Below are positions 1-64,000 of a DNA stretch of 64,000 nt, piece after piece; positions within the stretch are counted from its first letter, which is position 1; each line of letters begins with the position of its first letter. Below the pieces are notes generated by a model. That model was given only the letters and a program-made list of their open reading frames with translations. It was not told the origin of the DNA and did no database searches. The position numbers and the translations under genes were made by a program. The stretch is from Deltaproteobacteria bacterium (GTDB lineage: Bacteria; Desulfobacterota; Syntrophia; Syntrophales; UBA8958). Where the stretch lies: positions 21,426-85,425 of the forward strand of contig JAKPCH010000059.1 of NCBI GenBank assembly GCA_029553375.1, in the 5' to 3' direction.

Positions 1-26
1 ATCACTGCGAAGGAGGAAGGTTTAAC

Positions 27-1259
27 ATGGGCGATGAGAAGGTATTTGGGATGCCCGCCGAGAAGGGGCGCTGGATGTTCGTTGTCCTCGGCTTCATCAT
101 CAACATCTGTCTGGGGAGTGTTTACGCCTACAGCGTCTTTCGGGGGCCCGTTCAGAAGCTGCTGAACATGAACGCCACGGAGGCGGGGATGCCCTTCATG
201 GTGTTTCTGGCCCTGTTCGCCACGATGGTCTTCTTCGGCGGGCAGGTCATGGCCAAGCTCGGCCCCAAGATGCTGGGCATCATCGGCGGCGTCATCGTCG
301 GCGTGGGCTGGATGTTGGCCAGTTTTTCCTCGAACTACATCTTTTTGACCGTCACCTACGGCATCATCGGCGGCGGCGGCGTCGGCCTGGCCTACGGCGT
401 GCCCCTGGCCGTAGTGGGCCGGTGGTTCCCCGACAAGCGCGGCCTCGCCCTGGGCCTCACCCTGGCGGGCTTCGGCGGTTCGCCCTTCGTGTCGGCCAAC
501 GTGGCCGCGGCCCTCATCAAAGCCGTCGGTCCCATGTCGACGTTCTTCTACATGGGAGCGGCCTTCCTGGTCATCCTGGCCGTCTGCTTCATTCCCTTCC
601 GCTTCCCCGCCGACGGTTGGAAACCCGCCGGCTGGACACCCCCGGCCACGGCGGCGGCCAGCGCCATCGACCTGAACATGGGTGAGATGGTCAAGACTTC
701 CACCTTCTGGGGCCTCTTCCTCTGCTACACCATCGGCTGCCTCGCCGGCCTGATGGCCATCGGCATCTCCGCCTCCGTCGCCCAGGAGGTGATCCAGATC
801 GCGCCGGCCACGGCGGCGACCCTCGTGGGCGTGTTCGCCATCTTCAACGGCGTGGGCCGACCCCTCTTCGGGACCCTGACGGACAAGCTCTCCCCGAAGA
901 CGGCGGCCGTCCTCTCCTTCGCCATCATCCTCGTCTGCTCCCTCGGCATGCTCGCCGCCGGTCCCGGCGCCGTGATGCTCTACACGCTGTGCTTCGTCGG
1001 TTTCTGGCTCTGCCTGGGCGGATGGCTGGCCATCGCCCCCACGGCGACGACCATCTTCTTCGGGGTGAAAAACTACGCCAAGAACTACGGTCTCGTCTAC
1101 TTCGCCTACGGCATCGGGGCCATCCTGGGCGGTATCATCGCCGGTCAGGCGAAGGACACCTTCGGTTCCTTCACCTTTGCCTTCTATCCCACGGCGGGTC
1201 TGGCCGTTGTCGGCATGGTCATCGCCTGGTTCATGTTGAAACCCGTCAAAAGGGCATAG
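27..1259 (+). CDS. MFS transporter, OFA/monocarboxylate (oxalate-formate/L-lactate) family
   Basis: About 12 hydrophobic segments; YAYSVF, RWFPDKRGLA and FNGVGRPLFGTLTDK motifs; AGGAGG upstream of the ATG. Confidence 0.85.
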   Translation: MGDEKVFGMPAEKGRWMFVVLGFIINICLGSVYAYSVFRGPVQKLLNMNATEAGMPFMVFLALFATMVFFGGQVMAKLGPKMLGIIGGVIVGVGWMLASFSSNYIFLTVTYGIIGGGGVGLAYGVPLAVVGRWFPDKRGLALGLTLAGFGGSPFVSANVAAALIKAVGPMSTFFYMGAAFLVILAVCFIPFRFPADGWKPAGWTPPATAAASAIDLNMGEMVKTSTFWGLFLCYTIGCLAGLMAIGISASVAQEVIQIAPATAATLVGVFAIFNGVGRPLFGTLTDKLSPKTAAVLSFAIILVCSLGMLAAGPGAVMLYTLCFVGFWLCLGGWLAIAPTATTIFFGVKNYAKNYGLVYFAYGIGAILGGIIAGQAKDTFGSFTFAFYPTAGLAVVGMVIAWFMLKPVKRA

Positions 1260-1283
1260 CAACACGGTAAAAAAGAAGTGATC

Positions 1284-1326
1284 GGGGGCGCCGTCCGCGA
1301 GGACGGCCGCCCCCTTTCTTTTTTTT
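1284..1326 (+). terminator. Intrinsic terminator, probably bidirectional
   Basis: GGGGGCGCCGTCC-GCGA-GGACGGCCGCCCCC stem followed by TTTCTTTTTTTT; A-tract upstream; lies between convergent genes. Confidence 0.8.
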
Positions 1327-1378
1327 ACGCGACACCCCGGTCAGGGACGACCGGAATCGACGTTTTGCCCTTTTTCTC

Positions 1379-2404
1379 TCAGGCCGGCTTGTCCTCGGGG
1401 AGTTCCTCGCCGAGGGCGAGACGGCAGATGTCGCTGATCATGTAGTTCGCCAAACCCGCCTCCTTGGCCTTCTTCCCCAAGGTCCGGAAGCACATGGGGC
1501 AGAGATAGACCATGGCCTGGGCCCCCTGTTTCTTGGCGTCGGCGATGTTCCGCTCCCGGAACGGTTCGAAGTTCTTCCCCCGGGGGAAGAGTTTCAGGTT
1601 CGGTCCCGCCACCTCGACGCCGCAGCAGAGGGCGTTTTCCCGGTCGTACTCCCGAGGGACCCTCTCCACCCCGATGAGGGAGAAGACCTCATCCACGTAG
1701 TGTTCCTTCTCGGGGGTGTAACGGGAGGCGCAGGGGCGCTGGTAGGCGACCTTCATGTTGAGCTTGATGACGCGGTCCCGGTGCTCATTCAGATAGCCGG
1801 CGAGGTATTCCGGCATGGAGACGGGTCGGAAGGGGAGCTTGATGCCGTACTCGGGGGCGATACCCATCAGGAGGGCATAGCAGTCCTCGTGGACGAAGAC
1901 GATCTCCTTGGCCCCCGACCTGGCGAGGTTGTCGACGAGGGCCTGGAGACGGTCCCGCATGATGGACTCGTCGCCCATGTGGGCGAACAGGACGTTGCAG
2001 AAGTAATGCCGCCCTTTGAGGAGGGGCAGGGCGGAGAAGATACTCCCCTGGATAGCCCAGGGCATGCTCCCCTCCATGACGCAGAGGGACATGACCCGTT
2101 CCTTCGGTTCCATGGGCCGGGGCTCCCCCTCCGCCTTGAAACGGTCCGCCATCTGGGCCCTCAAGGCCGGGTCGGTGAAATCCCCCAGCTCCTCCATCCT
2201 CTTGAGGATCAGGTCGAAGGGCCGGGCGCCTTTCGGACAGTACTCGTTACAGGCGATGCAGGTCACGCAGTCGTAGAGCCAGGGCGATTTCTCTCCCGCC
2301 GCGAGGCGCCTTAAGGCCTCGCCGCCCTCTTCCTCGTCGAAGGCGAGATAATGACATTTCGCCAAACAGATGCCGCAATAATCACATTTCTCCTCGTGAA
2401 ACAT
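1379..2404 (-). CDS. (Fe-S)-binding CCG-domain protein (HdrD/GlcF-like)
   Basis: Two CxxCxxCxxxC ferredoxin motifs (CDYCGICLAKC, CVTCIACNEYCP) plus CCG and CPMC; start moved to ATG 2404 behind AGGAGG. Confidence 0.8.
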   Translation of the reverse strand: MFHEEKCDYCGICLAKCHYLAFDEEEGGEALRRLAAGEKSPWLYDCVTCIACNEYCPKGARPFDLILKRMEELGDFTDPALRAQMADRFKAEGEPRPMEPKERVMSLCVMEGSMPWAIQGSIFSALPLLKGRHYFCNVLFAHMGDESIMRDRLQALVDNLARSGAKEIVFVHEDCYALLMGIAPEYGIKLPFRPVSMPEYLAGYLNEHRDRVIKLNMKVAYQRPCASRYTPEKEHYVDEVFSLIGVERVPREYDRENALCCGVEVAGPNLKLFPRGKNFEPFRERNIADAKKQGAQAMVYLCPMCFRTLGKKAKEAGLANYMISDICRLALGEELPEDKPA

Positions 2405-2443
2405 GTTCACCTCCTGATTTGTTTATCCCCTGCAACCCGGCGG

Positions 2444-3400
2444 TCACGCCGCCCGGAAGGTGGTCTTCGTCCCCGCCATGTTCAGCAGGAAGGCCTTCCC
2501 CATGGCCCCCTCCATGGCCATGATCGCCTTCCGGCCCGTGCAGTGCATGGGCACGACGTAGTCGGGTTTCATTCTCATGAGCTCTTCCGTGGTCCTTTCG
2601 ATAATCGGTTCGAAGAGGGGGCCCGACAGGTGGAACCCCCCCATGACGGCGTGTATCTTGTCGATCCCCGTCACCTCCACGGCGTGGCGCACCGTGTTGA
2701 CGATCCCCGCGTGGGCGCACCCCGAAAGGATGACGAGGCCCCTGTTTCTAACGTTCATGACGATGGAGGTATCGTCCTCGATGGCGTCCCATTTTTCCGT
2801 GCCCCCGTCCTCCCAGTAGGCGATGGGGAAGCCGCGCTCGAAGTCCGTCTTCCGGGGGATCTCCCCCAGGAAAAGGACCGTGTCGTCGAGGATGAGGCGC
2901 GGCTCGGACGTCGCCACGGGGGTGAAACCCGCCTCCTCGACCATCTCCTTGGTGAGTTTCGGGAAGTTGACCCTCAGGGCGGGCCCCATCTTGAGATAGC
3001 GGGGGCTCTTGAAAGCGGCGGGGTGGACGAAGAGGGGGGTCTTTCTCCCGCCGGCGAGGGCGCCGAGGGCCTTCATACCCCCCGTGTGGTCGCTGTGGCC
3101 GTGGGAGAGGACGGCCGCCTCGATCTTCGTGAGGTCCACGCCCAGGGTCTTGACGTTCCTGGCCGCCCCGTCCTCGGAGAAACCGAAATCGAACAAAAGA
3201 CAGCGGGACCGCCCCTGAGACGAAGTCGTCACCAGGGCCGAGAAACCGTGCTCGGCGACGATCGACGCCCTGATCTCGCCTTCCTTCAGGGGAATCGCCC
3301 TCGTTACGACCTCCGTGTTGTCCGTCGCGGTGATGTCGATATAATTGTCCTGCAAGGTCAGGATCTCCACCTGATCTACGGCCTTGGGGGTCATGTTCAT
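2444..3400 (-). CDS. MBL-fold metallo-hydrolase (DHPS-like/COG1237 type)
   Basis: AEHGFS, LSHGHSDHTGG, SGCAHAG, GGFHL and PMHCTG motifs. Confidence 0.85.
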   Translation of the reverse strand: MNMTPKAVDQVEILTLQDNYIDITATDNTEVVTRAIPLKEGEIRASIVAEHGFSALVTTSSQGRSRCLLFDFGFSEDGAARNVKTLGVDLTKIEAAVLSHGHSDHTGGMKALGALAGGRKTPLFVHPAAFKSPRYLKMGPALRVNFPKLTKEMVEEAGFTPVATSEPRLILDDTVLFLGEIPRKTDFERGFPIAYWEDGGTEKWDAIEDDTSIVMNVRNRGLVILSGCAHAGIVNTVRHAVEVTGIDKIHAVMGGFHLSGPLFEPIIERTTEELMRMKPDYVVPMHCTGRKAIMAMEGAMGKAFLLNMAGTKTTFRAA

Positions 3401-3436
3401 CGTTCTTTCTCCTTTCTTTCGTCTTTTTTGAGGCCC

Positions 3437-3775
3437 TCAGTGGTCGCAGGCATTTTCCCCCGTCTCGAGGTTACCGGCGAGGAAGCGGCGGACGAGTTCC
3501 TCCGGCGGGGCGGCGGGGGCGCCGGTGATCACCCGGATGCCGTAGGAGGAAAATAAACCCAGGGCCCGCTGACCCATGCCGCCGGCGATGACGGTGTCAA
3601 CCCCTTCCCCGGCGAGCCATTTCGGCAACAGCCCCGGCTGGTGGGGCGGTGCCGCCAGGTCGTTCCTCCCTCTGATCTCTCCCGTCGCCTCATCGGCCTC
3701 GATGACGGCGAAGGACTCGCAGTGACCGAAATGGGCGCAGAGCAGCCCCCGGTAAACAGGTACGGCAAACTTCAT
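3437..3775 (-). CDS. NifB/NifX family Mo-Fe cluster-binding protein
   Basis: HFGHC, HQPG, IAGGMG, C-terminal ENACDH; start MKFAVP at 3775 behind GGAGGAG. Confidence 0.85.
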   Translation of the reverse strand: MKFAVPVYRGLLCAHFGHCESFAVIEADEATGEIRGRNDLAAPPHQPGLLPKWLAGEGVDTVIAGGMGQRALGLFSSYGIRVITGAPAAPPEELVRRFLAGNLETGENACDH

Positions 3776-3788
3776 GATCTCCTCCGTG

Positions 3789-4604
3789 TCAATCCTTCTT
3801 ATCTTTCTCGTCACCGAACAAGGCCGCGAGGATCCCCTGCATGATCTTCCCCGTGGCCGTCGCCCCGTAATGGTAGACGAACACCTTGCCCTTGTCGCCC
3901 GCCTCCGCCACGGTGGGATCCATCGGGATCGATCCCAGATAGGGCACCTTCTTGTCCGCGGCGATCTCCCGTCCCCCCTCCCCCGGGAAGATCCGTGTGA
4001 TCTCGCCGCACTTGGGGCAGACGAAACCGCTCATGTTCTCGATAACCCCCAGGACGGGCACAGAGAGGCGGCGGCAGAAGGAGACGCACTTGCGCACGTC
4101 CACGGCGGCCACGCGCTGGGGGGTCGTGACGATCACCGCGCCGTCCAGGGGCTGGATGAGCTGACACAGCGACAGGGGTTCGTCACCCGTCCCCGGGGGG
4201 GCGTCGATGATGAGGTAATCCAGGTCACCCCAATCGACATCGGAAAGGAACTGGCGGATGACGCCCATCTTGAGGGGGCCGCGCCAGATGACGGCGTCGT
4301 CGGGGTTCTGGAGGAGGAAACCCAGGGACATGACCTTCAGGGACCCCAGCCGCACGGGGTGGATCTCCCCTTCCCGGCCCGTGAGGGAGGGGGTTTCCAG
4401 ACCCAGCATGGTGGGGACGCTGGGGCCGTGGATGTCGATGTCGAGGAGACCGACGGCGTATCCCGCCACGGCCGCCGCCGTCGCCAGATTCACGGCCACG
4501 GTGCTCTTCCCCACCCCTCCCTTGCCCGAGAGGACGATGATCTTGTGTCGGATGCGACTCAGGCGGCTCTGTATCTTCTCCCTCTCTACCCCTTCATCCT
4601 TCAT
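3789..4604 (-). CDS. mrp: Mrp/ApbC/NBP35 Fe-S cluster carrier ATPase
   Basis: [39 protein letters not shown]. Confidence 0.9.
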
Positions 4605-4619
4605 CTTGTCCGCAACCTC

Positions 4620-5480
4620 CTAAAAATCCAAATTTTCCCATAGCTTCAGGATATCTTCGGCGCAGGGGGCGTCCGTCTCCACCACGGCCTTTCGGGCCAA
4701 CTGGGCCCGCGTGACACCCCCGTCATAGCGGATGCGGCCCAGGACAATCGCCCCGGCCTTCACGGCCTCTTCCTCCACGGCCTCGGTCATCCCGGGGTTG
4801 AGGTCCCACTTGTTGACGGCGACATAAGCGGGGATGCGGAAATGGGCCGTCAGGGCCAGGACGCGGTCGAGGTCGTGGACCCCGGACACGGTGGGCTCGG
4901 TGACGACGAGGGCCGCCGTCGCTCCCGTCAGGGAGGCGATGACGGGGCAACCGATCCCCGGTGGGCCGTCGCAGACGACCCTGTCGATCCCCCTCTCCCC
5001 GGCGAGTCTCCTGGCCTCCCTCCTGACGAGGGATACGAGCTTCCCCGAGTTCTCCGCCCCGATACCCAGGCGGGCGTGGACCAGGGGTCCGCACCGGGTC
5101 TCGGAGACAAACCATTTCCCGCAGTACCGCTCGGTAAAGGTGACGGCCGCGGCGGGACAGAAACGGACGCACACGCCGCAACCCTCACATGACAGGGGGT
5201 CGATCGTAAAGACGCCCCCCTGTCCCATCCTTACGGCATCGAAGCGGCAGAGGTCGGCGCAAACGCCGCAGGACGTGCAGAGATCGGCCTCGATCCGCGC
5301 CTCCCGGCCGCTGTAGAAATCGTGGTCCTCCCTGATCTCCGGAGCGAGGACGAGGGGCAGGTCCGAGGCGTCCACGTCGCAGTCGCAGAGGACCGCCCCA
5401 CCGGCGAGGACGGCGAAAGAGGCGGTGACGCTCGTCTTTCCCGTCCCTCCCTTGCCGCTGATGACGATCAGTTCCTTCAC
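4620..5480 (-). CDS. MinD-superfamily P-loop ATPase with inserted 2x[4Fe-4S] ferredoxin (COG1149)
   Basis: SGKGGTGKT, DCDVDA, CTSCGVC/CEGCGVC, ENSGKLV, DGPPGIGCP. Confidence 0.9.
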   Translation of the reverse strand: MKELIVISGKGGTGKTSVTASFAVLAGGAVLCDCDVDASDLPLVLAPEIREDHDFYSGREARIEADLCTSCGVCADLCRFDAVRMGQGGVFTIDPLSCEGCGVCVRFCPAAAVTFTERYCGKWFVSETRCGPLVHARLGIGAENSGKLVSLVRREARRLAGERGIDRVVCDGPPGIGCPVIASLTGATAALVVTEPTVSGVHDLDRVLALTAHFRIPAYVAVNKWDLNPGMTEAVEEEAVKAGAIVLGRIRYDGGVTRAQLARKAVVETDAPCAEDILKLWENLDF

Positions 5481-5740
5481 CGCCGCGCCCCGCAGCCGGG
5501 GTGTTCGCAGGGGTCAGGGCGCCCGCAGCACGTCGTGCCCGCATCTGCGAAGGAACAGGCCCCGGACCGGTCGGGGTGCCTCCCGGCGGACCCTTTGACG
5601 ATAAATCCTCCGCCGCCGCTGATCAGCCTCTTCAAAGGTCCCCCGCAATGGGGGCACACCGTGAGGGGAGGGTCCATCATCCCCTGACGGCGTTCGACAG
5701 CGGCACCGCACCCCTCGCAAAGGTACTCGTAGGTAGGCAT
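5477..5740 (-). CDS. FmdB-family zinc-ribbon protein
   Basis: MPTYEYLCEGCG...CPHCGG..KRLIS with a Cys-rich tail. Confidence 0.85.
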   Translation of the reverse strand: MPTYEYLCEGCGAAVERRQGMMDPPLTVCPHCGGPLKRLISGGGGFIVKGSAGRHPDRSGACSFADAGTTCCGRPDPCEHPGCGARR

Positions 5741-5742
5741 AA

Positions 5743-6591
5743 TCAGGACTCCTTCCTCCCATCGCCCGCGAGGATGATCTTCGCCAGGTCCTCGAAACGG
5801 GCCCTATGATCCCCGCCGTGCTCCACGACCAGGCCGCCGCGGGAATAGATCTCGGCGACGCGGCGGTCCTCCGGTATCTCCATCAACACGGGGATCCCTT
5901 CCCCCCCACAATAGGCGTGCACCCCCCCGTCACCTCCGCCCGCCCTGTTGATCACGCAGGCGGCCCGAAGGCCCAGGGCCTTCGTCGTCTCCACGGCGAT
6001 CTCGAGGTCGTGGAGGCCGAAGGGGGTCGGTTCCGCCACCAGCAGGACCAGGTCCGTGTCGCGGACGGCGGCGATGACGGGGCATGAGGCACCGGGGGGG
6101 GCGTCGATGACGGCGATCCCGCCGCCGTCGCCGCCCGCCCTGACGGCCCTGACGAGGGGAGGCGCCATGGGGACTCCCACATCCAGGCGTCCGCCCCGAA
6201 GCGTTATCCCCCTCGCGTGGATCGTCTCCACGACGCCTATCCTCCTGGGCACCTCCGTGACGGCCCCCCGGGGGCAGACGAGGCGGCAACCGCCGCAGCC
6301 GTGGCACAGTTCGGGGAAGACGAGGACCTCCGTCCCCAGAATCACCAAGGCCCCGTAGGCGCAGAAATCGGCGCAGGCCCCGCAGCGGTCGCAGAGCCCC
6401 TCGTCGACGACGGGCAGGGGTACGGTCACCACCTCCTCCCCCACCTTCTCTCCCCGGAGGAAGAGATGGGCATTGGGCTCCTCGACGTCGCAGTCATAGA
6501 GGCGGCAACCCGCGCCCATAACGGCGGCGAGGTTGACGGCCACGGTCGTCTTGCCCGTCCCCCCTTTGCCCGAGGCCACGGCGATCCTCAC
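5743..6591 (-). CDS. Second COG1149 P-loop ATPase with 2x[4Fe-4S]
   Basis: GTG start overlapping the TrmO stop (GTGA); ASGKGGTGKT, DCDVEEPN, CDRCGAC, CHGCGGC, EPTPFGLHDL. Confidence 0.9.
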   Translation of the reverse strand: MRIAVASGKGGTGKTTVAVNLAAVMGAGCRLYDCDVEEPNAHLFLRGEKVGEEVVTVPLPVVDEGLCDRCGACADFCAYGALVILGTEVLVFPELCHGCGGCRLVCPRGAVTEVPRRIGVVETIHARGITLRGGRLDVGVPMAPPLVRAVRAGGDGGGIAVIDAPPGASCPVIAAVRDTDLVLLVAEPTPFGLHDLEIAVETTKALGLRAACVINRAGGGDGGVHAYCGGEGIPVLMEIPEDRRVAEIYSRGGLVVEHGGDHRARFEDLAKIILAGDGRKES

Positions 6592-7073
6592 TTTCGCCCC
6601 CCGCACCTTGCCGCCGTCTCCTCGTCGATCCCCTCGTGCCAGCCGCAGCGGGGGTTTCGTACCTCGTCGAACCTCTTGACGTAGGGTTTGATGTCGAGGA
6701 GGGGGGTACCGTCGAGGATGTCCACATCCTCCACGTGGAGGGTGCGGCCCTCGATCCCCTTCAGGGCGACGATACTCAGGCCGATGGCGTTGGGCCGCCT
6801 CGGCGCCCGGGTGGAGAAGAGCCCCCTCTCGACGACGTCGAGGAACGGCTTGACGAGGAGGCTGAAACCGCAACTGAGGTGAAAATGGTAGAGGAGATAG
6901 ACGTGGGAGAAACCCTCGAGGTCCTTCAGGCCGGCGGCGTAAGGCGGGAACACCTCTACCACTCCCCGGACGCCCCGGGCGAAGGCCCCCTGGACGGGGG
7001 TCGCCTCCGGGTCCGTGTGGGGGCTGTGGATGATGCCGATGGGGCGATAGGTGAAGGCCTCGGCTTCGCTCAT
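6588..7073 (-). CDS. tsaA: TrmO/TsaA (YaeB) SAM-binding tRNA m6t6A methyltransferase family, single domain
   Basis: PIGIIHSP, GLFSTRAPRRPNAIGLS, DILDGTPLLDIKPY; start MSEAE at 7073 (ATGA overlap). Confidence 0.85.
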   Translation of the reverse strand: MSEAEAFTYRPIGIIHSPHTDPEATPVQGAFARGVRGVVEVFPPYAAGLKDLEGFSHVYLLYHFHLSCGFSLLVKPFLDVVERGLFSTRAPRRPNAIGLSIVALKGIEGRTLHVEDVDILDGTPLLDIKPYVKRFDEVRNPRCGWHEGIDEETAARCGGRK

Positions 7074-7432
7074 GACCAGTGACCGTCCACGTCGGCGGCG
7101 GCGGCCTCCCTCAACCGGCCCTCCCGATAGAGGGACAGGGCCTCGCGGACGGTCTTGGCCTCGGTGTTGTAGACCTTGACCCCCGCCGCCGTCAGGACCC
7201 GGAAGGCCTTGGGACCGCAATGGCCCGTCACGACGGCCTTGGCCCCCGTCCGGGCGATACGCTGGGCCGCCTGCACCCCCGCCCCCTGGGAGGCGTTCAT
7301 GTTCTTCTCGTTGTCCACGACCTCATAATTATCCCCAGAGAGGTCATAGACGAGAAACTTGGACGCCCGTCCGAAACGTTCGTCCAGAGGGGCGTCCAGG
7401 TTTTCACCGCTGGTGGTAAACGCGATCTTCAC
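7070..7432 (-). CDS. NifB/NifX family protein, Orange protein (ORP)-like
   Basis: MKIAFT, DERFGRA, ASQGAGVQAAQ, TGHCGPKAF, C-terminal GHW. Confidence 0.85.
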   Translation of the reverse strand: MKIAFTTSGENLDAPLDERFGRASKFLVYDLSGDNYEVVDNEKNMNASQGAGVQAAQRIARTGAKAVVTGHCGPKAFRVLTAAGVKVYNTEAKTVREALSLYREGRLREAAAADVDGHWS

Positions 7433-7468
7433 CTTTTTCCATCCTTACCGCTTCCCCGGGGGGCCTCG

Positions 7469-7771
7469 TCACGCGCCCTGGGGCCCGAGTTCCCCCAGGC
7501 GCCTCTTCAGGGCGTCGAGCTCCCCCTCGAGGACCTTGATCCTGCCCTCGAGGAGCTCCTTCTCCACGGCCGTGTCAGGGGCGCCGAACCATCGCCAAAA
7601 GCGACCCGGCATCCCCGTGGCCCAGAAGCGGTGACGCCTCCCGAAACCACCGCCGCGCCGGAGGGGCAGGGGGTTGTAGCAGCCGGCGACCCCGTAGCCG
7701 GCACAGTAGCCGGCGCCGCGACCCGTCATGGGCCCCATTCCCCAGGGACCCGTCCCGTCGCCTGCAGGCAT
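7469..7771 (-). CDS. DUF5320-like Gly-rich small protein
   Basis: MPAGDGTGPWGMGPMTGRGAGYC signature and C-terminal coiled coil. Confidence 0.8.
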   Translation of the reverse strand: MPAGDGTGPWGMGPMTGRGAGYCAGYGVAGCYNPLPLRRGGGFGRRHRFWATGMPGRFWRWFGAPDTAVEKELLEGRIKVLEGELDALKRRLGELGPQGA

Positions 7772-7796
7772 ATACCACACCTCCTTTCTCTTGTAA

Positions 7797-8018
7797 TCAT
7801 TCCCTCACCATCGTCGTGCCGCACTGGGGGCACGTCCTCTCGAAACAGGGGACACCGCGCTCGTGGGGTTCCCGTCGGCCGCATTGGGGGCAGACGCAGA
7901 AGCCTCCGGGACCAGCGCCCCGTCCTCCCTTTTGACCGCGCCCGCCTTGCCGACCGGGGCCGCCCCCGGGGACCGACCCAGCGCCGCCGCCCCTGTTTCC
8001 CTTACCTTGTCCGTACAT
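7797..8018 (-). CDS. Small Gly-rich double-CxxC zinc-ribbon protein
   Basis: GPGGFCVCPQCG..EPHERGVPC..RTCPQCG..MVR. Confidence 0.75.
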   Translation of the reverse strand: MYGQGKGNRGGGAGSVPGGGPGRQGGRGQKGGRGAGPGGFCVCPQCGRREPHERGVPCFERTCPQCGTTMVRE

Positions 8019-8039
8019 CCCTCTCTCCCCTTTCCAGGT

Positions 8040-8444
8040 TCATGTCGTACCGCCCCTACCCCCGTGACGACGGCACCGGCCGCGGCCGCAGCGGATCATC
8101 GTGTTTCTCCCCCTGCAGCCGGGGAGGGCGTACTCGTCCTTCTGCAAATCCCCGTTGACGTAGGCCCTCACCACCTCCCGGACCTCTCCCCTGACAAAGG
8201 GGATGACACCGACACCCAAGGCGGCTATGGCCCCCATCTGCTGTCTCGATATGGCGCCGCAGACGAGGGCCTCGACACCGAGATCGGCTATCCGCTTCGC
8301 CCGCAGGGTCGGGTCGCCCTCCTGGATGCGGACGGTCCGGGTCCCGATGTTACCGCCCCCGTCCGTCTCCACGATCAGGACCTGGTCCGCCGCGTCGAAG
8401 ACGGTGGAGATGCGGTCCTTCCATACCGATAAGGCGATCTTCAT
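8040..8444 (-). CDS. NifB/NifX family protein, first gene of the operon
   Basis: MKIALSVWKDRISTVFD, LVCGAIS, LPGC; start re-assigned to 8444. Confidence 0.8.
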   Translation of the reverse strand: MKIALSVWKDRISTVFDAADQVLIVETDGGGNIGTRTVRIQEGDPTLRAKRIADLGVEALVCGAISRQQMGAIAALGVGVIPFVRGEVREVVRAYVNGDLQKDEYALPGCRGRNTMIRCGRGRCRRHGGRGGTT

Positions 8445-8477
8445 GGGGCTTTTCCCTGTCATGCCGCCTTTACATAC

Positions 8478-8492
8478 GCAATATCGATGCCA
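8478..8492 (-). promoter_or_regulatory. sigma54 -24/-12 promoter of the ORP-like operon
   Basis: Minus strand TGGCAT-CGATA-TTGC matches TGGCAC-N5-TTGC; adjacent to a sigma54 activator gene. Confidence 0.85.
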
Positions 8493-8574
8493 GGGGTGGA
8501 CATGATAATACTTCAATTAATTCAAGAGATTGCAAAAGGGACGGTTGTCGGTGACGGGCTGCTAAGTCCTAATA

Positions 8575-8620
8575 TGCGACACAGCGTCGCAACAGTGTTG
8601 CATTACGCGACATTTGTCGT
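8575..8620. promoter_or_regulatory. Putative enhancer (UAS) array for the sigma54 activator
   Basis: Perfect palindrome TGCGAC-ACAGC-GTCGCA (8575-8591) and TGTTGC-ATTAC-GCGACA (8596-8612), about 85-130 bp upstream of the -24 box. Confidence 0.65.
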
Positions 8621-8621
8621 C

Positions 8622-9974
8622 TCAGGTTAGAGGCTTCAGACCGAGGGCCTTCATCTTCCTGTAGAGGGTGCTGCGGTGGATGCCGAGCTGCCTGGCCGCC
8701 TTCGCCACGTTGCCGCCGCTGGCCGCCAGGGCCTCCCGGAGGCACACGGCCAGGGTGTCGTCGAGGGAACGGCCCGCGGGGACGGTACCGGCCCGACGGC
8801 CCGGGGTGAACACGGGGAGGTGTTTTTTCTCGATGAGTCCGCCCTTGCAGAGGATGAAGGCCCCCTCGATGATGTTGGCCAGTTCCCGCACGTTGCCCGG
8901 GTAGTCGTGGGACATGAGGACCCTCATCGCCTCTTCGCTCACCCCCGTGACGTTCTTGTCCTGGAGGGTGTTGAAGTGGGCGATGAAACGCTCCACCAGC
9001 AGGGGGACGTCCTCCATCCTCTCCCGCAGGGGGGGGAGGGTGATCTTGAAGACGTTGATGCGCCAGTAGAGGTCCTCCCGGAAGAGACCCCGGGCCACGA
9101 GGTCGGCCAGGTCCCTGTTGGTGGCGGCTATTACCCGGGCGTTGTGGCGGACGCTCTCGGTGGACCCGAGGGGCTCGAAGGTCTTCTCCTGGAGGACCCT
9201 CAGGAGCCTCACCTGCATGGCCGGCGAGATGTCGCCGATCTCGTCGAGGAAGAGGGTGCCGTTCTGCGCCAGCTGGAAACGGCCCGGCTTGTCCCGCTTG
9301 GCGTCCGTGAAGGCGCCGGCCTTGTAGCCGAAGAGCTCCGACTCCAGGAGGGCGTCGGGCAGGGCGGCGCAGTTGACGGCGACGAAGGGGAAGCGCCGGC
9401 GGGGGCTGAGGCGGTGGATGGCCCGGGCGAAGAGCTCCTTCCCCGTGCCGCTCTCCCCCTCGATGAGAACGGTGCTGGAGGTCTGGGCCACATCGGGCAG
9501 GATCTTCATCAAGGCGAGGATCTTCTCGTTCCGCGAGACGATGTCCCCGAAGGTGTAGCGGGCGGAGATGGCCTTCCGGAGGTCCTCTTCCACCGTCACG
9601 TCCCGGAAGGTCTCCACGCCCCCCAGGATGCGCCCCTCCTCGTCGCGCAGGAGGGCCGTGGAGATCTTGAGGGCGACCCTCCTGCCCCGGGCGTCGATGA
9701 TGTAGACCCCCTTGTCCACGATGGGTTGACCCGTGTTCATCGTCGTTCTGAGGCAGCAGTGGCGCTCGCACGTGTCGGCCTTGAGGACGTCCCGGCAGAG
9801 CTGGCCGACGGCCTCCCGGCGGGAGACGCCCGTTATCCTCTCCGCCGCCCGGTTGAAATAGGTGATCCGCCAATCCCGGTCCACGGTGAAGACCCCGTCG
9901 GCGATGGAATCGAGGATGATCTTGAAGACCCCGGCCCGCTCCAGGGTCATGGATCCTTCTTGATCCTTCTTCAT
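8622..9974 (-). CDS. PAS-AAA+-Fis HTH sigma54 activator, OrpR-like
   Basis: GESGTGKE, GAFTDA, LFLDEIGD, YPGNVREL, HRSTLYRK; PAS carries C-X8-C-X3-C (CRDVLKADTCERHC). Confidence 0.9.
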   Translation of the reverse strand: MKKDQEGSMTLERAGVFKIILDSIADGVFTVDRDWRITYFNRAAERITGVSRREAVGQLCRDVLKADTCERHCCLRTTMNTGQPIVDKGVYIIDARGRRVALKISTALLRDEEGRILGGVETFRDVTVEEDLRKAISARYTFGDIVSRNEKILALMKILPDVAQTSSTVLIEGESGTGKELFARAIHRLSPRRRFPFVAVNCAALPDALLESELFGYKAGAFTDAKRDKPGRFQLAQNGTLFLDEIGDISPAMQVRLLRVLQEKTFEPLGSTESVRHNARVIAATNRDLADLVARGLFREDLYWRINVFKITLPPLRERMEDVPLLVERFIAHFNTLQDKNVTGVSEEAMRVLMSHDYPGNVRELANIIEGAFILCKGGLIEKKHLPVFTPGRRAGTVPAGRSLDDTLAVCLREALAASGGNVAKAARQLGIHRSTLYRKMKALGLKPLT

Positions 9975-10858
9975 CTCCCCTCCTCCGGCGCCTCGAGAAA
10001 GGCGATCAGCTCGGCGTTGAAGGCCTCCGGGTCCTGGATGTGCAGGGCGTGGGCGCAGCCGGCAAAGGGGACCACCCTCCCCCGGGGGAGCTCCTTTTCC
10101 AAAAAGTCGTAGTTCTTAAGGGGGTAGTAGCCGCCGTCGGCCCCGTAGGCCACGAGGCACGGGACGGTGATCCGTCCCACGACGGACCGGTAGTCCCGGG
10201 AGGTCATGGAGACCCACAGGGCCAAGACCACGAGGGGGTCGTTGCGGAGGGCCTCGGCGTAGAGCCAGGGGAGGTCGTCACCGCCCTTGACCTCGCGGGC
10301 CCATGCCTCCTCCGACCGGTCGTCCCGGGGGGGTCGCCCCAGGATCCGCTGGACCACGACGCGGCTGTATTCCCCCCAGTCCGTAAGCATGGCCTCCAGC
10401 ATCTTCAGATTGTCCTCGGGGCCGAAATCACCGGCCTCCTGGCTGAAGAGACCCGGCAGGCCCCCTGACCAGTCGGGGGCCTTCATGAGGCGGGGGGACA
10501 TGTCGATGATGACCACCTTCCCCAGGCCCTCGCAGCCGAACTGTCGGACGTACTCGAAGATGACGTGGGCCCCCATGGACCAGCCCACCAGGGCGGTCCC
10601 CTCCAGGCCGAGGTAGGCCATGAGCTCCCGGAGGTCCCTCGCCAGGCGGGGGATCGTCAGGCCGTGGCGCGGCGCCTCCGAGTCGCCGTGCCCCCTGAGG
10701 TCGAGGGTGACCACCCGGAAACGCCCGGCCAAGGCCGGGACCTGTTTCCGGAAGTGGCGGCGGTTGGCCGTCAGACCGTGGATCAGCACCACCGGTCTCC
10801 CCTCTCCCCTTTCCTCGTAGTAGAGGCGCACGTGGTCATCCGTCACGAAATAGGGCAT
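9971..10858 (-). CDS. Alpha/beta hydrolase
   Basis: LIHG, DLRGHGDS, GWSMG nucleophile elbow, C-terminal His (CAHAL). Confidence 0.85.
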   Translation of the reverse strand: MPYFVTDDHVRLYYEERGEGRPVVLIHGLTANRRHFRKQVPALAGRFRVVTLDLRGHGDSEAPRHGLTIPRLARDLRELMAYLGLEGTALVGWSMGAHVIFEYVRQFGCEGLGKVVIIDMSPRLMKAPDWSGGLPGLFSQEAGDFGPEDNLKMLEAMLTDWGEYSRVVVQRILGRPPRDDRSEEAWAREVKGGDDLPWLYAEALRNDPLVVLALWVSMTSRDYRSVVGRITVPCLVAYGADGGYYPLKNYDFLEKELPRGRVVPFAGCAHALHIQDPEAFNAELIAFLEAPEEGR

Positions 10859-10877
10859 GTTCCCTCCCGGATCGTCA

Positions 10878-12425
10878 TCAAAGGGGTCCTCTGTCCTTGT
10901 CCTTTCGTCCCCGTCCCGCCGCCAGCCACACCGCCGCCAGGACCAAGTAGCCCGCGGCGAGGGTGAGGTGGGCGGATCCCTCCACCCCCCAGGGAAGGTA
11001 CACCTCCCCCGTGGCCCGCACGGAGTGGATCAGCCCGAAGGGGGTCATGAGGGCCCCCAAAAGGGCGCACAGGGCCGCCTTCCCCGTCCGGCCCTCGATG
11101 AGGAAGGCCGTCATGGTCCCCCACAGGACCCCCGTCACGATGAACCCGTTGGACAGGGTCGTCAGGGACGCCAGGACGACCTTGAGGTGGGCCGGCCATT
11201 CCCACCGCCCCGGGGGGAGGGCCCCCAGGAACTGGTTGAGGACGATCATCACGCAGACGGCCGCGGCGGGGAGCATGCTGATGCTCACCGCCTCCGCATG
11301 GCCCGGCGGGGCCTCGGCGAAGGCCTGCCTCACGATCTCGAAGCCGATGAAGAGGAAGATGGGGGCCAGGGCCGCCTGGGGGATGAGGAGGCACAGGAGG
11401 GAGAGGAGGCCCGCCACGGAGGCGAGGCCGATCATGAGGGCCGTCATGGCCGTGTACCAATGGGTCGCCCCCATCCGCTTGTAGGCGGGGTGGCCGATGT
11501 AGGGCGTCGTCTGGGCCACGCCGCCGAAAAAGGGGGCGACGAGGGAGGTGACGGCCTCCGTCAGGAGGATGTCGCGGGTCCGATAGTCGTCGCCGGCGAG
11601 ACGGGCGCTGTGGGCGTTGTTGATGCCCCCCACGATGGTCATGATCCCGAAGGGCACGGCGAGGGGCAGAAAGGGGAGGCTCCGGTGGAGGTCCCCCAGG
11701 AAGGCGACGGAGGGCCAGGGCAGGGAGGCCCTCACCTCCCACCTAGGCGGGTGGAACTCGGGCAGCATCCCGGCGTACCCCAGGAGGAGGTGGATCACCG
11801 TCCCCGCCAGGACGGCCAGGAGCACGCCGGGCAGGCGCCCCGGCAGACGGACTTTCCCCAAAAGGACGCTGAAGGACAGGCCCAGGGCGACAAGACCGAC
11901 GATGGGGGAGGCGAAGATCTCCAGGAGGGGCAGGAAGGACAGCATGAGCAGGCCGATGCCCGCCAGGGGACCCAGGAGGCCCGCCGTGGGGACGACCCGC
12001 CGGACGGCCTCGCCGCCGAAGGCGGCGACGACCTTGACGACGCCGATGAGAAAGAGGGTCCCCATGCCCACATGCCACGTGAGCCAGGCGTCCCCCGTGG
12101 CCATGTAGGTGGGGCCCAGGACGGCCAAGGCGAGGCCGATCGTCGAGGGCGTGTCGATGCCGAGGGGCATGGCCGTGACGTCCGCCCGACCCGTCCGCCT
12201 GCGGAGGCGCAGGGCCAAGAAGGTGTAAACCAAATCCCCCAGGAAGACCCCGACGGCCGTTCCGGGGATCATGCGGGTCACGACGATCTCGGCCGGGTAG
12301 TTGAAGGTGAAGACGAGCAGGGAGCTCAAAAAGACCAGGGAGCCCACGTTGTCGAAGAAAAGGGCCAGAAACGCCGCCGTCTCCACCCAAAGGCCGCCTG
12401 CGCCCTCCCGTGATCCTTCCGCCAT
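10878..12425 (-). CDS. NCS2/AzgA-related nucleobase-type permease
   Basis: Many TM segments; FFDN, TAMPLGIDTPS and TTPYIGHPAYKRMGA motifs. Confidence 0.7.
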   Translation of the reverse strand: MAEGSREGAGGLWVETAAFLALFFDNVGSLVFLSSLLVFTFNYPAEIVVTRMIPGTAVGVFLGDLVYTFLALRLRRRTGRADVTAMPLGIDTPSTIGLALAVLGPTYMATGDAWLTWHVGMGTLFLIGVVKVVAAFGGEAVRRVVPTAGLLGPLAGIGLLMLSFLPLLEIFASPIVGLVALGLSFSVLLGKVRLPGRLPGVLLAVLAGTVIHLLLGYAGMLPEFHPPRWEVRASLPWPSVAFLGDLHRSLPFLPLAVPFGIMTIVGGINNAHSARLAGDDYRTRDILLTEAVTSLVAPFFGGVAQTTPYIGHPAYKRMGATHWYTAMTALMIGLASVAGLLSLLCLLIPQAALAPIFLFIGFEIVRQAFAEAPPGHAEAVSISMLPAAAVCVMIVLNQFLGALPPGRWEWPAHLKVVLASLTTLSNGFIVTGVLWGTMTAFLIEGRTGKAALCALLGALMTPFGLIHSVRATGEVYLPWGVEGSAHLTLAAGYLVLAAVWLAAGRGRKDKDRGPL

Positions 12426-12492
12426 CTCCCCGTGCCTCCGTGTTCTCCCCGCCCTGGATAAAGGAAGGCGAAGGCCGTGTCAAGGCGCGCCG

Positions 12493-13491
12493 TCAACCGG
12501 CGAAGGCCGCCAAGGCCTCCCGGACGAGGAGGTCCTCCGACCCCTTGTACTTGGGGGAGAAATGGAAGGGGACCATCCGCTTCGCCCCGCAGAGGCGGGC
12601 GATCTCGCCGGCCTGGCGGGCCGTGAGGTGATAGGTCTCCGCCGCCCGCCTCCGGTCCTCGTGGAGGAACACCGTCTCGATGAACAGGATCTCCGCCCCC
12701 CCCGCCAGGGCCGTGATCCGCTCCACGTTGTCGGGGCTGTAGAGGGCGTCCGTCACGTAGGCCACGCGGCGACCCGGAGTCACCTTGACGGCCTGCCGGC
12801 GTATCTCCCCCAGGGTGACCTCGCGCTCCTTCACCCCCCCCTCGTCCCGCCACCGGGCGAGGATCGGCGTCTCGGGGGGGTACCCCTTCACGATCCCCTC
12901 CTTCACCTCGTTGAGCCACGGCCCCGTGTCGAAACCCATCTCCCTCAGGACGTTCTTCTTGATATTGACGTGCTGGCGCTCCTCGAAGGAGAAGGCCAGG
13001 GAGGGTATCTTGTGGTCGAGAAACGCGCGGCGGACAAGGAACAGACCCTCGTCCACGAGGACGTCGTCGTCGGCCTCCCACCCCCCCTCGTCCTCCCGCA
13101 CGAACCCCGTCCGGCACTGGAAGAGGGCCCGGCGGCGGCCCCGGCCGGGGTCCGTCTCCGTGACGGTGAAGACGAAATCGTTGGTGTAATGGAGGACGAG
13201 ATTCCAGCTGTACGCCCCCAGGCGCCTCTGGACCTGGTCGATGAAACCGGGGGGGCCGAAGAGGGAGATGCGGCGGTCCCGGCCCAGGCAGAGGCGGACG
13301 AGGTGGTCGAACCCGATGAAGTGGTCCATGTGGGTGTGGGAGACGAAGACGTAATCGACCTTGAGGATCTTCCGGGCGGGGAGGGGGTGGAGGTCCCCCA
13401 GGTCGAAGAGGATGGCCCGGCGCCGGTGCTTGAACTCCAAGAAGACGGCGGGGTCGCCGAAGGGGTCGTTGACGAGGGAGACGCTGAACAC
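12493..13491 (-). CDS. Ribonuclease Z-like MBL-fold hydrolase
   Basis: LVNDPFGDP, SHTHMDHFIG, LDH, YVTD, YHLTA, PFHFS; GTG start behind AGGAGG. Confidence 0.75.
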   Translation of the reverse strand: MFSVSLVNDPFGDPAVFLEFKHRRRAILFDLGDLHPLPARKILKVDYVFVSHTHMDHFIGFDHLVRLCLGRDRRISLFGPPGFIDQVQRRLGAYSWNLVLHYTNDFVFTVTETDPGRGRRRALFQCRTGFVREDEGGWEADDDVLVDEGLFLVRRAFLDHKIPSLAFSFEERQHVNIKKNVLREMGFDTGPWLNEVKEGIVKGYPPETPILARWRDEGGVKEREVTLGEIRRQAVKVTPGRRVAYVTDALYSPDNVERITALAGGAEILFIETVFLHEDRRRAAETYHLTARQAGEIARLCGAKRMVPFHFSPKYKGSEDLLVREALAAFAG

Positions 13492-13495
13492 GGCC

Positions 13496-14293
13496 TCACA
13501 CCTCCTTAAGGAGGCCGAGGACCTCGGCGACGCTGGCCGAAACGGCCCCCGCCACGACATCGCCCTCCCAGGGCGGGGAGGGGAGGCGGAAGAAGACGAT
13601 CTCGGGCCTCAGACCGAAGACCCTCCCGACGGCCTCCCCCACGGCGCGGCGCCGCCTCGGGACGTCCCGCGGGTCTGCGTAGGCCTCGTTGGCCCCGAAA
13701 TCGTCCACCACCACGATCCTCCGCACCCCCCCCAGGGGGAGAAAAGAGCGGCACGCCTCCCAGAACCCCTCGCTCTCCTTGGGGAAACCGAGATCGGCGG
13801 AATTGGCCACCGCCAGGGGAGGTCCGCCTTTGCGCCCCCAGTCCCTCACCGCCGCCCCCGCGAGCCCGAGGGCCGCAAGGTGGCCCAGGATGGCCCCCGT
13901 GGCCTCGGCGTAGTGATCCGTGGCGACGAGGAGGAAGAGGCCCGGCCGCCGCGCCGGTTCCGTCAGGAGGGGGAGCCACGCCTCCTCGATGGTCGAGGCG
14001 GCGAGGTATCGACCGACGAAGGTCCCGGCGGCCCGGCGCAGTTCCTCGCCGTCGCCGTCCTCCCCCCCGAGGGCGGCGACGATGGCGCCCCCATAACCGA
14101 GGGCGGTAGTGGTGGCCTCCTGCCACGTGGGCCTCACGACCCGGGCGAAGAGGGACGCCCCGTCCTTCACCCCCTGGGCGGCGAGACCGGAGGCCCTCAG
14201 CTCCCCCTCGAGACGGTGGGGTAGGGCGAAGAGGGCCGCCGCGCAACTGAGGGTCCCCGAGTAATCGACGATGACGAGGCTCCGGCAGGTCAT
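13496..14293 (-). CDS. Hypothetical protein, possible HAD fold
   Basis: VDYSGTL near the N-terminus and VVVDD motif-IV-like; fills the operon slot. Confidence 0.5.
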   Translation of the reverse strand: MTCRSLVIVDYSGTLSCAAALFALPHRLEGELRASGLAAQGVKDGASLFARVVRPTWQEATTTALGYGGAIVAALGGEDGDGEELRRAAGTFVGRYLAASTIEEAWLPLLTEPARRPGLFLLVATDHYAEATGAILGHLAALGLAGAAVRDWGRKGGPPLAVANSADLGFPKESEGFWEACRSFLPLGGVRRIVVVDDFGANEAYADPRDVPRRRRAVGEAVGRVFGLRPEIVFFRLPSPPWEGDVVAGAVSASVAEVLGLLKEV

Positions 14294-14311
14294 GGGAGGT
14301 CGTGACGAGGT

Positions 14312-15694
14312 CTATTTGGTCTCCGCGATCCTCTGGAGGGGCTCCACCATCTTCTTCTTGATCTCCTTGAGGAAGCGCCTGCGGAAGGCGGGGATGCGCA
14401 GGAGGGTCATCATGACGAGATTGCGCATCCGCGTCCGGTAGCGTCCCTGGGGGAAGTCGTAGAGACGGTTCTTTACGTAGTAACGGTGGTCCGCCTGGAA
14501 GACGAAGCGGAGATCCCCGTAGATCTCGTCGCGGAAGATCTTGTGCCCCCCCACGCCGAGGAAGGTCATGGGGGGCCGGTAAGCGGCCGTCCGGGGGTCG
14601 ACGAGGCGGCGGGCCGTCTCCCCCAGGAGGGCGTCGATGACCTCACCGTCTTGGGCCTCGTCCGTGACGAAACCCACGGGGTTGACCTCCTCGAACTCGG
14701 CGTAGGCGCTGAGGATCTCCCTCAGGTTGGGGAGGTGACCCAGGGGGCCGGAGACGAGGTAGGCCAGTCTCTTCCCCGTCAGGGTGGGGACGTGGGTGTT
14801 GTAGAAGGAGCGGTCGAAGAAGGCCTTCCAGCGCGCCGACAGATAGCGGTCATGGACGGCCCCGGCCAAGACGAGGGCGTCGGCCTTCTTGACCTTGTGC
14901 TCGTAGAAGTCGATGTACCCGTCCCGCCCCAGGTACTGGCAGGTGTTGTCGAGGCCGCAGCGGCAGCAGCCCAGACACCCCCCCTTGATGTCGATCTGGG
15001 CCAGGTCGAAGACCTCCGCCCCCCCGCCCAGGTAGGAGACCAGGCCCGCCACCATGGCGTCGACGTTCCCCCCGGGGGGGCGGCCGTCCTTGACGACGAG
15101 GACCCTCATCCCCCCCGTGTTCAGGGTCTCGGCGGGGGGTGACGGGCGGTAGGTGAAGGGGGCGCCTTCGGGGAGGGGGGGGTGAACCCGGGCCGTGGGG
15201 GCGCGGCGACGGGCGGCGTCGAGGAAAGAGTCGAAGAAGGTCAGCCACCGTTCCCGTTCCCTCCGGCGGGCCAGGTCGTACATGGCCGCCGAGTACCCCC
15301 CCACGTAGGCCATGCCCAGGTCGTCGCAGATGCCGTGGATGTAGGCGTGGGCCGTGTGATCGAAGAAATGGACGGACGTCGAGACGGCGGCCGCGTACTT
15401 CCCCGCGAAGGCACCCCGGCCGCCGCGTTCGAAGACGAGCTCGATGAAGCGCTTATACTGGGAGCAGACGAGCATGTAGTAGAGGGGGAAGGCCCAGACG
15501 ACGCCGTCGGCCTTCCCGACGGCGTCCATGACGGCGGCGAAGGCCCCCTCGTCCCTCTCGAGGCGGTGGATGCCCTGGGCGGGGTGGAGGTAACGGAAAC
15601 GGTGGCCGGGGAATTTCCGCTCGGCGAAACGGAGGTACTGGAGGGTCACGCCCAACTCCCCCTTGGGGCTGCCGTTCAGGACCACGATCTCCAT
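14312..15694 (-). CDS. Two-domain flavodoxin-like NAD(P)H-dependent oxidoreductase (iron-sulfur flavoprotein-like)
   Basis: LNGSPKG, FPLYY; second domain CLGCCRC..C and FFDRS; start MEIVV at 15694. Confidence 0.75.
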   Translation of the reverse strand: MEIVVLNGSPKGELGVTLQYLRFAERKFPGHRFRYLHPAQGIHRLERDEGAFAAVMDAVGKADGVVWAFPLYYMLVCSQYKRFIELVFERGGRGAFAGKYAAAVSTSVHFFDHTAHAYIHGICDDLGMAYVGGYSAAMYDLARRRERERWLTFFDSFLDAARRRAPTARVHPPLPEGAPFTYRPSPPAETLNTGGMRVLVVKDGRPPGGNVDAMVAGLVSYLGGGAEVFDLAQIDIKGGCLGCCRCGLDNTCQYLGRDGYIDFYEHKVKKADALVLAGAVHDRYLSARWKAFFDRSFYNTHVPTLTGKRLAYLVSGPLGHLPNLREILSAYAEFEEVNPVGFVTDEAQDGEVIDALLGETARRLVDPRTAAYRPPMTFLGVGGHKIFRDEIYGDLRFVFQADHRYYVKNRLYDFPQGRYRTRMRNLVMMTLLRIPAFRRRFLKEIKKKMVEPLQRIAETK

Positions 15695-15838
15695 CTCCCG
15701 CCTCCCTGCGCGAAGTTCGGGGGGAATCACCCCCGGTCTTGGGCCGTAAACCAATCGCCCCCCTTTGTCAAGGAAGGCAAGACGACGGCCGCCTGCGGAC
15801 CCAGGGGCCCTCCCCGGGGCAACGGCACCACGGCGGCC

Positions 15839-15867
15839 TTGACAGGGACACATCGACCCTCTATGTT
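15839..15867 (+). promoter_or_regulatory. sigma70-type promoter for the SBP-phosphatase operon
   Basis: TTGACA-17 nt-TATGTT. Confidence 0.55.
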
Positions 15868-15901
15868 CTCACGGACGGCGCGCTTCCGGGAAAGGACGGG
15901 G

Positions 15902-16933
15902 ATGATAAGAGATCACGGGGCCAGGGGGTGGAACCTTCATTGTGTCTTCGGGCGACCCCTGGGCCTTTTCCTCCTCCTCGCGGTCTGTCTCCTCGTCTCC
16001 CCCGGTGAGGGCCTCCCCTCGCCGCCCGACGCCTACCGGGCGACCTTTCTCCCCCAATGGCTCCCCCAGGCCCAGTTCGCCGGTTTCTACGTGGCCCAGG
16101 CCAAGGGGTTCTACAAGGCCCGCGGCATCGATCTCACGATCCTCAAGGGGGGACCGGACCTCCCCGCCGGCCCCGCCCTGGCGGCGGGCCGGGCCGACTT
16201 CGTCACCCTGTTCCTTGCCGAGGCCCTGAAGCTCCGCGACCGGGGCCTTGACCTCGTCAACATCGCCCAGCTCGTCCAGCGCTCCGGCTTCATCCTCGTG
16301 GCGAACCGGCAGCGGGGGATCGTCCGGCCCGAGGACCTCAACGGCAAAAAGGTGAGTCTCTGGACGGATTTCCAGACCCAGCCCCTGGCCTTCTTCAGGC
16401 GGTACGGCGTCGAGGTCCGGCCCGTCGTCCAGGGCTCCACGGTGAACCTCTTCCTCCGGGGGGGCGTGGACGCCGCCTGCGCCATGTGGTACAACGAATA
16501 CCACACCATCCTCAGCGCCGGGATCGACGAGAACGAGCTGACGGTCTTCTTCTTCGACCGCCACGGCCTGAATTTCCCCGAGGACGGGATCTACGCCCGC
16601 CGGGAGACGTGCCTCAGGGAGCCGGAGCTCTGCCGCCGTTTCGTCGCGGCGACCCTCGAGGGTTGGGAGTACGCCTTCGGCCACCCCGAGGAGGCCCTTC
16701 AGATCGTCATGAAGGCCATGGAGGAGGCGAACGTCATGGGCAACCGGGTACACCAGCGCTGGATGCTGAACCGGATGCGGGACCTTATGGGGGTCGGTGA
16801 CTCCGGGACCCCCCTGGGCGTCCTCCGGCGGGAGGACTACCGGCGGGTGGCCGAGGAACTGGAGAAAAACGGCCTCATCAAGGCCTCACCCCCCTACGGT
16901 GACTTTCATGTCCCCCTCCTTTCGCGGCCTTGA
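15902..16933 (+). CDS. NMT1/THI5-like periplasmic substrate-binding protein
   Basis: Hydrophobic signal region; QWLPQAQFAGFYVAQAKGFY, DLNGKKV, FPEDGIY; start uncertain. Confidence 0.8.
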   Translation: MIRDHGARGWNLHCVFGRPLGLFLLLAVCLLVSPGEGLPSPPDAYRATFLPQWLPQAQFAGFYVAQAKGFYKARGIDLTILKGGPDLPAGPALAAGRADFVTLFLAEALKLRDRGLDLVNIAQLVQRSGFILVANRQRGIVRPEDLNGKKVSLWTDFQTQPLAFFRRYGVEVRPVVQGSTVNLFLRGGVDAACAMWYNEYHTILSAGIDENELTVFFFDRHGLNFPEDGIYARRETCLREPELCRRFVAATLEGWEYAFGHPEEALQIVMKAMEEANVMGNRVHQRWMLNRMRDLMGVGDSGTPLGVLRREDYRRVAEELEKNGLIKASPPYGDFHVPLLSRP

Positions 16934-18872
16934 GATCCGCCCCCTGCGGGGCCTGGCCTGGCGCTTTTCCTTCCCCGTCCTCACGGCCGCGGCCTGCATC
17001 TTCCTCTTCGCCTTCGGGTACAGCTACTTCTACATCCGGAGTCTCATCCTGAACGACGCGGGCCGGGATGCCGAGAGCGTCACCATGGCCACGGTGAGCC
17101 GCGTCGAGGTCATCCTCAAGGGCGTGGAGCGGCCCCCCGCCTTCCTCGCCCGCCGCCTCGAGGGAACGAAACCGCCCCTTAGGGAGATCCAGAGGCAGAT
17201 CATCGATCTCCTCCAGACGAACCCCGAGATCTTCGGCTCCGCCGTGGCCTACGAACCTTACGGCTACGACGAAAAATCCCTCTATTTCGCCCCCTACGTC
17301 TGCCGGAGCCCCTACGGGGGCCTCGCGCCCACCTTCCTCGGCGGGGACGACTACCGGTACTTCTACCTCGACTGGTACCAGATACCGCGGGAACTGGGCC
17401 GGCCCGCGTGGAGCGAACCGTACCTCGACGAAGGGGGGGGCAACATCCTCATGGCCACCTACTCCGTCCCCTTCTACACCTGGCGGGAGGGGGAGCGGGC
17501 CTTCCTGGGCGTCGTCACCGCCGACATCTCCCTCCAGTGGCTCACCCAGGCCGTCCGGGACCTCACGCCCTCCCAGGCGGGCTTCTCCTTCCTCGTCTCC
17601 CGAAACGGCGTCTTCGTCGCCCATCCCCGGGAGGAATACGTGATGCGCCAGAGCATCTTCAGCATCGCCGAGGAACACGGCGACGGGGACCTGCGCCGGA
17701 TCGGCCGGGAGATGATCGCCGGGGGGAAGGGTTTCGTGGAGCTGAAGGACTACTTCGCCGGGGAGCGGGCCTGGCTCTACTACGCCCCCCTGCCCTCCCT
17801 GGGCTGGTCCGTGGGCGTCGTCTTCCCGGCCCACAAGCTCTTCGCGGGCGTCCGCAAGCTGGCGGCCGTCACCCTCTTCCTCGGGGGGGCGGGATTCGTG
17901 GCCCTCCTTTTGGTCATCATCAGCGTCACCCGCGGCGTGACGCAACCCCTGGTCTGCCTCGCCGGGAAGGCCCGGGAACTCGCCGGGGGCAACCTGGACA
18001 CGGAGGTCCCCGTCGTCTCCTCCCGGGACGAGGTGGCGGACCTGGCCCGTTCCTTCCGCGACATGAGGGACTCCCTGAAGGTCTACATCCGCGACCTCAC
18101 CCGGACGACGGCGGCGAAGGAGCGGATCGAGAGCGAGCTGAAGATCGCCCGGTCGATCCAGATGAGCTTCCTCCCCCGCCGTTTCCCCCCCTTCCCCGAG
18201 CGGCGGGAGTTCAGGGTCTTCGCCGTCGTCGAACCGGCCCGGGAGGTGGGGGGGGACCTCTACGACTTCTTTCTCCTGGAAGGGGGACGTCTCTTCTTCG
18301 CCGTGGGCGACGTCTCGGGCAAGGGGATGCCGGCGGCCCTCTTCATGGCCGTGACGAAGACCCTCCTCAAGGACGCGGCCTCCCGCTGCGGCACCCCCGA
18401 GGGCGCCCTCGGGAACCTCAACGACCGTCTCTGCGAAGACAACGAGGCGACGATGTTCGTCACCATCGGCTGCGGGGTCCTCGCCTACGAAACGGGAGAA
18501 ATGACCCTGGCCAGCGGGGGCCACAACCCCCCCGTCGTCGTCGCGGGCGGCCGGGCCTCCTTCGTCGACAACCCCCCGGGGATCCTCCTCGGCGTCCAGC
18601 CGGGGGCCGCCTACGGGACCGCGCGCCTCCGCCTGAGGCCCGGCGACCTCGTCATCCTCTACAGCGACGGCGTCACGGAGGCCATGAACGAACAGGGTGA
18701 GATGTTCTCCGAGGAGAGGCTCCTGGCGACGGTGGCCGCCCGCGCCGGGGGGACCCCCGAGGAGGTGGCGGGCGCCGTCCTGGCCGCCGTCAGGGGATTC
18801 GCCGGGGGGGCGCCCCAGTCGGACGACATCACGATCCTGGTCCTGCGCTACGACGGCCCGGGGGGGCCTTGA
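16908..18872 (+). CDS. dCache-HAMP-SpoIIE (PP2C, RsbU-like) membrane phosphatase
   Basis: TM-Cache (DWYQ..WSEPYLD, VVTADISL)-TM-HAMP; EVGGDLYD, GDVSGKG, SDGVTEA, QSDDIT. Confidence 0.9.
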   Translation: MSPSFRGLEIRPLRGLAWRFSFPVLTAAACIFLFAFGYSYFYIRSLILNDAGRDAESVTMATVSRVEVILKGVERPPAFLARRLEGTKPPLREIQRQIIDLLQTNPEIFGSAVAYEPYGYDEKSLYFAPYVCRSPYGGLAPTFLGGDDYRYFYLDWYQIPRELGRPAWSEPYLDEGGGNILMATYSVPFYTWREGERAFLGVVTADISLQWLTQAVRDLTPSQAGFSFLVSRNGVFVAHPREEYVMRQSIFSIAEEHGDGDLRRIGREMIAGGKGFVELKDYFAGERAWLYYAPLPSLGWSVGVVFPAHKLFAGVRKLAAVTLFLGGAGFVALLLVIISVTRGVTQPLVCLAGKARELAGGNLDTEVPVVSSRDEVADLARSFRDMRDSLKVYIRDLTRTTAAKERIESELKIARSIQMSFLPRRFPPFPERREFRVFAVVEPAREVGGDLYDFFLLEGGRLFFAVGDVSGKGMPAALFMAVTKTLLKDAASRCGTPEGALGNLNDRLCEDNEATMFVTIGCGVLAYETGEMTLASGGHNPPVVVAGGRASFVDNPPGILLGVQPGAAYGTARLRLRPGDLVILYSDGVTEAMNEQGEMFSEERLLATVAARAGGTPEEVAGAVLAAVRGFAGGAPQSDDITILVLRYDGPGGP

Positions 18873-19275
18873 CGACGAGGGTGAGGATGTTCCGCCCCCC
18901 CTCGCGGCGATAGGCGACGACGTCCATGAGGCGCTTGATGAGGTAGATGCCGAGGCCCCCGGGCTGCCGCTCGTCGAGGCCCGCCCGGACGTCGGGATCC
19001 TCCCGGGCGAGGACGTCGAAGGGGATCCCCTCGTCCTCGATCTCGATGACCAGGTCGCCCTCGGCCGTCTCCCGGCAGGTGACGGTCACCTCGCCGGGAC
19101 CCTCGGGGTAGGCGTAGGAGGCGATGTTGACGAGGGCCTCCTCCACGCAGAGCCCCACCTCCCCGACCCGGCGCGGTTCATGCCCCCCCTCCTCCAGGCA
19201 GGAGGCGACGAAGGCCGAGAGGTCCCCCAGGGAGGACAAACTGGCCGGCGCCCTGAGGCGCCTGTCCCTCTCCAT
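18829..19275 (-). CDS. RsbW-like anti-sigma factor Ser kinase
   Basis: EEALVNIASYAY, IEDEGIPFD, GGLGIYLIKRLMD. Confidence 0.88.
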   Translation of the reverse strand: MERDRRLRAPASLSSLGDLSAFVASCLEEGGHEPRRVGEVGLCVEEALVNIASYAYPEGPGEVTVTCRETAEGDLVIEIEDEGIPFDVLAREDPDVRAGLDERQPGGLGIYLIKRLMDVVAYRREGGRNILTLVVKAPPGRRSAGPGS

Positions 19276-19287
19276 GCCGAAAGCCCC

Positions 19288-19620
19288 TCAGAGGTTCTTC
19301 AGGGCCTCTTCCACGGTATCGTAGGCGCCGAAGATGGTCTCGAAACCCGAGATCTTGAAGACGTTCTTCGGTCCCCCCGTCAGGCCGGCGAAGACGACCC
19401 GGCCCTCCCGGGCCTTGAGGGCCTTGGCGAGGGCCAGGATGCTCCTCAGACCGGCGCTGCTGATGTACTCGAGGCCCCCCGTCTCCAGGATGAGGGTCTT
19501 TTCCCCCGCCGCCACGATCTCCGCCGCGGCCTGATCGAAATCGGGCGCCGTGACGGCGTCGATCCGCCCCCGCACCGAGGCGATCAGGACGCCCCCCTCC
19601 TTCCTTTTCTCTATCTCCAT
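19288..19620 (-). CDS. STAS-domain anti-anti-sigma factor (RsbV-like)
   Basis: GRIDA, LEYISSAGLR phosphoacceptor motif, VFKISGF. Confidence 0.9.
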   Translation of the reverse strand: MEIEKRKEGGVLIASVRGRIDAVTAPDFDQAAAEIVAAGEKTLILETGGLEYISSAGLRSILALAKALKAREGRVVFAGLTGGPKNVFKISGFETIFGAYDTVEEALKNL

Positions 19621-19854
19621 ACCCTTACCTCCACGGTCCCCTCCCCCCGCCGGGGGCGACACATCCTCAAGAGAGTTCCCTTACCCTGTCACAATTCCCC
19701 TTGCCTTGTCAAAACGAACTTGGCCCACCGGCCGAGGGACAGGCCTTTCCTTTCGCCGCCGGCGGTGTTAGGGTGAGTTATGTATCATAGGCGCCGCCGG
19801 GGGAGGTCGGGCACGAGGACCTGCTTCCCCCGAGGGGCCGGGCGGGGAGAGGAC

Positions 19855-20631
19855 ATGAACGATCCGGGCGGCCGGGCGAGGGAGGGGGTGGTGACGAGGG
19901 AGATCGTCGCGAAGTCCGTCCTTTCCCCCTCGCGGGTCTACGACTACGTCGTCAACCCCTACCGGGGCTGCCAATTCGCCTGCGCCTACTGCTACGCCCG
20001 TTTCATGAGGCGCTTCACGGGCCACCGCGAGGCCTGGGGGGCCTTCGTGGACGTCAAGGTCAACGCCGCCCAACTCCTGAGGGGGGAACTGGCCAGGAAG
20101 AGGAGGGGCGAGGTCTGGGTGAGCGGTGTCTGCGACCCCTACCAGCCCCTCGAGGAGACCTACGGCGTCACCCGGGCCTGCCTCGAGGCCCTCCTGGGGC
20201 AAGGCTGGCCCGTGCGGGTCCAGACGAAGTCCGACCTGGTCCTGAGGGATCTGGATCTCCTCCGGGGGGGCGCCGACGTCGAGGTCGGCCTCTCCCTCTC
20301 CACGGCCGACGAGACGATCCGGCGGATCTTCGAGCCCCGGGCCCCGGCGACGGCCGTGAGGATCGAGGCCCTCGGGCGGCTACGGGCCGGGGGCGTGGGG
20401 ACCTACGCCATGATCGCCCCCCTCCTCCCGGGGGCGGAGGGCCTGGTCCCCCTCCTGGCGGGCAAGGTGGATTACATCTACGTGGACCGGATGAACTACC
20501 ACTACGCCCGCCCCCTCTACGGCCGCCACGGCCTCGAGGGATTCCTGAACGACGCCTACTTCCGGGAGCTGAAGGCCCTCCTGACCCGCCAGGCCCGCGA
20601 GGCGGCCATCCCCTGCCGCGTCCTGTTCTGA
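19855..20631 (+). CDS. Radical SAM protein, spore-photoproduct-lyase-like (COG1533)
   Basis: NPYRGCQFACAYCYA, DPYQPLE, TKSDLVLRDLD; start uncertain (19855 or 19888). Confidence 0.85.
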   Translation: MNDPGGRAREGVVTREIVAKSVLSPSRVYDYVVNPYRGCQFACAYCYARFMRRFTGHREAWGAFVDVKVNAAQLLRGELARKRRGEVWVSGVCDPYQPLEETYGVTRACLEALLGQGWPVRVQTKSDLVLRDLDLLRGGADVEVGLSLSTADETIRRIFEPRAPATAVRIEALGRLRAGGVGTYAMIAPLLPGAEGLVPLLAGKVDYIYVDRMNYHYARPLYGRHGLEGFLNDAYFRELKALLTRQAREAAIPCRVLF

Positions 20632-20959
20632 CCGACAGGCGCCGGGGAGAAACGGATCAGACTATAGGTCAATACTGATATTTATTGACGATTTCCTTCG
20701 GTAATTTGATTAGGGCGAAATATCTCATAATCACTTTTAATTACCGTTGGTTACAGAATTTGCCAATGATTACCGCACTGTCCATATTCACCCAATGATT
20801 TCAATAATTTAACTTTGATTAGTGACTAATTTTCCGCCGCCGATCGGCGGGCCTGATGGGCAAAATATCGGAAAATAATAGCAGTTTTATTGTGGATTGT
20901 GATGGTCCTGCCCGTCCCCGTCGGCGGCCGCAAGGACGGGGCGTAACGGGGGAGGAGCG

Positions 20960-22231
20960 ATGAAGGCAAGGCGGGGCGAGATCTGGGCCTGGGCCCTCTA
21001 CGACTGGGGGAACTCGGCCTTCGCCACGACGGTCATGGCGGGTTTCTTCCCCCTCTTCTTCAAGACCTACTGGGCCGGCGGGGCCGCCGCCCACGAGAGC
21101 ACCCTCTACCTCGGCGCCGCCAATTCCCTGGCCGCCGTCCTCGTCGCCGCCGGCGCCCCCTTCCTCGGGGCCGCGGCCGACGGGGGAAGGATGAAGAAGA
21201 GGTTCCTCCTCCTCTTCGCGGCCCTCGGCGTCGCCGCCACGGCCGCTTTGGCCCTCGTCGGGGCGGGTCTGTGGCCCCTCGCCGCCGCCCTCTTCATTTT
21301 AGCCTCCCTCGGTTTTGCGGGGGGCAACATCTTCTACGACTCCCTCCTCCCCGGCCTCGCCTCCGGCCGGGAGGCCGATTACGCCTCCTCCCTCGGTTTC
21401 GCCCTCGGCTACCTCGGCGGCGGGGTCCTCTTCGCCGTCAACGTCCTGATGTACCTCCACCCCGGCCTTTTCGGCCTCCCCGACGAGACGGCGGCCGTCA
21501 GGGCCTCCTTCCTCACCGTGGCCCTCTGGTGGGGCCTCTTCTCCCTCCCCCTCTTCCTCCGGGTGAGGGAAAGGGGCGTCGGGGCGGCCCCCGGCCTCGG
21601 TGCGGCTTTTCCTCAGGGGTGGGCCCGCCTGCGGAGGACCTGCAGGGAGATCAAGAACCTGCGCGTCGTGGGCCTCTTTCTGGCCGCCTACTGGTTCTAC
21701 ATGGACGGGGTGGACACGGTGATCCGCATGGCCGTGGACTACGGGATGGCCGTCGGCCTGCCCCCGGGGGACCTCATCGCCGCCCTGTTGCTGGTCCAGT
21801 TCGTCGCCTTCCCCTGCACCCTCGCCTTCAACGGCCTGGCGGGGAAGACGGGACCCAAGGCCGCCCTCCTGGGGGCCGTCGCCGCCTACGGCCTCATCAC
21901 CGTCGGCGGGGCCGCCATGACCCGCCCGTGGCACTTCTGGGCCCTGGCGTGCGCCATCGGGGCCTTCCAGGGGGGCATCCAGGCCATCAGCCGGAGCCTC
22001 TACGCCCGCCTCATACCCCCCGCCCGGGCAGGCGAGTTCTTCGGTTTCTACAACATGACGGGGAAGTTCGCCGCCGTCGTCGGCCCGGGGATGGTAGGGG
22101 CGGCGACGTACGTCACGGCGGACAACCGCCTCGGCATCCTCACCCTCCTCCTCCTCTTCGGGGCCGCCTTCGTCCTCCTCAGGGGGGTGGACGTCGCTGA
22201 GGGGGAGCGCCTGGCGAGGGAGGTCCTCTGA
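20960..22231 (+). CDS. MFS transporter, UMF1/ATG22 family
   Basis: WAWALYDWGNSAF, GNIFYDSLL, QAISRSLY..EFFGFY. Confidence 0.85.
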   Translation: MKARRGEIWAWALYDWGNSAFATTVMAGFFPLFFKTYWAGGAAAHESTLYLGAANSLAAVLVAAGAPFLGAAADGGRMKKRFLLLFAALGVAATAALALVGAGLWPLAAALFILASLGFAGGNIFYDSLLPGLASGREADYASSLGFALGYLGGGVLFAVNVLMYLHPGLFGLPDETAAVRASFLTVALWWGLFSLPLFLRVRERGVGAAPGLGAAFPQGWARLRRTCREIKNLRVVGLFLAAYWFYMDGVDTVIRMAVDYGMAVGLPPGDLIAALLLVQFVAFPCTLAFNGLAGKTGPKAALLGAVAAYGLITVGGAAMTRPWHFWALACAIGAFQGGIQAISRSLYARLIPPARAGEFFGFYNMTGKFAAVVGPGMVGAATYVTADNRLGILTLLLLFGAAFVLLRGVDVAEGERLAREVL

Positions 22232-22239
22232 GGCCGCGT

Positions 22240-22779
22240 TCAATCCACGAGGAGGAGACAGAAGAGGTTCTGGGTCTGGGTCTTCTCCCGCAGGGGGTCG
22301 ATGGGGAAGCCGTTGTTGCGCGCCGTCTGGTAAACGTCGATGCCGCAGGCCTCCATGGAGGGCCGCGTGCGGGCGGGGAAACGGCAGGGGATCCCCTCCG
22401 TGAGGCCGCAGTCCTTGCAGAGGACGCAGGGGCCCGCCAGCATGACGAAGGCCTTGTAGTAGCCGTCCTTGAAGGCCTCACCCTCGAGACGGACGAGGGA
22501 CTCGAGGTAGGCCGTCATGTTCTTCCCCCGCTCCTTCGAGTAGGGGGCGGCGACGTGGAAGAGGATGGCCCGCCGGTAGGAATCGAGGCAGGCCCGGGTC
22601 TGCTCCGGCGTGGGGGTATGGGGGGGGCAGCTGTAACGGTGACGGTACTGGCACCCGAAGAGACACTTGAAACGGACCCAGGGTGCCGTCACCACCGTGC
22701 GGGGGTCGATGACCTTCGCGGCGGTGGCGCCGAAGCCCTCGGCGGCCCGGCAGTAACGCTCGAGATCCTTCGTCTCCAT
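22240..22779 (-). CDS. DUF2284 Cys-rich metal-binding protein
   Basis: KCLFGC...CPP, GPCVLCKDC...CRFP..RPSMEACGIDV. Confidence 0.85.
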   Translation of the reverse strand: METKDLERYCRAAEGFGATAAKVIDPRTVVTAPWVRFKCLFGCQYRHRYSCPPHTPTPEQTRACLDSYRRAILFHVAAPYSKERGKNMTAYLESLVRLEGEAFKDGYYKAFVMLAGPCVLCKDCGLTEGIPCRFPARTRPSMEACGIDVYQTARNNGFPIDPLREKTQTQNLFCLLLVD

Positions 22780-22825
22780 GGTTAAACCTCCCTCGGTTTT
22801 TTCCTTTGACGTAGCAGAAAAGACC

Positions 22826-24205
22826 CTAAGGGGCCCGAACCACCCCCATGGCCCGCTCCAGGCGGGCGCGGCCGATGAGGTAGTCCCCCAGGGCGGCCCA
22901 GTGGTCGCTCTTGGCCTTCGTCAGCAGGGTCAGGGCGTCGAGGACCTCCGTCGAGGAGGTGAGCTGTTCCGCGTACCGCTCCCGGCTGACGCGGAAGTTC
23001 TCCTCCCCCTGCTCGACGGCCCGGCGGGTGATCTCCACCTGCCGCTCGGCCTCCCGGAGCATCAGGTAGGCCGCCTTGACCTCCAGGGCCACCCGGTCCC
23101 GCTCCTGGTCGAGGAGGTGGGACGCCTGGCGTTGCCGTGCCTTCTCGGCGTCGAGGCGGTACTTCGTCCGCCCCCACTCCCAGAAGTTCCAGTCCGCCCG
23201 GGCCATGAGGGACCAGTTCTCCATGCTCCGATACGTGCTGCCGGCGAGGGCCGCCGTGTCCCCGAAGCGCTCGTAGCGCCCCAGGGCGCTGAGGGTGGGG
23301 AAGAGCTCCCCCCGGGCGGCCTCGACGAGGTGTCCCGCCGCCTCGGCCTTCAGGGCCGCCGCCCTGACCTCGGGCCTGTTCTCCCGGGCCGTCTTCAGGC
23401 ACTCCTCGAGGCCCCCCGCGAAGGGGCTATAGACGAGGATGTCCTCCAGGGCCACGGCCTCGGAGACGCCGCGGCCCATGAGGACGTTGAGGCGACTGCG
23501 GGCGAGCTCCAGGGCGTTTTCCGCCCTCAGGAGGTCCTGGCGCCCGTTGGCGAGGCGGACCTCCGACAGGAGGAGGTCGTTGCGGGGGATGAGGCCCACG
23601 GAGAAGAAGTGGTGGGCGTCCCGGGAGTGGGCCTCGAGGAGTTCCACGGACTTCCGGGCCACCTCGAGGAGGCGCTCGGCCTTGAGGCAGTTCAGATAGG
23701 CCGTCTTCACCTCCTCGACGAGGGCCTGGCGGGCCGCCTCGTCCTCGGCCCGGGCCAGGGCCTCCCCCTTCTGCCCCGCCCGGTACTGGGCGACGATGGC
23801 CCCGCCGGCGAAGAGGGGCTGGCGGAACTCGAGGTTCCAGGTGTAGTTGTCCTTCGTCCCGATGACCTGGGGTCCCGGGGGAATCACCACGGGGGTGCCG
23901 AAGAGGTTCAGGTTGTAGCCCGGGGAATAGACCCAGGGGTCGTCGTTGAGGCGGAGATAGGCCCAGGAGGTGCTCAGGCGGGGGAGAAAGGCCGTGAAGG
24001 CCTCCTTCTTGCGGGCCTCGGCCCCGGCGACACCCTCCCCGGCCGCCCGGACGAGGCCGTTGTGCCGGAGGGCCGTCTCCACGGCCTGGGGCAGGGTCAG
24101 GGCCCCCGGGGGACCCTCGGCGCCGCGGCCCTCGACGGCCGTCGTCGCCGCCATGATCACAGCTATTACGATTGATATCAGATACTTTGCTAATAAATTA
24201 CCCAT
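22826..24205 (-). CDS. TolC-family outer membrane efflux protein
   Basis: Signal peptide, LTLPQAVETAL, FLPRLS, QPLFAGG repeats; start MGNLL at 24205. Confidence 0.88.
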   Translation of the reverse strand: MGNLLAKYLISIVIAVIMAATTAVEGRGAEGPPGALTLPQAVETALRHNGLVRAAGEGVAGAEARKKEAFTAFLPRLSTSWAYLRLNDDPWVYSPGYNLNLFGTPVVIPPGPQVIGTKDNYTWNLEFRQPLFAGGAIVAQYRAGQKGEALARAEDEAARQALVEEVKTAYLNCLKAERLLEVARKSVELLEAHSRDAHHFFSVGLIPRNDLLLSEVRLANGRQDLLRAENALELARSRLNVLMGRGVSEAVALEDILVYSPFAGGLEECLKTARENRPEVRAAALKAEAAGHLVEAARGELFPTLSALGRYERFGDTAALAGSTYRSMENWSLMARADWNFWEWGRTKYRLDAEKARQRQASHLLDQERDRVALEVKAAYLMLREAERQVEITRRAVEQGEENFRVSRERYAEQLTSSTEVLDALTLLTKAKSDHWAALGDYLIGRARLERAMGVVRAP

Positions 24206-24219
24206 ATTATTACACCTCG

Positions 24220-25755
24220 TCAGTGGACAACCGCAGGCCCCGCCTTGCGGTCTCCCTTCGTCTTCACGAGGAGGACAAACAAAAGGGCGGCGAGAGGGAA
24301 GAGGGCCAGGTACTGGTATGCCGCCTCGAAGGCGTAGCTGGCCCCCCGGAGGGAGAGGTAACCCTGCAGGACGGCGGCGGCCCGGGTGTACCGGTCGGGG
24401 TCGAAAAGGGTCTCCCCCGTGACCCCCGCTCCCGAGAGGCGCCCCAGTAAATCCGCCACGGCCCCCTTGGCCCACGTCAGGTTCGACCCCAGGGCCTCGG
24501 TGAAGGTGTCGCGCTTCACCGACAGGAGGGACGTGGCGTAGGAGGTGCCGATGGAACCGGCGATGAGGCGGGCGATGTTTACCAGCGTCGAGCCGTTGGA
24601 CACGTCCTCCTCCGCGAGGGTCCCCAGGGACAGGAGGGTGACGGGGGCGAAGGTGGCGCCCACGAAAAAACCCCAGAAGATGTAGTCGCCGTAGAGGATC
24701 CCCCGGGGGGTGTCCATGTCCGTGTGGAAGTACCAGGAGGCCGCCGCCGCGCCGATGAGGCTCACGGCCGCCACGGCCTTGGGGTTGACCCGGTCGGAGG
24801 CGAATCCCGACAGCAGGGTCGCGACCCCGGCGAAGAGGGCCCCGGGGAGGAGGATCAGGCCGGCATCGAGGGTGGTGTAACCGTGGACCCGCTGGAGATA
24901 GATGGGCAGGAGGAAGAAGAACCCATAGGCCGTGACGGAGAAGAGCATCATGGACCAGACACCCAGGCGGAAGGGCTGGTGGGCGATGATCCGCCGGGGG
25001 TAGAGGGGGTTCTTACCGAAGGTGACCCACAGCGCCGCCGCCACCCCCGTCACCACGAAGACGATGATGAGATTGACGATGTAGTCGGAGTGGAGCCAGC
25101 CGTACTCCTGGCCCTTGCCGAGGAAGACGATGAGGGCCGAGAGGGACACGGAGACCAGGATGAAGCCGACGAAATCGAAGGGCGGGAGTTTCTCCCTCTT
25201 CACGTTCCCCATGAGATGCCAGATGAGGACGACGTCGACGATGCCGATGGGGACGTTGATGTAAAAGACCCAGCGCCAGTTGAGGTACTCCGTGAGGAGC
25301 CCCCCCAGGGTCGGCCCGAGGGCGGGGGCGAAGGAGGCGGAGATGCCGTAGACCCCCATGGCCAGACCCCGCTCCTCGGGGGGGAAGGCCTCGTAGAGGA
25401 TGAGGAGGCTGACGGGCATCATGGTCCCCTCGGCGAGCCCCTGGATGAAGCGGACGGTGATCATCATCTCCAGCGATTCGGCCATCCCGGCCAGGGCCGA
25501 CATGGCGACGAAGAGACTGATCCCGAAGATGTAGGTGTCACGGTGACCCACGGCCTCGGCGACCCAGCCGACGGCCGTCATGGCGATGGCGGCCCCGAGG
25601 AAGTAGGTGATGACCACCCACTGGACACCGTAGATATCCGTCTCCAGGGCGGACATCATCTTGGGAAGGACGATGTCCACGATGGTCGTGTCCAAGAGGG
25701 CGATGAAGACCCCGATGGAGACCAGGATGGCCGTGGTCCGCTTACCGGCCATCAT
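24220..25755 (-). CDS. DHA2 (EmrB-like) MFS efflux permease
   Basis: LDTTIVDIVLP, GPTLGG, WRWVFYINVPIG. Confidence 0.9.
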   Translation of the reverse strand: MMAGKRTTAILVSIGVFIALLDTTIVDIVLPKMMSALETDIYGVQWVVITYFLGAAIAMTAVGWVAEAVGHRDTYIFGISLFVAMSALAGMAESLEMMITVRFIQGLAEGTMMPVSLLILYEAFPPEERGLAMGVYGISASFAPALGPTLGGLLTEYLNWRWVFYINVPIGIVDVVLIWHLMGNVKREKLPPFDFVGFILVSVSLSALIVFLGKGQEYGWLHSDYIVNLIIVFVVTGVAAALWVTFGKNPLYPRRIIAHQPFRLGVWSMMLFSVTAYGFFFLLPIYLQRVHGYTTLDAGLILLPGALFAGVATLLSGFASDRVNPKAVAAVSLIGAAAASWYFHTDMDTPRGILYGDYIFWGFFVGATFAPVTLLSLGTLAEEDVSNGSTLVNIARLIAGSIGTSYATSLLSVKRDTFTEALGSNLTWAKGAVADLLGRLSGAGVTGETLFDPDRYTRAAAVLQGYLSLRGASYAFEAAYQYLALFPLAALLFVLLVKTKGDRKAGPAVVH

Positions 25756-26855
25756 CGCCTGATGGAGACCTCGCAGGAGAGGCCCGGCAGGAGGTCGGGG
25801 CGGTTCTTGAGGTCGTCGACGGCGATGCGGACGGGGACGCGCTGGACGACCTTGGTGAACTCACCGGCGGAGATGTCCCGGGGGATGAGGGCGAACTCGG
25901 CGGCGGCGGCGGGGGTCAGATCCACCACCGTACCCGTCAAGGGCCGGTTGGGGAGGTTGTCCACCTTGATGTCGGCCTTCTTGCCCGGCGTGATGTAGCG
26001 GATCTTCGTCTCCTCGAAACGGGCCTCGACATACCGCGTCTCGGGGTTATAGAGGTAGACGACGGGCCTCCCCGGCACGGCGTAGTCCCCCTCGCGGACG
26101 AGGACCCGGGCCACGACCCCCGCGAAGGGGGCCTTGACCTCGCACCGCGCCCGGTTCAGGGAGGCGATACCGTAGGCCTCCCGGGCCTTGGTGACCCCGT
26201 CCTCCACCTGCCTCAGGGCCGCGGCGGCCTTGGCGATGACGGCCCTCGAGGCCTCCGCCTCCCGCAGGCGGGCCTCGGCGAGGGCGACCTGGGCGCGGGC
26301 GGCGGCGTGATCCGCCTCGGCGGCCCTGAAGGCCGTCTCCACCTCGTCGAGGCGGGCCTTGCCGATCGTCTTCTTCTCGTAGAGGTTCTGGAAGCGCTCG
26401 TTTTGACGGCGCCATTGTTCAAGGTTCGCCAGGGCCTTGGCCTCCTGCCTCAGGGCCACCTCCCGGGCCGCCCTCGCCGCCTCCACCGCCGCGGGCACGG
26501 TCTGCCTGGCCTGATCGAGGTCGGCCTTCTGGCGTTCCCTTGTCGCCTCCAGGGAGGCGAGGTCGGCCCGGGCGACGTTCACCTGTCGCTCGAGCTGTTC
26601 CGGGTCGATGCGGAAGAGGACCTGGCCCTCCCGGACCGTCTCCCCCTCCCGCACCTCGATCTTCAGGACCCGCCCGGGGACCTCGGGGGCGATGTTGGCC
26701 ATGTCGGCCTTCACGTAGGCGGCGTCCGTCGTGACGTGGTTGAGACGCCAGTAGAGCCACCTCCCCGACCAGACGAGGGCGGCGGCCCCCACGACGACGA
26801 GGACGATGGCGACGACCCTCCGCCCCCTTTCCTTGGCACGAAAAAACTCAATCAT
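25752..26855 (-). CDS. HlyD/EmrA membrane fusion protein
   Basis: TTDAAYV, FALIP..GEFTKVVQRVPVRI, LPGLSCEV. Confidence 0.9.
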   Translation of the reverse strand: MIEFFRAKERGRRVVAIVLVVVGAAALVWSGRWLYWRLNHVTTDAAYVKADMANIAPEVPGRVLKIEVREGETVREGQVLFRIDPEQLERQVNVARADLASLEATRERQKADLDQARQTVPAAVEAARAAREVALRQEAKALANLEQWRRQNERFQNLYEKKTIGKARLDEVETAFRAAEADHAAARAQVALAEARLREAEASRAVIAKAAAALRQVEDGVTKAREAYGIASLNRARCEVKAPFAGVVARVLVREGDYAVPGRPVVYLYNPETRYVEARFEETKIRYITPGKKADIKVDNLPNRPLTGTVVDLTPAAAAEFALIPRDISAGEFTKVVQRVPVRIAVDDLKNRPDLLPGLSCEVSIRR

Positions 26856-27438
26856 CTCCGTATCCTTCTTTCATGATGCCGTAGAGGATGAGGTCCAGGA
26901 GCTCGTCCACCTCCCGGGTCATGACCTCCGGCGTCTCCTCGAAGACGAGGGCGAGCTCCTGGCGGTTCAAAACGGACTGGACGGTCCTGGCCAGGCGGTC
27001 GGGATCGCCGGGGCGGAAGAGGCCCTCTTCCTGGCCCCTCCTGATGAAGGCGGCGATCAGGGACCGCTCCCGTTCCCGGAAGGTCGTCCCGTGGGCCCCG
27101 TAGAGGGCCGCCACCTCTTCGCCCACGTCCCGGGGGACGCACAGGAGCCTCCTCAGCTCTTGGAAGTGGGTGACCTTGGCCAGGAAGAGGGCCCGGAGAC
27201 CATGCCGGGGATCGGCGACGGAGGCGACGGCCTGCTCCATCTCCCCCAGGACGGCCCCCTCCTCCCGGTCGATGAGGGCGCGGAAGATCTCCTCCTTGCC
27301 CCGGGGAAAGTGGTGATAGATGGCCGTCTTGGCCACGCCCAGGGGACGGACGAGGTCCGCCAGGGAGGCCTTGCGATAGCCGTGGCGGCCGAAGACGACC
27401 CGGGCGGCCTCGAGGATCTTCTCCCTATCCAGGTGCAA
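26848..27438 (-). CDS. TetR-family regulator
   Basis: N-terminal HTH (ILEAARVVF..GVAKTAIYHHF..KEEIF); TTG start. Confidence 0.88.
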   Translation of the reverse strand: MHLDREKILEAARVVFGRHGYRKASLADLVRPLGVAKTAIYHHFPRGKEEIFRALIDREEGAVLGEMEQAVASVADPRHGLRALFLAKVTHFQELRRLLCVPRDVGEEVAALYGAHGTTFRERERSLIAAFIRRGQEEGLFRPGDPDRLARTVQSVLNRQELALVFEETPEVMTREVDELLDLILYGIMKEGYGDD

Positions 27439-27460
27439 GGTCAGGATTCTCCTTAACGTT

Positions 27461-27475
27461 TTAACGCAATGTTAA
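27461..27475. promoter_or_regulatory. Candidate TetR operator
   Basis: TTAAC-GCAAT-GTTAA palindrome just upstream of tetR. Confidence 0.4.
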
Positions 27476-27518
27476 CTTGGTACCCCTAACGGGTCCGGCG
27501 GTCCCTGTCAAGGGAAAA

Positions 27519-29264
27519 TCACAGGCCCGCGGCGGCCCGGCGACGGGCGAAGAAGGCACTCAGCTCCTGTGTCCCCAGACAGTTGACAAGGTCCTTGGCC
27601 TCGAGCCAACCCTTGCGGGCCGTCATGATCCCCCAGCGGAGATAGGAGAACCCCTCGCGGGTGTGGAGATCGGGGTTGACGGCGAAGAGGCAGCCCCGCC
27701 TGCGGGCGTAGAGGCAGTGGCGCCAGTCGAGGTCGAGGCGCTGGGGGTGGGCGTTGATCTCCAGGACGACCCCCCGGGCGGCCGCCTCGTCCATGACCCT
27801 CCGGATATCCACGGCGTAGGGTTCCCGGGCCAAAAGGAGCCTCCCCGTCGGGTGGGCGAGGATGGTCGTCAGGGGGTGGGAGAGGGCGCGGCAGACGCGC
27901 CTCGTCATCTCTTCGGCGGACATGGTGAAGTGGGAGTGGACGGCGGCGATGACGAAGTCGAAGGCGGCCAGGATCTCGTCGTCGTAGTCGAGGCGGCCGT
28001 CGGGGAGGATGTCCGCCTCGATACCCTTGAAGACGTGAAAGGCCCCTCCCTCGGCGGCGTTGACGGCGTCGATGAGGTCGTGCTGCCTCTTGATCGCCTC
28101 CCGGTCCAGGCCGCCGGCGTAGGCGGCGCTGCGGCTGTGGTCGCTTATGCCCAGGTAGGCGTAGCCCCTCCTCTTGGCCTCGGCGACGAGGGCCTCGATC
28201 TCCAGGGCCCCGTCGCTGGCCCGGGTATGGACGTGGAGGAGGCCCCGGACGTCCCCCTCCGTCACCAGGTCGGGCAGACGGCCTTCGGCGGCGGCCTCGA
28301 TCTCCCCCATGTCCTCCCGGAGCTCCGGGGGGATGAAACGGAGGCCCAAGGCGGCGAAGATCTCCTCTTCCGAGGCGCAGGGGATGAGGCGGTCGCCGGC
28401 GAAGAGGCCGTACTCGTTCATGGTGATCCCCAGCCCCTTGGCGCGGCCCCGCAGGGCCGTGTTGTGCCCTTTGCTCCCCGTCAGGTGGTGGAGCATGAAG
28501 GGGAACTCGCCGGGGGTGGAGATCCGCAAGTCGGCGTTGATCCCCCCCTGGAGGCGGACGCTCACCTTCGTGTCCCCCCGGCCCGTGACGGCCCGGACGG
28601 AGGGTAGAGAGGCGAAGAGGGCCGCCGGGCGGACGGGTTCGTCCGTCGCGACGAGGAGGTCGATGTCCTTCACCGTCTCCCTCCCCCGGCGCAGGGACCC
28701 GGCCATCTCGACCCTGTCGGTCAGACCGGCTGCCCGCAGGGCCCCCAGGAGGGCCTCCGCCTCGGCGAGGGCCTCGGGGTAGAGGCGCCGCTCCCGGTAG
28801 CCCTTGACGGCCTCGATCCCCTCGAGGATCTTGTCCCTCATCCGCTCCCCGAACCCCGGCAGGTCGAGGAGGAGGTTCTCCCGGGCGGCGTACTCCAGCT
28901 CGCCCACCGTCTCGATCCCCATCTTCTCGTACAGGAGGCGGATCTTCTTCGGCCCCAGGCCGGGGATCTTCAGGAGTTCGAAGTGCCCCGGGGGGATCGA
29001 GGCCTTGAGGTCCTCGTAATACCTCATGGTCCCCGTGGCGGCCAGCTCCTCGATCTTCTTGGCGATGGCCGGCCCGATGCCCCGGAGGGCGGAGAGGCGC
29101 CCCTGGGCGATGACCCCCTCGAGATCCTCCCCCAGGGTCTCGAGGGTCCGGGCGGCGTTGGCGTAGGCCCGGGCCTTGAAGGGGTTCTCCCCCTTCATCT
29201 CCACGAGGAGGGAAAGGTCGTCCAGGATCCGAACGACGTCCTCGACGGTGATTCTCTTTGACAT
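27519..29264 (-). CDS. polX: DNA polymerase X / PHP 3'-5' exonuclease
   Basis: GENPFKARAY, GSLRRGRETVKDIDLL, TGSK.HN; PHP motifs HVHT..SDG, SDHS, EIN. Confidence 0.92.
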   Translation of the reverse strand: MSKRITVEDVVRILDDLSLLVEMKGENPFKARAYANAARTLETLGEDLEGVIAQGRLSALRGIGPAIAKKIEELAATGTMRYYEDLKASIPPGHFELLKIPGLGPKKIRLLYEKMGIETVGELEYAARENLLLDLPGFGERMRDKILEGIEAVKGYRERRLYPEALAEAEALLGALRAAGLTDRVEMAGSLRRGRETVKDIDLLVATDEPVRPAALFASLPSVRAVTGRGDTKVSVRLQGGINADLRISTPGEFPFMLHHLTGSKGHNTALRGRAKGLGITMNEYGLFAGDRLIPCASEEEIFAALGLRFIPPELREDMGEIEAAAEGRLPDLVTEGDVRGLLHVHTRASDGALEIEALVAEAKRRGYAYLGISDHSRSAAYAGGLDREAIKRQHDLIDAVNAAEGGAFHVFKGIEADILPDGRLDYDDEILAAFDFVIAAVHSHFTMSAEEMTRRVCRALSHPLTTILAHPTGRLLLAREPYAVDIRRVMDEAAARGVVLEINAHPQRLDLDWRHCLYARRRGCLFAVNPDLHTREGFSYLRWGIMTARKGWLEAKDLVNCLGTQELSAFFARRRAAAGL

Positions 29265-29326
29265 GAGGCCCCTTCTGTGTCAGTATCCCCGGGAGCGAAA
29301 AGCGACAAAGGCCTGGGATGCGTCTG

Positions 29327-29545
29327 ATGAGACTCGGCAAAACGGCGGCCCTCGTCGCCGTCCTGGCGGCCCTGCCCCTCCTCGGGGGCTGCTGGTACGT
29401 CGCGGCGGCCGGGGCGGGGGCTTACGGCGGCTACAAGGCCAAGGAGGCGGGCTACAGCCTACAGAGCCCCGTCAAGAAGGACGGCGCCAAGAAGGACACG
29501 ACGAAGAAAGAGGCGGCGAAGAAGCAGGAAGCGGCCAAGGAATGA
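29327..29545 (+). CDS. Small lipoprotein
   Basis: MRLGK-hydrophobic-LGGC lipobox and Lys-rich tail. Confidence 0.6.
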   Translation: MRLGKTAALVAVLAALPLLGGCWYVAAAGAGAYGGYKAKEAGYSLQSPVKKDGAKKDTTKKEAAKKQEAAKE

Positions 29546-29575
29546 GGCGCCGGGCCTCCCCTCCCGCGGGCGTCC

Positions 29576-29773
29576 TCAGTCTTTCTTGAAGACCTTGACG
29601 AGGATGCTCCGGCAGCACTCGGCGTTCTTGATGATGAAGCAGTCCGGCCGCTCCATGAGGGTGTACTGGCCGTTTGCCTCGATCTCGAGGTCGTCCTTCG
29701 TCACGCCCCCCTCCTTGGGGATGAAGAGCATCCTCCCGATGGGGATTCCCCCTTCCTTCAGCAGGTTCATCAT
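29576..29773 (-). CDS. Small hypothetical protein, last gene of the mutase operon
   Basis: Host-like codon usage, GGAG RBS, 10 nt after the DUF2284 stop; KNAECCRSI motif. Confidence 0.65.
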   Translation of the reverse strand: MMNLLKEGGIPIGRMLFIPKEGGVTKDDLEIEANGQYTLMERPDCFIIKNAECCRSILVKVFKKD

Positions 29774-29783
29774 CCAACTCCCG

Positions 29784-30347
29784 TCATTCCAATAGGATCA
29801 AGCCCGTCCAGACGACGGTGTCGCCCATGGGGAAGGGGACACGCAGTCCCACCCTCTCCACCGTCGCCGCCACGTCTATCCCCACGGCCTCCATGGAGGG
29901 CCGGGCCCGGAAGGGGTGGCGGCAGGCGACGCTTCCCTCGGCGGCGACACAGGTCTCGCACAGGCGGCAACAGCCGCCGATGAGGCCGGCGGCGAAACGA
30001 TAACCCCGGTGAAAGGCCTCCCTCTCCCCCAGGTTGACCAGGTCGTGGAGGCGGTTGGCCGGAACGAAGACCTCCTCCCGGGAGGCCCCCGCGGGGGCCC
30101 TGACCTGGATGAGGACCCCCTCGCGGTACCTCCTCAGGGCCCGCCGGAATTCGGGGACGGTCATCACGAAGGGGGGGCATGTCAGGTTCCGGCGGAAGGA
30201 GTCGCAGATGGGTATCTGGCACTTGAGGCGGACCCGCTCGTCGCAGACGACGTCCGCCGCGGCCATGGGCAGGGCCGCCGAGGCCCCCGCCGCGAGGAGG
30301 ACCTCCGCGACGGCCGCCGCCCCCCCGCCCGCGCCCGGGGTCTTCAT
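29784..30347 (-). CDS. DUF2284 Cys-rich metal-binding protein (second copy)
   Basis: KCQIPIC...TCPP, GCCRLCETC...CRHP..RPSMEAVGIDV. Confidence 0.85.
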   Translation of the reverse strand: MKTPGAGGGAAAVAEVLLAAGASAALPMAAADVVCDERVRLKCQIPICDSFRRNLTCPPFVMTVPEFRRALRRYREGVLIQVRAPAGASREEVFVPANRLHDLVNLGEREAFHRGYRFAAGLIGGCCRLCETCVAAEGSVACRHPFRARPSMEAVGIDVAATVERVGLRVPFPMGDTVVWTGLILLE

Positions 30348-30350
30348 CCC

Positions 30351-30908
30351 TCAGTACTCCATCCCCGCCCGCTCCTTGAGCCCCTGGGCGTAGTGGTGCT
30401 TGACCTCCCCGACCTCGCTCACCGTGTCGGCCAGCTCGATGATCTCCCTCGGGGCGTAGCGGCCCGTGATGATCACGTCAAGGGCGGCGGGCTTGTTCCT
30501 CAGCTCCCCCAGGACGTCCTCGAGGGGCACGAGCTTGAAATCCAGCGCCACGTTGAGCTCGTCGAGGATGATCATGTCGTAGGCCCCCGAGGCCATGGCC
30601 TCCTTCGCCAGCTTCCAACCCTCCCGGGCCAGTTCCACGTCCACGGGGGCGGGGTTGTCCCGCATGACGAAGCTGTCCAGGCCGCTCTGGCGGATGACGA
30701 GGTCCGGGAGGAACTTCTCCGCCGCCAGGACCTCGCCGTACTTCTTCCCCTTCATGAACTGGATCATGAGGACCTTCCTGCCGTGGCCGATGGCGCGCAG
30801 GGCCTGACCCATGGCGGCCGTCGTCTTGCCCTTGCCGTTCCCCGTCAGGACGTAGATCACCCCCCGGTTGTGCCTCCTTGTGGCCTCCTCGATGAGCCTG
30901 TCCGTCAT
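30351..30908 (-). CDS. cobO: Cob(I)alamin adenosyltransferase, CobO/BtuR family
   Basis: TGNGKGKTTAAMG, QFMKG, ILDELN, ITGRYAP. Confidence 0.92.
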   Translation of the reverse strand: MTDRLIEEATRRHNRGVIYVLTGNGKGKTTAAMGQALRAIGHGRKVLMIQFMKGKKYGEVLAAEKFLPDLVIRQSGLDSFVMRDNPAPVDVELAREGWKLAKEAMASGAYDMIILDELNVALDFKLVPLEDVLGELRNKPAALDVIITGRYAPREIIELADTVSEVGEVKHHYAQGLKERAGMEY

Positions 30909-30992
30909 AGAACCTCCCCCCATGGAAAAGGCCCGGGACCGCCTTCGCCCGCCCCGGGCCTTCCGTCTTTCAAACCCCGAGTCCGCCGGGAC

Positions 30993-31994
30993 TCAGACGC
31001 CCTCCTTCAGGAAGCGCCGCGCCACTTCCTCGGCGAGGGTGTAGGGATCCGTCTTCTTGTCCATCAGTTTCTGGATCATCCCCTCGATCTCCCCCTCCGC
31101 CACGAGGTGGTTGAGGATGGGCTCGAGGACGCAGGACCTGATGGCCTCGTGGAGCTCCACGGCGGCCTTGCGCCGGATCCGCGAACCCAGCAGGTCCTTG
31201 GCGACGAGGTGCTCGTGGTGCTTGGCGATGGTGTCCGTCAACTCCTCCATGCTCTTCCCGAACGAATCGGGCTCGAAGGCGTTCTCCACCCGCACGATGG
31301 GCGGCCGCCAGCCCGAGGCGAACGTCTCGGGGGGGGCCATGTCCAGCATGGCCATGATCTCCCGGCGGAGCTTGGACGACCCCTCCCGGTCGGCCTTGTT
31401 GATGACGAAGACGTCGGCGATCTCCATGATCCCCGCCTTGATGGCCTGGATCTCGTCGCCCATGCCGGGGATCAGGACGACCAGGACCGTGTGGGAGTGG
31501 TTGATGATGTCCACCTCCTGCTGCCCCGTGCCGACGGTCTCCACAAGGATGACGTCCATGCCCATGACGTCCATGACGTGGATGGCGTCACCCACGGCCT
31601 TCGCCAGGCCGCCGAGGGCGCCCCGGGTCGCCAGGCTGCGGACGAAGACCCCGGAGTCTTCCGCGTGGCGCTGCATGCGGATCCGGTCGCCGAGGATGGC
31701 ACCGCCCGTGAAGGGGCTCGTGGGGTCCACGGCCAGGACGCCCACGGTCTTGCCCCGCTTGCGGAACTGCTCCACCAGACCGTCGACGAGGGTGCTCTTC
31801 CCCGCCCCCGGCGACCCCGTGATCCCCACGACCTGGGCCTTGCCCGTCAGGGGAAAGAGGTGCTTGATGGTGGAACGGGCCTCCTTGACGCCGTCCTCCA
31901 GGTTCCTGATGAGGCGGGAAGCCGTCCTCACGTCCCCAGCCTTGATCTTTTTTACCTTTTCCATGTCCTCGCTCTCATTCTCTGGGTTTGACAT
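30993..31994 (-). CDS. meaB: MeaB mutase-associated GTPase chaperone
   Basis: GSPGAGKST, AVDPTSPFTGGAILGDRIRM, ETVGTGQ, NKAD. Confidence 0.92.
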   Translation of the reverse strand: MSNPENESEDMEKVKKIKAGDVRTASRLIRNLEDGVKEARSTIKHLFPLTGKAQVVGITGSPGAGKSTLVDGLVEQFRKRGKTVGVLAVDPTSPFTGGAILGDRIRMQRHAEDSGVFVRSLATRGALGGLAKAVGDAIHVMDVMGMDVILVETVGTGQQEVDIINHSHTVLVVLIPGMGDEIQAIKAGIMEIADVFVINKADREGSSKLRREIMAMLDMAPPETFASGWRPPIVRVENAFEPDSFGKSMEELTDTIAKHHEHLVAKDLLGSRIRRKAAVELHEAIRSCVLEPILNHLVAEGEIEGMIQKLMDKKTDPYTLAEEVARRFLKEGV

Positions 31995-32379
31995 TATTGT
32001 TTATCCACTCGACGATGCTGTCCAGGGTCGCCCCGGGCGTGAAGATGGCCTTGATGCCGTTGTCGTAGAGGTACTGGAAGTCCTGGTCGGGGATGATGCC
32101 GCCCCCGATGACCATGATGTCGTCGGCGCCGCGCTCCACGAGCTGCTTCTTCACCGCCGGGAAGAGGTAGCGGTGGGCGCCCGAGAGACAGCTCAAACCC
32201 ACGAGGTCCACGTCTTCCTGAATGGCGGCGGCGGCGATCTGCTCCGGCGTCTGGTGACAACCCGTGTAGATCACCTCGAACCCCGCGTCCCTGAAACAGC
32301 GGGCCAGAACCCTCGCACCCCGGTCATGACCGTCCAGACCCGGTTTCGCGACCATCACGCGCAGTTTTCTCTCTGCCAT
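31975..32379 (-). CDS. Acyl-CoA mutase small (cobalamin-binding) subunit
   Basis: KPGLDGHDRG (DxHxxG), SCLSGAH, GGII; start MAERK at 32379. Confidence 0.92.
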   Translation of the reverse strand: MAERKLRVMVAKPGLDGHDRGARVLARCFRDAGFEVIYTGCHQTPEQIAAAAIQEDVDLVGLSCLSGAHRYLFPAVKKQLVERGADDIMVIGGGIIPDQDFQYLYDNGIKAIFTPGATLDSIVEWINNNVKPRE

Positions 32380-32411
32380 AAGCGTCGTTCCCTCCTCATG
32401 CACTCGTAATA

Positions 32412-34100
32412 TCAATAGAGACCCGGATCACGGTATTCACCGTAGACTTCCCTGTAGACGTCGCAGATCTCCTGGACGCTGGCCAGGTTCTTGACCGCCT
32501 CGATGCAGTAGGGCATGACGTTCTCGCCCTTCTTGCAGGCGTTCTTGAGGTCTTCGAGGCATCTCTTGACGGCCTTGTTGTCCCGCTTGCGGCGGACGGC
32601 GTTGAGGCGCTCGATCTGCTCGATCTCCACCCGGTCGTCGATCTCCACGAGGGGAATGGGCTCCTGGACCTCGCTGACGTACTTGTTGACGCCGATCATG
32701 ATCTTCTCGCCCGCGTCGATCTGGCGCTGGAACTTGTAGGCGGCGTCGGCGATCTCCAGCTGGGGGAAGCCCTTCTCGATGGCCGCGATCATGCCGCCCA
32801 TCTCGTCGATCTTGTGGATGTACTCCCAGGCCTTCTCCTCCATCTCGTTCGTGAGGGCCTCGACGAAGTAGGAGCCCGCCAGGGGGTCGATGGTGTTGGC
32901 CACGCCCGTCTCCTCGGCGATGATCTGCTGGGTCCTGAGGGCGATCTGGACGGCGTGGTCCGAGGGGAGGCAGAGGACCTCGTCGAGGGAGTTGGTGTGG
33001 AGGGACTGGGTACCGCCCAGGACGGCCGCCAGGGCCTCCGTGGCCGTGCGGATGACGTTGTTGTAAGGCTGCTGGGCCGTGAGGGAGCAGCCCGCCGTCT
33101 GGGTGTGGAAGCGCATCCACCAGGAGCGCGGATCCTTCGCCTTGTAGCGGTCCCTCATGGCCTTGGCCCAGATCCTCCGGGCGGCCCTCATCTTGGCGAT
33201 CTCCTCGAAGAAGTCGATGTGGGAGTTGAAGAAGAAGGAGAGGCGGGGGGCGAAGGAATCGACGTCGAGGCCCTTGCGGCGGATGACGTCCTCCACGTAC
33301 TCCATGCCGTCCCTGAGGGTGAAGGCCAGCTCCTGCACCGCCGTGGAGCCCGCCTCCCGGATGTGGTAGCCGCTGATGGAGATGGTGTTCCACTTGGGGA
33401 CGTACTTCGTGCCGAACTCGACGGTGTCGCTGATGAGCTTGACCGACGGCTCGGGGGGGCACATGAGGGTCTTCTGGGCGATGAACTCCTTGAGCATGTC
33501 GTTCTGGATGGTCCCGCCGATCTTCGTCAGGGGGATGCCCTTCAGATCCGCCGCGGCGCAGTACATGGCCCACAGGGCCGTCGCCGGCGGGTTGATCGTC
33601 ATGGAGGTGGTGACCCTGTCCAGGGGGATGCCGTCGACGAGGGTGAGGAAGTCCTCCAGGGTGTCGATGGCGACGCCGCACTTCCCGCACTCGCCCCTGG
33701 CCTTGGGGGAATCGGTGTCGTAACCCATGAGGGTGGGGAAGTCGAAGGCCGTGCTCAGGCCCGTCTGCCCCTCCTTGAGGAGGAGGTGCCAGCGGGCGTT
33801 CGTCGTCTTGGCGTCCCCCATGCCGGAGAACATGCGGAAGGTCCAGTACTTCCCCCGGTAGCCCGTCACCTGGTTGCCCCTGAGGAAGGGGAACTGGCCC
33901 GGATAGCCGATGTCCCGCTCGAAGTCCATGTCCTTGATGTCCTCGGGACCGTAGAGGCGCTTGATCTTGAGGTCCGAGACGGTGGACCACAGATGGTCCG
34001 GCTTCTGGTCCGGGTTCTTGGCGATGACCCGGCGCACCTCATCCTCCCACTTCTGCCTCAGTACGCTGGATTTCTCCAGCACTTCCGCTGCAAAGTACAT
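32412..34100 (-). CDS. B12 acyl-CoA mutase large subunit, isobutyryl-CoA-mutase-like
   Basis: [46 protein letters not shown]; Phe91 and Gln209 at the specificity positions. Confidence 0.9.
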
Positions 34101-34464
34101 AACTACACCCTCCTTACACGATAGATTTTAATGCCTACCTCAAAAAACCCCCAAAAACTTATCCGTACCCGATCCAGGACCCCCACGGGCAAGATCTCCC
34201 CGCGGACCGATCGAGGCGTAGGCTGAACGGAAGCTGTGATTTGCCATGTACTTTGAAAGGCGAGAGGAAGCATGGCCGAGATACTTTTCTACCCACTGAA
34301 TTGCTATTACGGTTCGTCAGGTTTGTCAAGGGAAAAGGCACGGGCCGATACGAAGCCGCCCCCGCGTCTCCCGGCCTTGCGGGAGAAGGGGGGCGGTCGA
34401 GGGGTCGTCCTGCGGCGTCACGGCGGGCCTGCCGGTTTCGATCCCCGCCGCGGCCCGCCGCGCG

Positions 34465-35913
34465 TCAATCTTTCAAACCCATGATCTTTTTCGCCATCTT
34501 CTTCTTGGCCTCGAAGTCCGTCAGGACGGTGAACATGAACCGCTGGGTCTGGGGGGCCCCGGCGCCGTGCCACGTCCCCGGGCCGTGGAGGCCGGCGGAC
34601 CAGTGCTGGAGGAACTTGGCGACCTTGAGGCGTTTCTCCGCCGGGGCGACGGCGCCGAAGGCCTTCTTCAGGGCCGGGCCCACCTCGGGGTCCTCGAGGT
34701 CCTTGATCCGCGGCATGGTGACGACGAGGCCGCCGCCGATGTCGCCGGCGTTCTTGATGATCTCCCAGAAGCCGTGGGCGATGTTGAGCTTCGCGGCGTT
34801 GCCGAAGAGGTCGTCGGGGAGATAGACGCCCGAGCCCTTGGGCTCCTCCCTCCCCCTCATGGCGGCGGCGATGGCGCAGGCGTGGGAGGTCTCGCTGTAG
34901 CGCAACATGTCGATGATCTTCTCCTGGATGTGGGGCACCTTGTCCACGCCGATGTACTCGGCGGCCAGGAGGGTCCCGCCGATGATGAGGTCGGCGAAAC
35001 CGACCTTGCAGGCCCCGCCGCAGTTCATCCGGTGGGCCTTGGCGAAGCGGGTGACCATCCTCCCGCAGTACTTCGTCTCCCCGCAGAGGAAGACCCTCTC
35101 CCAGGGGATGAAGACGTTGTCGAAGTACATCGTCGACGTCTCCCGCTGGCCGTAGAGGGGATTGCCGAGTTCGTACTCGTCGTCGCACATCTCCCTCTCC
35201 GCCGAGTAGGCGTTGTACTGGCAGATGTACGAAAGGCCGGGGGCGCTGTTCTGGACGGCGAAGGCGAGGGCGAATTTCTCCTCCCCCTCCCGCAGGGCGC
35301 CGCCGGGGAGGACGAGGGTCTCGTGGGAACCGATGGCGCCGCTCTGGCTGACCTTGATCCCCCGGACCACGATCCCGTCGTCGCGCTTTTCGACGAGATG
35401 GACGAAGGTGTCGATCTCGTCCTGCTGGGAGGGCCGTTTCTTCCGGTCCCCCTTCGCGTCCGTGATGGCCCCCGACACGGCCAGGTCGTTGGCCTGGGCG
35501 TAGGCGAGCCACTTGTTGAACCGCTCGTTGTAGTTCGTCCCCAAATCGCGGTCCATCTCCCAGGTCGTCGAGGCGAGGCTGTTGAGGGCGTCGCAGCCCA
35601 CGCAGCGGTAGTTGCACGTCCCCACGGTCTGGCTGGTGAGGAGGGCCATCTCCTGGCGCATGTCGAGGTCGTGGATGCTGCGGGCCACGTTGAGGTTGCG
35701 GTTGATGGGTTCCCCCGTGAGGTGGGAGGAGGCCACCATGACCTCCTTGTGGGCCGGGTCCTCTGCCAGACCGTAGATGGCCGCGTTGGCCAGGACCATG
35801 GAGCGGGTCACGGGGTTGTCCAGGAGGTTGTCCACCCACTTGCCCCCGATGTAGACCCGCGGTTTCATCTTCCTGATGGTGTCCAGGTATTCCTTTTCCG
35901 TCTTCAGTGCCAT
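34465..35913 (-). CDS. 4-hydroxybutyryl-CoA dehydratase / HpaB family FAD-[4Fe-4S] enzyme, divergent
   Basis: TCNYRCVG, TDAKGDR, DNVFIPWERVFLCGE, HRMNCGGACK, HGAGAPQTQR; start MALKT at 35913. Confidence 0.85.
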   Translation of the reverse strand: MALKTEKEYLDTIRKMKPRVYIGGKWVDNLLDNPVTRSMVLANAAIYGLAEDPAHKEVMVASSHLTGEPINRNLNVARSIHDLDMRQEMALLTSQTVGTCNYRCVGCDALNSLASTTWEMDRDLGTNYNERFNKWLAYAQANDLAVSGAITDAKGDRKKRPSQQDEIDTFVHLVEKRDDGIVVRGIKVSQSGAIGSHETLVLPGGALREGEEKFALAFAVQNSAPGLSYICQYNAYSAEREMCDDEYELGNPLYGQRETSTMYFDNVFIPWERVFLCGETKYCGRMVTRFAKAHRMNCGGACKVGFADLIIGGTLLAAEYIGVDKVPHIQEKIIDMLRYSETSHACAIAAAMRGREEPKGSGVYLPDDLFGNAAKLNIAHGFWEIIKNAGDIGGGLVVTMPRIKDLEDPEVGPALKKAFGAVAPAEKRLKVAKFLQHWSAGLHGPGTWHGAGAPQTQRFMFTVLTDFEAKKKMAKKIMGLKD

Positions 35914-35975
35914 AACGCTCCTCCTTTTTATGCTATGAAGACCTTCTCCGTTAACCCGCCGCCGGGCCCGGGCCG

Positions 35976-36314
35976 TCACGTCTCCGCCGCCGCCTCGATG
36001 ACGCAGCACGCCTCGCCCTTCCCGCCGGGGAAGGCCACGATGTTGACCAGGGCCTTGTCCATGACGGCGGCCAGCTCCTCCCGCGACCGCCGTCCCCGGA
36101 TGGTCAAGGTCAGGCGCCTCCCCGCCCGGTCGGCCCCGGCGAGGATATCCTCGGCGGCATACCCCGGGAGGGTGTTCTTGGCGAGGCACGCATAGGCGAA
36201 ACTGGCGAACGTACCGGCCAAACCCTCGTATAGGCCCCAGAGTTGGCCGTTTACGACCAGGGCGATGACCTCCGTGTCTCCCTCGCCCAGGGGCGAGATG
36301 GGCGTCTTTTCCAT
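35976..36314 (-). CDS. Hypothetical protein
   Basis: Starts 4 nt after the reductase stop; host-like codon usage. Confidence 0.6.
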   Translation of the reverse strand: MEKTPISPLGEGDTEVIALVVNGQLWGLYEGLAGTFASFAYACLAKNTLPGYAAEDILAGADRAGRRLTLTIRGRRSREELAAVMDKALVNIVAFPGGKGEACCVIEAAAET

Positions 36315-36318
36315 GGCC

Positions 36319-37650
36319 TCACAGGCTCCTTGCCAATTCCTGGGCCGCCACGTGGATGGCGTCCCAGGCCCCCCCGAAGGGCGGGGCGTAGGGCAGGTCG
36401 AGATAACCCACCTCGTCCACCGTCATGCCGTTCCAGAGGGCCGCGGAGAGGGCGAAGATCCTCTGGACGGCCCCCTTGGCGCCCAGACACTGGGCCCCGA
36501 TGAGGCGGCCCGTGGTCTTGTCGGCCGTGAGCTTCACGAGGAGCCTCTCGCCCCTCGCTATGGGCCGGCCCACGGGGAGGCCCTGGATGAAGGCGCTTGC
36601 GGGGGCGAAGCCGTACTTGACCGCCTCGTTCTCGTTGAGGCCCGCGGCCGCCACCTCGAGGTCGAAGACCTTGAAGGACTGGGCCCCGACGACGCCGGGA
36701 AACTCCGCCGGCCGTCCCCCGATGTTCTGACCCGCCACCCGCCCCTGCTTGTTGGCGATGTCCCCCAGGGGTATGTAGACCCAGCGGCGGGCGACCTTGT
36801 GGAAGACCTCGCAGCAGTCCCCCACGGCATAGATCCCCGGGACGGAGGTCTGCTGGCGGAAATCCACCTTGATGGCACCGCTTTCCCCCATCTCGACGCC
36901 GGCGGCCGCGGCGAGTTCCGTGTTACTCCTCACACCCACGGCCATGAGGACGAGATCGGCCCCCAGGTCGCCGGAGTTGGTTTTCACCACGAGGCCCTCC
37001 CCGTTCCTCTCGATGGAGAGGGGGGTGGTACCACCCTGAAAAAGGACACCGTTCTTTTCCAACTCTTCCAGGATGGGGGCGCAGAACTCCTCGTCCCAGC
37101 GGGGCACGGGCCGGTGCCGCCTAACGATGACCGTCGTCTCGATGCCCAGGTTGCGCAGGGCCTCGGACATCTCCATGGCGATGAAACCGCCGCCGACGAT
37201 GACGGCCCGGCGGCAGGCCCTGCCGTTCAGATAGTCCTTGATGCGCAGGGCGTCGGAAAGATCCCGCAGGACAAAGACGCCGTCCAGGTCCACCCCGGGG
37301 ATGTCGAGGCGGGTCGCCCGGGCCCCCGTGGCGATGGTCAGGCTATCGTAGGGGAGGCGGGAGCCGTCGGCGAGGCGGACCTCACCCCTGGCCGCGTCGA
37401 TCTCCTCCACCCGCGTCTTCGTGAGGACCTTGATCCCCGTCTTCCCGAACGCCTCGGGAGTCCGGATCACCAGCTTGTTGTAGTCTTTTATTACATCGCC
37501 GATGTAATAGGGCATCGGTCAAGCGGCATAGGAGACGAACTCCCCCGCCTCGATCATCGTGACCTCCAGGGACTTGTCCCGCCGCCTCGCCTCCGCCGCC
37601 GTGGACGGTCCGGCGGTGCCGCCGCCGACGACAATCAATTTTCGACCCAT
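36319..37650 (-). CDS. CoA-disulfide reductase/NADH oxidase-family flavoprotein, selenoprotein (Sec44)
   Basis: GGAGG-ATG at 37650 gives MGRKLIVVGGGTAG...FVSYAA(UGA)PMPYYIG, in frame with ORF 36319..37515; also ATGA, GGGFIA, YAVGDC, DLPYAPPF. Confidence 0.88.
37489..37509 (-). promoter_or_regulatory. Bacterial SECIS-like hairpin
   Basis: mRNA UAUUACAUC-GGC-GAUGUAAUA: perfect 9-bp stem with G-containing loop, starting 9 nt after the UGA (37521-37519). Confidence 0.75.
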
Positions 37651-37735
37651 TTTTACCTCCTTCATTGACGGATTTATTGACGGATCCGGGTTTGCATCGG
37701 TATCGACGCCGGGACCCTCGATCCCGGACGAGATC

Positions 37736-38284
37736 TCAACCCTTCAGGTTCTCCACGTTCTTCCCGAAGGGCCGCGACGCCGCCTCATCCCGGTCGGTAT
37801 AGATCAGCTCCGCCGCCAGGCCCGCCGCCTCGGTGATCAGCTCCCGGCAGAAGAGGGCGTGATCCCGGCAGAGCCAGCTGTGTTGCCACTGGGCGGTTAA
37901 GTCCCGGCAGAGGGTCTTGCCGTGCTTCTCGTAGAAATGGTTGGGGATGACGTTGAACAACCGGTAGAGACCCGGTCTCCCGTAGAGCTGTTCCGTGGCT
38001 TTCTTGACCAGCTCCTTGCCTTCCCCCTCGGGGAGGGCGCTCCGGCCGTGGACGGCCCCCACGGCCAAAACGGCCCCCGCGATGGCCCCGCAGGTGTCGC
38101 CGAAGAGGCCGATGCCCCCGCCGAAACCCGTGGCGACCTTCTTCACCTCCGGGGGCAGCCCCGTTTCCGCGAGGCTCAAGACCGCCTCGGTCACACACTC
38201 CGCACAGTTGTAACCCAGGGAGAAATTCTTCCGGGCCCGCTGGCGGATCGCCTCGATCTTCTCTTCCCGCGTCATGCCGTGCAC
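37736..38284 (-). CDS. C-GCAxxG-C-C family putative redox-active protein
   Basis: YNCAEC, GFGGG, TCGAIAG, LCRDL, FCREL. Confidence 0.85.
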   Translation of the reverse strand: MHGMTREEKIEAIRQRARKNFSLGYNCAECVTEAVLSLAETGLPPEVKKVATGFGGGIGLFGDTCGAIAGAVLAVGAVHGRSALPEGEGKELVKKATEQLYGRPGLYRLFNVIPNHFYEKHGKTLCRDLTAQWQHSWLCRDHALFCRELITEAAGLAAELIYTDRDEAASRPFGKNVENLKG

Positions 38285-38406
38285 CTCCTTGTTTTTTCAG
38301 TAATACCCCGCCTTTTACCCCGACAGCGGGGATGGTGACACCGCCGTCAAACAAATGCAACGCCTAAAGTATGCTTATAAATTACCGAGGCAAAATAAGA
38401 TGCCAT

Positions 38407-39657
38407 CTACAAAGCCATGAGGTACGAACGGAGGTTGGCCTTACGGTGTTTCAGGCCCACCTTCCTACGGATGTTGTTCCGGTGGACGTCGACAGTCCGG
38501 GGGGAAATGCCGAGGAGTTCCGCCATTTCCTTCGTCGCGCGGCCCTCCTTGATGAAGGTGACGATCTTCAGCTCCATGGGTGTGAGGTCGGGGTGGCGGG
38601 AGTAGAGGGTCCTGAGGAAGGGAGAGGTGATCTCGTTGAGGTGCCGCTCCAGGATGGCGAGCTGGTTGGCCTGGTGGGCGTTGAGGGGCGAGGCCTTGAG
38701 GTTCTCCACGTAGGGGAGGATTAGCTCCCGGATGTTGTGGACGACCTTCTCCTCCAGCTCCGCCCGGTCCTCGTCCCGGCGCCTGAGGAGGACCTTGAGG
38801 GCCGTGTTGGCGTCTTCGAGGTTCCGGGACTTCTCCTCCAGCTCCCGCTCCCGCCTCCTGAGGGCCTCCTCCATCTTCTTCCGCTCCGTGATGTTCCGGG
38901 CGATGCCGTGAATGGCCGTCGGCTGTCCCTCCGCCGCCACGATGCGGGCGTTGACCTCCAGCCAGACCGTCTCCCCCTCCCTGGTGAGGGTGCGAAACTC
39001 CTGGGTCGCCTCGTCGTCGCCCCGGACGAGGCGTTGCTGGAGGAACTCCCGGGCGAGGGGCAGATCCTCGGGATGGACGAGATCGGCGATCGAGAGGCGC
39101 CGGAACTCCTCGGCACTGTAGCCGTAGGTCCGGGAGGCGGCGGCGTTGCACGACCGGATCCGGCCCTCCAGGTCGAGGATGAAGATGACGTCGTTGGCGT
39201 TCTCGAAGAGTTCCCGGTACTGACGCTCCGACTGCCTCAGGGCCGCCTCGGCCCGGCGGCGGTCCGTGATGTCCGTGACGATCTCCACGACCCCCGTGAC
39301 GGCGCTGCCCCCGTCCCGGACGGGGTAACTGCGCAGGACCCAGTTCTTGCCGTAGGAGGAGAGATCGAAGACCTCGTGGGGCCTGCCGGTGCGGAGGGTC
39401 TTGGCGGCGGGACAGACCCGGCAGATCCGGTCCCGGCCGTGGAGGGTGCGGTAGCAGTGGGAGCCGTCGAGGCTCCCGGGGGGTAGGTTGAAGGCCTCGT
39501 GCATGGCCTTGTTGGCCCAGATGACCCGCATGTCCCGATCGAGGTAGAGGACCAGCTCCGTCATGGCGTCGAGGATGACGGCCTTTTCCCGTTCCGAGCG
39601 GGAGGTCCGACGGACGGGACCCGATCCTCCCCTCCCCTTTTCCGCCCTTTCCGGCAT
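38407..39657 (-). CDS. PAS-PAS-LuxR HTH regulator
   Basis: Two PAS domains (the first with CY...CRVCP) and LTPME...TVDVHRNNIRRKVGL. Confidence 0.88.
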   Translation of the reverse strand: MPERAEKGRGGSGPVRRTSRSEREKAVILDAMTELVLYLDRDMRVIWANKAMHEAFNLPPGSLDGSHCYRTLHGRDRICRVCPAAKTLRTGRPHEVFDLSSYGKNWVLRSYPVRDGGSAVTGVVEIVTDITDRRRAEAALRQSERQYRELFENANDVIFILDLEGRIRSCNAAASRTYGYSAEEFRRLSIADLVHPEDLPLAREFLQQRLVRGDDEATQEFRTLTREGETVWLEVNARIVAAEGQPTAIHGIARNITERKKMEEALRRRERELEEKSRNLEDANTALKVLLRRRDEDRAELEEKVVHNIRELILPYVENLKASPLNAHQANQLAILERHLNEITSPFLRTLYSRHPDLTPMELKIVTFIKEGRATKEMAELLGISPRTVDVHRNNIRRKVGLKHRKANLRSYLMAL

Positions 39658-39684
39658 GGATGAGCGCCCCCTGGTGAGGATTGG

Positions 39685-39713
39685 ATAATGGATTGATCCG
39701 CCGTCTTTGTCAA
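39685..39713 (-). promoter_or_regulatory. sigma70-type promoter for the LuxR gene
   Basis: Minus strand TTGACA-17 nt-CATTAT. Confidence 0.5.
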
Positions 39714-39790
39714 GACCGGGGATGATTTGTATAGAGAAGGCGGCAAGGCCGTGTTATAGAAGGCCCGATATCGATACGGGGGGATCAGGG

Positions 39791-40828
39791 ATGAAGGAAC
39801 CGCTCTTGATGAACATAAAGAACACCGTCTATCTCGACGGACCCGACGCCCTCATGATCGTCGACCGCCGCCGCCTCCCCGAGAAGGTGGTGGGGGTCTA
39901 TCTGACGGATCACATCGAGGTGGCGAGGGCCATCGAGGAGATGATGGTCCAGGGGGCGGGCGATATCGCCATCACCGCCGCCTACGGCCTCTACCTCGCC
40001 GCCCGGGACCGGGAGAACAGGGGTTACGAGGCCGATATGGCCTATCTCGAAGAGGCGGCCGCCCTCCTCAAGGCGACGCGCCCGACGGGCTTCCACCTCG
40101 CGGCCCTCGTGGATAGGATCCTGGCGCGGGTGCGGGAAACCCCCGAGAGGCCGCCGTCGGAGGTGATCCTCGCCGCCGTGGAGCGGGCCGTCAAGAGGCA
40201 GGGGGAGATCTCGGAGGCGACGGGGAGGGAGGCCGCGTCCCTCGTCAAAGACGGGGACACGATCCTGACCCATTGTTTCGCCGGGGCGGGTCTCCTCCAC
40301 CTCTTCGCCGAGGCCGCCAGGGGAGGCAAGACCCTCAAGGCCCTCTGCACGGAGACGAGACCCTATCTCCAGGGGGCCCGGCTGACGGCCTGGTCCCTCT
40401 CGGAGATGGGGGTGGAGACGACCCTCATCACGGACAACATGGCCGCCTGGTTCATGGCCCGCCGGGAGGTGCAGGCCGTCTTCACGGCGGCGGACCGCAT
40501 CGCCCTCGACGGGAGCGCCGCCAACAAGATCGGGACCCTCCAGCTCGCCGTCTGCGCGAACCACTTCGGGATCCCCTTTTACATCCTCGGCTACGGGGGG
40601 CCGGACCGCCATACCCCCCGGGGGACAGACATCCCCATCGAGGAGCGCCCCGCCGCCGAGGTCCTGACCTTCCAGGACGCGCCCATCACGGGCCCCTTGG
40701 TAAAGGCCCGCTACCCGGCCTTCGACGTCACCCCCCCGGGGCTCATCACGGCCGTCGTCACCATGCGGGGGGTCTTCCCGCCGGAGGCCATGGCCACCTT
40801 CCACGAAGGCCGCCAGGGGTCTCTCTGA
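39791..40828 (+). CDS. MtnA/eIF2B-family sugar-phosphate isomerase paralog, divergent
   Basis: RPTG, THCFAG, ETRPYLQGARLT, AADRI, ANKIGT, PAFDVTP; VQGAGDI replaces canonical VRGAPAI. Confidence 0.85.
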   Translation: MKEPLLMNIKNTVYLDGPDALMIVDRRRLPEKVVGVYLTDHIEVARAIEEMMVQGAGDIAITAAYGLYLAARDRENRGYEADMAYLEEAAALLKATRPTGFHLAALVDRILARVRETPERPPSEVILAAVERAVKRQGEISEATGREAASLVKDGDTILTHCFAGAGLLHLFAEAARGGKTLKALCTETRPYLQGARLTAWSLSEMGVETTLITDNMAAWFMARREVQAVFTAADRIALDGSAANKIGTLQLAVCANHFGIPFYILGYGGPDRHTPRGTDIPIEERPAAEVLTFQDAPITGPLVKARYPAFDVTPPGLITAVVTMRGVFPPEAMATFHEGRQGSL

Positions 40829-40843
40829 AGGGGTAACGAAAGG

Positions 40844-40876
40844 CCCCTCTCCCCCCGGTCTCCGGGGGGAGAGGGG
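40844..40876. terminator. Perfect 15-bp hairpin between convergent genes
   Basis: CCCCTCTCCCCCCGG-TCT-CCGGGGGGAGAGGGG; no U-tract on either side. Confidence 0.5.
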
Positions 40877-40884
40877 GATACCGG

Positions 40885-41667
40885 TCACTTCACCTTACGG
40901 TTGAGGAAGTAGCCGTCGGGGTCGCACACCTCGCGCAGCAGGCGCAGGTCCTCGGCCGTCGGCTCGGCCATCTCCTTCAGGTCCGGGGAGACGAGGAGGT
41001 CGAAGCTCACCAGGTCCTGGATGTCCTTGGCCGTCTTGCCCGGCAGGACCTCGAGGAGGACCATCCGCTTCGTCTCCTCGTCGAAACCGAAGAGGGCCTG
41101 GTTGGTGATGACCCGGTAGGGTCCCTGACCCATGACCCCCGCCTTCTCGCGATAGTCGGGGGAGCCGTCGCCGTAGCCGATGCTCGTCAAGAACTCCACC
41201 TTCTCCACGAAACGCCGCTTCTCGAGGGCCATGATGATGATGGACCGCTCGCAGTTGGCCGCCATGGCCCCGGCGCCGCCGCTCCCGGGGAAGCGGGTCT
41301 GGGGGCGGTCGTAGGTCCCCCCCTCGAAGGTGGAACAGACGTTCCCGTACATGTCGATCTGGGCCCCGCCGATGAAGGCGTAGTCGGAGTAACCCCGCTG
41401 GGTCAGTTCGAAGACGGCGCAGAGGCCCTTGAGGTAGCAGGCCTTGCGGCACGCCCTCGTGTCGCCCACGGAGAGGGGCATCCCCATCTCGAGGATGGGG
41501 CTCAGGGGACCCGACTCGAAGATCATGGCCAAGTTGGGGGCATGGGTCAACTGGGCGTGCATGGAGGCGATGATGGGCAGTCCCGTCCCGACGAAGACGA
41601 TCTTTTCGTCCTCGAGGACGCGGGAACCCGTGTAGGCAATCATCTCAAAGGGTGTATATTCAGGCAT
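40885..41667 (-). CDS. Family I CoA-transferase subunit B (GctB-like)
   Basis: VFVGTGLP, FESG catalytic Glu, GGAQIDMYGN, FPGSGGA. Confidence 0.88.
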   Translation of the reverse strand: MPEYTPFEMIAYTGSRVLEDEKIVFVGTGLPIIASMHAQLTHAPNLAMIFESGPLSPILEMGMPLSVGDTRACRKACYLKGLCAVFELTQRGYSDYAFIGGAQIDMYGNVCSTFEGGTYDRPQTRFPGSGGAGAMAANCERSIIIMALEKRRFVEKVEFLTSIGYGDGSPDYREKAGVMGQGPYRVITNQALFGFDEETKRMVLLEVLPGKTAKDIQDLVSFDLLVSPDLKEMAEPTAEDLRLLREVCDPDGYFLNRKVK

Positions 41668-41691
41668 GTGTCTTGACCTCCTTGTGCTTTT

Positions 41692-42765
41692 CTATGAAAG
41701 GATGATGGGCTGGCCGCCGTCCATGTCCTTGATCTTCCTCAGGGTCTTGTAGGGGAGACGGCCGAGGAAATCGTCGAAGGTGTCGCAGCCGAAGATGTAC
41801 TCGTCGTAGTACCTCTTGAGGTTGTCCTTGTTGCCCGTCCGGCGGAACTCCTCGCAGAGGGAGCGGAACTTGAGGATGTGTTCCATGTCGAACCAGTAGA
41901 AACCGTAGGAGGCGCCGGGATAGGCGCCGAAGGGCTGTTCCACGAGGGCGTCCACGGCGGCGTAGGGGATCTCCGTGAGGTTCGGGTAGGTGCGGACGTT
42001 CTCGTTGGGGATGATCCGCTCCGTCGTGACGATGCTGTACGTGGCGGCCATGGTGATCTCGGGGCAGGTGCAGTGGGCCCCGAAGATGCGGCAGTTGCCG
42101 TACATGTCCGCCGCCGTCACGTGGACGATGGCCACGTCGGGGTGACAGGCCGGGACGAGATAGACGTTCTTGCCGCTGAACGGGCAAACGACCATTTTTC
42201 CCCGGTTCACGAGCTCCATGTCCGAGCCGCCGTGGTCCCGCGTGGGGATGAAGGGGACGCCCATGGCCGCGGCCTTGAAGCGGGCGGACATGCCGTAGTT
42301 GGTGTAATCGTCCAGGCGGATCATCCCCCGGGAGGTGAGGTACCTCAAGAGGGGGGCGATACCGATGACCTCGTAGCCCCACCAGGCCAGCTCCACCCTC
42401 TTGATGGAGACGTGGTCGGGGTCCAGGATCATGGCCCCCGCCAGGAGCTCCGCGCAGATGGAGTTGGACTGGAAGGAGAGGGTGAGGTCCTTCGCCCCCT
42501 TGCGGATGATCTCATGGACGATGGCCACGGGGACGCGGGTGTTCACGAAACCCCCGATCCCGATATTGATACCGTCCTTGACGTACTTGGCGACGGCCTC
42601 TTTCAGGGTCGTGCGCTTGTCGTGCATACCCTTGCTCTTGGCCGACATGACCCTGCGGGCCTCTTCCGGGCTGGGCCCCCACCACTCGAAGGGTTCCTCC
42701 GCCAGGGCGGCGTCGTACTTCAGATTGGAAACCTTCTTGATCTTCGATGCCACTTTGTCGTTCAT
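41692..42765 (-). CDS. Family I CoA-transferase subunit A (GctA-like)
   Basis: LKEAVAKYVKDG.NIGIGGF, RFKAAAMGVPFIP, CPFSG, ADMYGN. Confidence 0.85.
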   Translation of the reverse strand: MNDKVASKIKKVSNLKYDAALAEEPFEWWGPSPEEARRVMSAKSKGMHDKRTTLKEAVAKYVKDGINIGIGGFVNTRVPVAIVHEIIRKGAKDLTLSFQSNSICAELLAGAMILDPDHVSIKRVELAWWGYEVIGIAPLLRYLTSRGMIRLDDYTNYGMSARFKAAAMGVPFIPTRDHGGSDMELVNRGKMVVCPFSGKNVYLVPACHPDVAIVHVTAADMYGNCRIFGAHCTCPEITMAATYSIVTTERIIPNENVRTYPNLTEIPYAAVDALVEQPFGAYPGASYGFYWFDMEHILKFRSLCEEFRRTGNKDNLKRYYDEYIFGCDTFDDFLGRLPYKTLRKIKDMDGGQPIILS

Positions 42766-42974
42766 AACGGACTCTCTACCTCCACCTTGTTATTTTTGAC
42801 CTTCCACCGCCCGGCGGCGGACGGCAAAAAAAGAGAGGCGCCGCCCCCCCGGGCGGCGCCTCCATAGGCGAAAAAAGGCAAAAAGTCAACGCCAAAGACG
42901 CAGAGGACCACATCAGGAGCCCCCGCGGGGCGCCTCTTTACGGATCTCGCGTCATTTAGGACCTTGCAAGCCTC

Positions 42975-43196
42975 TCACTGCAGGCGGTGGCTGTAGGCGT
43001 CCACGGCCAGGGAGGGGTTCTCGTGGAGGCAGAGCATGGACTGGGGGATGAGAAAACTCCTCATGTTGGCCGGGACGTAGATGAGGAACCAGGGGTCGCC
43101 TTCGGCGTACAGGCCTCTCCTGCCGATGATCTTGCCCACCTTCCCGTAGAAGGGATGCTTCGGGTGGTCCACCACCACCACGTCTCCCAGATCCAT
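42975..43196 (-). CDS. Small hypothetical protein, possible SH3/KOW-like barrel
   Basis: GDVVVV..HPFYGKVGKI pattern; AGGAGG RBS. Confidence 0.55.
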   Translation of the reverse strand: MDLGDVVVVDHPKHPFYGKVGKIIGRRGLYAEGDPWFLIYVPANMRSFLIPQSMLCLHENPSLAVDAYSHRLQ

Positions 43197-43214
43197 CGCC
43201 GTACCTCCTTTCCT

Positions 43215-43661
43215 TCATAAGGGTTGCAGGAGGCTGAAACCGGAGGCGGCCTCCCGCCTCCTAAGCGACCGGCTACCCGTGAGCTCCAACACAATGACCT
43301 CCAGGACGTGCCACGTCCTGACACCGGTGCGGCAGCAACCCGCCCGGGCCTCCCCTCCCCTGCCGAAGGCCCCGTGGAGGTGCAGGACCACCTCCCCTTT
43401 CTCGTCGGGGAAGACGGTACCCACGCCGACCATCTCGTGGACCCCCGCCAGGGCCGTCATCACGGGGACGACGGGCACGGTCCTATCCTCCTCCGGGCCG
43501 ACGACGATGCGGCTCCCGTCGTCGGCACCCCCCAGGCAGAAGACGACGGCCGAGGTGACACCCCGCTGTCGGGCGAAGGCCTCGACGGTCTCGTGGAGGA
43601 CCTCCCCGTCCTCGAGGCGGAGGATGAACACCCTCCCCAAGGACGCCTCGGCGTACCTCAT
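43215..43661 (-). CDS. PPC/DUF296 domain protein
   Basis: RLEDGE, HEMVGVG, LHLHG, LEVIVLE. Confidence 0.82.
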   Translation of the reverse strand: MRYAEASLGRVFILRLEDGEVLHETVEAFARQRGVTSAVVFCLGGADDGSRIVVGPEEDRTVPVVPVMTALAGVHEMVGVGTVFPDEKGEVVLHLHGAFGRGGEARAGCCRTGVRTWHVLEVIVLELTGSRSLRRREAASGFSLLQPL

Positions 43662-44107
43662 CAGAGCCTCCTCAGCTCCACGGACCAGGAGGAGACCTTC
43701 GTCCCCCCCGAGGTGAGGGTCCCCCGGTTCCAGTAGAGGTCGTCATCGATGAGGCGGAAATACTCTCCCCCCCGCATCCTCCCGTCCTCGGTCTCGAAGA
43801 GGGAGATGACGGAGTCGTCCACGAGGACGAAGCATCCCTCCATCCGGCCGAGGGCGGGGTTGTAGGAACGCCAGGTCGTCACATCCGCCCCCTCCCCCAG
43901 GGGGGTCACCTCGTAGCGGTTGGTGAACTCGATGCCCTCGTCCCCCACGATCCTCATCGTCGCCTCGATGATCCAGAGGCCCTCCTGGTGAAAGACCCGG
44001 GTCTCCCCCTCCACGGGGTAGATCCTCGTCCGGGGGTCGATGTAGATCCCCGAGGCCCGCCAGTTCCACTCGTCGAGGAGGAAGGTGTGATAGATCGCCC
44101 TCGTCAT
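43661..44107 (-). CDS. Hypothetical protein, beta-rich
   Basis: Stop overlaps the next ATG; host-like codon usage. Confidence 0.6.
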   Translation of the reverse strand: MTRAIYHTFLLDEWNWRASGIYIDPRTRIYPVEGETRVFHQEGLWIIEATMRIVGDEGIEFTNRYEVTPLGEGADVTTWRSYNPALGRMEGCFVLVDDSVISLFETEDGRMRGGEYFRLIDDDLYWNRGTLTSGGTKVSSWSVELRRL

Positions 44108-44151
44108 CTCTTCCCCCCTTTTATCACCCCCCGGGAGGCGGCGCCAGTCTT

Positions 44152-44790
44152 TTATCGTCCCTGTCCCGCGCCGAAGAGGGTCAAGAGTTCCCGGGGGTTA
44201 TCCACCACGAGGTCGGGGCCCGCCGCCAGGAGGCGCTCCCGGGTGTGCCAACCCCACGTCGCCGCCACCGTGACCACGCCCGCCTCCTTCCCCTCCCGGA
44301 TGTCGCCGGCGGTGTCGCCGATATAGTAGGTCTCCCCGGGGGGAAAGGCGAATCGTTTCCTGGCCCTGTCGATCTTTTCCCGCTTGCTGAAGGCGTCCTC
44401 CGAGCCGAGGATCGCCCGGAAGGAACCGTTCCAGGTGAAGCGGGCGATGATGCGCCCGATGGCCCGGGCGGAATTGGAAGAGATGATCAGCAGGGTGTGG
44501 TCGCGCCCGAGGGCCTCGACGACGGGTGATATCCCCGCCACGGCCTTCACGTCCCCGTAGTAGTTGACCCGCGCCGAGTATTCCTTCAGGGCGGCGGCGA
44601 AGGCGTCCAGGTCCACCCCCCTCTCCCGGAGGGCCTCGTAGAAGTTGCCCTCGAAGAGCTCGAGATAGTCCTCCACCGTCACGACGATGGGCATGCCGAC
44701 GCGCTTGAGGCACCACTCGACGGCCCGGGTGTAGATCTCCAGGGAATCCACGAGGACGCCGTCGAAATCGAAGAGGAGGAGCTTGCCCAC
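44152..44790 (-). CDS. HAD-family phosphatase
   Basis: FDFDGVLVDS, ISSN, YIGDTAGDI, TWGW. Confidence 0.9.
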   Translation of the reverse strand: MGKLLLFDFDGVLVDSLEIYTRAVEWCLKRVGMPIVVTVEDYLELFEGNFYEALRERGVDLDAFAAALKEYSARVNYYGDVKAVAGISPVVEALGRDHTLLIISSNSARAIGRIIARFTWNGSFRAILGSEDAFSKREKIDRARKRFAFPPGETYYIGDTAGDIREGKEAGVVTVAATWGWHTRERLLAAGPDLVVDNPRELLTLFGAGQGR

Positions 44791-44800
44791 GGCCCGGTCT

Positions 44801-45835
44801 TCAGAGGCGGCGGAGGTTCTCCCCTAAGGGGGGGGAGACGATCCCGTCCTCGGTGATGATGGCACTGACGAGATCGGCCGGCGTGACGTCGAAGGCGGGG
44901 TTGAAGCAGGGGAAGCCCTCGGGTGCCCAGCGGAGGCCGCCGAACCCCCTGACCTCCTCGGCGTCCCGTTCCTCGATGGGGATGGCCGTGCCGTCGGGAA
45001 GGGAAAGATCGATGGTGGAGCGGGGGGCGGCGATGTAGAGGGGTATCCCGTGGTGGCGGGCGAGGACGGCCAGGGAGTAGGTGCCGATCTTGTTCGCCGT
45101 GTCACCGTTGGCGGCGACACGGTCCGCCCCGGTGACGACCTTCCGGACCCGACCCAACTTCATCAGCCAGCCCGCCATGTTGTCCGTGACGAGGCAGGCC
45201 TCGATCCCCTCCCTCGCCAGTTCCCACGCCGTCAGGCGCGCCCCCTGGAGGACGGGCCGGGTCTCGTCCACGTAGACGACGAACCTCTTGCCCTCCTCCC
45301 GGGCCGCCCTCAGGACCCCCAGGGCCGTGCCGTAACCCGCCGTGGCCAGGGCACCGGCGTTGCAGTGGGTGAGGACGGCGTCGCCGTCGTCGATGAGGGT
45401 CCGGCCGTGGAGGCCGATGCGGCGGTTGACCTCGATGTCCTCCTCGAGGATCGAGAGGGCCTCCGCTAGGAGGAGATCCCCCGCCCGCGCCGGGTCCGGC
45501 GGCAGGGTCGCAAGGCGCCGTTTCATCCGCTCGATGGCCCAGAAGAGGTTCCTCGCCGTGGGCCTCGTCCGGGCGAAGTCGTCGCAGATCCGCAGGGTCT
45601 CGAGGCGGAATTCCTCCCATGAACTGTTCCCGAACGACCTGGCCCCGAGGGCGATGCCCAGGGCGGCGGCCACGCCGATGGCGGGGGCCCCCCGAACGGT
45701 GAGATCGGAGATGGCCGCCATGACCCGGCGGTAATCGTCGCAGCGGACGTAGCGTTCCTCGCCGGGGAGGGCCCGCTGGTCCACCATGACGACGGCCTCG
45801 TTCTCCCAGAAGACGGTGCGGATCGGTGCCGTCAC
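44801..45835 (-). CDS. mtnA: Methylthioribose-1-phosphate isomerase
   Basis: VRGAPAIG, RPTARNL, THCNAGALAT, ETRPVLQGARLT, GADRV, NPAFDVTP. Confidence 0.93.
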   Translation of the reverse strand: MTAPIRTVFWENEAVVMVDQRALPGEERYVRCDDYRRVMAAISDLTVRGAPAIGVAAALGIALGARSFGNSSWEEFRLETLRICDDFARTRPTARNLFWAIERMKRRLATLPPDPARAGDLLLAEALSILEEDIEVNRRIGLHGRTLIDDGDAVLTHCNAGALATAGYGTALGVLRAAREEGKRFVVYVDETRPVLQGARLTAWELAREGIEACLVTDNMAGWLMKLGRVRKVVTGADRVAANGDTANKIGTYSLAVLARHHGIPLYIAAPRSTIDLSLPDGTAIPIEERDAEEVRGFGGLRWAPEGFPCFNPAFDVTPADLVSAIITEDGIVSPPLGENLRRL

Positions 45836-45843
45836 GTTTTCTC

Positions 45844-47277
45844 CTAAGGGGCCAGCATCCTCTTCAGGAGGTCGTTGAGGAGGCGGGGGTTGGCCTTGCC
45901 GCCCGTGGCCTTCATGGCCTGGCCGACGAAGAACCCGAAGACCTTCTCCTTGCCCGCCCGGTACTGGGCCACCTGGGCGGGATTGGCGGCGAGGATCTCC
46001 TCGATGACGGCCTTCAGGGCCCCCTCGTCGGTGATCTGGACGAGGCCCCGCTCGGCGATGATCTCCTCCGGTTCCTTCCCCGCGGCGTACATCTCCTGGA
46101 GGAGCTCCTTGGCGATCTTGCCGCTGATGGTCCCGTCCTCGATGAGGCGGATCATCCGCGCCAGGGAGGCGGCCCCGACGGGGCAGGCGTCGAAGGTCTT
46201 ACCCTCCTCGTTGAGGAGTTTCAGGAGATCCCCCATGACCCAGTTGGCGGCGATCTTGGGGGCGCCGCAGAGGCGGGCCGCCTCCTCGTAATAGTCGGCC
46301 AGGGCCCGGCTCGACGTCAAGACGCCGGCGTCGTAGGCGGGGAGGCCGTATTCCTTCTGGAGGCGCTCCCTCCTGGCCATGGGCAGCTCGGGGAGGGTCT
46401 TGCGTATCTCCTCGATCCAGGTCTCGTCGATATGGACGGTCACCAGGTCGGGGTCGGGGAAGTAACGGTAATCGTGGGCCTCCTCCTTGCCCCGCATGGG
46501 GTTGGTCACTCCCTGGCTGTCGTCCCACAGGCGGGTCTCCTGGACGATCTCCCCGCCGCCCTCCAGGATGTACTCCTGGCGCTTGATCTCGTACTCCAGG
46601 GCCCGCTGGACGTTGCGGAAGGAGTTCATGTTCTTGAGCTCCGTCCGCGTGCCGAAGGCCTCCTGACCCTTCGGCCTCAGGGAGACGTTGGCGTCGCAGC
46701 GGAAGCTCCCCTCCTCCATGTTCCCGTCGCAGATCCCCAGGTAAACGAGGATCTCGTGGAGGGCCCGCAGGTACGCCGCCGCCTCCTCGGCGCTGTGGAT
46801 GTCCGGTTCGCTGACGATCTCGATGAGGGGGACGCCCGTGCGGTTGAGATCGACGTAGCTGTAGGGGTTATGCTCGTCGTGGATGAGCTTCCCCGCGTCC
46901 TCCTCCATGTGGATCCTCGTGATGCCGATCCTCTTCTTCCCCGCCGCCGTCTCGACGATGAGGTGACCGTCCTCGGCCAGGGGCAGGGCGTACTGGGAGA
47001 TCTGGTAGCCCTTGGGGAGGTCGGGGTAGAAGTAGTTCTTCCGGGCGAAGCGGTTGTAGGTGTTGATGCGGCAATTGGTGGCCAGGGCCATCTTGACGGC
47101 GAACTCCACCACCTTCCTGTTAAGGACGGGCAGGACCCCCGGCATCCCCAGGCAGACGGGGCAGGTGTTGGTGTTGGGGGGGGCGCCGAAGGCGGTGGAA
47201 CAGGCGCAGAAGATCTTGGAGGACGTCAGGAGCTGGGCGTGGACCTCCAGGCCGATGACGGGTTCGTATTCCATCAC
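45844..47277 (-). CDS. gatB: Asp/Glu-tRNA amidotransferase subunit B
   Basis: [36 protein letters not shown]. Confidence 0.97.
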
Positions 47278-48731
47278 AGTCTCGGTCTCCTTACCTCGCG
47301 GGGCATGAGGGTCGAAAGGGCCGACCCGATCTGGATGAGCCTCCCCTCCTCGAAATGGGGGGCCAGGAACTGGACGCCGACGGGCAGCCCCTCGCCGGTG
47401 AAGCCGCAGGGGACGGAGATGCCCGGGATGCCCGCCAGGTTGGCCGAGATGGTGAAGATGTCGGAGAGGTACATCTGTATGGGGTCGTCGAGCTTTTCCC
47501 CGAGGCGGAAGGCCGCCGTGGGTGTCGTCGGGGTGAGGATCACGTCGCAGAGGGCGAAGACCCGGTCGAAATCCTCCCGGATGAGGGCCCGGACCTGGGA
47601 GGCCTTCTTGTAGTAGGCCTCGTAGTAGCCCGAGGAGAGGACGTAGGTGCCGATGATGATGCGACGCTTCACCTCGGCCCCGAACCCGGCGGAACGGGTC
47701 TTCTTATACATCTCCAAAAGATCCCGGGGATCCTCGGCGCGGAAACCGTAACGGACGCCGTCGTACCGCGCCAGGTTCGAGCTGGCCTCGGCGGGGGCGA
47801 TGATGTAGTAGACGGCCACGCAGTACTTCGTGTGGGGGAGGGAGACCTCGATCAGCTTCGCCCCGCTCCCCTCCAGGGCCCGCGCGGCCCCCTCCACGGC
47901 CGCCCTCACCTCGGGGTCTATCCCCTCCATGAAGTACTCCCGGGGGATACCGATCTTCCAGCCCTCCACGGACCGGTCGAGAAAGGCCCGGTAGTCCGGG
48001 ATCTCCACGGGCACGGAGGTCGATTCCCGGGGATCGTGCCCGGCGATGACGTTCATGAGGATGGCGCAGTCCCGAACGTCCTTCGTGAAGGGCCCGATCT
48101 GATCCAGGGACGAGGCGAAGGCCACGAGGCCGAACCGGGACACGCGGCCGTAAGTCGGTTTCATGCCGACGACGCCGCAGAGGGCGGCTGGCTGCCTGAT
48201 GGAGCCCCCCGTGTCGGAGCCGATGGCGGCGGCGCACTCGTCGGCGGCCACGGCGGCGGCGGATCCGCCGCTCGATCCCCCCGGTATCCGCTCGAGGTCC
48301 CAGGGGTTGCGGGTGACGCCGAAGTAGGACGTCTCCGTCGAAGAGCCCATGGCGAATTCGTCCATGTTCGTCTTACCCGTGAAAACGGCCCCCGCGGCCC
48401 TAAGCCTCGCCACGACCGTGGCGTCGTAGGGGGGGCGGAAGTTCTCCAGGATGCGGGAGGCGCAGGTGGTGGGGAAGCCCCGGGTGCAGCAGATGTCCTT
48501 GAGGGCGATGGGGACCCCCGTCAGGGGCCCGATGCGCCCCTCCCTGATGGACCGGTCCGCCTCCTCGGCCTGGGCGTAGGCCGTCTCCTTCATGAGGGAG
48601 ATGTAGGCGTGGACCCGGTCTTCCACGGCCTCGATGCGCCGGTAATAGGCGTCGAGGACCTCGCGGGCCGTCGTCTCGCCGGAGACGAGCTTCTCGTGGA
48701 GCTCGTGGACCGTCAGTTCGTAAAGTTCCAT
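47274..48731 (-). CDS. gatA: Asp/Glu-tRNA amidotransferase subunit A
   Basis: [35 protein letters not shown]. Confidence 0.97.
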
Positions 48732-48741
48732 GACAACCCCG

Positions 48742-49029
48742 TCACTCGATCACCCGCGGGACGCGGAAGAACTGTCCCCGGGGATCCGGGGCGTTGGCCA
48801 GGGACTCCCCCTCCCCGAGGGACGGTTTGACCTCGTCGTCCCGGAAGGCGTTGTAGAGGACCGTGGCGTGGGTCATGGGCTCCACGCCCTTCGTGTCCAG
48901 GGCGTTGAGCATCTCCATGTACATGAGGATGTCGTTGAGCTGGATGGTGAACTTACCGATCTGATCCTCGGGGAACTCGAGGCGCGCCAGGTGGGCGACG
49001 TGCCGGACCTCTTCCTGGGTAATCTTCAA
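48742..49029 (-). CDS. gatC: Asp/Glu-tRNA amidotransferase subunit C
   Basis: [25 protein letters not shown]; TTG start. Confidence 0.95.
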
Positions 49030-49040
49030 ATCCTCACCTC

Positions 49041-50096
49041 CTAAAAGACCCGCCAGAGGGGCGTGATCTCCTCCCGGACCCGCCGGATGACGGCCTCCTT
49101 CTCCCCCGCCGCCTCCCCTTCCAGGCGGGCGATCTCGGCGGACGGAAAGGTCTGGAGGCCCGCCATCTCCCTCAGGACCGCCCGGACCGACGAGGTGACG
49201 CCCCCCTTGTGGTAGCCGCCCTCGAGGACGCCCACGAGGCGCCCCCGGCAGGAAGCGTCGGCGATGTCGAGGAGGATGCGCGTCATGGCCGCGTAACCGT
49301 CCTCCGTGACCCGCATGTCCCCCAGGGGATCCATGTGATAGCTGTCGAACCCGGCGGAGAGGAGGATCAACTCCGGCCGGAAGGACAGGGCCACGGGCTT
49401 GAGGAGACCGGTGAAGGCCCTCACGTACACGGCGTCGTCGCTCCTCGCCTTGAGGGGCACGTTGATGGTGTAACCCTTGCCCTCGCCCGACCCGAGCTCC
49501 CTCACCCCCCCCGTGCCGGGGTAGGCCGGGTACTGGTGCACAGAGAAATACAGGACCCTGTTGTCGCCGTAGAAGATTTCCTGGGTGCCGTCGCCGTGGT
49601 GGAGATCCCAGTCGACGATGAGGATCCTCTTCAGGCCGTGCCTGGACAGGGCGTAACGGGCGGCGATGGCGATATTGTTGAAGATGCAGAAGCCGGCGGC
49701 GCGGTGGCGGCTCGCGTGGTGTCCCGGGGGACGGACCAGGGCCATGGCGTTGTCCACCTCCGCCGCCATCACGGCGTCCAGGGCGTTCAGGAGACCGCCC
49801 ACGGCCAGTTTCGCCGTGTCGTAGGACTCGGGGGTGGTCTGGGTATCCGGGTCGAGGGAATAGTAGTTCATCTTCGCCGTGGAGGCGATGAAGTCGATGT
49901 AGGTACGGTCATGGACGAGGGCGATCTCGTCGTGGTCGGCGTGGCGCGCCGGCAGGGGGACGAACCGCCCCTTCATGTCGGGGCCGTCCAGCATGGCGTA
50001 GATGGCCTCGAGACGCTCGGGGGACTCGGGGTGGTAAAACCCCTCCCCGTGGCGCAGGTATCTATCGTCCCTGACGATGCCCGTCCTTCTTTCCAT
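49041..50096 (-). CDS. Histone deacetylase-family (class II-like) amidohydrolase
   Basis: [36 protein letters not shown]. Confidence 0.92.
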
Positions 50097-50177
50097 TTCC
50101 GCCTCCCTCGCGACGACGTGGAGGCTTCTACCACAAAAGGAGGCGCCGATGCAAAGGGAAAGGGCCCGCGAATTTTG

Positions 50178-50207
50178 TTGACACCCCCTTGGGGCTCCAT
50201 ATAAGAT
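50178..50207 (+). promoter_or_regulatory. sigma70-type promoter of the tat operon
   Basis: TTGACA-18 nt-TAAGAT. Confidence 0.55.
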
Positions 50208-50239
50208 TCCGCCCTGATTCTTTTGGAGACATTCGGACC

Positions 50240-50488
50240 ATGTTCGGTATCGGCCTTCCGGAATTGATCGTCATCGCCATCGTGGCCCTCTTGGTCGTGG
50301 GACCCAAGAGGCTCCCGGACCTGGCCAAGTCCCTAGGCCAGGGGCTGAGCGAGTTTCGCCGGGCCGCCGACGGGTTGACGACGTCCGTGAAGGAGACCCT
50401 CAAGGAGGAGGACGGGGAAGAGACGGGGAAAGAGGGGAAAGAAGGGAAGACCGCCCCGGCGGCGGACGACGCCCCCCCCAAGACCTGA
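50240..50488 (+). CDS. Twin-arginine translocase TatA/TatB subunit
   Basis: [30 protein letters not shown]. Confidence 0.9.
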
Positions 50489-50511
50489 GCCCCTTGACCT
50501 CCCCTCACCCC

Positions 50512-51270
50512 ATGGCAGAGAGACCAGAAGAGGAAAAACAGCCCCTCACGGCCCACCTGGCGGAGCTGAGGCAGCGCCTCATCAACTGCCTCGTCGCCAT
50601 CGGCGTGGGCTTCCTCGCCTGTTACTATCTCAAGGAGGAGCTCTTCAAGATCATCACCCGACCCCTGGCCCAGGTCCTGCCCAAGGACAGCCACATGATC
50701 TTCACCGGCCTCCCCGAGGCCTTTTTCATCTACATGAAGATCGCCTTCTTCGCCTCCCTCTTCCTCACGAGCCCCTACACCCTCTATCAGGTCTGGCGCT
50801 TCATCTCCCCGGGCCTCTACCCCTCGGAGAAACGTTACGTCGTCCCCTTCGTCGTCTCCTCGACCCTCCTCTTCGTCGGGGGGGTCCTCTTTTGCTACTT
50901 CCTGGCCCTGCCCCCGGCCTTCGCCTTCTTCATCGAATTCTCGACGGATTTTCTCAGACCGATGATCTCCTTCCGGGAGTACCTCTCCTTTTCCCTCAAG
51001 ATGCTTTTGGCCTTCGGACTCTGTTTCGAGCTCCCCGTCTTCATCTTCTTCATGGCGAAGATCGGCATCGTCTCCTCCCGGGGCCTGGTCAAACAGAGGC
51101 GTTACGCCATCCTCGTGATCTTCATCGTGGCGGCGGTCCTCACCCCCTCACCCGACGCCTTCAGCCAGATCCTCCTCGCCGTCCCCTTGATGGTCCTCTA
51201 CGAGATCAGCGTCCTTTTGGCCCGCTTCGCCGAACGTAAAAAAGAAGGAGCCTCCGAGGTCGGTTCATGA
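50512..51270 (+). CDS. tatC: Twin-arginine translocase TatC
   Basis: HLAELRQRL, WRFISPGLY, FELP, TPSPDAFSQ. Confidence 0.95.
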   Translation: MAERPEEEKQPLTAHLAELRQRLINCLVAIGVGFLACYYLKEELFKIITRPLAQVLPKDSHMIFTGLPEAFFIYMKIAFFASLFLTSPYTLYQVWRFISPGLYPSEKRYVVPFVVSSTLLFVGGVLFCYFLALPPAFAFFIEFSTDFLRPMISFREYLSFSLKMLLAFGLCFELPVFIFFMAKIGIVSSRGLVKQRRYAILVIFIVAAVLTPSPDAFSQILLAVPLMVLYEISVLLARFAERKKEGASEVGS

Positions 51271-53279
51271 AACATCATTCAAGAAACAGGGGCTTTGCGA
51301 CCATCGTCATCATCGCCGCCGTGGCCGTGGTCTCCCTGATCCTCATCGGGGCGGCCCTGCTCGTCTATCTCCTCGTGGTGGATCTTCCTTCCGTCGCCAC
51401 CCTGAAGGACTACCGTCCCAGCATCGCCACCCGCGTCTACGCCGACAACAACGAGCTCGTGGACGAGTTCTTCCTCGAGGACCGCAAGATCATCCGGGTC
51501 GCCGACCTGCCCAAGTTCGTCATCCACGCCTTCGTGGCCGCCGAGGACAGCCGCTTCTTCGAGCACCGGGGCATAGACCCCCAGAGTATCTCCCGGGCCT
51601 TTCTCAAGAACCTGGGGGCGGGGCGGATCGTCCAGGGGGGGAGCACCATCACCCAGCAGGTGGCCAAGAGCCTCTTCCTGACGCCCGAGCGGAGCTACAC
51701 CCGCAAGTTGAAGGAGGCGATCCTGGCCTACAAGATCGACCACTACCTGACGAAGGAGGAGATCCTCAACCTCTACCTCAACCAGATCTACCTCGGCCAC
51801 GGCACTTACGGGATCGAGGCCGCCGCCCAGGGTTACTTCGGCAAGAGCGCCCGCCAGCTGACCCTCCCCGAGGCGGCCATGCTCGCCGGCCTCCCCAAGG
51901 CCCCCAGCACCTACTCACCCTTCACGAACCCCGAGAGGGCCCGCCAGCGCCAGGCCTACGTCCTGGAGAGGATGTACGAGGACGGCTACATCACCCAGCA
52001 GGAGAGGGAGCGGGCCCTCAACACACCCCTCGTCCTCAGGTCCGTGCGGCCCAAGGAGAAGATCGCCCCCTACTTCGTCGAGGAGGTCCGCCGTTACATC
52101 CTGAGCCGCTACGGGAGCGACGTCCTCTACAAGGAAGGCCTCGAGGTCTACACGACCCTGAACATCTCCATGCAGAAGGCGGCCCGTGACGCCGTCGAGC
52201 GGGGTCTTAGGGAACTAGAGGACCGCCAGAAATACGAACGGGGCCTCGTCCAGGGGGCCCTTTTGGCCATGGACGCCCGGACGGGGGCCATCAAGGCCAT
52301 GGTGGGGGGGAGGGACTTCACCAAGAGCGAGTTCAACCGCGCCACCCAGTCCCGGAGGCAGCCGGGGTCGGCCTTCAAGCCCTTCATCTACACCGCCGCC
52401 TTCGACAAGGGACTGACGCCCGTGACGACCGTCATGGACGAGCCCATCGAATTCCCCGACCCCTCGAGTCCCGACGGGATGTGGCGGCCGAAAAACTTCG
52501 ACGGCAAGTACAACGGTCCCACCACCCTGAGGACCGCCATCGTCCAATCCCGGAACGTCGTGACCGTCAAGGTCCTCAGGGAGATCGGCGTGGACTACGC
52601 CGCCGCCTACGCGGCGAACATGGGGATCACCTCCCCCCTGACGAAGAACCTCTCCCTGGCCCTCGGTTCCTCGGGGGTCACCCTCCTGGAGATGGTGAGG
52701 GCCTACGGGGTCCTGGCCAACCAGGGCAGAAGAGTCACACCCTTCTTCATCACCAGGATCGTCGACCGGACGGGCCACATCTTCGAGGAGAACCAGGTCA
52801 AGGTGGAACAGGTGATCGACCCCCGCATCGCCTTCATCTCCACCTACATCATGCAGGACGTGGTGGAGAGCGGCACGGGGCGCCGCGTCAGGGGTATCGG
52901 CCGCCCCGTGGCGGGCAAGACGGGCACGACGAACGACGTGCGGGACGCCTGGTTCATCGGCTTCACCCCCTCCCTCGTGGCGGGGGTCTGGGTCGGCTTC
53001 GACCAGGAGCGGCCCCTGGGGCACCAGGAGGTAGGCGGCCGGGCGGCGGCGCCCATCTGGCTGTATTTCATGGAGAAGGCCCTGGCGGGCACCCCCGTCG
53101 AGACCTTCCCCGTGCCGGAGGGCATCGTCTTCGCCCGCGTCGGCGCCAGGGGGGACCCCGAAGGCGGGGCCAGGGGCTACATCTACGAGTGTTTCCTCGA
53201 GGGGACGGTGCCGGAGAACCTGACCCCCATCAGCCCAAGGGACGTCGGCCCGGCGAGGAGGGAAGAGGAGGAGGAATAA
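51267..53279 (+). CDS. Class A penicillin-binding protein (PBP1A)
   Basis: EDSRFFEHRG, GGSTITQQ, RKLKE; SAFK, SRN and KTGT transpeptidase motifs. Confidence 0.93.
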   Translation: MKHHSRNRGFATIVIIAAVAVVSLILIGAALLVYLLVVDLPSVATLKDYRPSIATRVYADNNELVDEFFLEDRKIIRVADLPKFVIHAFVAAEDSRFFEHRGIDPQSISRAFLKNLGAGRIVQGGSTITQQVAKSLFLTPERSYTRKLKEAILAYKIDHYLTKEEILNLYLNQIYLGHGTYGIEAAAQGYFGKSARQLTLPEAAMLAGLPKAPSTYSPFTNPERARQRQAYVLERMYEDGYITQQERERALNTPLVLRSVRPKEKIAPYFVEEVRRYILSRYGSDVLYKEGLEVYTTLNISMQKAARDAVERGLRELEDRQKYERGLVQGALLAMDARTGAIKAMVGGRDFTKSEFNRATQSRRQPGSAFKPFIYTAAFDKGLTPVTTVMDEPIEFPDPSSPDGMWRPKNFDGKYNGPTTLRTAIVQSRNVVTVKVLREIGVDYAAAYAANMGITSPLTKNLSLALGSSGVTLLEMVRAYGVLANQGRRVTPFFITRIVDRTGHIFEENQVKVEQVIDPRIAFISTYIMQDVVESGTGRRVRGIGRPVAGKTGTTNDVRDAWFIGFTPSLVAGVWVGFDQERPLGHQEVGGRAAAPIWLYFMEKALAGTPVETFPVPEGIVFARVGARGDPEGGARGYIYECFLEGTVPENLTPISPRDVGPARREEEEE

Positions 53280-53284
53280 CCCCC

Positions 53285-55087
53285 CTAAGGGCGGCCCTCC
53301 ATGAGGGCCTTGATCTCCTCCCCGTCCACCTTTTCCTTCTCCAGGAGGAGACGGGCCCCCGCCTCGAGAACGGCCCGTTTCTCCGAGAGGATGGCCAGGG
53401 CGCGGGCGTACTGTTCGTCGATGATCCGCCGGACCTCGGCGTCGACGGCCTGGGCCGTCGCCTCGCTGAACTCCCCTGCCTGCCGCGGCCCGATCTCGAG
53501 GAAGCGGTTCTGCCTTTCCCGGGCTAGATAGACCTGGCCGAGGGCATCGCTCATGCCGTATTCCATGATCATGCTCCGGGCCGTCTCCGTGGCCCGGGCC
53601 AGGTCGTTGTGGGCCCCCGTGGATATGTCCCCGAAGACGAGGGCCTCCGCCGCCCGTCCCCCGAGGAGGGTGGCGATCTTGTTGAGGAGTTCCGTCTTCT
53701 TCATGAGGAAACGGTCCTCCGTGGGGACCTGCATGGTGTAGCCCAAGGCGGCGATGCCCCGGGGGATGATGGAGATCTTCTGGACCGGATCCGTCCCCGG
53801 GAGGGACAGGGCCACCAGGGCGTGACCCATCTCATGGAAGGCGACGATCTCCCGTTCCTGGGCGTTGATGAGGCGGTTTTTCTTCTCGAGGCCGGCGATG
53901 ATCCTCTCCACCGCCTCCTCGAACTCGGCCATACCCACGGCCTGCTTGTTGTGGCGCACCGCCAGGAGGGCCGCCTCGTTCACCATGTTGGCCAGGTCGG
54001 CCCCCACCATCCCCGGGGTCATGTTGGCCAGCTTCTCCACGTCCACGTCGGGGGCCAGGCGGACCTTCTTCAGGTGGACCCGCAGGATCTCCTCGCGGCC
54101 CTTCTTGTCCGGCCTGTCCACCAGGACGTGGCGATCGAAGCGGCCCGCCCTCAGGAGGGCGGGATCGAGGATCTCCGGGCGGTTCGTGGCCGCCATGAGG
54201 ATCACCCCCACCTTGGGGTCGAAACCGTCCATCTCCACCAAGAGCTGGTTCAGGGTCTGCTCCCGCTCGTCATGCCCCCCGATCCCTCCGAACCCCCGGG
54301 CCTTGCCCAGGGCGTCGAGCTCGTCGATGAAGATGATGCACGGGGCCTTCTGCTTGGCCTGGACGAAGAGATCCCTGACCCGGGCGGCCCCCATGCCGAC
54401 GAACATCTCCACGAACTCGGAGCCGCTGATGCTGAAGAAGGGGACCCCGCTCTCGCCCGCCACGGCCTTGGCCAGGAGGGTCTTGCCCGTCCCCGGGGGG
54501 CCGACGAGGAGGATCCCCTTGGGGATCCGCCCCCCCAACTCGGTGAACCTCCCCGGGTTCTTGAGGAAATCGATGATCTCCATCAGCTCCTGCTTGGCCT
54601 CGTCGACGCCGGCGACGTCCTTGAAGGTGACGTTCAGGTCCCCCTCCATGTAGATCTTGGCCTTCTTACCCAGGGTCATGAATCCCGCCTGCTGGCTACC
54701 GATGCGCCTCATCATCAGGTACCAGACGCCGACGAACAGAAGAATCGGGAACACCCAGGAAAAGAGATCCCGCAGGAAGGTGGATTCGATCTCCCCCTTG
54801 AAGACGACGGGATACTTCTCCAGCATCGCCGACAGCTCGGGGTCGACGCGGATGGTCCTGAACAGGACCGTCTCGTCCGGTTTACCCCCCTCGACCCTCA
54901 TCTTCCCCTGGATCTGATTGGCCGAGACGGCGATCTCTGTTATGCGGCCGCTCTTGAGGAGATTGAGAAACTGGCTGTAGGGGATGGTCTTGATGGCGAG
55001 GAGCGAGGCCAGGTAACCCTGGATGATGAATACCAGCCAGATGCCGAGAAGGACGTACCAAAGGGAGAAACGATGCCTCTTTTCCAT
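53285..55087 (-). CDS. ftsH: ATP-dependent zinc metalloprotease FtsH
   Basis: [26 protein letters not shown]. Confidence 0.95.
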
Positions 55088-55150
55088 GGGTTTTTATTAA
55101 CAGACCTCCGAGGGATAGACAAGGGGTTTGTGCCCCCGCCCAAAAAAAGC

Positions 55151-55179
55151 TTGACAAAAGGGATAAACAGTCGTAAACG
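55151..55179 (+). promoter_or_regulatory. sigma70-type promoter of the ilv leader
   Basis: TTGACA-17 nt-TAAACG (imperfect -10). Confidence 0.45.
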
Positions 55180-55207
55180 CCCTGCATTCTGAAAATTGGT
55201 CCAAAAG

Positions 55208-55294
55208 ATGACTTTCACGGCAAAGAAGATAGACGTACCGCGGGGTGTCGTAGTCGTTATCGTAGGCGGGGGGACCGCTGCTCGGTGCGTCTGA
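55208..55294 (+). CDS. ilv operon leader peptide (28 aa), absent from the ORF track
   Basis: MTFTAKKIDVPRGVVVVIVGGGTAARCV*, with a run of Val/Ile control codons GTC GTA GTC GTT ATC GTA. Confidence 0.82.
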   Translation: MTFTAKKIDVPRGVVVVIVGGGTAARCV

Positions 55295-55307
55295 GGGCGT
55301 AAGATCG

Positions 55308-55339
55308 AGCCGCGGGCCCCTGAACCCCGCGGCTTTTTT
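55308..55339 (+). terminator. Attenuator terminator T1
   Basis: AGCCGCGGG-CCCCTGAAC-CCCGCGGCT followed by TTTTT. Confidence 0.85.
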
Positions 55340-55347
55340 AACAGTCG

Positions 55348-55382
55348 AAAAAGCCGCATTCGGAAAGATTGCGGCTTTTTTT
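55348..55382 (+). terminator. Second terminator-like hairpin T2
   Basis: AAAAAGCCGCA-TTCGGAAAGAT-TGCGGCTTTTTTT. Confidence 0.75.
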
Positions 55383-55419
55383 ATTGAGGCGAAAAAACAA
55401 TCCCAAGGAGGTGTCAACA

Positions 55420-57117
55420 TTGCAGCGTAAGGGAGCCGAGATACTTATCCAGGTCCTGAAGGAGGAGGGGGTCCATACCATCTTCGGGTATCCCGGGGGT
55501 GTCCTTTTGGACATCTACGACGAGATCCACAAGGGCCACATCCGTCACATCCTCGTCCGCCACGAGCAGGGGGCCGTGCACGCGGCGGACGGTTTCGCCC
55601 GGGCCTCGGGACAGGTGGGCGTGGTCCTCGTCACCTCCGGTCCCGGTGCCTCCAACACCGTCACGGGCATCGCCAACGCCTACATGGATTCCATACCCAT
55701 CGTGGTCCTCACGGGTCAGGTGCCCACCCATCTCATCGGGACGGACGCCTTCCAGGAGGTCGACATCGTGGGCATCACCAGGCCCTGCACCAAACACAAC
55801 TTCCTGGTGAAACGGGTCGAGGAACTGGCCAAGACCCTTCACGAGGCCTTCCACATCGCCCGCTCCGGCAGGCCCGGGCCCGTCCTCGTCGACCTGCCCA
55901 AGGACGTCATGGCGGCCCAGACGGAATATACGCCCCGGCCGCCCGTCCGGGAGGAGGAGACGCCCCCCAGACCGGCCTCCAAGAAGGCCTTCTACGTCAT
56001 GGACCTCATCGCCGAGTCTTCCCGCCCCCTGATCCTCTCGGGCGGAGGCGTCATCCTGGGAAGGGCCTCCGAGGAGCTCAGGAAACTGGCCTGGCGGACC
56101 AAGATACCCGTCTCCTCGACCCTCATGGGCCTCGGGGCCTTCCCGGGAACCGATCCCCTCTGGCTGGGGATGCCGGGGATGCACGGGACCTACTACGCCA
56201 ACATGGCCATCAGCCACTGTGACCTCATGATCGCCATCGGCATGCGCTTCGACGACCGGGTGACGGGCAAGATCGACCACTTCGCCCCCCATGCCAAGAT
56301 CGTCCATGTCGACGTGGACCCGTCCTCCATCAATAAAAACGTCATGGTCCACGTCCCCATCGTCAGCGATTGCAAGAGCGCCCTCCAGAGCTTCAACGCC
56401 CTGTTGGAGCAGCAGAACTTCACGGTGGAGGACGACCAGCGGAAGGAGTGGTTCGACCAGATCGAGGCCTGGAAAAGGGAAAACCCCCTCTCCTATTGCC
56501 CGAGCGACACGGAGATCAAACCCCAGTTCGTCATCGAGACCCTCTACAAGCTCACGAAGGGGAAAGCCATCATCACCACCGAGGTCGGCCAGAACCAGAT
56601 GTGGGCCGCCCAGTTCTACAAATTCGAGGAACCCAACACCTTCCTGTCTTCCGGGGGCCTGGGGACCATGGGTTACGGATTCCCCGCCGCCATCGGGGCC
56701 CAGATCGCCTTCCCCGACAAGCTCGTCGTCGACATCGCCGGCGACGGGAGCATCCAGATGAACATCCAGGAGATGGCGACGGCCGTCCAGTACGACATCC
56801 CCGTGAAGATCGTCCTCATCAACAACGGCTACCTCGGCATGGTCCGCCAGTGGCAGCAGCTCTTCTACGAGAAGCGATACTCCCAGACGGACATGACCTT
56901 CCAGCCCGATTTTCTGAAGCTGGCCGAGGCCTACGGCTGGACGGGCCTGAGGGCGACGCGGCCCGACGAGGTGGAGGAGGTCCTCAAGCGGGGTCTCAGC
57001 GCCAAGGGGCCGGTCATCATGGACTTCCGCGTCTCCCGTGAGGAGTGCGTCTATCCCATGGTGAGGCCGGGGGGACCCATCAGCGAGATGACCCTGGGCC
57101 GAGAGATGGCCAACTGA
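55420..57117 (+). CDS. ilvB: Acetolactate synthase large subunit
   Basis: TTG start behind AGGAGG; IFGYPGG, RHEQGA, TSGPG, GDGSIQMNIQE, GMVRQWQ. Confidence 0.95.
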   Translation: MQRKGAEILIQVLKEEGVHTIFGYPGGVLLDIYDEIHKGHIRHILVRHEQGAVHAADGFARASGQVGVVLVTSGPGASNTVTGIANAYMDSIPIVVLTGQVPTHLIGTDAFQEVDIVGITRPCTKHNFLVKRVEELAKTLHEAFHIARSGRPGPVLVDLPKDVMAAQTEYTPRPPVREEETPPRPASKKAFYVMDLIAESSRPLILSGGGVILGRASEELRKLAWRTKIPVSSTLMGLGAFPGTDPLWLGMPGMHGTYYANMAISHCDLMIAIGMRFDDRVTGKIDHFAPHAKIVHVDVDPSSINKNVMVHVPIVSDCKSALQSFNALLEQQNFTVEDDQRKEWFDQIEAWKRENPLSYCPSDTEIKPQFVIETLYKLTKGKAIITTEVGQNQMWAAQFYKFEEPNTFLSSGGLGTMGYGFPAAIGAQIAFPDKLVVDIAGDGSIQMNIQEMATAVQYDIPVKIVLINNGYLGMVRQWQQLFYEKRYSQTDMTFQPDFLKLAEAYGWTGLRATRPDEVEEVLKRGLSAKGPVIMDFRVSREECVYPMVRPGGPISEMTLGREMAN

Positions 57118-57180
57118 CTTAACGGGATATGACCCGGTGAATGAGGAAAGATACAGAACGGGAGGAGGCAACGAGAGGCA

Positions 57181-57666
57181 ATGGAAAAAAAGGCACACAC
57201 CCTGGCGTTGACGGTGAGCAACAAACCGGACGTCCTGGCCCGGGTGGCCGGGGTCCTCGGCGGCCGGGGGTACAACATCGAGACCCTATGCGTGGACGCG
57301 ACGATCGACCCGGCGTACTCGAAGATCATCCTGACGACCATCCAGGACAAGACGACGATGACCAAGATCGAAAAGCAGCTCATCAAACTCATCGACGTCC
57401 ACAAGGTCACGGACCTCACCAAGGTCGAGTCCGTGTCCCGGGAAATGATGCTCGTGCGGATGAAACTGACGGACAAGAACAAGGCCGACATCGCCCTCAT
57501 CATCGACACCTTCAACGGGCGCGTGGTGACCATGAACGGCGATCACTGCGTCCTCGAGATCACGGGCGAGAAGGAGGTCATTGAGAGGGCCCTGGCGAGT
57601 CTGAAACCCCTGGGGATCGACGACATGGCCAGGACAGGGATCGTGGCCCTGGAGAGGCAGGCCTGA
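57181..57666 (+). CDS. ilvN: Acetolactate synthase small subunit
   Basis: ACT domain NKPDVLARV..RGYNIETL, KQLIKLIDV, ARTG. Confidence 0.92.
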   Translation: MEKKAHTLALTVSNKPDVLARVAGVLGGRGYNIETLCVDATIDPAYSKIILTTIQDKTTMTKIEKQLIKLIDVHKVTDLTKVESVSREMMLVRMKLTDKNKADIALIIDTFNGRVVTMNGDHCVLEITGEKEVIERALASLKPLGIDDMARTGIVALERQA

Positions 57667-57688
57667 AAAAAAGGAGGAGGAGGGAGTT

Positions 57689-58738
57689 ATGGCGAAATTG
57701 AATATCGGCGGTGTGATCGAGGACGTGATCACGGCGGAAGAGTTCACCCTCGACAAGGCCCGGGAGGTCCTCAAGGACGAGATCGTGGCCGTCGTGGGCT
57801 ACGGGGTCCAGGGACGGGGCCAGGCCCTGAACATGAGGGACAACGGCATAAGGGTAATCGTGGGCGAAGGCCCCTACAACTGGCAGAAGGCCATCGACGA
57901 AGGCTTCGTCCCCGGCCAGACCCTCTTTCCCCCCATGGAGGCGGCCGAGCGGGGCACCATCGTCCAGTACCTCCTTTCCGACGCCCAGCAGAAGGCCATG
58001 TGGCCGGAGTTGAAGAAGACCCTGACGAAGGGGAAGGCCCTCTACTTCTCCCATGGTTTCTCCATAGTTTACAAGGACCAGACGGGTGTCATCCCCCCAC
58101 CGGACATCGACGTGATCCTCGTTGCCCCCAAGGGGGCCGGACGGACCGTGCGGGACAATTTCCTTGCCGGCAGCGGGATCAATTCCAGCTATGCCGTTTT
58201 CCAGGACGCCACGGGCCGGGCCCTGGAGCGGACCCTGGCCGTGGGCGTGGCCATCGGTTCAGGCTACCTCTTCCCCACGACCTTCGAGATGGAGGTGTAC
58301 AGCGACCTCACGGGCGAGCGGGGGGTCCTGATGGGCTGTCTCGCCGGCGTCCTCGAGGCCCAGTACAACGAGCTGCGCCGCCGGGGCCACAGCCCCAGCG
58401 AGGCCTTCAACGAGACCGTGGAGGAGCTCACCCAGAGTCTCATGCCCCTCGTCGCCGAGAACGGTATGGACTGGATGTACGCCAACTGCAGCACCACGGC
58501 CCAGCGCGGGGCCCTGGACTGGAAGAACCGTTTCCGGGACGCCGTGGCGCCCCTGTTTAAGGAGCTTTACGATCGCGTGGCGGCGGGCAAGGAGACGGAG
58601 ATCGTCCTCAAGGCCGGGGCGGCCGAGGATTACCGCGACACCCTCCAGAAAGAGTTGGACGAGATGCGAAACAGCGAGATGTGGCAGGCCGGGGCCGTTC
58701 TCAGGTCCCTGCGGCCCGAGCGGCGCAAGAAGGGATAG
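57689..58738 (+). CDS. ilvC: Ketol-acid reductoisomerase
   Basis: GYGVQG, FSHGF, VAPKG, SDLTGERG, CSTTAQRG. Confidence 0.93.
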   Translation: MAKLNIGGVIEDVITAEEFTLDKAREVLKDEIVAVVGYGVQGRGQALNMRDNGIRVIVGEGPYNWQKAIDEGFVPGQTLFPPMEAAERGTIVQYLLSDAQQKAMWPELKKTLTKGKALYFSHGFSIVYKDQTGVIPPPDIDVILVAPKGAGRTVRDNFLAGSGINSSYAVFQDATGRALERTLAVGVAIGSGYLFPTTFEMEVYSDLTGERGVLMGCLAGVLEAQYNELRRRGHSPSEAFNETVEELTQSLMPLVAENGMDWMYANCSTTAQRGALDWKNRFRDAVAPLFKELYDRVAAGKETEIVLKAGAAEDYRDTLQKELDEMRNSEMWQAGAVLRSLRPERRKKG

Positions 58739-58809
58739 ACTCCGGAAGATCTTGAATTGAAGGACCTTTTTGTGTTACCGAGGAGCAATCGTTCCTTAAG
58801 GAGGGAGAG

Positions 58810-60471
58810 ATGCGCAGCGATTTGATCATCAAGGGTCTGGAACGGGCACCCCACCGTTCTCTCTTCAAGGCCATGGGTTACACGGACGAGGAGTTGAGCC
58901 GACCCCTCGTGGGGGTATGTAACTCCTTCAACGAGATCATCCCCGGTCATGTCCATCTGCGGACCATCACGGAAGACGTCAAGGCGGGGGTGAGGATGGC
59001 GGGGGGCACACCCGTCGAGTTCCCCGTCATCGGGATCTGCGACGGTATCGCCATGGGCCACGTGGGGATGAAGTACTCCCTGGCGAGCCGGGAACTCATC
59101 GCCGACTCCATCGAGTCCATGGTCATGGCCCACCCCTTCGACGCCCTCGTCATGGTGACGAACTGCGACAAGATCGTCCCCGGGATGCTCATGGCGATTC
59201 TGCGCCTGAACATCCCCGCCGTCGTCGTCAGTGGCGGGCCCATGATGGCGGGGCGACACAAGGGCCAGCCCGTGGATCTCATCAGCGTCTTCGAGGGGGT
59301 GGGGAAGGTCAAGGCCAAGAAGATCTCCATGCGGGAACTCAAGGCCATCGAGGACTGCGCCTGTCCGGGTTGCGGTTCCTGCTCGGGGATGTACACGGCC
59401 AATTCCATGAACTGCGTCACCGAGGCCCTGGGGCTGGGCCTGCCCGGTAACGGCACCATCCCCGCCGTGACCGCCGCCCGGCGGCGCCTGGCGAAAGAGG
59501 CGGGAATGGCCGTCATGAACCTCCTGAAGAAGGGCATCAGACCCCGCGACATCGCCACCCTCCAGGCCTTCCGCAACGCCGTGGCCGTGGACATGGCCCT
59601 GGGCTGTTCCACCAACACGGTCCTCCACATCCCCGCCGTCGCCCACGAGGCCGGGATCACCATCGACCTGGAGATCTTCAACGAGATCAGCAAGAAGACC
59701 CCCAACCTCTGCAAGCTGAGTCCCGCCAGCACCCATCACCTCGAGGACCTCGACGCGGCGGGGGGCGTCCCGGCGGTCATGAAGAGGATCTCCGCCCTCG
59801 GCGTCATCGACGGGACCTGCATGACAGTCACGGGCCGGACGGTGGGGGAAAACATCAAGAATGCCTCCGTCCTGGACGAGACGGTCATCAGGCCCCTCGA
59901 AGACCCGTACCTGAAGGAAGGGGGCCTGGCCATCCTCCGGGGCAACCTGGCCCCGGACGGCTGCGTGGTCAAACAATCCGCCGTGGCGGAGAATATGCTC
60001 GTCAACGAGGGCCCGGCCCGGGTCTTCGACTCGGAGGACGAGGCCATCGAGGCCATCCTGGGCGGCCGGATCAAGGCGGGGGACGTCGTCGTCATCCGTT
60101 ACGAGGGGCCGAAGGGCGGTCCCGGGATGAGGGAGATGCTCGCCCCCACCTCGGCCATCGCCGGCATGGGTCTCGACACGACGGTGGCCCTCCTCACGGA
60201 CGGCCGGTTCAGCGGCGGCACCCGCGGCGCCGCCATCGGTCACATCTCCCCAGAGGCGGCGGAGGGCGGTCCCATCGCCCTGGTGAGGGAGGGAGATCTG
60301 ATCGCCATCGACATCCCCGCCCAGACCATCACCCTGAAGGTCTCGGAGGGGGAGCTGAAGAAGAGGAAGAAGGAACTCAAACCCTTCAAGCCCTCCATCT
60401 CCAACGGCTACCTGGCCAGGTACGCCCGCCTGGTGACCTCGGCGAGCACGGGGGCCGTGTTCAAGGACTGA
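58810..60471 (+). CDS. ilvD: Dihydroxy-acid dehydratase
   Basis: [41 protein letters not shown]. Confidence 0.96.
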
Positions 60472-60486
60472 AGGGCCGGTTCCGCG

Positions 60487-60856
60487 ATGGCAAGGGACGT
60501 GAAGGCCGTCGTCGCCGAGACCGTTTCCCTCTACCACAGGGCCTTCTCTTCCCTCCCGACGCCCTGGGAGGCGGCCCTGGAGGAGGTCTGGCCGGAACTC
60601 TCAGACCTGTGCCATCATGGATAAACTCCTGCGTCTACCCCTCGAATCCCTTTACGAAGGGGATCGGGCGGATCTCCTCGCCGCCCTCGGTGAACTACAG
60701 GGGCTTTTGGGGAGGATCGAGGGTCGCGACGGGGGAGGCGCGCCCACGGTCCCCGGCGAAGAACTCATGGGGGCGATCAGGGATACGACGGGCCGTCTCC
60801 GCCGGACCACGGGGAAATGGGGCCCCGTCCTGAGTTTTATGTACGGGGAGGTTTAG
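60487..60856 (+). pseudogene. Probably one ~120-aa hypothetical gene split by a frameshift near 60610
   Basis: ORF 60487-60624 (45 aa) overlaps ORF 60617-60856 in the +1 frame; no clear RBS for the second. Confidence 0.35.
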
Positions 60857-60869
60857 ACCGGGGGGAGAT

Positions 60870-61355
60870 ATGGCCTCTCAGAAGAGGTTGCCGGTGACGC
60901 CGGCAATCCGCATGCTGAGGGAGAGGGGCGAGGACTTCATCCTCCGTCCCTACCGCTACGAGGAGCGGGGCGGGACGAAGGCGTCGGCCCGGGAACTGGG
61001 CGTGGACGAACACATCGTCGTCAAGACCCTGGTGATGGAGGACGATCAAGGCCGGCCCCTCATCGTCCTCATGCACGGGGACCGTCAGGTCTCGACGAAG
61101 AACCTGGCCCGTATCCTGGGCGTGAAGGCCGTAAATCCCTGCGACCCAAAAGTGGCGGAGAAGCACACGGGCTACAAGGTGGGCGGCACCTCACCCTTCG
61201 GCACCCGGCGGGCCATGCCGGTCTATGTCGAAGAGACCATCCTCTCCCTCCCCGTCATCCTCATCAACGCGGGGGGGAGGGGCCTCCTCATGGAGATCCC
61301 GCCCGCGGCCCTGGTGCGGCTCTTGAACCCGACGCCCGTGAACGTGGCCGTTTAG
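60870..61355 (+). CDS. ybaK: YbaK/ProXp aminoacyl-tRNA deacylase
   Basis: VKTLV, TGYKVGGTSPFG, INAGGRG. Confidence 0.88.
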   Translation: MASQKRLPVTPAIRMLRERGEDFILRPYRYEERGGTKASARELGVDEHIVVKTLVMEDDQGRPLIVLMHGDRQVSTKNLARILGVKAVNPCDPKVAEKHTGYKVGGTSPFGTRRAMPVYVEETILSLPVILINAGGRGLLMEIPPAALVRLLNPTPVNVAV

Positions 61356-61364
61356 GAGCCAGAC

Positions 61365-61925
61365 ATGGACAAGGATCACCTCATCGTCCGTTGCGCCCAC
61401 TGCGGGACAAAGAACCGTATCCCCAAAGAGCGCATCAACGACCGCCCCACCTGCGGCAAGTGCGGCGCCGCCCTCGACGAGATCATCATCCGTTGCCTCC
61501 ACTGCGGCACGAAAAACCGCGTCCCCGAGAAACGCCCCCACGACCGGCCCCTCTGCGGCAAGTGCGGCTCCCCCCTCGTCGTCACGGGCGACAAAGGGGA
61601 GCCCCTGGAAGTGACGGACGCCTCCTTCCTCCGGGAGGTCCTCCAGGAACCGGGGGCCGTTCTGGTGGATTTCTGGGCCCCCTGGTGCGCCCCCTGCCGG
61701 ACCGTGGCCCCCGTCATCGAGGAACTGGCGGCCCGCTACGTCGGGGGGGTGAAATTCGTCAAGATCAACGTGGACGAAAACCCCGTTACGGCGTCCCGTT
61801 ACGACATTAGGAGCATCCCGACGATGCTCCTCTTCCGCGGCGGGGAACTGAGGGACCGCCTCGTGGGGGCCCTCCCGGCGGAGGAGATCGAGGAACACCT
61901 CCTGACCCTCATCAAGACAAACTGA
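61365..61925 (+). CDS. Thioredoxin with two N-terminal zinc ribbons (TrxC-like)
   Basis: Two copies of CxxC-N16-CxxC, then DFWAPWCAPC and SIPT. Confidence 0.9.
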   Translation: MDKDHLIVRCAHCGTKNRIPKERINDRPTCGKCGAALDEIIIRCLHCGTKNRVPEKRPHDRPLCGKCGSPLVVTGDKGEPLEVTDASFLREVLQEPGAVLVDFWAPWCAPCRTVAPVIEELAARYVGGVKFVKINVDENPVTASRYDIRSIPTMLLFRGGELRDRLVGALPAEEIEEHLLTLIKTN

Positions 61926-61938
61926 AAGGAATCCCCCG

Positions 61939-62481
61939 GTGGCCCAAAACCGCACCCCCGTCTATACCTGCCGTATCTTCAAGGTCTTCGAAGAGGACGT
62001 TGACCTCCCCAACGGCCGGGTGAGCCGCCAAAGCTGGATCGATCACCGCCCCTGCATTGCCGTCGTTCCCGTGGCCCCCGACGGGAGGATCATCCTCATC
62101 CGCCAGTACCGGCACCCCACCGGGGGGGCCCTTATCGAGATCCCCGCGGGGAGCATCGACGTGGGAGAAACCTCCGTCGAGGCCTGCGTCCAGAGGGAAC
62201 TGGCGGAAGAGACGGGATACCAGGCCGGGAGGCTGGAGAAGCTCTTCGAGGGCTACCTCCTGCCCGGTTACGGCAACGAATACATGTATTTCTACCTGGC
62301 CACGGACTTGGTCAGGGCGCCCCTCCCCCCCGACGAGGACGAGGACATCGCCTGCTGCAGCGTCACGGCGGCGGAGGCGCGGGCCATGCTCAGGGCCGGT
62401 GAGATCCGGGACGTCAAGACCGCCCTGGGCCTGACCCTCGCCCTGGCGAGACTGGAGGGGAACACGCCCTGGGGAGAGTGA
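61939..62481 (+). CDS. NUDIX hydrolase (ADP-ribose pyrophosphatase-like)
   Basis: RQYR, EIPAG, QRELAEETG Nudix box. Confidence 0.9.
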   Translation: MAQNRTPVYTCRIFKVFEEDVDLPNGRVSRQSWIDHRPCIAVVPVAPDGRIILIRQYRHPTGGALIEIPAGSIDVGETSVEACVQRELAEETGYQAGRLEKLFEGYLLPGYGNEYMYFYLATDLVRAPLPPDEDEDIACCSVTAAEARAMLRAGEIRDVKTALGLTLALARLEGNTPWGE

Positions 62482-62490
62482 CCTCCCCTA

Positions 62491-63015
62491 TCAGCGCAGG
62501 AGCCTCTCCCTCCTCTGGAGCTCGATCTCCAGCCTCTTGAGCTGTTCGATATTCCTCCTCAGCTCCTCGTTCTCGACCCGCAGCCTCTCCAGCTCGGCGG
62601 CGTTGTTGCGTTTTCTTTCCTCCTCGGCGAGGCGGCCCCTGAGGTTCCCCGCCTCCTTCCGGGCCTCCGCGGCGGCCTCCCTTGCCGCCCCCAGGGCCGC
62701 CTCCAAATCCGCCGCCTGCCGCCGGGACCGTTCAACCTCGTCGATGAGGCGCACGAAGGCCTCGGCAAAAGGGCGCCACTTGCTCTGCGGGTAGCGTTCC
62801 ACAAGGGTGGTGAAGGCCTGACGGGCCTGGGCGTAGTCCCTGACGTTCCCCTTCATCCCGAGCCAATCGCACCCGGTTTCGAAAAGGGCCGCATCGGAAC
62901 GGAGGACGATCTCCAGGGAGCCGGGCGGCGGGGGGGGCGGCTTGGGTCCCGAGGCGCAGGAGGAGAGGGCGAGGGCGAACAGGACGGCCGCGCCTATGAC
63001 GGAGAGTTTTCTCAC
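62491..63015 (-). CDS. Lipoprotein with helical/coiled-coil region
   Basis: GTG start overlapping the DGC stop; LALSSC lipobox, YPQSKW, C-terminal coiled coil. Confidence 0.7.
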   Translation of the reverse strand: MRKLSVIGAAVLFALALSSCASGPKPPPPPPGSLEIVLRSDAALFETGCDWLGMKGNVRDYAQARQAFTTLVERYPQSKWRPFAEAFVRLIDEVERSRRQAADLEAALGAAREAAAEARKEAGNLRGRLAEEERKRNNAAELERLRVENEELRRNIEQLKRLEIELQRRERLLR

Positions 63016-64000
63016 GATGCCCCGTCCATCTCTTCCTTCGTGACCACGTTGCTCCCCGCCAGGGTCTTTCCGTAATTCTTCACCTCCGCCGCCATCTTCG
63101 CCATCTCCAGGGGATTGGCGTACGTCAGGCCGTCCCCCGTGACGACGGAAACGGTAACGGACAGAAGGGGGAAGGAGCGCTCGTTGCCCTGACGGTCCCG
63201 GGAGACGATGCAACCTCTCCGGCGGTCCTCCTCGTTGAGGAAGGCGGGGATGCGGCGGTCGAATTCCCTGACGAGCCTTTCGCCGACGGCCCGGCCCCGT
63301 TCGGGGTCGCCGATGATAATGAAGTCGTCACCCCCGATATGGCCGATGAACATGTCCTCCCCCCCCAGTTCCGCCGCCGCCTCGGTCATGATCTTGGCCA
63401 CCTCCTTTATCACCTCGCTCCCCCAGGCGTAGCCGTAGTTGTCGGCGAAGGCCTTAAAGTTGTCGAGATCGACGTGGCACAAGGCGAAGACCCGTCCCGA
63501 GGCGAGCCTCTTGTCGATCTCCTCCTCGATGGCCCGGTTGCCCGGGAGGCCCGTGAGGGGACTCGCGTCGAGGCGGAGGGCCTCCAGTTCCTTGAGGCGC
63601 TTCATCATGACGTTGAAGGATTGGCCGAGGCTCCCGATCTCGTCCCCCCGCTCCAGGGTAACCGTCTCGTCGAAACGGCCCTCGGCGACGAGACCCGTGG
63701 CCTTCTCCAGGCGTCTCAATGGGACGGAGATGTCGAGGGTGATGAGGACCGCCAAGAGGACGCCGACGGCGAGGGCGGCGGCCGTCAGGGCCATGGTCAC
63801 CCGGGCGGCGCGCAGTGTCTCCGCGTTGATCTCGCCGAGGCGGGCGTCGATGGTCCTCTCCATCTTTCTCTGGACGGCCCGCACACCGGAGGTCATGGCC
63901 TCCAGGATCTTCCGGCCCTCTTCCGAGGAGGCACGCGCCGCCTCCTCCGGCCGTCCTTGGGCGATCATTTCCTGTTCCATCGCGAAGAGGCCGTCGTAGC
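63012..64000 (-). CDS. Membrane HAMP-GGDEF diguanylate cyclase, 5' end outside the window
   Basis: TM, HAMP (DEIGSLGQSFN), DASPLTGLPGN, DLDNFK, HIGGDDF. Confidence 0.88.
   Translation of the reverse strand, partial: YDGLFAMEQEMIAQGRPEEAARASSEEGRKILEAMTSGVRAVQRKMERTIDARLGEINAETLRAARVTMALTAAALAVGVLLAVLITLDISVPLRRLEKATGLVAEGRFDETVTLERGDEIGSLGQSFNVMMKRLKELEALRLDASPLTGLPGNRAIEEEIDKRLASGRVFALCHVDLDNFKAFADNYGYAWGSEVIKEVAKIMTEAAAELGGEDMFIGHIGGDDFIIIGDPERGRAVGERLVREFDRRIPAFLNEEDRRRGCIVSRDRQGNERSFPLLSVTVSVVTGDGLTYANPLEMAKMAAEVKNYGKTLAGSNVVTKEEMDGAS

Follow-up and report, generated by a model that had tools for sequence, protein, structure and literature searches.

The window (the whole stretch of DNA that was analysed, 64,000 nt) carries on its minus strand, at 36319..37650, a gene of 443 codons and a TGA stop (36321-36319) whose product combines the Pyr_redox_2, Pyr_redox and Pyr_redox_dim domains of the CoA-disulfide reductase (CoADR)/NADH oxidase family. 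Reading the reverse strand of 36200-37800, we found the frame from ATG 37650 to be open with the exception of a single TGA (37519..37521, codon 44, in the context SYAA-U-PMPY), which occupies the column of the redox-active cysteine and is predicted to be read as selenocysteine (Sec). The start codon is preceded at a distance of 5 nt by a Shine-Dalgarno sequence (GGAGG, 37656..37660), while the FAD-binding GxGxxG motif (GGGTAG, residues 9-14, 37609..37626) is encoded upstream of the TGA. In the list of table-11 open reading frames the gene appears as a 398-aa ORF that begins at ATG 37515 and lacks this motif, together with a separate 48-aa ORF that ends at the TGA. An earlier sequence-only reading of this DNA had proposed all these elements (ribosome-binding site, start, GGGTAG, UGA at codon 44 and the listed ORF devoid of the FAD-binding motif), and we recovered every one of them where it had been placed on the minus strand. 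The Pyr_redox_2 match runs continuously over residues 4-284, spanning the TGA, orthologues are 50-73% identical across residues 1-443, and the Met start is matched by the starts of the orthologues (MGKK/MSQK...). By these sequence comparisons the locus is one intact gene, whose product is homologous to CoA-disulfide reductase, NADH oxidase and NADH peroxidase, the flavoprotein reductases of single-cysteine type.

Orthologues are widespread among relatives: 38 of 41 genomes of the same order gave a match with E no higher than 1e-60, and among the same-order matches of at least 51% identity exactly one TGA was found in 26 of 32 and none in the other 6. In a scan of the phylum, 148 of 401 genomes matched at E of 1e-80 or better, with one TGA in 41 of the 50 matches listed (of the 148). 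Eighty orthologous loci belong to metagenome-assembled genomes (MAGs) labelled Syntrophales, Syntrophaceae, Smithella or ‘delta proteobacterium’. The residue-44 column was compiled from 134 loci (L020-L163 minus L050-L058, with one contig-edge locus skipped), which yielded 123 distinct sequences; the codon is TGA in 102 of them, TGT in 13 and TGC in 8 (21 Cys forms in total), so that UGA and Cys alternate at this column, a pattern that the sequence-only reading had proposed looking for, and Sec would be the majority state of the group.

On the same strand the gene order is a PAS-LuxR regulator (38407-39657), a putative redox protein of the C_GCAxxG_C_C family (37736..38284; all-Cys; Pfam 78.8 bits; NCBIfam TIGR01909 ‘C-GCAxxG-C-C family (seleno)protein’, 60.9 bits), the Sec flavoprotein gene, a 112-aa ORF 4 nt past its stop (35976..36314; no match in Pfam or NCBIfam, tblastn identity of 40-50% in 9 of 63 loci searched) and an HpaB-family gene (34465..35913; HpaB_N and HpaB; own ribosome-binding site, ATG 35913; 88-92% identical in 10 of 63 loci searched). 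The latter is followed, still on the minus strand, by genes for a methylmalonyl-CoA-mutase-like protein, a B12-binding subunit and MeaB, and CoA-transferase genes are found further upstream. In anaerobes, 4-hydroxybutyryl-CoA dehydratase is among the proteins with the HpaB fold. A connection with CoA metabolism is suggested no more than weakly by the gene context. Conservation of the block from the PAS-LuxR regulator to the HpaB-like gene does not extend beyond the closest clade (28 of 122 loci; the 28 in which the C_GCAxxG_C_C gene adjoins the Sec gene likewise all fall in one clade), and other loci have lgt upstream (56 of 122) or TerC downstream (23). As the block is confined to one clade, we make no claim about functional partners.

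Family assignment and predicted chemistry

The best NCBIfam models for the flavoprotein are CoA-disulfide reductases (TIGR03385, 382.5 bits; NF007123, 377.5 bits), whereas the model for H2O-forming NADH oxidase scores 232 bits. The protein falls below every NCBIfam curated cut-off (578.8 for TIGR03385 and 458 for NF007123), and we therefore do not equate it, as an equivalog, with any enzyme that has a name. Among solved structures PDB 6ruz, a ‘NADH oxidase’, comes closest (325.7 bits, aligned full-length over residues 1-438), followed by 6pfz (NoxA-3, 274.3 bits) and then by the coenzyme A disulfide reductases 4fx9/3kd9 (names as deposited); a structure of NADH peroxidase matches as well (206 bits). 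The VSYGAC-GLPY stretch of 6ruz aligns to VSYAAU-PMPY of the window protein and places the 6ruz cysteine opposite U44, which bears out the proposal that the UGA sits at the redox Cys of the family; 6ruz, 6pfz and 4fx9/3kd9 have Cys where the window protein would have Sec. We take the residue aligned to U44 to be Cys42 of NADH peroxidase and Cys43 of staphylococcal CoADR, and the alignment offsets, with query residue 4 opposite chain position 2 in one case and 3 in the other, agree with this numbering.

By homology, NAD(P)H would reduce FAD, which in turn would reduce the oxidised Sec44. With regard to the partner of the selenium, the chances are about even that the protein is an enzyme of the CoADR/persulfide type, in which Sec44 would form a mixed Se-S selenenylsulfide with CoA, CoA persulfide or polysulfide; a CoA-type function is favoured because of the ranking of the NCBIfam models (382.5 and 377.5 as against 232 bits). 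A second, more tentative possibility keeps the selenoprotein and its decoding unchanged and makes the product an NAD(P)H oxidase or peroxidase, whose Sec44 would pass from the selenol to the selenenic acid (Se-OH) and back while removing O2 or H2O2 in a strict anaerobe. The names of the closest structures (6ruz, 6pfz and the NADH peroxidase) point in this direction, as does the filing of the family under ‘NADH oxidase’ in the 2006 survey (PMC1794560), but depositors' names are not assays, the CoA-disulfide reductase models outscore the oxidase one, and the neighbours in the closest clade (a weak argument) encode CoA-thioester enzymes and not oxidative-stress functions. When the literature was searched for biochemical work on a CoA-disulfide reductase or NADH oxidase with Sec, only surveys and reviews came up.

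The ‘NADH oxidase’ family is itself an established entry in selenoprotein inventories: it is listed with one member, from Geobacter metallireducens, in the 2006 survey (PMC1794560), one member is recorded for an Olavius symbiont (PMC1976440), and later reviews still list it as Sec-containing (PMC9312934, PMC13188914), in line with the earlier statement that such proteins have been reported from Deltaproteobacteria. The reference protein is WP_011365774.1 of G. metallireducens, for which the reviews credit their reference 12, and the Sec motif given for it in the 2026 review is UGxP (PMC13188914). The window protein shares with this Geobacter-type family the Pfam architecture (Pyr_redox_2 and Pyr_redox_dim), TIGR03385 as top model, the position of Sec at the single redox-active Cys and a host that is an anaerobe of deltaproteobacterial type; it differs in its motif, which reads UPMP (same Sec column, final P kept), and in its AU-rich hairpin with a 3-nt loop. 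Some relatives additionally encode a paralogous clade, approximately 40% identical to the window protein and likewise with TGA at the residue-44 column, in which the motif U-[GSA]-x-P-Y-Y-[VIL]-G precedes a GC-rich stem of 8 bp whose loop measures 4 nt; the window genome gave no match to it at E 1e-60. To judge from the UGxP motif alone, the published Geobacter reference probably belongs to this GC-rich-hairpin clade. The original description of the family is reportedly that of Kryukov and Gladyshev (2004), the work behind the reviews' reference 12. Accordingly placed, the window gene, from an uncultured bacterium of the Syntrophales type, is a mis-called member of a known selenoprotein family, in a distinct clade with its own SECIS, and the epithet ‘hidden’ that the sequence-only reading had given it holds for the public record of the gene but not for the family, whose presence in selenoprotein lists goes back about two decades.

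The hairpin downstream of the UGA

The candidate SECIS element, delimited by comparative counts and folding, is a hairpin at 37489..37509 (minus strand) that starts 9 nt after the TGA and consists of a 5' arm UAUUACAUC (37509-37501), a GGC loop (37500-37498) and a 3' arm GAUGUAAUA (37497-37489). It comprises 9 bp, of which 8 (37508-37501 with 37497-37490) form the conserved core, overlaps codons 48-54 (YYIGDVI), and leaves 18 nt (37518-37501) between the UGA and the loop. Folded alone, the 27-nt hairpin reaches -7.5 kcal/mol (z = -4.45), and none of 200 shuffles was as stable. The bSECIS consensus (PMC13188914, legend of Fig. 2) asks for a loop of 3-9 nt, a stem of 4-16 bp, a G in the first two loop positions, a spacing of 16-37 nt and a minimum free energy of at most -7.5 kcal/mol; the window hairpin, with its GGC loop, 8-9 bp, GG, 18 nt and -7.5 kcal/mol, lies within all of these bounds. 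It thereby agrees with the bSECISearch consensus model in loop, stem, G, spacing and energy, and its stem is AU-rich in a genome of 66% GC. Its energy stands precisely at the -7.5 kcal/mol limit, and its 3-nt loop is of the minimum size allowed. A search of 37300-37700 against Rfam at E up to 10 gave no match, which means only that no Rfam family reached the threshold.

Covariation was assessed in an ungapped alignment of 47 TGA forms (46 of them distinct), in which the helix pairs columns 19-27 with 31-39 and 90.8% of the cells are paired. The outermost pair (19:39) is formed in only 9 of the 46 distinct sequences, the window included, while the other eight are formed in all cells except one. 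At pair 21:37, 39 sequences have UA, 5 have CG and 2 have UG; at pair 24:34, 45 have CG and 1 has UA. The observed covariation score, paired fraction and number of double changes were higher than in any of the 500 shuffles and in any slid control. Five of the eight core pairs are invariant and hence uninformative, the covariation resting on two pairs, one of which is double-changed in a single sequence.

The codon usage beneath the hairpin provides, in our view, the strongest argument for a SECIS function. The core is fully paired in 101 of the 102 TGA forms, as compared to 1 of the 21 Cys forms. Among the TGA forms the paired third-codon positions (ATC, GAT and GTA, for Ile, Asp and Val) are essentially fixed, whereas the third position of the Gly codon, which falls in the loop, varies over T, C, G and A. 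Cys forms with the same YYIGDVI peptide encode it with GTC, GTG or GAC instead, and the 21 Cys forms have lost the 3' arm: Asp is often GAC there and the residue that follows it is Tyr, Ala, Leu, Thr, Ile, Met, Arg, or Val by way of GTC/GTG. The gene around the hairpin has 67% GC and a GC3 of 89%; the sole GTA among its 42 Val codons sits in the hairpin, and its lowest-GC 30-nt windows (33%) begin at gene nt 141-155 and overlap both the hairpin (gene nt 142-162) and its following codons. The sequence-only reading had described the arms as AT-rich codons atypical of this GC-rich DNA and had placed the hairpin 9 nt from the UGA, a description that the codon counts, the shuffled folds and the recurrence with TGA in the orthologues corroborate; its call for a SECIS search is answered by the agreement with the published constraints and by the two covarying pairs.

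A CCGAUG/CAUCGG stem that follows the UGA directly, or some larger fold, could in principle recruit the decoding apparatus instead. ViennaRNA does favour this stem in the longer contexts, as the minimum-free-energy fold of both the 42-nt (-8.2 kcal/mol) and the 71-nt (-15.7 kcal/mol) segments, the fold of the latter being unremarkable (z = -1.52). However, only 66.7% of its cells are paired among the 46 distinct TGA forms, with no compensatory changes; none of the five measures rises above the shuffles, the observed value being reached in every one of the 500; and its loop would lie a mere 7 nt from the UGA, outside the published range of 16-37 nt (PMC13188914). We thus consider it very unlikely that this stem or a larger structure, and not the AU-rich hairpin, is the functional element.

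Predicted decoding of the UGA and history of the Sec/Cys column

That the TGA is genuine is indicated by contigs of four public runs. Those from two RNA-library runs do not differ from the window at and around the TGA (one of them spans 36200-37800), and contigs from two further runs, belonging to other studies, are 95-99% alike, with differences elsewhere and none at 37519-37521; neither TGC nor TGT, which the sequence-only reading had named as the outcome that would speak against it, occurs in the contigs of the four runs. Run X16, with coverage gaps and contig breaks near the hairpin, was left out of the evidence. The RNA-library contigs may stem from DNA, and transcription is not proven by them. 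A true stop at this codon (as part of a pseudogene, through an assembly error, or because the gene proper is the 398-aa ORF that starts at ATG 37515) would accord with the output of gene callers, which give precisely this 398-aa product, but the product would be devoid of the FAD-binding GxGxxG motif, the upstream 43 codons are conserved at the protein level, and the TGA recurs in 102 of the 123 distinct orthologues as well as in the four runs, the remaining orthologues having Cys and not a gap; we hold a true stop to be exceedingly unlikely.

The genome to which the window belongs (97 contigs that total 2.40 Mb; marker-gene completeness 100%) possesses the machinery whose presence the sequence-only reading had asked about: a tRNA-Sec (75 bits against a cut-off of 47; called by ARAGORN as tRNA-SeC, anticodon tca), selA (601 bits), selB (370 bits, alongside a second full-length paralogue) and selD (389 bits, with one in-frame TGA of its own), tRNA-Sec, SelA, SelB and SelD all scoring above their curated cut-offs. 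The notion that UGA stands for another amino acid (TGA as Trp or Gly throughout the genome, or near-cognate read-through) can practically be set aside, since orthologues stop in frame at 442-447 aa and the window gene itself ends with TGA, homologues have Cys and not Trp or Gly at the residue-44 column, and a dedicated tRNA-Sec, selA, selB and selD are present.

We consider it highly probable that UGA-44 is decoded as Sec by means of the AU-rich hairpin, in a flavoprotein reductase of the single-cysteine type. Following the established bacterial mechanism, a ribosome that meets UGA-44 would find the hairpin, with its GG-containing 3-nt loop 18 nt downstream, bound by SelB together with GTP and Sec-tRNA(Sec), and Sec would be inserted in place of termination, while the terminal TGA of the gene, where orthologues also end, would be read as a stop.

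The two SelB genes are full-length paralogues (40% identical), one of which adjoins fdhD and the other YeeE-like and TusA-like genes. It is conceivable, although we regard it as a long shot, that the two paralogues split the selenoproteome by SECIS class, with the small AU-rich hairpin with a 3-nt loop as the client of one of them; if so, decoding of UGA-44 would be the task of a second, specialised Sec elongation factor and not of the canonical one. A link between the two SelB copies and the second SECIS type was looked for and discarded: two SelB-wing_3 matches occur in genomes G000, G003, G009, G013 and G015 and the paralogous TGA clade in G009, G015, G016, G021, G032 and G035, so that the two overlap only in G009 and G015, with no evident link. 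A SelB-wing_3 match is absent from two Cys-form genomes (G004 and G029), which fits a loss of the Sec trait, and also from two TGA-form relatives (G018, 100% complete, and G014, 90% complete), which speak against a simple rule and also weigh against the Sec reading.

The distribution of Sec and Cys was followed on a FastTree phylogeny that comprised 103 Sec and 19 Cys forms, 122 distinct orthologues in all (without L050-L060, among them the Cys forms L059 and L060). Irrespective of the root, the tree requires at least 12 changes between Sec and Cys, at least 8 of which are forced by well-supported (starred) branches. An outer clade of 22 rows from other families of the phylum is entirely Sec, the Cys forms are small groups nested within Sec clades, and all Sec forms have one common hairpin; moreover, 8 of the 21 Cys forms retain 7 or 8 of the 8 hairpin pairs. 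From the shared hairpin, the nested Cys forms and the remnant pairs we infer repeated replacement of Sec by Cys, the direction being read from the common hairpin and the nesting and not from a rooted test. The pattern resembles the Sec-to-Cys conversions with remnant SECIS elements described for FdhA and HesB-like proteins in the 2006 survey (PMC1794560), in which the Cys forms are likewise scattered, and concerns a different protein family.

The truncation by gene callers that had been predicted for this gene is found in the public record: the exact 398-aa shortened product is held in public protein collections, on 16 contigs, and the gene is thus represented by a fragment that lacks both the FAD-binding motif and the catalytic residue. 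The Cys read-through sequence was not encountered in these collections, in a search that could not find records bearing U. The same truncation error probably affects the approximately 100 TGA-bearing orthologues. The locus leaves the knowledge of how Sec is decoded unchanged. It does provide a clear comparative case of a SECIS within a coding region, in which seven codons are frozen at synonymous sites in company with UGA and drift in company with Cys, and once its annotation is corrected, models of the metabolism of syntrophic sludge and digester anaerobes regain an intact redox enzyme.

Genomic neighbourhood of the Sec gene

The UGA-containing flavoprotein gene of the CoADR/NADH-oxidase family (the Sec gene; window 36319..37650, minus strand) has as its upstream neighbour a gene of the C_GCAxxG_C_C family (37736-38284, minus strand), whose NCBIfam name includes '(seleno)protein' and of which the window copy is all-Cys. 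This adjacency recurs in 28 of the 122 orthologous loci, all of them within a single clade. On the other side, a 112-aa ORF (35976-36314, minus strand) starts 4 nt past the stop of the Sec gene; it had no match in Pfam or NCBIfam, and a tblastn search of 63 loci recovered matches to it in 9 of them, with identities of 40-50%. We also observed that the locus is surrounded by a cluster of CoA-thioester enzymes (30993-35913 and 40885-42765, both on the minus strand), comprising an HpaB-family protein, a methylmalonyl-CoA-mutase-like large subunit, a B12-binding subunit, MeaB and two CoA-transferase subunits.

Hairpins 3' of the TGA codon

A paralogous clade, approximately 40% identical to the protein encoded by the Sec gene and recovered from relatives' genomes (loci L050-L055, L164-L170, L173 and L175), carries a TGA at the same column, within the motif U-[GSA]-x-P-Y-Y-[VIL]-G. 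The TGA of this clade is followed by a different SECIS-like hairpin, which is GC-rich, with a stem of 8 bp closing a loop of 4 nt. As regards the AU-rich hairpin of the Sec gene itself (37489..37509, minus strand), the contigs of an independent bioreactor metagenome (public sequencing run X16) break at this site, and word depth in the bin covering it (37490-37549) reaches 30.7 (versus ~3-8 in the adjacent bins). Both the breaks and the rise in depth would be expected if several co-occurring strains shared a conserved SECIS.

SelB and SelD in the genome and its relatives

Outside the window, the genome encodes SelB twice, as full-length paralogues 635 and 647 aa long (contig C27, L009:1495-3402; contig C72, L010:1441-3384), which share 40% identity and each contain GTP_EFTU, domain 2, SelB beta-barrel, SelB-wing_2 and SelB-wing_3 domains. 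One of them is followed by fdhD, while Sulf_transp (YeeE-like) and TusA-like ORFs are situated ahead of the other. Two SelB-wing_3 matches were likewise found in G003, G009, G013 and G015 (41 relatives searched). In two relatives possessing the TGA form of the Sec gene, G018 (completeness rated at 100%) and G014, SelB-wing_3 gave no match at E <= 1e-5, which could mean that their SelB is divergent or that the assemblies have a gap. Furthermore, selD (also outside the window; contig C56, 66293-67222, L018) contains one in-frame TGA, and as judged from this codon the SelD of this genome is probably a selenoprotein itself.
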